Part shown: positions 1 through 10,126 of the stretch, piece by piece | Position numbering within the stretch: the first letter of the stretch is position 1 | Layout: each line of letters starts with the position of its first letter | IMG/VR virus record: IMGVR_UViG_2541047830_000006 | Direction: 5' to 3' (one strand) | Length of the DNA: 10,126 bases | Origin: a virus | Taxonomy: Duplodnaviria; Heunggongvirae; Uroviricota; Caudoviricetes | The notes under the pieces: generated by a model | The model's database searches: none | What the model saw: the letters and a program-made list of their open reading frames with translations, nothing else | Told to the model about the DNA's origin: nothing | Position numbers and translations under genes: made by a program

Positions 1-129
1 GTCGATTTAGATATGGCTACCGAGGAAGAAAAGTTAAGCCTGACACACTGGAAAAAATACCGTGTGCTACTGAATCGCGTTCAGCCGGAAAATGCTCCGG
101 ATATAGAATGGCCAGAAATGCCGCAATAA
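1..129 (+). CDS. Tail fiber assembly protein, C-terminal fragment (5' end lies outside the window)
   Basis: Frame 1 is open from base 1 to TAA at 127-129 and reads [42 protein letters not shown]. The [11 protein letters not shown]...APDIEWP tail matches, from memory, the conserved C-terminus of enterobacterial Tfa / P2 gpG-type proteins. Confidence 0.7.
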
Positions 130-190
130 ATCGTATTAGCTCTGGTATGAGATTACTCATCTATGGCACAGAGTAAAACCTAATCAGGCT

Positions 191-215
191 GTCCGTTCCG
201 TGCCAGGAGCGGACG
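191..215 (+). repeat. Hairpin-forming repeat, copy A (9-bp arms GTCCGTTCC / GGAGCGGAC, loop GTGCCA)
   Basis: Seen directly: 22 of 25 positions identical to 1114-1138, including an exact 16-nt match GTGCCAGGAGCGGACG. The arms pair 9/9 if one G.U pair is allowed. Confidence 0.6.
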
Positions 216-356
216 TTGTAAAGTTTATTTGGAGAATAATGGTTAGAAGAACTATGTAGATCATAGCCCTCTAAAGTCAGTAGTCTTACACCATATAAAT
301 GGTCATTTAGAGATAGTACACCACCTACAAAAAACGAGATAAAGCGTGCAAGCGGC

Positions 357-542
357 ATGAAGATACATAAAATACTCCATTCTGCACTTGATGTTAGGAT
401 GAATACTGACACTCGCTTTGTAAAGATAAAGATGATCTTGAGGATGATTAGTTTATTAATTATCTCCAATGTTTGTTATTTTGTGATGATAAAGATTCTC
501 TGGATTAATAGGATGGTAATTCAATTAAAAGAGACCTTATAG
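357..542 (+). CDS. Hypothetical small hydrophobic protein (61 aa), doubtful
   Basis: ATG-initiated ORF with a hydrophobic stretch (MISLLIISNVCYFVMIKILWI); its stop TAG 540-542 sits inside the bidirectional terminator hairpin. No convincing Shine-Dalgarno upstream (caagcggcATG), and AT-rich DNA gives spurious ORFs easily. Confidence 0.2.
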   Translation: MKIHKILHSALDVRMNTDTRFVKIKMILRMISLLIISNVCYFVMIKILWINRMVIQLKETL

Positions 543-554
543 AAGGCCTCTTTT
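527..554. terminator. Bidirectional rho-independent terminator (stem GAGACC / GGCCTC with one mismatch, loop TTATAGAA, A4 and T4 flanks)
   Basis: Hairpin 531-550 is flanked by AAAA (527-530) and TTTT (551-554), so a U-run follows the stem on either strand. It lies 25 nt beyond the stop (579-581) of the reverse-strand membrane protein gene. Confidence 0.5.
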
Positions 555-578
555 AAGTTATGAGAGCTGATTTTATAT

Positions 579-956
579 TCAATAGAGTATTCTCATCGAA
601 GAAATAACCTCATAAAATGTAAAGACAGCCAGCAAAAAAATACAGATAAAGATAAGGGAAATAGCACACTTAACTAAGGACTGAATCCCCCGAGGTGTTC
701 CCCATGGTTTAGACATTTGGGTTATAACCCAAATAAATAGGGCCATAAAACAGCAAACACCAGCCAATCCGAGCAGAGATATTATGACAACTCCAAACAG
801 ATTTCCAACATCTAGTTTATCTGTTTTTGCAACTAGGGTTAACAAACCAGCAATAATAGTTGCTATCGATATTCCCGCAATGGTTGTGAGATCAGCGATA
901 ACAGCCAGTTTTTCTTTAGTATTTCCTTGAGTAAAAACCTCTAAAATTGATTTCAT
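579..956 (-). CDS. Hypothetical small integral membrane protein (125 aa, about 3 predicted TM helices)
   Basis: ATG start (rc of 954-956) is preceded by AGGTGG (rc of 966-971) at 9-nt spacing. Three long hydrophobic segments (about residues 17-43, 53-78, 91-118). Has its own candidate promoter and terminator; no family recognised. Confidence 0.7.
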   Translation of the reverse strand: MKSILEVFTQGNTKEKLAVIADLTTIAGISIATIIAGLLTLVAKTDKLDVGNLFGVVIISLLGLAGVCCFMALFIWVITQMSKPWGTPRGIQSLVKCAISLIFICIFLLAVFTFYEVISSMRILY

Positions 957-978
957 GGAAAATAACCACCTACTATCG

Positions 979-1008
979 ATTATATTCAGGAACTTTTTAT
1001 CATAACAA
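979..1008 (-). promoter_or_regulatory. Candidate sigma70 promoter for the membrane protein gene (-35 TTGTTA, 18-bp spacer, -10 TATAAT)
   Basis: On the reverse strand TTGTTA is the rc of 1003-1008 and TATAAT the rc of 979-984. The -10 is a perfect consensus; the spacer is at the long end and the leader would be very short. Confidence 0.4.
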
Positions 1009-1113
1009 TATCAGATAGATAAGGATATTGTAATATTTTGGATGATTTAAACTTACTTTTGTAACTCTAATGTCCACTTTTCGCTCACAGCGGACCTTTA
1101 GCTCAGTTACCTC

Positions 1114-1138
1114 GTCCGCTTTGTGCCAGGAGCGGACG
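1114..1138 (+). repeat. Hairpin-forming repeat, copy B (arms GTCCGCTTT / GGAGCGGAC, loop GTGCCA)
   Basis: Seen directly: 22/25 identity to 191-215. All three differences lie in the 5' arm and keep pairing only if G.U pairs are allowed, i.e. as RNA from the + strand. Confidence 0.6.
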
Positions 1139-1398
1139 CTAACCTGATTGACGGGAAATCATATTAAGTCGGCATAAAAAATTAGAATATCTTTAGTGAT
1201 TATTACTAATGTGTGTGTATAACTTATGCCTAATTTATCGCTCCGGCTGAGGGAATCTTGCCTCCGCTGTCACTTTTAGGTATGTTAACAACTATTTTTA
1301 CAGTGGTTCCGAGTTATGCTATCTAACAGATTACTTGAACCGAGTCCGTTTATCAGTATGGCGTTTTATATGCTCAGAGTCCATCCAAGGAGTGACTT

Positions 1399-1875
1399 TT
1401 GAAATTTGAACAAATCTATAAAAATATTACTGGCCTTAGCTGTCCCATATTCGGGATTCAGTGGAATGCTCCAATAATAGAAACTGACGAAGCGAAGAAG
1501 ATCGTCATTTTTCTTGAGGACAAGCGCGTTCTTTTCAATCCTGTCGACATGGAGGGTGCTAGTCATTGCACTTCGAGTGTTATCAACATTAGATCTGAAT
1601 TGACTAAAGTCCTACAAGGTTTGCCGAGCGATTCACATTTAGCAAAACAATTAAGGAAAATGAGAAAAGCATGCCAAGAATTCTGTGACAGCGTTGGCTC
1701 CCCTCACTTTATCCAACTTGATCATCCTGTTCAAATATCCATACTTGAGCGAGCCCTTTTTAAACTGCGACAAAAGTGTGGTAACTCTCTGGCAGAAATA
1801 GCGGTTACCTATGGTCTTGATGTTGATGACGGATTGGCCAGTATTATCCCTTTTAATAATCCCAGTAACATATAG
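1399..1875 (+). CDS. Hypothetical protein (158 aa), TTG start, function unknown
   Basis: Strong Shine-Dalgarno AAGGAG (1387-1392) sits 6 nt before TTG 1399. The frame is closed just upstream by TGA 1393-1395, so the start must be this TTG or a later codon. No hydrophobic segments; no family recognised. Confidence 0.5.
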   Translation: MKFEQIYKNITGLSCPIFGIQWNAPIIETDEAKKIVIFLEDKRVLFNPVDMEGASHCTSSVINIRSELTKVLQGLPSDSHLAKQLRKMRKACQEFCDSVGSPHFIQLDHPVQISILERALFKLRQKCGNSLAEIAVTYGLDVDDGLASIIPFNNPSNI

Positions 1876-2038
1876 CAATGACTATGAATTTGCTTGCTGG
1901 ATTAATTATCATGCAACCGACAGTTTTGGGTCGGAAGCGGTTAGCAAATTAGTCATTAGTGAGTCGTTATGTCCGTTCATCGCTCAAAGCAGACTGTCAG
2001 ATTTAATAGCGTTTTGATTATGTAACTTGTCAGTTGGA

Positions 2039-2047
2039 AGCTGAGTG
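2039..2047. repeat. IS10 target site duplication, left copy (AGCTGAGTG)
   Basis: Identical 9-mer at 3377-3385 immediately flanks the other IS10 end. It is close to the known IS10 target preference GCTNAGC (one mismatch). Confidence 0.85.
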
Positions 2048-2087
2048 CTGATGAATCCCCTAATGATTTTGGTAAAAATCATTAAGT

Positions 2088-2128
2088 TAAGGTGGATACA
2101 CATCTTGTCATATGATCAAATGGTTTCG
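2088..2128 (+). promoter_or_regulatory. IS10 pIN region (weak transposase promoter; -10 TATGAT overlapping a Dam GATC site)
   Basis: TATGAT at 2111-2116 overlaps GATC 2114-2117, as expected near IS10 bp 64-70; the -35 is poor, consistent with a weak promoter. Placement is from remembered IS10 biology. Confidence 0.45.
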
Positions 2129-2162
2129 CGAAAAATCAATAATCAGACAACAAGATGTGCGA
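2094..2162 (-). ncRNA. IS10 RNA-OUT antisense RNA from pOUT (approximate coordinates)
   Basis: From remembered IS10 biology RNA-OUT starts near IS10 bp 115 and runs toward the outside end. A TAAAAT -10 (rc of 2170-2175) is correctly placed for a reverse-strand start near 2162. Ends not verified. Confidence 0.4.
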
Positions 2163-3363
2163 ACTCGATATTTTACACGACTCTCTTTACCAATTCTGCC
2201 CCGAATTACACTTAAAACGACTCAACAGCTTAACGTTGGCTTGCCACGCATTACTTGACTGTAAAACTCTCACTCTTACCGAACTTGGCCGTAACCTGCC
2301 AACCAAAGCGAGAACAAAACATAACATCAAACGAATCGACCGATTGTTAGGTAATCGTCACCTCCACAAAGAGCGACTCGCTGTATACCGTTGGCATGCT
2401 AGCTTTATCTGTTCGGGCAATACGATGCCCATTGTACTTGTTGACTGGTCTGATATTCGTGAGCAAAAACGACTTATGGTATTGCGAGCTTCAGTCGCAC
2501 TACACGGTCGTTCTGTTACTCTTTATGAGAAAGCGTTCCCGCTTTCAGAGCAATGTTCAAAGAAAGCTCATGACCAATTTCTAGCCGACCTTGCGAGCAT
2601 TCTACCGAGTAACACCACACCGCTCATTGTCAGTGATGCTGGCTTTAAAGTGCCATGGTATAAATCCGTTGAGAAGCTGGGTTGGTACTGGTTAAGTCGA
2701 GTAAGAGGAAAAGTACAATATGCAGACCTAGGAGCGGAAAACTGGAAACCTATCAGCAACTTACATGATATGTCATCTAGTCACTCAAAGACTTTAGGCT
2801 ATAAGAGGCTGACTAAAAGCAATCCAATCTCATGCCAAATTCTATTGTATAAATCTCGCTCTAAAGGCCGAAAAAATCAGCGCTCGACACGGACTCATTG
2901 TCACCACCCGTCACCTAAAATCTACTCAGCGTCGGCAAAGGAGCCATGGATTCTAGCAACTAACTTACCTGTTGAAATTCGAACACCCAAACAACTTGTT
3001 AATATCTATTCGAAGCGAATGCAGATTGAAGAAACCTTCCGAGACTTGAAAAGTCCTGCCTACGGACTAGGCCTACGCCATAGCCGAACGAGCAGCTCAG
3101 AGCGTTTTGATATCATGCTGCTAATCGCCCTGATGCTTCAACTAACATGTTGGCTTGCGGGCGTTCATGCTCAGAAACAAGGTTGGGACAAGCACTTCCA
3201 GGCTAACACAGTCAGAAATCGAAACGTACTCTCAACAGTTCGCTTAGGCATGGAAGTTTTGCGGCATTCTGGCTACACAATAACAAGGGAAGACTCACTC
3301 GTGGCTGCAACCCTGCTTACTCAAAATCTATTCACACATGGTTACGCTTTGGGGAAATTATGA
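2155..3363 (+). CDS. IS10 transposase (402 aa)
   Basis: Full-length ORF starting MCELDILHDSLYQFCPELHLKRL..., recognised as IS10/Tn10 transposase. ATG lies at element bp 108 as expected and the ORF ends 13 bp before the inside end. Confidence 0.95.
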   Translation: MCELDILHDSLYQFCPELHLKRLNSLTLACHALLDCKTLTLTELGRNLPTKARTKHNIKRIDRLLGNRHLHKERLAVYRWHASFICSGNTMPIVLVDWSDIREQKRLMVLRASVALHGRSVTLYEKAFPLSEQCSKKAHDQFLADLASILPSNTTPLIVSDAGFKVPWYKSVEKLGWYWLSRVRGKVQYADLGAENWKPISNLHDMSSSHSKTLGYKRLTKSNPISCQILLYKSRSKGRKNQRSTRTHCHHPSPKIYSASAKEPWILATNLPVEIRTPKQLVNIYSKRMQIEETFRDLKSPAYGLGLRHSRTSSSERFDIMLLIALMLQLTCWLAGVHAQKQGWDKHFQANTVRNRNVLSTVRLGMEVLRHSGYTITREDSLVAATLLTQNLFTHGYALGKL

Positions 3364-3376
3364 GGGGATCTCTCAG

Positions 3377-3385
3377 AGCTGAGTG
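3377..3385. repeat. IS10 target site duplication, right copy (AGCTGAGTG)
   Basis: Exact 9/9 match to 2039-2047, directly abutting the IS10 inside end. Confidence 0.85.
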
Positions 3386-3400
3386 AGAACAAATCAAGGC

Positions 3401-3432
3401 AGGCGGGCTGATTGCCCGCCTTTTCTTTATTT
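3401..3432 (+). terminator. Rho-independent terminator (8-bp GC-rich stem AGGCGGGC / GCCCGCCT, loop TGATT, then TTTCTTTATTT)
   Basis: Perfect 8-bp stem 3401-3408 / 3414-3421 with a 5-nt loop and a T-rich tract. Before the IS10 insertion it lay about 190 bp downstream of the 158-aa cargo ORF; it now sits between IS10 and the FI promoter region. Confidence 0.8.
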
Positions 3433-3500
3433 GTTGTTTCATCCACTGGCCAGCCAGGTCAAATAGCGTCTCATGCTCTGCACAACAGAAAATAGTTGCA
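3432..3500 (+). promoter_or_regulatory. Putative Ogr-dependent late promoter region for the FI operon
   Basis: Position (between terminator and FI start) is what P2 biology predicts. It contains an 8-bp perfect palindrome CTGGCCAG (3446-3453) and an imperfect TGT-N12-CCA (3435-3452) rather than a clean TGT-N12-ACA site. Transcription start not determinable from sequence. Confidence 0.3.
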
Positions 3501-3524
3501 CCCATTAACCACGGAGTTAAACGG

Positions 3525-4715
3525 ATGAGTGACTATCATCACGGCGTGCAGGTGCTGGAGATTAACGACGGCACCCGCGTCATTTCCACCGTATCCACGG
3601 CCATTGTCGGCATGGTCTGCACGGCCAGCGATGCGGATGCGGAAACCTTCCCCCTCAATAAACCGGTGCTGATAACCAATGTGCAGAGCGCAATTGCAAA
3701 GGCCGGTAAAAAAGGCACGCTGGCGGCATCGTTGCAGGCCATCGCCGACCAGTCAAAACCGGTCACCGTTGTCGTGCGTGTGGAAGACGGCACCGGCGAC
3801 GACGAAGAAACGAAACTTGCGCAGACCATTTCCAATATCATCGGCACCACCGACGAAAACGGTCAGTACACCGGACTGAAAGCCCTGCTGGCGGCGGAGT
3901 CGGTAACCGGTGTTAAACCGCGTATTCTTGGTGTGCCGGGACTGGACACCAAAGAGGTTGCCGTCGCACTGGCATCAGTCTGTCAGAAGCTGCGCGCTTT
4001 CGGGTATATCAGCGCATGGGGCTGTAAGACCATTTCCGAGGTGAAAGCCTACCGCCAGAATTTCAGCCAGCGTGAGCTGATGGTCATCTGGCCGGATTTC
4101 CTCGCATGGGATACGGTCGCCAGTACCACCGCCACCGCGTATGCCACCGCTCGTGCACTGGGCCTGCGTGCTAAAATCGACCAGGAGCAGGGCTGGCATA
4201 AAACGCTGTCCAACGTCGGGGTAAGCGGTGTTACCGGCATCAGCGCCTCTGTATTCTGGGATTTGCAGGAGTCCGGTACCGATGCTGACCTGCTTAACGA
4301 GTCAGGCGTCACAACGCTGATTCGCCGTGACGGTTTCCGCTTCTGGGGTAACCGTACCTGCTCTGATGACCCGCTGTTCCTCTTTGAAAACTACACCCGC
4401 ACCGCGCAGGTGCTTGCCGACACGATGGCTGAGGCGCACATGTGGGCGGTGGACAAGCCCATCACCGCAACGCTGATTCGCGACATCGTTGACGGCATCA
4501 ATGCCAAATTCCGTGAGCTGAAAACAAACGGCTATATCGTGGATGCGACCTGCTGGTTCAGCGAAGAATCCAACGATGCGGAAACCCTCAAGGCCGGAAA
4601 ACTGTATATCGACTACGACTATACACCGGTGCCTCCTCTTGAAAACCTGACCCTGCGCCAGCGTATTACCGATAAATACCTGGCAAATCTGGTCACCTCG
4701 GTTAACAGCAATTAA
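3525..4715 (+). CDS. FI: Phage tail sheath protein (P2 gpFI-like, 396 aa)
   Basis: Full ORF with GGAG Shine-Dalgarno 8 nt upstream. Sequence MSDYHHGVQVLEINDGTRVIS... is recognised as P2-family FI and the length matches the 396 aa I remember for P2. Confidence 0.95.
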   Translation: MSDYHHGVQVLEINDGTRVISTVSTAIVGMVCTASDADAETFPLNKPVLITNVQSAIAKAGKKGTLAASLQAIADQSKPVTVVVRVEDGTGDDEETKLAQTISNIIGTTDENGQYTGLKALLAAESVTGVKPRILGVPGLDTKEVAVALASVCQKLRAFGYISAWGCKTISEVKAYRQNFSQRELMVIWPDFLAWDTVASTTATAYATARALGLRAKIDQEQGWHKTLSNVGVSGVTGISASVFWDLQESGTDADLLNESGVTTLIRRDGFRFWGNRTCSDDPLFLFENYTRTAQVLADTMAEAHMWAVDKPITATLIRDIVDGINAKFRELKTNGYIVDATCWFSEESNDAETLKAGKLYIDYDYTPVPPLENLTLRQRITDKYLANLVTSVNSN

Positions 4716-4727
4716 GGAGCCTGACCG

Positions 4728-5246
4728 ATGGCAATGCCGCGCAAACTCAAGTTAATGAACGTCTTTCTGAACGGCTACAGCTATCAGGGCGTTGCAAAGT
4801 CCGTCACGCTGCCAAAACTGACCCGTAAGCTCGAAAACTATCGCGGTGCGGGGATGAACGGCAGCGCACCGGTAGACCTCGGCCTTGATGACGATGCGCT
4901 GTCAATGGAGTGGTCGCTCGGGGGCTTCCCGGATTCGGTTATCTGGGAGCTTTACGCCGCAACCGGCGTGGATGCCGTGCCGATTCGTTTTGCAGGCTCT
5001 TACCAGCGTGACGATACCGGCGAAACGGTGGCCGTCGAAGTGGTCATGCGTGGACGTCAGAAAGAAATCGACACCGGAGAGGGTAAACAGGGAGAAGACA
5101 CCGAGTCGAAAATCTCCGTGGTCTGCACCTATTTCCGGCTGACGATGGACGGTAAGGAGCTGGTCGAAATCGACACCATCAACATGATTGAGAAGGTGAA
5201 CGGCGTCGACCGGCTGGAGCAACACCGCCGCAATATCGGCCTGTGA
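4728..5246 (+). CDS. FII: Phage tail tube protein (P2 gpFII-like, 172 aa)
   Basis: ORF starts 12 nt after the FI stop, preceded by AAGGAG. MAMPRKLKLMNVFLNGYSYQG... is recognised as P2-family FII; length matches. Confidence 0.95.
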   Translation: MAMPRKLKLMNVFLNGYSYQGVAKSVTLPKLTRKLENYRGAGMNGSAPVDLGLDDDALSMEWSLGGFPDSVIWELYAATGVDAVPIRFAGSYQRDDTGETVAVEVVMRGRQKEIDTGEGKQGEDTESKISVVCTYFRLTMDGKELVEIDTINMIEKVNGVDRLEQHRRNIGL

Positions 5247-5253
5247 TTTTCAT

Positions 5254-5274
5254 CCGGTCAGCCAGGCTGACCGG
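5254..5274 (+). promoter_or_regulatory. Perfect 10-bp inverted repeat CCGGTCAGCC-A-GGCTGACCGG between FII and E, with no following T-tract
   Basis: Seen directly, 8 nt after the FII stop. GC-rich stem but no U-run, so more likely an attenuator, RNA stability or processing element than a full terminator. Confidence 0.4.
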
Positions 5275-5302
5275 TTAACCCTGATTCAGAAGTGAGAAAA
5301 CC

Positions 5303-5578
5303 ATGAACAAAGAAAATGTGATTACCCTGGACAATCCGGTCAAGCGTGGTGAGCAGGTTATCGAACAGGTCACGCTGATGAAACCCAATGCCGGGACGCT
5401 GCGCGGTGTCAGTCTGGCTGCGGTCGCGAACTCCGAAGTCGATGCACTGATTAAAGTGCTGCCGCGCATGACGGCACCGATGCTGACTGAGCAGGAGGTC
5501 GCCGCGCTGGAGCTGCCTGACCTTGTGGCGCTGGCCGGTAAGGTGGTCGGTTTTTTGTCGCCGAACTCGGTGCAGTAA
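5303..5578 (+). CDS. E: Tail assembly chaperone E (P2 gpE-like, 91 aa)
   Basis: ORF MNKENVITLDNPVKRGEQVIEQ... ending TAA 5576-5578. It contains the slippery heptamer T-TTT-TTG at 5551-5557 in the X-XXY-YYZ register of the E frame. Confidence 0.9.
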   Translation: MNKENVITLDNPVKRGEQVIEQVTLMKPNAGTLRGVSLAAVANSEVDALIKVLPRMTAPMLTEQEVAALELPDLVALAGKVVGFLSPNSVQ

Positions 5579-5730
5579 CGTTTCCGAAAAATCTCTCGGT
5601 CGATGACCTGATGGCGGATGTGGCAGTGATATTTCACTGGCCGCCATCAGAACTGTATCCCATGAGCCTGACCGAACTCATCACATGGCGCGAAAAGGCG
5701 CTCCGGCGAAGCGGAAACACGAATGAGTAA
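5303..5730 (+). CDS. E': Tail assembly chaperone E+E' produced by a programmed -1 frameshift at TTTTTTG (5551-5557); predicted 142 aa
   Basis: After a -1 slip the reading frame stays open from 5557 to TAA 5728-5730, giving 85 + 57 = 142 residues ending ...WREKALRRSGNTNE. This matches the known P2 E/E' arrangement (analogous to lambda G/GT). The E' end overlaps the T start. Confidence 0.8.
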
Positions 5731-8169
5731 CAATGTAAAATTACAGGTATTGCTCAGGGCTGTTGACCAGGCATCCCGCCCGTTTAAATCCATCCGTACA
5801 GCGAGCAAGTCGCTGTCGGGGGATATCCGGGAAACACAAAAATCACTGCGCGAGCTGAACGGTCACGCATCCCGTATTGAGGGATTCCGCAAGACCAGTG
5901 CACAGCTCGCCGTGACTGGTCATGCATTTGAAAAGGCTCGACAGGAAGCCGAAGCCCTTGCCACACAGTTTAAAAACACCGAACGTCCGACCCGTGCTCA
6001 GGCGAAAGTGCTGGAATCCGCAAAGCGTGCGGCGGAGGACTTACAGGCGAAATATAACCGCCTGACAGATTCCGTTAAACGCCAGCAGCGAGAACTGGCC
6101 GCTGTGGGAATTAATACCCGCAATCTTGCACATGATGAGCAGGGACTGAAAAACCGTATCAGTGAAACCACCGCACAGCTTAACCGTCAGCGTGACGCGC
6201 TGGCGCGTGTCAGTGTACAACAGGCAAAACTTAACGCAGTCAAACAGCGTTATCAGGCAGGAAAGGAACTGGCCGGAAATATGGCCTCAGTGGGCGCTGC
6301 CGGTGCGGGGATTGCTGCTGCGGGAACGATGGCCGGAGTTAAGCTGCTGATGCCCGGTTATGAGTTTGCGCAGAAAAACTCAGAATTGCAGGCCGTGCTC
6401 GGAGTGGCAAAAGACTCCGCCGAAATGACCGCACTCCGCAAACAGGCGCGCCAGCTCGGTGACAACACAGCCGCCTCGGCGGATGATGCGGCCGGTGCGC
6501 AGATTATCATTGCGAAAGCGGGTGGAGATGCTGCGGCTATTCAGGCGGCAACGCCGGTCACGCTGAATATGGCACTGGCGAATCAGCGGTCGATGGAAGA
6601 AAACGCGCAACTGTTGCTGGGGACTAAGGCATCCTTTCAACTGTCAAATGATGATGTCAGCCATGTGGGCGACGTGTTGTCTGCAACGATGAATAAGTCG
6701 GCGCTGATTTTCAGGGACTCAGTGATGCACTGACTTACCTCGGGCCGGTTGCGAGGACGGCAGGCGTAAGTCTTGAGCAGGCAGCGGCCATGACAGGTGT
6801 GCTGCATGACAATAACATCAGGGGGTCAATGGCGGGTACGGGTAGTAGTGCCGTTGTCACCCGATTACAGGCACCGACTGGAAAAGCATGGGATGCACTC
6901 AAAGAGCTTGGCGTTAAAACCTCGGACAAAAAGGGAAATATGCGTCCGTTGTTCACCATTCTGAAAGAGATTCAGGCCAGCTTTGATAAACACAAGCTGG
7001 GAACGTCTCAGAAGGGGGAATACCTTAAAACCATTTTTGGTGAGGAAGCCCTGAAATCAGCGAACGTTTTACTGGCAGCGGCAGCAAGCGGAAAACTGGA
7101 TAAGCTGACCGCCACGCTGAAAGCCTCGGACGGTAAAACGGAAGAGCTGGTTAAAATCATGCAGGATAACCTCGGCGGTGACTTTAAGGAGTTTCAGTCC
7201 GCTTATGAGGCGGTGGGGACTGACCTGTTTGACCAGCAGGAAGGCGCACTGCGTAATCTCACGCAGACGGCCACAAAGTATGTGTTAAAACTCGACGGCT
7301 GGATCCAGAAAAACAAATCACTGGCGTCAACCATCGGCATCATTGTCGGTGGTGCACTGGCACTGATTGGTGTCATCGGTGCCATTGGCCTCGTAGCCTG
7401 GCCGGTTATCACCGGCATCAATGCCATCATCGCGGCAGCAGGCGCAATGGGGGCAATCTTCACGACGGTTGGCAGTGCTGTTATGACCGCCATCGGGGCG
7501 ATTAGCTGGCCGGTTGTGGCCGTGGTGGCCGCCATTGTCGCCGGGGCGTTGCTTATCCGTAAATACTGGGAGCCTGTCAGCGCATTCTTTGGCGGTGTGG
7601 TGGAAGGGCTGAAAGCGGCATTTACGCCGGTGGGGGAACTGTTCACGCCACTTAAACCGGTGTTTGACTGGCTGGGTGAAAAGTTACAGGCCGCGTGGCA
7701 GTGGTTTAAAAACCTGATTGCCCCGGTCAAAGCCACCCAGGACACCCTGAACCGTTGCCGTGACACGGGCGTCATGTTCGGGCAGGCACTGGCTGACGCG
7801 CTGATGCTGCCGCTTAATGCGTTCAACAAACTGCGCAGTGGTATTGACTGGGTACTGGAAAAACTCGGTGTTATCAACAAAGAGTCAGACACACTTGACC
7901 AGACCGCCGCCAGAACTCAAGCCGCCACGTATGGCAGCGGTGGTTATATTCCGGCGACCAGCTCTTATGCAGGTTATCAGGCTTATCAGCCGGTCACGGC
8001 ACCGGCTGGCCGCTCTTATGTAGACCAGAGTAAAAACGAATATCACATCAGCCTGACGGGTGGTACTGCGCCGGGGACACAGCTCGACCGCCAGTTACAG
8101 GATGCGCTCGAAAAATACGAGCGGGATAAACGAGCGCGCGCCCGTGCCAGCATGATGCATGACGGTTAA
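5723..8169 (+). pseudogene. T: Tail tape measure protein gene T, interrupted by a -1 frame change (real frameshift or single-base sequencing error)
   Basis: N-terminal ORF 5723..6733 and C-terminal ORF 6790..8169 (its frame opens at 6697) together span 2447 nt, one short of a multiple of three. Both frames are open only across 6697-6733, which contains the T4 run 6708-6711. The translations read as one continuous P2-T-like protein across the junction (...SATMNKSAL / DFQGLSDALTYLGPVA...). Confidence 0.75.
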
Positions 8170-8183
8170 GGAGGTGACGAAAA

Positions 8184-8663
8184 ATGATGCTCGCGTTAGG
8201 TATGTTTGTTTTTATGCGCCAGACGCTGCCACACCAGACCATGCAGCGTGAATCAGATTATCGCTGGCCGTCAAATTCCCGTATCGGTAAACGGGATGCC
8301 TACCAGTTTCTCGGTGTGGGTGAGGAAAACATGACGCTTGCCGGTGTGCTTTATCCCGAACTGACCGGCGGCAAGCTGACGATGACCACGCTCAGGCTGA
8401 TGGCAGAGGAGGGGCGGGCGTGGCCGTTGCTGGATGGCACCGGCATGATTTACGGCATGTATGTCATCAGCAAGGTGAGTGAAACAGGGAGTATTTTCTT
8501 TGCAGACGGCACACCCCGGAAAATTGATTTTACGCTGTCGCTCACCCGCGTTGATGAATCACTGGCCGCGCTTTATGGCGATATCGGTAAACAGGCGGAA
8601 TCGCTCATCGGTAAGGCTGGCAGTATGGCGACTAAATTCACGGGTATGACGGGGGCGGGATAA
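8184..8663 (+). CDS. U: Tail protein U (P2 gpU-like, 159 aa)
   Basis: AAGGAGG Shine-Dalgarno upstream; full ORF whose length matches P2 U; stop overlaps the D start (TAATG). Confidence 0.9.
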   Translation: MMLALGMFVFMRQTLPHQTMQRESDYRWPSNSRIGKRDAYQFLGVGEENMTLAGVLYPELTGGKLTMTTLRLMAEEGRAWPLLDGTGMIYGMYVISKVSETGSIFFADGTPRKIDFTLSLTRVDESLAALYGDIGKQAESLIGKAGSMATKFTGMTGAG

Positions 8664-9826
8664 TGCTGGATGCACTGACATTTGATGCAGGCAGTACGCT
8701 GACGCCGGATTACATGCTGGTGCTCGACAGCAGGGATATTACCGGCAATATCAGCGACCGTCTGATGAGCATGACCCTGACGGATAACCGGGGCTTTGAG
8801 GCTGACCAGCTTGATATTGAACTGAACGATGCCGACGGGCAGGTCGAGCTGCCGGTTCGTGGCGCTGTCCTGACGGTGTATATCGGCTGGAAAGGTTTTG
8901 CCCTGGTATGCAAAGGGAAATTCACCGTTGATGAGGTTGAACACCGGGGCGCACCGGATGTGGTCACCATCCGCGCCCGGAGTGCAGATTTTCGCGGGAC
9001 GCTCAATTCCCGCCGTGAAGGCTCATGGCATGACACCACGCTCGGTGCGATTGTTGAGGCGATAGCCTCCCGTAACAGGCTGGAAGCCAGTGTCGCGCCG
9101 TCACTGGCAGGAATTAAAATCCCGCACATCGACCAGTCGCAGGAGTCTGATGCGAAATTCCTGACCCGTCTTGCTGAACGCAACGGCGGTGAGGTGTCGG
9201 TAAAAATGGGAAAACTGCTGTTTCTCAAAGCGGGGCAGGGGGTGACGGCCAGCGGTAAAAAAATCCCGCAGATTACCATCACCCGCAGCGACGGCGACCG
9301 TCATCATTTTGCGATTGCTGACCGCGGAGCCTATACAGGCGTAACGGCAAAGTGGTTACACACCAAAGACCCGAAACCGCAAAAGCAGAAGGTAAAACTG
9401 AAACGCAAAAAGAAAGAGAAACACCTGCGCGCACTGGAGCACCCGAAAGCGAAACCGGTCAGGCAGAAGAAAGCGCCTAAAGTACCGGAAGCGCGTGAAG
9501 GTGAATACATGGCCGGTGAGGCTGACAACGTTTTTGCCCTGACCACGGTATATGCCACGAAAGCGCAGGCCATGCGTGCCGCTCAGGCGAAGTGGGATAA
9601 ACTGCAACGGGGCGTTGCGGAGTTCTCCATCAGTCTGGCTACCGGTCGGGCAGATATTTACACGGAAACGCCGGTCAAAGTGTCAGGCTTTAAGCGCGTC
9701 ATAGACGAGCAGGACTGGACAATCACTAAGGTGACACATTTTCTGAATAATAGCGGCTTCACGACGTCCTTAGAGCTTGAGGTCAGGCTTTCTGATGTGG
9801 AGTACGAAACAGAAGGTGATGAGTGA
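8663..9826 (+). CDS. D: Tail protein D (P2 gpD-like, 387 aa)
   Basis: Start is translationally coupled to the U stop. Full-length ORF with a lysine-rich central segment; length matches P2 D. Confidence 0.9.
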   Translation: MLDALTFDAGSTLTPDYMLVLDSRDITGNISDRLMSMTLTDNRGFEADQLDIELNDADGQVELPVRGAVLTVYIGWKGFALVCKGKFTVDEVEHRGAPDVVTIRARSADFRGTLNSRREGSWHDTTLGAIVEAIASRNRLEASVAPSLAGIKIPHIDQSQESDAKFLTRLAERNGGEVSVKMGKLLFLKAGQGVTASGKKIPQITITRSDGDRHHFAIADRGAYTGVTAKWLHTKDPKPQKQKVKLKRKKKEKHLRALEHPKAKPVRQKKAPKVPEAREGEYMAGEADNVFALTTVYATKAQAMRAAQAKWDKLQRGVAEFSISLATGRADIYTETPVKVSGFKRVIDEQDWTITKVTHFLNNSGFTTSLELEVRLSDVEYETEGDE

Positions 9827-9844
9827 TGTGTTTTATTTATCTGT

Positions 9845-9873
9845 TTGTTTTGTAAGGATAAATTAACTAAAAT
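9845..9873 (+). promoter_or_regulatory. Candidate sigma70 promoter for ogr (-35 TTGTTT, 17-bp spacer, -10 TAAAAT)
   Basis: TTGTTT 9845-9850 and TAAAAT 9868-9873, about 35 nt before the ogr ATG. Consistent with ogr being transcribed from its own promoter in P2. Confidence 0.5.
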
Positions 9874-9907
9874 GGCACCGTCAACAAAACCGGAAGAGGT
9901 GCTCGCG

Positions 9908-10126
9908 ATGTTTCATTGTCCTTTATGCCAGCATGCCGCACATGCGCGTACAAGCCGCTATATCACTGACACGACAAAAGAGCGTTATCACCAGTGTCAG
10001 AACGTGAATTGCAGCGCCACGTTCATCACCTATGAGTCGGTACAGCGATACATCGTGAAGCCGGGAGAAGTCCACGCCGTAAGGCCGCACCCGTTGCCGT
10101 CAGGGCAGCAAATTATGTGGATGTAA
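9908..10126 (+). CDS. ogr: Late gene transcriptional activator Ogr (zinc-finger, 72 aa)
   Basis: MFHCPLCQHAAHARTSRYITDTTKERYHQCQNVNCSATF... carries the Cys4 motif and is recognised as P2 Ogr. GAAGAGG Shine-Dalgarno upstream; stop codon is the last three bases of the window. Confidence 0.9.
   Translation: MFHCPLCQHAAHARTSRYITDTTKERYHQCQNVNCSATFITYESVQRYIVKPGEVHAVRPHPLPSGQQIMWM

Follow-up and report, generated by a model that had tools for sequence, protein, structure and literature searches.

Paired palindromic sites bounding cargo cassettes in the Z/fun slot of a P2-like prophage, and a candidate tyrosine recombinase

Two near-identical hairpin-forming elements in a P2-like Escherichia coli prophage are probably double-stranded DNA sites which, each paired with a partner palindrome of different centre, serve as non-cross-reacting cores for a 200-aa tyrosine recombinase in an integron-like or pdif-like exchange of cassettes, as judged from sequence comparisons. 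The elements (H2) and their partners (H1) were analysed in a window of 10,126 nucleotides (IMG/VR record IMGVR_UViG_2541047830_000006). A broader proposal, to which we give slightly less than an even chance, is that an uncharacterised integron-like cassette exchange, based on a mobile, catalytic-domain-only recombinase of 200 aa and two or more non-cross-reacting 24-bp sites, operates across Proteobacteria, inside phages of P2-like and lambdoid type, ICEs and defence islands, and may supply the missing route along which P2 Z/fun and similar hotspots trade accessory and anti-phage genes with unrelated mobile elements.

Cassette organisation of the slot

Copy A (191-215, GTCCGTTCCGTGCCAGGAGCGGACG) and copy B (1114-1138, GTCCGCTTTGTGCCAGGAGCGGACG) are identical at 22 of 25 positions, including an exact 16-nt run, and lie in direct orientation with a spacing of 923 bp. 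The view of the earlier note that such a match is not due to chance holds, since a search allowing three mismatches finds these two copies alone in the window, with 0.00 expected from 200 shuffles. So does its description of the hairpins: both copies form a 9-10-bp stem with a GTGCCA loop, with folding energies as RNA of -17.7 and -18.4 kcal/mol (z-scores of -3.8 and -3.5). The note overlooked that the H2 unit is a 24-bp palindrome, GTCCGCTYY-GTGCCA-RRAGCGGAC, in which inverted arms of 7-9 bp (GTCCGCT and AGCGGAC) flank the short asymmetric centre GTGCCA, as in a simple tyrosine-recombinase core site, and that a partner palindrome, H1, exists with the same arms and the centre TCGCTC. On the other strand the H1 centre reads GAGCGA and differs from GTGCCA at two bases.

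Both copies are placed in the variable slot between the tail-fibre assembly gene G and the sheath gene FI, which is the P2 Z/fun locus and has the order G-H2-cargo1-H1-18 nt-H2-cargo2-H1-(IS10)-terminator-FI. The two copies had been taken to bracket a membrane-gene module; instead, each cargo lies between an H2 to the left and an H1 to the right (1072-1095 and 1971-1994). The alternative offered with that reading, the boundaries of a recombined cassette, is supported and sharpened to H2-left and H1-right sites. By this arrangement, the window is shown to hold two independent cassettes, one with the membrane ORF and one with the DUF6650 gene.

The left end of the window carries the 3' end of the tail fibre assembly gene, a homologue of P2 G (1-129, + strand, stop codon at 127-129), as annotated by RefSeq in an identical ST131 prophage; positions 1-214 show 93% identity with Peduovirus P24A7b. 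The backbone left flank (130-190, + strand) is conserved in P2 and in no fewer than 30 P2-like viral contigs. It forms the inner portion of the P2 Z-region 'left inverted repeat' and includes TGGCACAGAG, which is the H2 arm end and centre in reverse complement. H2 copy A proper (191-214, + strand) has the left arm GTCCGTTCC on the backbone side, the centre GTGCCA and the right arm GGAGCGGAC on the cargo side, and is followed by GTT. Cargo module 1 (215-1071, strand not set), described from the ORF list, inverted repeat I21, promoter scan and PHROG match, comprises a 125-aa membrane-type ORF on the minus strand (579-956; phrog_4155, a family without assigned function), a promoter-like site called by the promoter scan (1008-979) and the hairpin of I21 (525-556). 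This module is found alone in other P2-like prophages, the match covering query positions 145-1095. It ends at an H1 site (1072-1095, + strand), with left arm GTCCACTTT on the cargo 1 side, centre TCGCTC and right arm ACAGCGGAC on the inter-cassette side; in strain A30 the same cargo ends in H1 with the backbone-type right arm AAAGCAGAC, followed by TGTCAGATTT.

Between the two cassettes lies an 18-nt spacer, CTTTAGCTCAGTTACCTC (1096-1113, + strand), kept as CTTYAGCTCAGTKAYMTN between H1 and H2 at many unrelated loci. H2 copy B (1114-1137, + strand) has the left arm GTCCGCTTT on the inter-cassette side, the centre GTGCCA and again GGAGCGGAC on the side of cargo 2. Cargo module 2 (1138-1970, + strand) encodes a DUF6650 protein (ORF 1399-1875; Pfam PF20355; phrog_29952, also a family without assigned function), and in E. 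coli loci with this cargo alone homology starts at 1096 or 1114. The H1 site after it (1971-1994, + strand) consists of left arm GTCCGTTCA on the cargo side, TCGCTC, and right arm AAAGCAGAC on the P2 backbone side. The cargo proteins had no match in PADLOC, and PHROGs gave only families without assigned function; no recombinase gene or remnant is present in the window.

The backbone right flank, beginning TGTCAGATTTAATAG (1995-2047, + strand), repeats the left flank in inverted orientation and opens the P2 Z-region 'right inverted repeat'; the extended inverted repeat of about 90 nt in the window scores 55, a modest gain over the 37 +/- 4.8 of shuffles, whose maximum is also 55. The flank that starts at 1995 is split by an IS10 insertion of 1329 bp (2048-3376, + strand), recognised from its junction sequences, with a transposase ORF (2155-3363), RNA-OUT on the minus strand (2093-2162; Rfam, 98.8 bits) and a 9-bp target duplication, AGCTGAGTG, at 2039-2047 and 3377-3385. 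IS10 is outside the cassette system and is a later, unrelated insertion; it is missing from the SaT040 prophage, which is otherwise identical to that of the window. The remainder of the right flank, together with the late promoter region that precedes FI (3377-3524, + strand), was assigned by terminator scan and comparison with annotated P2 features; the intrinsic terminator of the slot lies at 3401-3421 and FI at 3525-4715.

Distribution of the sites and position of the exchange

H2 is found in about half of E. coli genomes (matches in 2766), and also in P2-like and lambdoid phages, ICEs and defence islands. The enteric copies belong to the accessory genome and occur at 1-5 places per genome, while related hairpin arrays in Alphaproteobacteria are high-copy, clustered, intergenic and cargo-free. 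Full palindromes centred on CGGCCA are present at two loci (L285 and L287) and in 37 viral contigs. Arms and centre are near-identical across orders and classes of Proteobacteria, and the outer 7 bp and centre of H2 are near-invariant in 216-281 non-redundant copies. On the 3' side of H2 only RTT is kept among 200 distinct flanks; a conserved TTAAT about 25 nt after the site, first suspected, did not hold up. An ORF through the hairpin was also rejected for the enteric copies, since 191-215 lacks a start codon and is covered by no ORF of 40 aa or more. The earlier note had considered that the element might be a common genome-wide repeat lacking any positional relationship to cargo genes: it is indeed widespread, but a strict position relative to cargo genes is kept.

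The order H2-cargo-H1 holds for every cargo module, in the window and across Enterobacterales. In P2-like slots the layout is always CCTAATCTGACA, an H2 unit (GTCCGCTCT-GTGCCA-RRAGCGGAC), cargo, an H1 unit (GTCCGCTnn-TCGCTC-AAAGCAGAC) and TGTCAGATTTGATAG. No fewer than 30 viral contigs share it with strain A30, the window and the surroundings of fun(Z) in P2 itself, the cargo measuring 0.98-4.1 kb. DUF6650 cargo was found in three settings, namely the P2 slot, an IS-flanked island (L003) and a chromosomal locus next to paoD (L004), and in the latter two the module is likewise bounded by H2 and H1. Other cargos recur in settings of the P2, lambdoid (DUF977) and H1-spacer-H2 types.

When copies of one cargo are compared between contexts, identity beyond the site is about 0.25. 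It climbs to 1.0 from the centre of H2 onward (12 pairs) and drops directly after the TCGCTC of H1 (24 pairs), the switch points falling at positions -2 to +6 of H2 and 14 to 16 of H1. The H2 centre and 3' arm travel with the cargo, and the 5' arm with the backbone or inter-cassette piece. Since the outer arm stays with the backbone and the inner arm moves with the cargo, the aligned sequences show exchange of flanking DNA within the centre of H2 and H1. The three differences between copies A and B, which are T/C transitions in the 5' arm facing G as the earlier note described, are confined to that arm because it belongs to another segment (backbone or inter-cassette piece).

An empty P2 slot with a single palindrome (AATCTGACAGTC-N8-36-GACTGTCAGATT) had no match in 2.9 million viral contigs, and for this reason simple insertion into one palindromic attB was set aside in favour of exchange. 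An independent survey also found that P2 hotspots are never empty (PMC13586616). A DDE transposon or MITE was rejected, as the cassette flanks are inverted copies of each other (the backbone arms), not direct duplications. The cassette ends resemble 15-bp inverted repeats (GWGCSA-RRAGCGGAC). Complementarity of the two inner arms of a cassette is weak (3.44 matches against 3.27 +/- 0.08 in permuted sets, a value reached in 43 of 2000), so that a circular cassette with a restored palindrome is unsupported by this test and was set aside.

A candidate recombinase and the mechanism of exchange

All-against-all clustering of ORFs within 4 kb on either side of 248 loci gave only context genes as recurrent partners, namely P2 tail genes, lambdoid replication and DUF977 genes, and those for LysR and ABC-binding proteins; no HUH or transposase gene recurs there. 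The candidate enzyme, of which WP_001610790 is an example, is a 200-aa tyrosine recombinase consisting of the catalytic domain only (PF00589, 64-69 bits against a cut-off of 27), with the catalytic Arg, Lys, His-x-x-Arg, His and Tyr kept. The motifs DSKLRGCD, QQKT, HSxRRT, LLGH and VRY are retained in homologues of 56-100% identity, and a sequence search found no close homologue in the PDB. Its link to the sites was assessed in 33 full-length genes of at least 80% identity. G(T/C)(G/A)CCA-nnAGCGGAC begins 25-27 nt past the stop codon in all 33, and TCGCTCATAAGGGAC lies 53-56 nt before the ATG in 23 of them; beyond these sites there are 15 distinct flanks downstream and 11 upstream. The gene is thus bracketed by an H1 centre upstream (often) and by the H2 centre and right arm just past its stop codon, so that, like the 18-nt spacer at 1096-1113, it occupies an 'inter-cassette' position. 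From this position we infer that the recombinase and the H2/H1 sites are a candidate pair of cognate enzyme and site.

The site centre also appears to co-vary with the recombinase clade, on limited evidence from few independent loci. In a clade at 58-65% identity, to which L285 and L287 belong, the centre CGGCCA adjoins the recombinase gene, and in a homologue at 56% identity the gene is followed by hairpin types of Alphaproteobacteria. The recombinase is more than 75% identical across Enterobacterales, Idiomarina and Cycloclasticus-type ICEs, and arrays are found in Proteus, E. coli and Idiomarina. The gene is present in 908 E. coli genomes and in about 17% of complete E. coli genomes; at L142 and L162 it lies inside P2 slots, adjoining the membrane-ORF module of the window. 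It occurs within 8 kb at about 10 of roughly 130 enteric or viral H2 loci, and near 1 of 37 sites of the CGGCCA family.

In the proposed exchange, the recombinase, encoded outside the window, would act in trans. Because the H2 and H1 centres differ, H2 would recombine with H2 only and H1 with H1 only. Excision between two like sites would release a circle that could insert at a like site and so produce tandem arrays such as that of the window; a second like-site event could then remove the older cassette, the net result being a swap without an empty intermediate. The lack of empty P2 slots fits such swapping better than plain insertion. The conservation of the 18-nt spacer and of the upstream TGGCACAGAG is unaccounted for by the recombinase-site model.

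It is unlikely, but conceivable, that no dedicated enzyme is involved, and that REP-like or terminator-like palindromes recurring over 24-66 bp act as homology patches for RecA, phage Red/RecT-type or illegitimate recombination. Most sites have no recombinase gene nearby, the cargo-free, high-copy intergenic arrays of Alphaproteobacteria are REP-like, and the mutual complementarity of cassette ends is weak, all of which this explanation accommodates; the identity step is also partly expected, since mosaic boundaries always fall at the edges of shared sequence. However, crossovers in homology patches would scatter over the whole 24-66 bp and leave complete units at both ends, whereas P2 slots show a single H2 at the left end and a single H1 at the right end, with the arms parting at the centre. 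The H2 half-site just past the recombinase stop codon in 33 of 33 genes, a centre sequence that follows the recombinase clade, and the nearly identical arms and centre in different orders and classes of Proteobacteria would also be left unexplained.

A single-strand mechanism, in which the hairpins act as folded ssDNA (as in integron attC, HUH or rolling-circle systems) and H1-spacer-H2 is one attC-like site, seems improbable. The sites are indeed palindromes able to form hairpins, and the four arms of 1072-1137 can pair as a-b/c-d or as a-d/b-c to give an attC-like stem, bulge, stem and loop; unlike centres (GTGCCA and TCGCTC) would be no obstacle if one strand were exchanged, and the loop-closing pair 9-16, alone among the H2 pairs, is biased towards T.G (104-120 against 9-10). 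The remaining unbiased stem pairs, however, lack strand asymmetry, with T.G against C.A counts of 30-37 and 21-31 at pair 8-17 and of 6-7 and 7-9 at pair 7-18. H1 often folds poorly on either strand, no HUH or Rep gene recurs near the sites, and the recombinase lacks the domain that integron integrases have in addition, its scores falling well short of the cut-offs for that family. Moreover, homology breaks twice, at the H1 centre and at the H2 centre, instead of at one crossover per composite site.

The reading put forward in the earlier note, that substitutions preserving pairing maintain a + strand RNA motif (for processing, protein binding or 3'-end stabilisation) rather than a DNA site, is very hard to sustain against four lines of evidence from Rfam, the terminator scan, pair bias and H1 folding. 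In its favour, the + strand RNA of either copy folds well, the late V-G operon has copy A in its 3' UTR, REP-type hairpins stabilise mRNA 3' ends, and G.U keeps pairing at all three differences between the copies. This last pattern is real but carries little weight: 5 of the 9 left-arm positions face G, so that any C/T transition there still pairs, and all three would be kept by chance in about 12% of cases, as calculated from the sequence. Neither copy matches any Rfam family, even at E<=10, nor do the alphaproteobacterial arrays. The terminator scan of the slot calls only 3401-3421, and the sequences after copy A (GTTGTAAAG) and copy B (GCTAACCTG) are not U-tracts. Among about 215-280 non-redundant copies, the + strand wobble bias is absent at the inner pairs 7-18 and 8-17, where both kinds of mismatch are retrievable. 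The partner H1 has a C.A mismatch on the + strand, and the H1 site at 1971-1994 is unfolded there (-1.3 kcal/mol, z of +0.3). The 6-nt centre and outer arms are best conserved whatever the adjoining gene or its orientation and, as downstream genes lie on either strand, many H2 copies would fall outside any defined transcript.

Prior record and comparison with known systems

P2-like prophage hotspots, Z/fun included, are a major reservoir of anti-phage and lysogenic-conversion genes. If the proposed system is real, it would explain how the same cargo reaches P2-like and lambdoid (including Stx) phages, ICEs and chromosomal islands. A survey of September 2026 reported that hotspot contents are common to unrelated mobile elements and 'cryptic islands', called the mechanism of exchange unknown, and named transposons, homologous recombination and illegitimate recombination as possible mechanisms, and no others (PMC13586616). 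The system proposed here would provide a testable mechanism, with a candidate enzyme, for hotspot exchange. The H2/H1 signature would fix cassette boundaries to the base, and scanning thousands of genomes for it would be an inexpensive means of delimiting cargo and of finding new defence genes.

Site-specific recombination at the P2 Z-region was reportedly proposed in the title of Nilsson et al. 2004. GenBank entries of 2004 (AJ512681 and AJ512683) annotate the P2 flanks as inverted repeats, H2 forming the exact end of the 'left inverted repeat' and H1 the exact beginning of the 'right inverted repeat'; locus and sequences are thus the same, but the annotated features are of about 90-115 bp, not the 24-bp core site. 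Later P2 hotspot papers leave the Z-region inverted repeats unmentioned. Searches by DNA strings and repeat-encoded peptides gave no relevant paper, papers citing Nilsson 2004 and Odegrip 2006 offer no detail, and no description of a recombinase linked to the P2 sites was found in the literature covered, to which the text of Nilsson 2004 does not belong. The tandem H1-spacer-H2 junction, the non-P2 contexts and the link to the 200-aa recombinase come from the present analysis.

As in integrons, a tyrosine recombinase gene abuts a non-palindromic primary site, promoter-variable cargo cassettes form arrays with hairpin-forming junctions of about 60-70 nt, many arrays have no integrase nearby (as in CALINs), and the cargo includes defence-type genes. 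An integrase gene beside a primary site with a variable array is present in both, although the resemblance is functional only. Unlike integron integrases, the 200-aa recombinase has no N-terminal domain and no IntI-specific insertion, and the integron models score it at 15.9-17.2 bits against 265 (TIGR02249) and 17.6 against 435 (NF011946). H2 and H1 are conserved in sequence and lack RYYYAAC/GTTRRRY boxes, whereas attC conserves structure only; each cassette has two distinct site types, with homology breaking at both, and the arrays are inside phages, ICEs and islands. Identity with integrons was rejected on the failed integrase models and the missing attC boxes.

In the pdif modules of Acinetobacter plasmids, XerC/XerD sites of alternating orientation flank resistance modules, and the layout of dif is 11-6-11. 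Shared with them are modules bounded by oppositely oriented, palindrome-like arm-centre-arm sites, inner arms that move with the module, modularity of both cargo and inter-cargo segments, the rarity of empty sites and a Xer-like recombinase. H2 is nevertheless unrelated to the dif consensus, having arms of 7-9 bp and a centre of 6-10 bp instead of 11-6-11; the candidate is a dedicated mobile 200-aa protein, far below the cut-offs for XerC (49.6 against 335 bits) and XerD (32.1 against 330), and the sites reside in phages and islands of Enterobacterales and other Proteobacteria. A XerCD/dif or pdif module was rejected on these grounds.

REP/BIME elements with RAYT are similar as short GC-rich intergenic palindromes, particularly to the high-copy, clustered, cargo-free relatives in Alphaproteobacteria. 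H2, however, has no GTAG head, no RAYT or HUH gene recurs within 4 kb on either side, and H2 is near-identical across classes and bounds cargo, whereas REPs are species-specific. The FimB/FimE invertases, of about 200 aa, resemble the candidate in size, in having little beyond the catalytic domain and in acting on short inverted repeats. They differ in that their models score the candidate weakly, at 25-27 bits for a cut-off of 222, inversion of cargo is unseen here, and the H2 and H1 centres stay distinct.

The proposed logic of common arms and incompatible centres is that of engineered heterospecific lox/FRT cassette exchange. The latter is artificial, and for the natural H2/H1 centres incompatibility is only proposed; in the engineered systems, incompatible centres block excision between them and allow a swap between two molecules that carry both.

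The variable slot and its palindromic sites

The window belongs to a P2-like (Peduovirus) E. coli prophage, and positions 1-2047 are 100% identical to ST131-type chromosomes, for example that of E. coli strain SaT040. The 3' end of the tail-fibre assembly gene (P2 G; 1-129) is separated by a variable slot, occupied in phage P2 by fun(Z), from the sheath gene FI (3525-4715), which is followed by the tube gene FII (4728-5246). The sole intrinsic terminator of the slot (3401-3421) lies just ahead of the late promoter for FI. A complete IS10 of 1329 bp (2048-3376; transposase ORF 2155-3363; RNA-OUT 2093-2162 on the minus strand, 98.8 bits) lies in the right inverted-repeat flank of the slot between copies of a 9-bp duplication, AGCTGAGTG (2039-2047 and 3377-3385), and is missing from otherwise identical ST131 prophages (SaT040). 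A weak Rfam match to IS009 in the tail-fibre assembly gene (1-92; 29.4 bits versus a gathering threshold of 117, E 3e-4) is probably not meaningful.

The pair of 25-nt hairpins described in the earlier note, copy A (191-215) and copy B (1114-1138), is real: the copies are in direct orientation 923 bp apart, share 22/25 positions including an exact 16-mer, and are the only ones in the 10-kb window at up to 3 mismatches, with 0.00 expected from 200 shuffles. In the + strand RNA of either copy a stem of 9-10 bp closes a GTGCCA loop, with folding energies of -17.7 and -18.4 kcal/mol (z about -3.7); folding of the minus strand is weaker. The real repeat unit, H2, is the 24-bp palindrome GTCCGCTYY-GTGCCA-RRAGCGGAC. 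A second palindrome, H1, found at 1072-1095 and 1971-1994, combines the outer arms of H2 with the centre TCGCTC, which reads GAGCGA on the opposite strand, two bases off GTGCCA. The order of the slot is G-H2(A)-cargo 1-H1-18-nt spacer-H2(B)-cargo 2-H1-TGTCAGATTT...-[IS10]-terminator-FI, both cargos having H2 on the left and H1 on the right. Cargo 1, between H2(A) and the H1 at 1072-1095, contains a 125-aa membrane ORF on the minus strand, and cargo 2, between H2(B) and the H1 at 1971-1994, encodes DUF6650 on the plus strand. The membrane-gene module is therefore not bracketed by A and B, as had been supposed, since B opens the following module on its left and cargo 1 ends on the right in an H1. 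Just downstream of the membrane ORF, a near-perfect 14-bp inverted repeat, TTAAAAGAGACCTT / AAGGCCTCTTTTAA (525-556), is probably the bidirectional terminator of cargo 1 itself; its sequence also abuts a truncated recombinase gene in two retrieved loci (L273, L275).

The proposal that the hairpins are a structured + strand RNA motif with pairing-keeping substitutions is not supported. No Rfam family was found for the hairpins of the window or of the alphaproteobacterial arrays described below, a terminator scan detected no U-tract after them, and G.U-type mismatches were not in excess over C.A-type ones at the two stem pairs where the retrieval pattern allowed both. That excess is limited to the pair that closes the loop, of which position 16 is just a purine. 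The element is indeed widespread in enteric and phage DNA, yet it keeps a strict position relative to cargo genes. The H1 sites have C.A mismatches on the + strand, and the copy at 1971-1994 does not fold. All three A/B differences are C/T opposite G in the 5' arm, as described, but the chance of this is about 0.12, and they fall there because this arm is phage backbone in A and inter-cassette DNA in B, while in both copies the cargos contribute the centre and 3' arm. With high confidence, A and B can be regarded as cassette-junction sequences and not RNA motifs, in agreement with the fallback reading of the earlier note.

Cargo junctions in phages and bacterial genomes

Cargo 1 occurs by itself (query 145-1095) in P2-like prophages of some of the 5,426 complete E. 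coli genomes compared, and cargo 2 by itself (query 1096/1114 to 1985/1994) in non-phage settings of others, namely an IS-flanked island by a dynamin gene and a chromosomal locus by paoD. The H1 right arm of the lone cargo 1 is AAAGCAGAC, followed by P2 flank, and that of the window's cargo 1 is ACAGCGGAC, followed by the spacer. One scheme applies to at least 30 P2-like viral contigs, E. coli strain A30 and P2: the H2 left arm and H1 right arm are constant with the phage, and the other two arms vary along with 0.98-4.1 kb of cargo. Breakpoint profiles were built from all site pairs with at least 90% identical cargo and unrelated outer context. Moving inward across H2 (12 pairs), identity starts at about 0.25 beyond the site, is mixed along the outer arm, reaches 1.0 at the centre and stays there; at H1 (24 pairs) it is about 1.0 across the left arm and TCGCTC and collapses at the next two positions. 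On sequence comparison, the hairpins prove to be conserved junction sequences of exchangeable cargo modules, with homology switching at their centres. On the 3' side of H2, RTT alone is conserved, followed by 200 different sequences. Empty slots with a single palindrome numbered 0 in 2.9 million viral contigs, and phage 186 has neither slot nor sites.

A 67-mer comprising part of H1, the spacer and H2 has matches in 2,766 of the 5,426 E. coli genomes, at 1-5 places per genome, with 129 places on plasmids. A degenerate H2 pattern retrieved at least 120 loci in species-representative genomes and at least 120 in the viral set. Enteric H2 sites follow G in P2-like phages and a DUF977 gene in lambdoid prophages, including Stx phages, and H1-spacer-H2 units occur in islands. 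In the Qin prophage of E. coli K-12 (BW2952; locus L372, 4001-5015), the small ORF annotated as ydfV contains an H2 (GTCCGCTTTGTGCCAGGAGCAGCC), and some 990 bp further downstream, after flxA, comes an H1-like site (TTCCGCTTCTTGCTCTTAGCGGAC); flxA, beside relBE-hokD, is therefore in the same kind of cassette. Plasmid pESCOTC_24 (L009, 3001-3054) has a degenerate H1-spacer-H2 unit (76% identity) in a resistance region bounded by IS26, with tet(A) on one side and a gene for shikimate dehydrogenase on the other.

The H2 24-mer was unexpectedly abundant in Xanthobacteraceae, Bradyrhizobium and related MAGs, and Nitrosomonadaceae. The non-enteric arrays consist of three direct hairpins with centres GGGTCA, ACCCCCG and GTGCCA at a 45-46-nt period; they are cargo-free, and the third hairpin is identical to enteric H2. 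Many such arrays, whose hairpins all share the arms GTCCGCTTT/AAAGCGGAC, are intergenic in Xanthobacteraceae, Pseudolabrys and Bradyrhizobium MAGs (L017, L020, L043, L064, L073, L087 and others within L010-L129), and neither Rfam nor the literature search yielded an entry for them. In-frame translation of the array hairpins gives MSALGQKRT, MSALPPKADI and VRFVPKADI.

A small tyrosine recombinase linked to the sites

In several non-P2 loci, a 200-aa 'site-specific integrase' is encoded 1-3 kb from the sites. This tyrosine recombinase, encoded outside the window, comprises PF00589 only, without an N-terminal domain, and conserves the catalytic Arg, Lys, His-x-x-Arg, His and Tyr; the best named likenesses, to XerA, XerC, XerD, Fim-type invertase and IntI models, are all far below cut-offs. 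It is found at 76-96% identity in E. coli, Proteus, Pantoea, Idiomarina, Pseudoalteromonas and Cycloclasticus-type ICEs, and in 908 of the 5,426 E. coli genomes. Both site types bracket the gene: upstream are a variable arm, TCGCTCA-TAAGGGAC, about 40 nt and the ATG, and directly past the stop codon is GGTTGYCAGGGCTGCAACAGCAGCCCT-GTGCCA-RRAGCGGAC-RTT followed by variable sequence. In a survey of 33 full-length genes with at least 80% identity and enough flank, the H2 centre and right arm start 25-27 nt past the stop in 33/33 and the H1 centre lies 53-56 nt ahead of the start in 23/33, with 15 different flanks beyond the downstream sites and 11 beyond the upstream ones. The H2 half-site is always attached to the 3' end of the recombinase gene. 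The gene thus takes the place of the window's 18-nt spacer, reaching from the centre of an H1 to that of the following H2.

The gene occurs in diverse settings. It is found in a Proteus mirabilis array downstream of icd, among AbiJ-, SIR2/STAND- and Mrr/STAND-type genes, and in an ICE between arsenic- and copper-resistance blocks. On the Idiomarina sp. X4 chromosome (L260, 8001-15534), the recombinase and H2 half-site are followed by a 7-kb PhoPQ-EptA cargo and then H1. This cargo encodes PhoQ/PhoP-type regulators, an EptA-type phosphoethanolamine transferase, PAP2, diacylglycerol kinase and a sulfatase, a set resembling mobile colistin-resistance (mcr) neighbourhoods. Three P2-like contigs have the recombinase in the Z slot, in one cassette with the window's membrane ORF. 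In two loci (L142, 2391-4822; L162, 3743-6174) this slot holds a 280-aa protein (phrog_4167), the recombinase, whose last ~11 residues are replaced, and the cargo 1 membrane ORF as a single cassette; the window may carry a reduced version of it as cargo 1.

A recombinase clade of 58-65% identity has instead the half-site ACCGGCCA-RAAGCGGAY after the stop codon, and palindromes with the same arms and a CGGCCA centre occur in two of its loci (L285:3200, L287:8730), the co-variation of clade and centre being seen at few loci. Such CGGCCA palindromes were also found in 37 viral contigs (L335-L371) in at least 15 contexts, where about 0.4 would be expected by chance, as estimated. After the gene of a 56%-identity homologue, the alphaproteobacterial hairpin types follow. 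The motif TGGCACAG(A/G)G, about 20-30 nt upstream of backbone-type H2 (window 165-174 versus 197-206; lambdoid flank CATGGCACAGGGTAGATCTGGCGTGGTT), is the reverse complement of the end of the H2 arm together with the centre (CTCTGTGCCA). At the site next to the recombinase gene, a separate hairpin, CAGGGCTGC/GCAGCCCTG, extends into the centre. Such features may represent an accessory binding site or an alternative pairing.

Proposed mechanism of exchange and relation to known systems

The explanation considered reasonably likely, on the sequence evidence, is that the palindromes are the core sites of this recombinase, the arms being bound and the centre serving as crossover region. Owing to their different centres, H2 would not recombine with H1, and cassettes would move by like-by-like events. 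The tandem array of the window would be the expected product of one H1xH1 integration, in which a circle, [H1 right arm - spacer - H2 - cargo 2 - H1 left arm], entered a prophage whose only cargo was cargo 1; the swap would be finished by a subsequent deletion, either H2xH2 or H1xH1. Such swapping is in keeping with the lack of empty slots in viral contigs and with the finding of an independent survey that no P2 hotspot is empty (PMC13586616). Most sites have no recombinase gene nearby, and for this reason action in trans is assumed at most of them. The 18-nt spacer and the upstream TGGCACAGAG motif are conserved, and the cassette model gives no reason for either; further points against the model are the cargo-free alphaproteobacterial arrays, which resemble REP elements more than cassette arrays, and the complementarity of a cassette's two inner arms, which is barely above that of random pairings. 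Homologous recombination at the shared palindromes is a less likely but serious alternative to recombinase-mediated exchange. An attC-like mode acting on single strands is still less probable.

The title of Nilsson et al. 2004 already invokes site-specific recombination. GenBank entries AJ512681 and AJ512683, describing the 'proviral Z-region' of P2-EC48 and P2-EC58, appear to belong to that work, an attribution that we infer; their 'left inverted repeat' ends exactly with H2 and their 'right inverted repeat' begins exactly with H1. The P2 flanking repeats and the general idea of site-specific recombination are prior art. Neither repeats nor any dedicated recombinase appear in the main 2022 and 2026 papers on P2 hotspots, the 2026 one leaving open how exchange takes place (PMC13586616). 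None of the following was found described: a core site of 24 bp, its two types of centre, the junction in tandem arrays, the occurrence beyond P2 in lambdoid phages, ICEs and islands, and the association with the recombinase. Among the papers searched by sequence, none carried the site. Among known site-specific cassette systems, integrons and pdif modules are kindred to the one proposed here.

Follow-up and report, generated by a model that had tools for sequence, protein, structure and literature searches.

What does a small membrane-protein gene, transcribed against the neighbouring tail genes, do inside the late region of a P2-like prophage, and does its product act alone? This is the question raised by the locus analysed here. 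The window (i.e., the whole stretch of DNA that was analysed) is 10,126 nucleotides long and corresponds to the IMG/VR virus record IMGVR_UViG_2541047830_000006.

The G-FI slot and its reverse-oriented gene

The left part of the window, up to the tail sheath gene, includes the following features:

1-129, plus strand: 3' end of the P2 tail fibre assembly gene G, left border of the slot (RefSeq annotation of the identical SaT040 locus; translation)
579-956, minus strand: open reading frame with an ATG start for an inner-membrane protein of 125 aa with three transmembrane (TM) helices (hereafter, the TM gene and the TM protein)
1114-1994, plus strand: second cassette of 881 bp, between palindromes A2 (1114-1137) and B2 (1971-1994) (repeats)
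1399-1875, plus strand: DUF6650 (ThsG-like) gene, 158 aa (PF20355 at E 2e-16)
2048-3376, plus strand: IS10, 1329 bp (99.3% identity to IS10; DDE transposase)
3525-4715, plus strand: tail sheath gene (P2 FI), right border of the slot (Pfam Phage_sheath_1 and Phage_sheath_1C; RefSeq)

The same layout of the G-FI slot is annotated in SaT040, KSC207 and ATCC 11775, and in P2 this slot ("Z/fun") is a variable cargo hotspot (bioRxiv 10.1101/2024.10.15.618418). A first-pass annotation of the window had described a small three-TM membrane-protein gene oriented opposite to the late operons, and had taken it for moron-type cargo inside the late gene cluster. This description holds: hydropathy and the AlphaFold2 model agree on the product of the 579-956 frame, which lies on the minus strand, G (1-129) and FI with the tail genes (3525 onward) lie on the plus strand, and the cassette that carries the TM gene, placed between G and FI, is AT-rich, with a GC content of 34.9% versus 55.6% for the tail genes. 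A target duplication of 9 bp (AGCTGAGTG; 2039-2047 and 3377-3385) flanks the IS10 copy, which contains RNA-OUT (2093-2162, minus strand, 98.8 bits) and is missing from the otherwise identical loci of SaT040 and IMG/VR contigs.

The Kyte-Doolittle profile of the TM protein revealed three hydrophobic segments (residues ~17-43, 51-80 and 93-117), and the AlphaFold2 model, obtained from an alignment of 53 sequences (pLDDT 81), placed helices at residues 4-10, 13-44, 50-81 and 89-120. The family-wide K+R count over 53 homologs is 3.6 at the N-terminus, 0.7 in loop 1, 2.3 in loop 2 and 1.0 at the C-terminus; according to the positive-inside rule, the predicted topology of the three helices is N-in/C-out, with almost no periplasmic exposure predicted. 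The conserved core is predicted to consist of the short cytoplasmic N-terminal helix and the inner-leaflet half of TM1, the conserved residues being G11, L17, D22, G28 and S30. Moreover, small-xxx-small motifs can be read in TM1 (G28/A32/A36) and TM2 (G51/G55), and the protein ends with YEVISSMRILY, without a charged C-terminal tail.

The ratio dN/dS of the TM gene ranges from 0.11 to 0.41 among the orthologs of E. coli, Serratia, Yersinia, Pectobacterium and a 50%-identical copy of a P2 prophage; thus, the TM gene is a real gene, and purifying selection acts on its coding frame. Between the two E. coli alleles there are three synonymous and seven non-synonymous changes (dN/dS ~0.75, a value obtained from small counts).

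The only PHROG match of the TM protein is phrog_4155, of unknown function (E 5e-79). The family is small, with 56 representatives among 1.8 billion proteins, about 120 aa long and nearly all stand-alone. The scan of the TM protein and 53 homologs against Pfam, NCBIfam and PADLOC retrieved no family match, just scattered single-member hydrophobic noise, and the annotations of these databases and of PHROG revealed no homology to the described superinfection-exclusion (Sie) families. Fold searches gave nothing usable (best E 4.3 in PDB and 1.7 among the viral models of BFVD), and neither family nor fold searches disclosed a recognisable functional motif. Furthermore, tblastn on 50,697 phage isolate records did not retrieve any match to the TM gene, and the accessions of the TM protein are absent from the available parts of the DefensePredictor supplement.

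The remote homology check against Pfam, NCBIfam, PADLOC and PHROG also returned no structural or lysis protein, and the initial impression that the product is neither GtrA nor a holin was borne out: there is no match to either family, and the context is unlike that of either. In particular, GtrA was discarded since no GtrA-family Pfam match was found and glycosyltransferase genes are absent from the slot, and a holin since no holin-family match was found and the neighbours are G, an ATPase stump and DUF6650, with no lysis cassette and no charged tail at the C-terminus. A conserved same-strand partner was also rejected: the 296-aa and 229-aa genes found 3' of distant homologs are related neither to each other nor to the window.

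Cassette boundaries, a lost ATPase neighbour and the spread of the gene

The TM gene is embedded in a cassette of about 0.9 kb, which lies between two 24-nt palindromes and also contains the remnant of a second gene:

191-214: left boundary palindrome, type A, GTCCGTTCCGTGCCAGGAGCGGAC (repeat analysis)
272-451, plus strand: 3' stump (pseudogene) of a convergent gene for a 556-aa Sll1717-family P-loop ATPase (tblastn, reading frames)
1072-1095: right boundary palindrome GTCCACTTTTCGCTCACAGCGGAC of type B, related to type A but inverted (repeat analysis)

The palindromes share the consensus GTCCRY-N12-GCGGAC, and in record AJ512685.1 (Z region of P2-EC67) an inverted repeat is annotated on each side, the left one having type A and the right one type B at its inner end, a correspondence that relies on the GenBank annotation of that record. 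The BLAST breakpoint between genomes harboring only the TM gene and those harboring only DUF6650 falls at 1095/1096. The gene had been called self-contained; this stands as far as its own predicted signals are concerned, but the mobile cassette bounded by the palindromes had been overlooked, as had the orphan DUF6650 gene of the next cassette, with IS10 behind it.

In repeat-bounded cassettes the TM gene always occupies the B-repeat end, and the gene for a tyrosine recombinase of about 200 aa, which belongs to these cassettes, adjoins it in three arrangements; this recombinase matches Xer, invertase and integron-integrase models, all well below the NCBIfam cutoffs. Tandem cassette arrays were found in the window and in Buttiauxella (L005), with the recombinase gene nearby. 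Other cassettes with the same repeats, i.e., the DUF6650 cassette, P2-EC67 ORF1 and 82 of the 86 repeat-bearing viral loci, lack the TM gene, and none of the 40 E. coli matches listed for a query spanning from G through the cassette showed the cassette inverted relative to G.

This organization resembles that of integrons, with promoter-carrying cassettes of one or two genes, short imperfect palindromes as bounds, tandem arrays and a nearby tyrosine recombinase. However, an integron cassette was rejected, since no R''/R' motifs of attC could be read in the 24-nt palindromes, the recombinase, Xer/invertase-like, has a length of just ~200 aa, and the cassettes have promoters of their own. The cargo of P2 Z/fun and of P2-EC67 (ORF1) shares with the TM gene the G-FI slot, AT-richness, an own promoter (predicted for the TM gene), the same inverted-repeat flanks and a variable presence, but the encoded proteins differ: neither ORF1 (AJ512685.1; 303 aa) nor the slot gene of the P2 record (181 aa), both on the forward strand, has any similarity to the TM protein.

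The seemingly noncoding DNA 3' of the TM gene holds, at positions 272-451, the ATPase stump, which the first-pass annotation had overlooked. Window positions 273-431 match residues 498-550 of a Serratia ATPase with 88.7% identity (tblastn, E 2e-27); the stump, 180 nt long, retains the last ~60 codons, with an extra frameshift near the end. The ATPase belongs to the Sll1717 family (NF047389, E 1.5e-61), and its match to DS41_1 (NF053860; E 3.7e-15) reaches 55.8 bits, far below the cutoff of 370 bits. Both genes are intact in Serratia, in Enterobacter ludwigii and at two other loci, where the TM protein is 82-90% identical, and they are convergent, with separate promoters, rather than organized in an operon. 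An intact cassette of this type was rejected for the window, which harbors only the frameshifted ATPase remnant. The two E. coli alleles share the same ~1.6-kb ATPase deletion, with the same junction. Judging from the comparison of these sequences, the present cassette derives from a two-gene one, with the ATPase convergent with the TM gene, by this single deletion, which is, on the same grounds, older than the split of the two alleles.

As for the distribution among 5,426 E. coli genomes, the TM gene was found in 64 and the flanking G segment in 168; in 63 of the 64 carriers the TM open reading frame is annotated and covered for at least 80%. DUF6650 occurs in 28 E. coli genomes, 10 of which lack the TM gene, and the two are found together only in 18 near-identical loci. 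The remaining 46 carriers possess the allele with 96-97% identity and have no DUF6650 match; thus, the TM gene occurs independently of DUF6650. The DUF6650 domain is the effector domain of type VI Thoeris (TIR + ThsG), and some ThsG proteins possess fused N-terminal TM helices; the possibility that TM protein and DUF6650 represent a split ThsG, i.e., an obligate pair, was rejected on the basis of their separate cassettes, the 18 near-identical co-occurrences and the presence of each elsewhere alone. No TM fusion was seen within the DUF6650 subfamily of the window, and neither a TIR open reading frame nor a TIR Pfam match was found in the window, whereas a Pseudomonas DUF6650 homolog is located with ThsB_TIR and ThsA_Macro genes.

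The TM gene and the ATPase also occur independently of each other: the two plasmid loci examined have the ATPase with no membrane-protein gene annotated beside it, the minimal Buttiauxella cassette contains the TM gene alone between two palindromes, and the two genes do not form an operon. The module at 538-1095 (a 560-bp fragment) is retained in three different E. coli slot architectures. Homologs were retrieved from the P2 old/tin hotspot (50% identity, with one intervening gene that encodes a YVDD-motif protein), from a lambdoid tail-to-integrase region (two genes away from a RelA_SpoT-like gene), from Yersinia (without the ATPase, with a different 276-aa partner and with DUF4145 at the locus), from an island with SymE and HicB, and from an array that also encodes a SLATT protein and an R-x4-H-motif protein. 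A distant homolog is flanked by the housekeeping genes for an Iso_dh-family protein and aspartate-semialdehyde dehydrogenase. The family therefore extends outside phages to chromosomal islands, often beside defence-like genes, and the TM gene also occupies mobile-element hotspots that lack the A/B repeats (L016, L038), and it is found where both repeats and recombinase are absent. A narrower genome-wide locus alignment returned just two loci.

These data bear on the possibility that the TM protein is the orphaned membrane partner (effector or anchor) of the Sll1717-family ATPase, the survivor being inactive, decaying or repurposed. The stump lies directly 3' of the TM gene, the pair is intact in the loci mentioned above, a bidirectional terminator serves both genes, and the ATPase resembles, below the family cutoff, the validated anti-phage P-loop protein DS-41; the dN/dS of ~0.75 between the E. 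coli alleles is compatible, at the sequence level, with a relaxed constraint after the loss of the ATPase. On the other hand, the genes are convergent, and the ATPase is found on 24 E. coli plasmids, both plasmid loci examined having no annotated membrane-protein gene alongside. ATPase-free TM genes occur in Buttiauxella, in Yersinia, in the P2 old/tin hotspot, in the lambdoid prophage and at the chromosomal site, and are under purifying selection there. Furthermore, the deletion predates the split of the alleles, yet 63 of the 64 genomes maintain a near-complete annotated copy, in three rearranged architectures. We thus consider this explanation rather unlikely, even if a functional link with the ATPase is conceivable, since, outside E. 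coli, every one of the nearest orthologs (82-90% identity) has kept the ATPase partner.

Predicted expression signals

The following signals were recognised around the TM gene:

525-556: bidirectional intrinsic terminator, 14-bp hairpin with T/A tracts on both sides (inverted repeat and RNA fold)
966-971, minus strand: Shine-Dalgarno AGGTGG, 9 nt 5' of the ATG (sequence)
979-1008, minus strand: candidate sigma-70 promoter TTGTTA-18-TATAAT (10/12 consensus matches)
999-1007, minus strand: extended -10 TGTTATGAT as a second candidate; it overlaps the -35 of the first (sequence)
1006-1030: CAATATC-N11-GATATTG, a perfect inverted repeat with 7-bp arms that overlaps the promoter (sequence)

The good Shine-Dalgarno of the first-pass annotation is confirmed, and its AGG is present in five out of six aligned orthologs, Serratia having ACGCGG. 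The near-consensus -10 also exists, within the 10/12 match, but it is not conserved in the orthologs of other genera: TATAAT is limited to the E. coli alleles, and AATTAA occupies that position in Serratia, Yersinia and Pectobacterium. TTGTTA-18-TATAAT ranks first among the six promoter-like sites in the AT-rich region 1-3600, a number not above chance (8.3 expected). At the extended -10, Yersinia has TGTTATGAT, Serratia CGTTATAAT, Pectobacterium TGTTATGAC and E. coli KSC207 CGTTATGAT. The two candidates overlap and TATAAT is not conserved; therefore, the transcription start of the TM gene is uncertain, being either ~972 or ~992 (minus strand). The inverted repeat at 1006-1030, identical in Pectobacterium and partly retained in Serratia and Yersinia, is a candidate operator.

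As RNA of the gene strand, the 525-556 hairpin has a free energy of -16.5 kcal/mol (z = -3.7), none of 200 shuffled sequences being as stable, and it is conserved in E. coli KSC207 and Serratia. The TM gene had been credited with its own terminator; the hairpin is indeed strong, but it is bidirectional and is common to the TM gene and its former convergent ATPase partner. A simple terminator scan did not list this hairpin. On the whole, the opposite strand, the promoter-like site, the Shine-Dalgarno and the hairpin predict that the TM gene may be transcribed independently of the late operons.

Possible role of the TM protein

According to these data, the TM gene, with its own predicted expression signals, is functional cargo of a P2-like prophage and is horizontally mobile. 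The explanation that, as a whole, we regard as the best, although with somewhat less than even confidence, adds to this that the product would be an autonomous inner-membrane factor of lysogenic conversion or defence, which probably excludes other phages. In this scenario, the TM protein would act alone at the inner membrane, interfering either with genome entry or with an inner-membrane host factor required by the phage; alternatively, it might perturb the membrane upon infection. The gene would be expressed from its own promoter, possibly under the control of H-NS or of the operator, and apart from the late genes. H-NS can silence the AT-rich cargo of P2 and e14 prophages (bioRxiv 10.64898/2026.09.05.749240).

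The closest precedent for how the TM protein might work is, by analogy, Kunado (YmfE) of the cryptic prophage e14, a membrane protein encoded by an AT-rich, H-NS-silenced gene, which reportedly defends alone against T5-like phages (bioRxiv 10.64898/2026.09.05.749240). As a precedent it speaks for a protein acting alone; nevertheless, Kunado is 234 aa long versus 125, it comes from a different prophage type and locus, and homology was rejected, since hhalign of the 53-sequence profile versus MG1655 YmfE gave a probability of 0.1 and an E of 0.53.

A defence role is also suggested by the recurrence of the TM gene in independent accessory or defence hotspots and by its defence-linked partners, i.e., the ATPase similar to DS-41 (below cutoff) and the type VI Thoeris effector domain DUF6650, even if co-location is a weak argument where a hotspot serves mixed purposes.

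T4 Imm, HK97 gp15 and P22 SieA are small inner-membrane proteins, independent of late genes, which block the genome entry of superinfecting phages. The TM protein is likewise small (125 aa), inner-membrane and (pro)phage-encoded (P2-like and lambdoid), but Pfam, PADLOC and the PHROG annotations revealed no sequence or profile similarity to them, and its family extends beyond phages. It appears reasonable, on this analogy, to consider the TM protein a candidate phage-exclusion factor; the role in superinfection exclusion or abortive infection that had been proposed for it at the outset would fit the context and these analogies.

Apart from exclusion, the TM protein might have another role, either host-adaptive (in envelope stress or the modulation of transport) or neutral, i.e., of no benefit, hitch-hiking by virtue of its position at the B-repeat end. 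That position is constant, the slot is mixed-purpose, one homolog lies between housekeeping genes and there is no recognisable functional motif; however, the purifying selection across genera and the repeated, independent placement in hotspots without A/B repeats (L016, L038) make this explanation unlikely.

A further alternative is that of an orphan immunity protein, carried by the prophage and directed against a membrane-damaging toxin, be it a pore-forming colicin or microcin or an effector of the contact-dependent or type VI kind. Colicin E1-type immunity proteins possess three TM helices, a cytoplasmic N-terminus and a periplasmic C-terminus. The size, the three helices and the predicted topology of the TM protein match theirs; in addition, the TM gene has its own predicted promoter and is convergent with its neighbour, and the loci of Serratia and Yersinia contain, within a few kb, toxin genes of the DUF8093 type, with domains that are phospholipase-like or endonuclease. 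Nonetheless, none of the 53 family members matches the colicin/microcin immunity families in Pfam, the contexts examined revealed neither an adjacent cognate toxin gene nor a colicin gene, and the conserved residues lie on the cytoplasm/inner-leaflet side rather than in the outer leaflet, so that we deem this role quite improbable.

Lastly, a toxin, a holin-like lysis factor or an accessory factor of the ~200-aa tyrosine recombinase, to which the small-xxx-small motifs (which could support oligomerisation) and the adjacency of the recombinase gene in three arrangements might point, is scarcely credible, given the lack of a conserved antitoxin-like partner, the location outside a lysis cassette, the lack of a charged C-terminal tail, the absence of holin matches, a predicted topology that is the reverse of the one found in lambda-type class I holins, the same-repeat cassettes devoid of the TM gene (82 of 86 viral loci) and its presence where repeats and recombinase are absent.

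Returning to the exclusion factor, a broader proposal can be advanced, which we consider doubtful but worth stating: the TM protein might found a new single-component anti-phage (exclusion) family of the inner membrane, spread among P2-like and lambdoid prophages and chromosomal islands of Enterobacterales by an uncharacterised exchange of cassettes, based on the palindromes and the ~200-aa recombinase. This exchange would stock Z/fun with defence genes, among them ATPases of the Sll1717/DS-41-like kind and ThsG effectors of Thoeris that occur as orphans. The palindrome-bounded cassettes and the small recombinase could also explain the mechanism by which Z/fun cargo is swapped. The cargo of P2 hotspots has repeatedly turned out to be anti-phage, and the TM-protein family is compact, unnamed and unrecognised by Pfam, NCBIfam and PADLOC. 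If active, the TM protein would represent a defence or exclusion factor reduced to a membrane protein alone, with D22, G28 and S30 as a clear mutational handle. The carriers of the TM gene include clinically important E. coli lineages, with strains such as S88, ATCC 11775 (the type strain) and isolates of APEC O1:K1.

The cargo slot and the membrane-protein gene

The window corresponds to the tail half of a P2-like E. coli prophage. The interval between the tail fibre assembly gene G and the tail sheath gene FI consists entirely of AT-rich cargo (35% GC vs. 56% for the tail genes). This interval is known as the P2 "Z/fun" slot and is an established hotspot for cargo of mixed purpose (bioRxiv 10.1101/2024.10.15.618418). 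The relevant features are the following:

1-129: G, 3' end (tail fibre assembly)
191-214: palindrome, type A
525-556: terminator hairpin, 14 bp, A and T tracts on either side (-16.5 kcal/mol, z = -3.7)
579-956 (-): membrane-protein ORF, 125 aa, three hydrophobic segments
9 nt upstream of its ATG (-): Shine-Dalgarno sequence AGGTGG
1008-979 (-): promoter-like site TTGTTA-18-TATAAT (10/12 positions, the best match in window 1-3600)
1006-1030: perfect 7-bp inverted repeat CAATATC-N11-GATATTG, overlapping the membrane-gene promoter
1072-1095: palindrome, type B
1114-1137: palindrome, type A
1971-1994: palindrome, type B
3525-4715: FI (tail sheath)
4728 onward: FII, E, T, U, D, ogr

The first-pass annotation had described a reverse-oriented gene for a small 3-TM protein with a good Shine-Dalgarno, its own terminator and a near-consensus -10. 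Since the ORF, the TM helices, AGGTGG, the promoter-like site and the hairpin were all recovered, its description and coordinates are correct. One caveat concerns the -10, where the Serratia, Yersinia, and Pectobacterium orthologs have AATTAA instead of TATAAT. In these, an overlapping extended -10 (TGTTATGAT, 1007-999, minus strand) is recognisable, as are ~130 nt upstream. Taken together, promoter-like sites are no more frequent than expected by chance in the AT-rich stretch 1-3600 (6 found vs. 8.3 expected). The hairpin is predicted to stop transcription both ways, and the inverted repeat at 1006-1030, identical in Pectobacterium, could be an operator for some regulator.

The AlphaFold2 model of the protein (53 homologs, pLDDT 81) comprises a short N-terminal helix followed by long helices at residues 13-44, 50-81, and 89-120. 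A dN/dS of 0.11-0.41 across genera marks the gene as real, and its family has no name. When 1.84 billion representatives were searched exhaustively with a profile, only 56 relatives came up at E ≤ 0.001, almost all of them stand-alone and 112-135 aa long; a word-indexed search yielded 21 clusters of ~125 aa each, of which all those bearing an organism name belong to Enterobacterales. The sole library match was phrog_4155 (function unknown); neither the protein nor its 53 homologs gave a consistent match in Pfam, PADLOC, or NCBIfam, fold searches with the protein were empty, and the gene was absent from the sequenced phage isolates searched.

Sequence with 99.9-100% identity to 480-2047 is present in 18 complete E. 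coli genomes, among them SaT040 and an O25:H4 strain. Between the DUF6650 cassette and FI lies a complete IS10 (1329 bp, 2048-3376; RNA-OUT at 2093-2162, minus strand), flanked by a 9-bp target duplication (AGCTGAGTG, 2039-2047 and 3377-3385); its insertion is recent and strain-specific, since it is missing from otherwise identical loci (SaT040, IMG/VR contigs). Two ORFs, 5723-6733 (+) and 6790-8169 (+), together make up a broken tape-measure gene (P2 T). In the identical SaT040 prophage, RefSeq flags both T and the tail fibre gene H as frameshifted. It is probable that the prophage is defective while its cargo genes are still intact.

Palindrome-bounded cassettes and a deleted ATPase

The 24-nt palindrome GTCCRY-N12-GCGGAC lies at four sites of the cargo block. 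Three of the four fit the pattern with ≤1 mismatch (0.07 expected per whole window), while the fourth was recovered by repeat search. Types A and B are ~75% reverse complements of one another, that is, inverted relatives. Their A-B-A-B order implies a pair of tandem cassettes in the slot, A-[membrane gene]-B followed by A-[DUF6650]-B, and the B1/A2 gap is the exact BLAST breakpoint between genomes with just one of the two genes. The P2-EC67 Z-region record AJ512685.1 carries annotated "left" and "right inverted repeats", whose inner ends are these palindromes; they are thus already known features of the slot. The gene had been regarded as self-contained, which stands; its cassette anatomy and its deleted ATPase partner had gone unnoticed.

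The same palindromes flank cassettes in non-phage E. coli DNA, a Buttiauxella array, Serratia, and Enterobacter, and bracket cargo in the compared loci L003, L005 (Buttiauxella), L011, L019, L024, L025, and L027 (E. coli ATCC 11775), tandem arrays showing B-18 nt-A junctions. The full A-type palindrome was found in 86 IMG/VR contigs, only four of these loci carrying the membrane gene. The palindromes resemble the core sites at which a tyrosine recombinase acts, and a ~200-aa Xer/invertase-like enzyme of this type adjoins the cassette in several loci (L027 6435-7019; L024 2026-2628; L025 7384-7986), even within the G-FI slot, being 91-93% identical between E. coli, Enterobacter, and one further locus. 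This candidate enzyme may move or invert the cassettes, and the system may account for cargo turnover at the Z/fun hotspot.

The 53 aa encoded by window 273-431 (+) match residues 498-550 of a 556-aa Serratia protein at 88.7% identity; in Serratia, the gene for this protein and the membrane gene converge within one A/B cassette. The protein falls clearly into the Sll1717 family of P-loop ATPases (NF047389, E 1.5e-61); it also matches the anti-phage protein DS-41 of DefensePredictor below threshold, and Pfam nSTAND1 marginally. According to the DNA alignment, a ~1.6-kb deletion removed codons 1 to ~497 and the promoter; the junction is identical in both E. coli alleles, so the deletion was a single old event. 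The stump (272-451) is additionally frameshifted.

Probable autonomy of the membrane gene

The gene is present in 64 out of 5,426 E. coli genomes: a 100% allele in 18, all with DUF6650, and a 96-97% allele in 46, none with a DUF6650 match. DUF6650 itself occurs in 28 genomes, ten of them without the membrane gene (e.g., strain 181.1, where it lies between IS elements). The window's DUF6650 gene (type VI Thoeris ThsG-like; 1399-1875, plus strand, in its own 881-bp cassette) is an orphan without TIR partner; a 68% identical Pseudomonas homolog is accompanied by ThsA_Macro and ThsB_TIR genes.

Full-length ATPase is found on 24 E. coli plasmids, with no membrane gene beside it at the two plasmid loci examined. 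The Buttiauxella cassette contains the membrane gene alone, and in Yersinia its convergent partner is an unrelated 276-aa protein. Three slot architectures exist among E. coli P2 prophages:

(i) G-A-[stump][membrane gene]-B-FI
(ii) as (i) plus the DUF6650 cassette (the window's type)
(iii) G-A-[DUF5677][recombinase][membrane gene]-B-FI (e.g., ATCC 11775)

A DUF5677 gene (in ATCC 11775 at L027 5486-6328, plus strand) is frequent cargo of the P2 slot in architecture (iii). Given that the gene occurs without DUF6650 and without the ATPase, and that 538-1095 is intact in all three architectures, we treated it as an independent functional unit. What the data show at 579-956 (-) is a self-contained gene, mobile and under selection, which sits in a phage cargo slot and encodes a small membrane protein of three helices. 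Against autonomy, the closest orthologs outside E. coli all retain the ATPase, and the two E. coli alleles differ by three synonymous and seven non-synonymous changes.

Possible function and contexts of relatives

Neither the slot, nor its inverted repeats, nor the moron logic is new; the protein family has no name. Our tentative reading is that the protein acts alone at the inner membrane to the benefit of the lysogen, most probably by excluding other phages. The positive-inside rule predicts an N-in/C-out topology family-wide, with just ~5 and ~9 residues exposed outside, and the conserved core (G11, L17, D22 (98%), G28 (100%), S30 (98%)) covers the inner half of TM1 and the last part of the N-terminal helix, which is cytoplasmic. 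This scant periplasmic exposure, together with a core facing the cytoplasm, makes it plausible that the protein would disturb a step of genome entry at the inner membrane, or a membrane protein of the host that phages use; alternatively, it might perturb the membrane upon infection. A functional precedent, though from a non-homologous family, is Kunado/YmfE, a prophage membrane protein acting alone against T5-like phages from an AT-rich, H-NS-silenced locus (bioRxiv 10.64898/2026.09.05.749240); such silencing means that lysogen expression of the membrane gene should not be assumed. The gene is carried by clinically important E. coli lineages and is cheap to assay.

A less probable reading, that of an orphaned partner of the ATPase, finds intact pairs in Serratia, Enterobacter ludwigii, and two further loci, to be set against the solitary Buttiauxella gene.

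As a hint to function, both window neighbours, ATPase and DUF6650, belong to families linked to defence, and relatives of the gene lie in the following company, the last being an exception:

50% identical: other P2 hotspot, between gene A/DinI and portal Q; an intervening gene encodes a YVDD-motif protein
58%: lambdoid prophage, between a Big_2 tail protein and the integrase; RelA/SpoT-like gene two genes off
75% (Yersinia): near DUF4145
87%: near SymE and HicB toxin-antitoxin genes
40%: array with a SLATT protein and an R-x4-H motif protein
38%: between housekeeping genes

Another function, or none, is unlikely; an immunity protein is more doubtful still; and a toxin, holin, or recombination accessory is very improbable.

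In the P2-like prophage with the 50% identical homolog at the old/tin hotspot (L016), the 316-aa YVDD-motif (reverse-transcriptase-like) gene (3759-4709, plus strand) is preceded by an HTH gene and separated from the membrane gene by two others; it is possibly part of a retron- or DRT-type system. In the lambdoid prophage (L038), the 263-aa RelA/SpoT-like gene (small alarmone synthetase type; 3786-4577, plus strand), two genes downstream of the 58% identical homolog, has a 120-aa ORF just before it, and the two are possibly a toxSAS-type toxin-antitoxin or defence pair.

Follow-up and report, generated by a model that had tools for sequence, protein, structure and literature searches.

A simple, apparently recent IS10 insertion beside the DUF6650 cargo gene of a cryptic P2-like prophage

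The window analyzed here, i.e., the whole stretch of 10,126 nucleotides, carries an insertion sequence between a 158-aa cargo gene and a transcription terminator. This arrangement raises the question of whether the insertion silences or rewires the neighboring cargo, as an initial annotation of the sequence had proposed, or whether it is an ordinary transposition event with little consequence. Our analysis argues for the latter. The element is very probably the product of a simple, very recent cut-and-paste hop, in which an IS10 of the active type entered non-coding spacer DNA in a cryptic P2-like prophage, with a net effect that is likely neutral or nearly so.

Identity of the IS10 element

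The element spans positions 2048-3376 on the plus strand (1329 bp) and is a complete IS10 of the IS10-Right type, with its outside end on the left and its inside end on the right; in RefSeq, such copies are labeled 'ISVsa5 family'. It starts with CTGATGAATCCCC and ends with GGGGATCTCTCAG. The terminal inverted repeats at the outside end (2048-2070, plus strand) and the inside end (3354-3376, minus strand) both begin with CTGA and agree at 17 of their first 23 positions, which is the native, imperfect IS10 pattern, and both ends are the same as in other full-length IS10 copies. The inside-end repeat contains a GATC Dam site (3367-3370), the functional role of which is established IS10 biology, and another GATC Dam site lies in the pIN -10 region (2114-2117). 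The transposase gene (2155-3363, plus strand) is an uninterrupted ORF of 402 aa, the product of which matches Pfam DDE_Tnp_1 (1.5e-24) and the NCBIfam IS4-family equivalog (402 bits, cut-off 152). Residues D97, D161 and E292, as well as Y285, R288 and K299, are all retained, with the Y-R-E-K signature present. The intact terminal repeats and full-length transposase described in the initial annotation are thus borne out by the comparison of the ends, the reading frame and the family matches.

For a reference copy, IS10 from the XL1-Blue F' was dropped when it proved to be of the IS10-Left type, and IS10-Right of Tn10 on R100 (NC_002134.1), which is the copy on the tetD side, was used instead. 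The window copy is identical to the latter at 1322 of 1329 nt (99.5%) and at 399 of 402 aa, with three of the seven nucleotide substitutions changing amino acids (I266V, S381L, T389A). IS nucleotides 1-202, i.e., the regulatory region comprising pIN, pOUT and RNA-OUT, exhibited no difference from IS10-Right. There were 10 nucleotide differences from IS10-Left of Tn10 and 14 from the XL1-Blue F' copy. At six of the seven positions that differ from IS10-Right, the window copy has the IS10-Left base, and it looks like a mosaic of both Tn10 copies. A copy in E. coli D10 is 100% identical to it, and two other genome copies that were compared closely differ from it by 1 nt.

A census of the family among 5426 complete E. 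coli genomes identified 6798 places in 1968 of them, reaching 45 in a single genome; identity was at least 99% for nearly all of these places. The abundance of near-identical copies across genomes indicates that the IS10 family is active, and the present copy is probably still mobile. Taken together, its length, ends, 9-bp target-site duplication (TSD), DDE transposase, RNA-OUT and near-identity to IS10-Right assign the element to IS10 of the IS4 family. The composite transposon Tn10 itself was ruled out, as the window contains a single IS10 and no tet genes, and the flanks are contiguous prophage DNA.

Insertion site, empty site and age

The element is bordered by two perfect copies of the 9-bp sequence AGCTGAGTG, at 2039-2047 on the left and at 3377-3385 on the right, exactly where the initial annotation had placed them; two given positions would share all nine letters by chance with a probability of ~4e-6. 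This sequence fits the IS10 target consensus, NGCTNAGCN, at five of the six specified positions. In 8.8 kb, GCTNAGC was matched with no more than one mismatch at 49 sites, the target among them (~42 expected), none of them perfect, and on this basis the target appears unremarkable, i.e., an ordinary site among many acceptable ones. It lies 172 nt past the DUF6650 gene and 24 nt before the terminator.

When the IS and one copy of the repeat were removed, the sequence matched the E. coli SaT040 version of this prophage at 100% identity over 8647 nt. The empty site was found as predicted, GGAAGCTGAGTGAGAACAAATC: with a joined-flank query of 1209 nt, 17 complete E. coli genomes matched at 100% identity and a further one at 99.9%. 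SaT040 and CD306 are both empty-site relatives. A query spanning the occupied junction, in turn, was not covered to at least 80% by any record from the 5426 complete E. coli genomes. Similarly, the 37-nt junction was not found in GTDB species representatives, JGI metagenomes or IMG/VR. Because the empty site is present in relatives and the occupied junction is absent from the collections, these comparisons indicate that the insertion is real, simple and very recent. The simple, recent event and the joined sequence anticipated by the initial annotation were therefore both recovered. No IS10 was found near the DUF6650 gene in the five distinct neighborhoods (25 contigs) returned by a look-up of DUF6650-bearing contigs; this look-up covered 24 of 838 index blocks, so there could be further strains in which this insertion is present.

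Given that cloned DNA in laboratory E. coli is a known target of IS10 (PMC4574204), and that the insertion is in no other record of the collections searched, we considered whether it might be an artefact, i.e., an insertion acquired during cloning in a host that carries IS10, or a mis-assembled repeat. We judge this to be highly improbable. Real transposition, and not mis-assembly, leaves a perfect 9-bp TSD at a target close to the consensus. Moreover, the copy differs from both Tn10 copies and from that of the XL1-Blue F', and is identical to, or 1 nt from, copies in natural isolates. An old or complex event, whether an insertion inherited from long ago, a rearrangement mediated by an IS or one piece of a composite transposon, is harder still to entertain. 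Rearrangements of this kind do occur in the IS family, as the identical copy in D10 is without a TSD. In the window, however, a single IS has a matching TSD on both sides, and there is no second IS10 (one RNA-OUT, one transposase ORF). The flanks are, furthermore, collinear with and 100% identical to those of the empty-site prophage, and on that ground such an origin is refuted.

In the simple hop that we favor, transposase would have cleaved a near-consensus target with a 9-bp stagger (AGCTGAGTG as against NGCTNAGCN), and repair would then have doubled AGCTGAGTG. The hop would have been an unselected one, into one of many usable sites in an already decaying prophage. The cryptic, defective P2-like prophage belongs to an E. 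coli strain in which it is identical to the SaT040 prophage. In the window, the tape-measure gene has a frameshift, and the annotation of the identical SaT040 prophage marks both the tape measure and the tail fiber as frameshifted. In other strains, the same prophage has IS21-family genes in its tail-fiber region. The prophage is both defective and gathering IS elements.

Cargo genes, backbone and terminator

The cargo locus lies between the tail-fiber-assembly gene (G) upstream and the tail-sheath gene FI (3525-4715, plus strand) downstream, which is the position of P2 Z/fun. Variable cargo is found here within a conserved backbone, consistent with a cargo hotspot of the P2 Z/fun type. Z/fun has been named as a defense locus, and transposable elements are reported to be almost absent from P2/P4 defense hotspots (PMC13586616); given this scarcity, an IS at the edge of a hotspot is at least uncommon.

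The cassette (133-2000) holds just two genes. The first (579-956, minus strand) encodes a small membrane protein of 125 aa, with three hydrophobic segments by hydropathy and membership of phrog_4155. The second (1399-1875, plus strand) has a TTG start and ends 172 nt to the left of the IS10 outside end; its 158-aa product matches Pfam PF20355 (60.7 bits, cut-off 27), phrog_29952 and the RefSeq protein WP_001576672.1, a 'DUF6650 family protein'. No cargo ORF matched a known defense system in PADLOC or NCBIfam, the PHROGs matches of the cargo were to families of unknown function only, and no TIR domain was detected in any cargo ORF using Pfam and PADLOC. In other genera, the gene downstream of DUF6650 homologues differs from locus to locus (15-28% identity), with one being a PADLOC PDC-S31 candidate, and a 125-aa ORF upstream of the homologue in Comamonas is unrelated to the 125-aa protein of the window. 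The idea that the cassette has lost a conserved partner gene was rejected, as the neighbors of the homologues are mutually unrelated. A DUF6650 (ThsG-family) cargo gene that is TIR-less is, in our view, more interesting than the IS10 insertion.

Between the cargo genes lies a conserved boundary element of ~70 nt with two hairpins (GTCCGC-N12-GCGGAC), and the same two-hairpin element flanks single cargo genes in other E. coli mobile elements. In two of three non-P2 loci that were inspected, small genes for a 'site-specific integrase' occur close to it. A compensatory change was observed at only one of the 17 predicted pairs of its RNA structure. When we asked whether the element is tRNA-like, no tRNA genes were found, and its sequence was not found in the searchable literature. 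The element could bear on how defense cassettes get swapped at phage hotspots. These surroundings, i.e., the DUF6650 cargo and the boundary element, merit more attention than IS10.

The conserved P2-type backbone begins at ~1968, and both the insertion site and the terminator lie within it and are shared by prophages with quite different cargo. Its right flank starts with a degenerate copy of the boundary element (1969-2047, plus strand), with the IS10 target at the 3' end of this copy. The intrinsic terminator (3386-3438, plus strand) consists of a GC stem-loop (3401-3421) followed by a T-run to ~3432. It was identified by a consensus scan (8-bp stem, seven GC pairs, T-run) as well as by folding (-26.6 kcal/mol, z = -4.5), and its A-rich upstream arm is able to pair with the U-run. 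In the joined sequence, the stop of the 158-aa ORF (1875) is 187 nt ahead of the terminator stem (3401, or 2063 in empty-site coordinates), in keeping with the spacing of about 190 bp given in the initial annotation. That annotation had also taken the terminator to be the cargo's own, but it belongs to the conserved backbone and is found with other cargo. The further suggestion that the terminator insulates FI holds in so far as it is retained between the inside end and FI, but carries little weight because the prophage is already defective. No exact match to the Ogr-type late-promoter dyad TGT-N12-ACA was found upstream of FI in the window, and a one-mismatch match at 3435-3452 was no better than chance; the position of the FI promoter is, therefore, one that we infer.

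Predicted transcription across the insertion

The outside end, and hence pOUT and RNA-OUT, points toward the 158-aa gene, as the initial annotation had stated. The RNA-OUT antisense RNA gene (2162->2093, minus strand; 5' end at 2162, 3' end at ~2094) was identified as Rfam RF00240 over its full length of 1-70 (98.8 bits, gathering score 41), and its stem-loop was also seen. The pOUT promoter would lie just upstream, at ~2163-2200 on the minus strand. A fold-back inverted repeat (arms 2099-2116 and 2142-2159, plus strand) is predicted to form also in plus-strand read-through RNA, where it covers the transposase ATG at 2155. Fold-back pairing of this kind blunts the activation of transposase by read-through from outside the element. 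The presence of this repeat over the transposase start codon did not feature in the earlier annotation.

No intrinsic terminator was predicted between 1875 and 2093 on either strand by consensus scan and folding, and plus-strand folding of this interval was on par with that of shuffled sequences (z = -0.35). Both a terminator of the cargo's own and a minus-strand block to pOUT read-out were accordingly rejected for this interval. Plus-strand DUF6650 transcripts would now enter IS10 via its outside end, and the fold-back repeat should stop these entering transcripts from raising transposase synthesis. Transcripts from the inside end would be halted ahead of FI by the intact terminator. On the minus strand, pOUT would yield mainly the 69-nt RNA-OUT ending at ~2094, with a small read-out fraction antisense to DUF6650. 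RNA-OUT has been described as a discrete 69-nt species with its end at IS10 nt 47, which corresponds to position 2094 of the window (PMC5006887). According to a review, read-out from pOUT into the flanks is minor, at ~10% of PlacUV5 (PMC9330008, citing Simons 1983). Some antisense transcription over DUF6650 is nonetheless plausible, because pOUT read-out has been documented to activate neighboring genes (PMC9330008; PMC4574204). Any minus-strand read-out of ~1.1 kb would, in addition, run in the sense direction through the gene of the 125-aa membrane protein (956->579), a point that the initial annotation did not raise; a promoter-like site for this gene occurs at 1008..979 on the same strand as pOUT read-out.

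We weighed whether the insertion has been kept for its effect on cargo expression, be it through antisense silencing of DUF6650, through driving of the 125-aa gene, or through destabilization or extension of the DUF6650 mRNA. The geometry for such silencing or rewiring by IS10 is correct, and the effect itself is purely something that we infer from it: RNA-OUT and pOUT are aimed at the cargo, with no minus-strand terminator predicted between the outside end and the DUF6650 gene. Outward promoters have been described at both IS10 ends (PMC4574204), adding to the documented cases of read-out into neighbors (PMC9330008), and in Bordetella pertussis an IS-driven antisense RNA is reported to attenuate a neighboring gene (PMC11774165). 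DUF6650 also belongs to a family of toxic effectors (type VI Thoeris ThsG), such that silencing could relieve a cost. Against this, most of the pOUT product stops at IS10 nt 47, and the insertion lies outside the DUF6650 gene and its promoter, leaving the ORF intact. The near-consensus target is ordinary, the sampled DUF6650 neighborhoods are without IS10, and there is no sign of selection, because none of the collections searched yielded the occupied junction. We thus consider adaptive rewiring to be unlikely. That the insertion functions to tune down a potentially toxic orphan DUF6650 effector, or to switch on its co-oriented 125-aa partner, via read-out from pOUT together with loss of the proximal terminator, seems somewhat more doubtful again; if true, it would represent a rare remodeling of a P2 defense hotspot by a transposable element, given the near-absence of such elements reported there (PMC13586616). 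For the fresh, unselected hop, the most likely outcome is a net effect that is neutral or nearly so, as suggested by its non-recurrence and ordinary target.

The main use of a fresh IS10 hop is to mark a strain, and it also recalls that insertion sequences accumulate in cryptic prophages. Were expression of the DUF6650 gene to be altered, isogenic empty-site strains such as SaT040 would provide a natural on/off comparison for an uncharacterized, TIR-less member of the ThsG family.

Comparison with known systems

With regard to the cargo, the 158-aa protein resembles type VI Thoeris, which comprises a TIR protein and a ThsG/DUF6650 effector, in that it falls within Pfam DUF6650, to which the ThsG effector also belongs. 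The cassette differs, however, in having no adjacent gene for a TIR signal synthase, and we do not assign it to that system. At the same position in the P2 Z/fun locus, other prophages carry retron Eco8 or a 251-aa gene, whereas the cargo here consists of the 125-aa membrane protein and the 158-aa DUF6650 protein, neither of which is a validated defense system.

IS10 was also the element that activated acrEF in Salmonella and cat in pSU vectors, through the outward promoter, pOUT, that lies near its outside end. There, the IS was upstream, transcription was in the sense orientation and the insertions were recovered under selection, whereas here the IS is downstream, only antisense RNA to DUF6650 is possible and selection is not evident. 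The Bordetella pertussis case shares the mechanism that the initial annotation had proposed, i.e., an outward IS promoter giving rise to antisense RNA on a neighboring gene, but concerns another IS in another organism. Both the antisense RNA and a phenotype are reported as findings there (PMC11774165), whereas any antisense RNA in the present case is a prediction. Finally, IS10-Right of Tn10 on R100 has the same 1329 bp, outside and inside ends, 9-bp TSD and 402-aa DDE transposase as the window copy, which differs from it by the seven substitutions and is closer to the genome copies of natural isolates. The IS10 insertion is, in this light, an ordinary and already known kind of event.

Structure and recency of the IS10 insertion

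The IS10 element occupies positions 2048-3376 of the window (1329 bp, starting with CTGATGAATCCCCTAATG and ending with GGGGATCTCTCAG). It is flanked at 2039-2047 and 3377-3385 by identical 9-mers, AGCTGAGTG, confirming the perfect 9-bp target-site duplication (TSD) described in the initial annotation. As also described there, its sole long ORF (2155-3363) encodes an uninterrupted transposase of 402 aa; this matched DDE_Tnp_1 in Pfam (1.5e-24) and the IS4-family equivalog in NCBIfam (402 bits; cut-off 152), and retains the catalytic residues D97, D161 and E292 together with the Y285/R288/K299 signature. The antisense RNA of IS10, RNA-OUT, was detected at full length on the minus strand using Rfam (2162..2093; 98.8 bits, gathering score 41), with its stem formed by an inverted repeat at 2099-2116 / 2142-2159. 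This orientation places the outside end of IS10 on the left and directs the outward promoter, pOUT, towards lower coordinates, i.e., towards the cargo genes, as had been proposed.

After removal of IS10 and one 9-mer, the window and the P2-like prophage of E. coli SaT040 agreed at every one of the 8647 bases that could be compared (100% identity). Seventeen complete genomes matched a joined-flank query (1209 nt) at 100% identity, and one further genome matched it at 99.9%. In all of these related genomes, which lack IS10 at this position, the empty site reads GGAAGCTGAGTGAGAACAAATC, exactly as predicted. These empty-site genomes, together with the IS-free identity to SaT040, rule out an old or complex event. 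No record among 5426 complete genomes covered at least 80% of a query spanning the occupied junction, and the 37-nt junction was not found in the species-representative genome collection, JGI metagenomes or IMG/VR. IS10 was likewise missing from all five distinct DUF6650-gene neighbourhoods (25 contigs read; 24 of 838 index blocks covered). With a single IS, matching TSD copies and collinear flanks, the insertion is real, simple and recent, in line with the initial annotation, and, as far as these collections show, private to the source strain.

To type the element, both Tn10 copies on plasmid R100 (NC_002134.1; L020) were used as the reference. Seven of the 1329 positions differed between the window IS10 and the tetD-side copy, whose outside-end sequence identifies it as IS10-Right; the gltS-side copy, IS10-Left, showed 10 differences. 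It is identical to IS10-Right across the first 202 nt, which contain the outside end, the pIN-region Dam site, the RNA-IN start, pOUT and RNA-OUT. Because six 3' positions carry the IS10-Left base, the element looks like a mosaic of both Tn10 copies. It agreed with IS10-Right at nt 24-425 and nt 1300 and with IS10-Left at nt 903-1281, and its base at nt 203 was found in neither copy. That IS10 hopped in a cloning host, making the insertion an artefact, is unlikely, given that this copy is not of the Tn10 type seen in laboratory strains and that the TSD is a true signature of transposition.

Copies of this IS are named 'ISVsa5 family' in RefSeq. Of 5426 complete E. coli genomes, 1968 carried IS10-type copies, which occupied 6798 places in total (maximum of 45 per genome) and were nearly all at least 99% identical. 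Given this abundance of near-identical copies, it is fair to regard the element as probably still mobile. The sole 100% identical copy found was in E. coli D10, and two further genome copies compared in detail were one base off, at nt 1300 (A398V). In D10 (L005; NZ_CP010157.1, 895483-896811), the flanking 9-mers, TGCTTGACC and TGCTCAGCA, are unlike each other; a TSD is therefore absent there, suggesting a rearrangement mediated by the IS in this strain.

The insertion site and its prophage

The window covers the tail region of a P2-like prophage in the order tail-fibre-assembly gene (3' end, to 129), cargo interval, tail sheath (FI; 3525-4715), followed by tube, assembly chaperones, tape measure and further tail genes. 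The cargo interval is the P2 Z/fun accessory locus, which has been named among defence loci (PMC13586616). Two loci with the same backbone and interval carry other cargo, i.e., a 251-aa gene in L018 and retron Eco8 in L019. Homology to prophages with other cargo starts at about position 1968, and the stretch common to L018 takes in the target 9-mer and the terminator; since, in addition, the cargo segment recurs elsewhere, IS10 lies in the conserved right flank of the backbone. It lies 172 nt past the DUF6650 stop codon and 24 nt ahead of the terminator stem, interrupting no gene. The target agrees with the consensus GCTNAGC at 5 of 6 positions, and 49 such sites occur in the 8.8-kb IS-free sequence (approximately 42 expected; no perfect sites), consistent with an acceptable rather than a special target.

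The prophage is cryptic and already defective: in comparison with the intact L018 gene, a 1-nt frameshift divides its tape-measure gene in two (~6700-6790; ORFs 5723-6733 and 6790-8169), and the annotation of the identical SaT040 prophage marks tape measure and tail fibre alike as frameshifted. In other strains carrying the same prophage (L007 and L008, 1-2129), the tail-fibre / assembly region holds IS21-family genes (rve transposase and IstB), and this prophage therefore repeatedly collects insertion sequences.

Cargo genes and a two-hairpin boundary element

The DUF6650 gene (1399-1875, plus strand) encodes a 158-aa member of Pfam DUF6650, the ThsG effector family of type VI Thoeris. As no TIR gene is present in the window, assignment of the cargo to type VI Thoeris was rejected. 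A different protein, of 299 aa, that forms a validated single-gene system contains the DUF6650 domain as well (PMC13092281). Homologues of the 158-aa protein (46-95% identical) extend across Gamma- and Betaproteobacteria, mostly amid defence-type or mobile genes; because their neighbours are mutually unrelated, the protein may function by itself, or it may be an orphan effector or binder. The second cargo gene (579-956, minus strand) is transcribed divergently, has a good sigma-70-like site at 1008..979, and encodes a 125-aa membrane protein with three hydrophobic segments (phrog_4155, function unassigned). Segment 133-2000 recurs with 98.4% identity at 2735-4602 of L009 (E. coli CP043258.1) in a quite different neighbourhood, beside an M78-peptidase gene, a 251-aa gene and a GIY-YIG gene, indicating that the two-gene segment moves between loci as a unit. 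Two mechanical ORFs, at 161-469 (minus strand, 102 aa; no family match in Pfam, PHROGs, PADLOC or NCBIfam) and 1811-2017 (plus strand, 68 aa; none in Pfam, PHROGs or PADLOC), are without RefSeq annotation and are probably not genes.

Between the cargo genes lies a repeated element of ~70 nt. Its two hairpins are 24-nt palindromes of the form GTCCGC-N12-GCGGAC that differ in their loops (TCGCTCACA type versus GTGCCAGG type). The full copy is at 1068-1140; the second hairpin alone is found 3' of the tail-fibre-assembly gene (191-214), and a degenerate copy (1969-2047) starts the backbone flank and ends at the IS10 target. Among the comparison loci, copies were located in L009 (2793-2816, 3674-3739, 4573-4638, 5808-5858), L018 (2317-2340, 3503-3526), L021 (2331-2354, 3505-3570), L022 (2486-2509, 3500-3565) and L023 (2481-2504, 3504-3569, 5638-5661). 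Among 5426 E. coli genomes, 874 contain the element, which lacks annotation in 30 of 30 records listed. Single cargo genes are again flanked by it at three loci that do not belong to P2 prophages. Its copies displayed no covariation or compensatory change favouring an RNA role, and no published description of the sequence was found in the searchable literature. How recombination proceeds at P2/P4 hotspots has yet to be clarified, according to PMC13586616. The element may serve as a homology patch or as a recombination site through which cassettes are swapped, and merits a study of its own.

Transcription around IS10 and the meaning of the insertion

The initial annotation raised the possibility that the insertion silences or rewires the cargo, and the geometry for such a functional argument is right. 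On the plus strand, DUF6650 transcripts would now enter IS10 via its outside end. The inverted repeat of the RNA-OUT stem spans the transposase ATG at 2155 and, as is established for IS10, would also fold in such read-through RNA and block the transposase start. On the opposite strand, any read-out from pOUT would yield RNA antisense to DUF6650 and, if extended over ~1.1 kb, in the sense orientation for the 125-aa membrane-protein gene (956->579); consensus scanning and folding revealed no terminator-like sites between 1875 and 2093 on either strand. RNA-OUT itself is a 69-nt species with its 3' end at IS10 nt 47, i.e., window position 2094 (PMC5006887), and read-out to adjacent DNA is documented yet minor, at ~10% of PlacUV5, in a review passage citing Simons 1983 (PMC9330008).

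Towards FI, the strong backbone terminator was indeed retained intact (8-bp stem with 7 GC pairs, T-run; -26.6 kcal/mol, z = -4.5), and would halt inside-end transcripts before FI. Shielding of the FI late promoter carries little meaning, however, because the prophage is already defective and collects IS elements in other strains. Within 3386-3438, an upstream A-rich arm is able to pair with the downstream U-run, and the region scored as terminator-like on the minus strand too; the terminator may therefore act in both directions.

Silencing or rewiring of the cargo is a hypothetical outcome for which no supporting signal was seen, given the absence of recurrence, the ordinary target, the intact cargo gene and promoter, and the termination of RNA-OUT mostly within IS10. 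By far the preferred and most likely explanation is a neutral or near-neutral recent hop.

Follow-up and report, generated by a model that had tools for sequence, protein, structure and literature searches.

Gene T of the P2-like phages encodes the tail tape measure protein (gpT; PF10145, PHROG 28), and classical P2 genetics places it among the genes that are required for tail formation. It is located between the E/E' pair and gene U of the FETUD operon. In the two phage relatives that were inspected in the current study, P2_4C9 and Wphi, T is annotated as a single CDS with a length of 2448 nt, which corresponds to 815 codons plus the stop. Only three to six T chains are required per tail. A cryo-EM preprint on P2 localizes the tape measure in the lumen of the tail tube, where it shows C3 features and possibly comprises six chains, and the C-terminal helices of the protein were built into the gpV spike (bioRxiv 10.64898/2026.09.14.750843). 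A -1 relation between two overlapping ORFs of the tail operon is represented by E/E' of P2 and G/GT of lambda, and the same relation is found between the two ORFs of the T locus described below.

The window, i.e., the whole stretch of 10,126 nt that was analyzed here, represents the right end of a P2-like prophage, as documented by its ORF list and by the annotation of relatives. The gene order starts with the 3' end of G, two cargo ORFs and an IS element, followed on the plus strand by FI-FII-E/E'-T-U-D-ogr, and the placement of T between E/E' and U is the same in the window and in its relatives. The genes for the sheath (FI, 3525-4715) and the tube (FII, 4728-5246) are full length and correspond in size to their equivalents in Wphi and SaT040. 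The tail chaperone gene E (5303-5578) was assigned on the basis of the ORF list and the annotation of relatives; together with E', which ends at 5730 and overlaps the start of T, it spans 5303-5730, and the programmed -1 site T_TTT_TTG near the end of E (5551-5557) is intact. The genes U (8184-8663), D (8663-9826) and ogr (9908-10126) are full length as well. The claim of the first-pass annotation that FI, FII, E, U, D and ogr are intact thus holds for the whole set, all of which, like E', have wild-type length.

The T locus itself (5723-8169, plus strand) occupies the same place in the operon as T of P2 and Wphi, and it shares 97-97.5% nucleotide identity with T of P2_4C9, Wphi and P2 across positions 1-2447 of the gene. 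Its length is the same bar one base, but the frame is lost after codon 327 and no 815-aa product is encoded. Instead of an uninterrupted 815-codon ORF, the 2447 nt harbor two ORFs. The N-terminal one (5723-6733) encodes 336 amino acids and ends with the stop codon TGA at 6731-6733; its final nine residues (LIFRDSVMH) are out of frame. The C-terminal frame (6697-8169) is closed upstream by a TAA at 6694-6696, and its first start codon, ATG 6790, opens an ORF of 459 amino acids. The TGA at 6731-6733 and the C-terminal frame that is open from 6697 had already been reported and were both recovered in the ORF read-out; the stated length of 815 codons plus stop, of which the locus is one base short, matches the 2448-nt CDS of P2_4C9 and Wphi.

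A MAFFT alignment and whole-gene global pairwise alignments identified a sole indel relative to the intact relatives, namely one G that is absent after window position 6702. The deletion site (6700-6704, plus strand) reads GGCGC in the window and GGCGGC in the relatives: the ancestral TCGGCGGCTG has been changed to TCGGCGCTG by the loss of a G from the second GG of GGCGGC, and in the longer context TCGGCGGCTGATTTT has become TCGGCGCTGATTTT. The lesion accordingly affects a GG dinucleotide that precedes a T4 run by 6-7 nt, within the interval 6697-6733 that had been reported earlier, and the run itself (GATTTTCAG) is the same in the window and in the intact relatives. The proposal that T is one base out of frame at the T4 run was hence correct with respect to the frame (2447 vs 2448 nt, two ORFs) and has to be revised with respect to the site. 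When one G is put back, the two frames join as had been predicted and result in a stop-free protein of 815 amino acids. The T locus is a pseudogene of T and not a functional member of the P2-type tape measures.

Our comparison with related T genes, which had been suggested as a check of the locus, showed one ORF of 2448 nt in the relatives and 2447 nt in the window. A near-full-length homologue of T is present in ~1,560 of the 5,426 complete E. coli genomes. We sampled full-length copies of other lineages, evenly spaced down the ranking of all E. coli T matches (n=56), and found a T span of 2448 nt in 54 of them and an in-frame span of 2439 nt in the other two, while none was out of frame. The 22 next-best megablast matches listed all have a span of 2448 nt. 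The length of T is near-constant across the P2-like prophages of E. coli, as expected of a ruler protein. In Escherichia phage 11W (NC_070902), whose genome is 97.5% identical, T is annotated as two CDSs. The gene reads as two pieces both in this record and in the window, but the two breaks do not coincide, and that of 11W stems from an ambiguous base: the extra base is an N in the record (L002 ~2839), which is aligned after window position 7060. The possibility that phage 11W provides a precedent for a split but functional T was considered and rejected, the split being a record artefact that results from the N.

A megablast search of the window T against the 5,426 complete E. coli genomes revealed 18 genomes that match gap-free over the 2447-nt span, 15 of them identical and three with a single mismatch. 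The next-best T of E. coli in this set is intact, has a span of 2448 nt and is 97.7% identical. The carriers originate from unrelated projects and comprise SaT040, CD306, CCUG 73778, CU568-3, S21EC/S22EC, USVAST219, REF1, AH21H052, OZ records and the yak isolate LS4. The deleted form of T was furthermore found with 100% identity in four IMG/VR contigs, two of which are metagenomic. In a collection of ~15 billion proteins, the exact product of the 336-aa ORF is present on 247 contigs and that of the 459-aa ORF on 234, and the repaired 815-aa T had no exact match in this collection, a look-up that one-residue variants would escape. An intact haplotype was sought with a 69/70-nt junction pattern allowing zero or one extra base. 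The pattern retrieved four deleted copies (100% identical to the window) and two intact ones (~97% identical) from viral_contigs, only one of those same ~97% intact contigs from metagenome_contigs, and no match from genome_contigs. With an identity to the window of only ~97%, the two intact copies belong to other P2-like phages. Across the junction scans, the megablast search and the protein look-up, no intact T of the window's own prophage lineage was found. The frameshift of T is already known from public PGAP/RefSeq annotation, which flags the gene as a frameshifted pseudogene; the flag 'frameshifted' is present on T in all four carriers that were inspected (SaT040, LS4, CD306, OZ040555).

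The complete prophage has a size of ~33.5 kb and is located between pflA and pflB in SaT040 and OZ040555, both of which were read end to end; in all other carriers that were read, ogr adjoins pflB. Among SaT040, LS4, CD306 and OZ040555, the chromosomal flank that extends from pflB to aroA shows 99.99-100% identity. The shared integration site and the near-identical flanks are indicative of vertical inheritance, and this synteny indicates that the deleted T allele marks one clone, in which it has been transmitted vertically with the chromosome. No sign of a horizontal spread of the deleted allele was seen among the carriers examined. SaT040 has been described as an ST131 clade B reference (PMC13645330), and both SaT040 and CD306 were sequenced as ST131 strains (PMC4933990). 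The deleted T copies differ by zero to one SNPs among themselves, and this nil decay at the SNP level suggests that the inactivation is recent or that the clone is young. Two sublineages of carriers can be distinguished by a 2-bp indel within window positions 1-2047, which results in matched spans of 8788 and 8786 nt, respectively. The window falls into the 8788 group together with SaT040, and the strains of the 8786 group with annotation read (CD306, LS4, OZ040711) have ISEc12 in G.

The break bisects the one conserved domain of T, PF10145 (PhageMin_Tail). The N-fragment matches positions 1-90 of the PF10145 profile and positions 106-397 of phrog_28, and the C-fragment matches positions 121-201 and 427-769, respectively. 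The N-fragment consists of 327 native residues plus the nine out-of-frame ones and is devoid of the hydrophobic centre and of the C-terminus; without the latter it would not be anchorable to the baseplate. The most plausible course of events starts with the loss of a single G from GGCGGC at codon 328-329 of T, which would have happened in the ancestor of one prophage lineage that sits between pflA and pflB of an E. coli ST131-related clone, and the mutation would then have been inherited with the chromosome. Translation is predicted to stop after 327 native and nine out-of-frame residues, resulting in a fragment that would be devoid of half of PhageMin_Tail, of the hydrophobic centre and of the helices at the C-terminus that dock on the gpV spike. 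The polymerization of tube and sheath on the baseplate should not be initiated if a complete tape measure is missing, and the prophage would at best make DNA-filled heads and lyse the cell, but no infectious particles. The deletion in T has very probably inactivated one ST131-related prophage lineage that is now slowly decaying; from P2 genetics we strongly infer the loss of tail formation.

The secondary lesions of the prophage are independent and differ between the carriers. In OZ040555, T is the sole pseudogene among ~45 prophage genes, and integrase, C, Cox, B, A, the head and lysis genes and the other tail genes are called intact; the H gene of this strain shows a 27-nt in-frame deletion in a repeat (L008 570-3167). 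An ISEc12 element of the IS21 family is inserted within G of LS4 (L006 12581-15747), CD306 (L007 581-3747) and OZ040711 (L019 581-3747), and elements of the IS66 and IS4 families replace the H region of OZ038879 (L018 1-2738). H of SaT040 is also flagged as frameshifted by PGAP, with a G6 run that is shortened to G5 (L004 ~14054) in an assembly based on PacBio RSII only. It was examined as a second shared lesion and rejected, as it affects a G6 run in a PacBio-only assembly and is not found in LS4, CD306 or OZ040555; the G5 of SaT040, in contrast to the lesion of T, probably reflects a mistake in the assembly or a mutation private to this strain. The frameshift of T is the only lesion common to the carriers and therefore the oldest one. 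The scattered later lesions in the tail-fibre region fit a relaxed selection on the tail genes.

The IS element of the window is a complete IS10 (2048-3376, plus strand) with a length of 1329 bp and a DDE transposase of 402 amino acids (2155-3363), flanked by a 9-bp target duplication, AGCTGAGTG, at 2039-2047 and 3377-3385. Its insertion site separates the DUF6650 cargo gene from FI; 148 bp lie between the element and the start of FI, and a terminator hairpin (3401-3421) is located downstream of the insertion. None of the 18 complete genomes contains the element, nor do the three IMG/VR contigs that span the site, the fourth (L010) starting only at window position 3525, and its insertion into this prophage is thus a secondary event that is specific to the source strain. 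We asked if the IS10 separates FI from its late promoter and searched for an Ogr-type TGT-N12-ACA dyad, which has no exact match in the window; matches with one mismatch (e.g., 3435-3452) do not exceed the frequency expected by chance.

Both cargo ORFs of the window are located at the Z/fun position of P2, between G and FI. The first one (579-956, minus strand) encodes 125 amino acids and corresponds to phrog_4155 without a Pfam match, the second one (1399-1875, plus strand) encodes 158 amino acids with DUF6650 and corresponds to phrog_29952; neither of them matches a PADLOC defence model. A second cargo hotspot outside the window, between A and the portal gene (SaT040, L005 15052-17551), harbors the PADLOC candidates PDC-M18 (A and B) and PDC-S31. 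Based on these candidate defence matches, the defective prophage keeps a likely anti-phage cargo. The immunity region is of the P2 type and consists of a short C repressor and Cox. P2 is classically non-inducible. Given this type of immunity region, mitomycin C, which had been proposed for induction, is probably unsuitable as a test.

One alternative explanation of the broken frame is a sequencing or assembly error in a genome that truly carries an intact T of 2448 nt, and a homopolymer error had indeed been offered in the first-pass annotation. One-base indels are the commonest type of error, and the G6 run of the neighbouring H gene that was read as G5 in the PacBio-only assembly of SaT040 is a likely example. 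The lesion of T, however, affects a GG dinucleotide and not a homopolymer, its allele is shared by the 18 complete genomes from many laboratories, the four IMG/VR contigs and, for the ORF products, ~240 contigs, and neither an intact T with more than 97.7% identity nor the exact repaired protein could be retrieved. Since the same deletion recurs across independent genomes, contigs and protein records, the reading as a sequencing error is rejected, its residual probability being negligible, and the one-base deletion in T is a genuine inherited mutation. The two products of the locus might alternatively assemble and function jointly as a split tape measure, composed of the 336-aa N-fragment and of a 459-aa C-fragment whose translation would re-initiate at ATG 6790. 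The two ORFs are intact and of considerable length, and with a distance of 57 nt between the stop and the ATG a coupled re-initiation is conceivable. Nevertheless, positions 91-120 of the PF10145 profile, i.e., ~19 native residues, are contained in neither fragment, and a tape measure is a continuous ruler whose C-terminus is anchored to the spike. Moreover, a split gene was found in none of the 56 sampled other lineages, and the sole split in a phage record, that of 11W, stems from an N. We consider a functional split T to be extremely unlikely.

A -1 shift anywhere within 6697-6730 would restore the frame of T, which raises the issue of translational correction. A programmed frameshift had been judged unlikely in the first-pass annotation with the argument that this role is already filled by E/E' upstream; the conclusion stands, but the argument is not decisive. 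Decisive are the 2448-nt T in 54 of the 56 sampled lineages, the missing heptamer and the missing stimulator. The shifted 0-frame codons CTG ATT TTC AGG contain a U_UUC tetramer only, and a slippery heptamer of the type X_XXY_YYZ is absent from the 0 frame at the T break. The fold of the downstream region 6713-6812 has a z-score of +0.28, with 119 of 200 shuffles folding at least as well, and thus provides no indication of a stimulatory structure. Nor is the two-frame organization of T conserved among relatives, as documented by the 56 sampled lineages, P2_4C9 and Wphi. The E/E' site, by comparison, is conserved together with its T_TTT_TTG heptamer, whereas the break of T is restricted to a single lineage, results from a deletion and coincides with a chance tetramer without a stimulator. 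On these sequence features, the break in T is best explained as a mutation and not as a programmed frameshift. A weaker variant is a leaky -1 slip of tRNA-Phe on the tetramer, in the P or the A site and aided by the rare AGG codon that follows the tetramer, which would make some full-length T, enough for a few tails. The only conceivable site for such a correction is the U_UUC of U_UUC_AGG at 6709-6715 (plus strand), a chance U_UU.C tetramer located 7 nt downstream of the deletion that stands in the right register, as the -1 frame is open from 6697. AGG accounts for 9 of the 2099 codons of these genes, and the predicted product would have 815 amino acids and differ solely by AD->LI at residues 328-329 (junction peptide SALIFQGLSDALTYLGPVAR); three to six chains per tail would suffice. 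U_UU.C has been reported to rank second among the tetramers in E. coli if combined with a pseudoknot, but it is effective only with the IS3 pseudoknot, and unstimulated tetramers reach ~0.15% in E. coli compared to a background of 0.11% (PMC4066793). The 100 nt downstream of the motif fold like shuffled sequence, a heptamer is missing, and the motif is an accidental product of the deletion, given that the T4 run was already present in the ancestor; the IS elements and deletions that H and G acquired later furthermore suggest that the tail genes have ceased to be maintained. A leaky correction is accordingly regarded as improbable. If slips took place at ~1% or more, the indel in T would be corrected at the level of translation, and the prophage would still be viable as a phage of low yield or as a P4 helper.

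Even with T as an inactivating mutation, its loss could have been selected, in the sense of an adaptive domestication in which the host keeps the cargo with its candidate defence genes without phage production. The prophage is kept in every sampled carrier, within a near-identical chromosomal background, and its cargo comprises the candidate defence genes PDC-M18 and PDC-S31 as well as the two genes without such a match at the Z/fun position. On the other hand, the prophage retains intact genes for integrase, Cox, replication, packaging and lysis, and a derepressed cell would still die, so that the T defect is without benefit for the carrier cell. With replication and lysis genes intact, the loss of T provides the host with no obvious protection. 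A single frameshift that is fixed in one clone is the prediction of drift, and no parallel inactivation of T was observed among the sampled other lineages (n=56). An adaptive scenario is therefore very improbable. The earlier description as a tail-defective or cryptic prophage that retains its cargo is in agreement with the T frameshift and the presence of the cargo genes, but its designation as domesticated is not supported by the intact replication and lysis genes.

The combination of an inactivating lesion in the essential virion gene T and vertical inheritance at one site characterizes the element as an ordinary defective prophage at an early stage of decay. The P2 remnant of E. coli K-12 that carries ogrK is an example of such a defective or cryptic prophage. 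Cryptic prophages of E. coli, among them this remnant, likewise combine inactivated morphogenetic genes with a fixed site at which they are inherited vertically, and have subsequently acquired IS elements. The decay of the window prophage is at a much earlier stage, with ~45 genes intact and T as the only pseudogene in some strains. In another match, H155, T has been reduced to a remnant of 157 nt.

The frameshift of T opens no biological question, and its value lies mainly in annotation and interpretation. The split T has to be annotated as one frameshifted pseudogene, and represents neither two tape-measure genes nor an assembly error. The one-base deletion provides a clean clonal marker for the lineage. 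In prophage inventories of the ST131-related lineage, the element should be scored as defective, i.e., as an element that is predicted neither to spread nor to provide P4-like satellites with tails, and its candidate defence cargo would now be effectively chromosomal.
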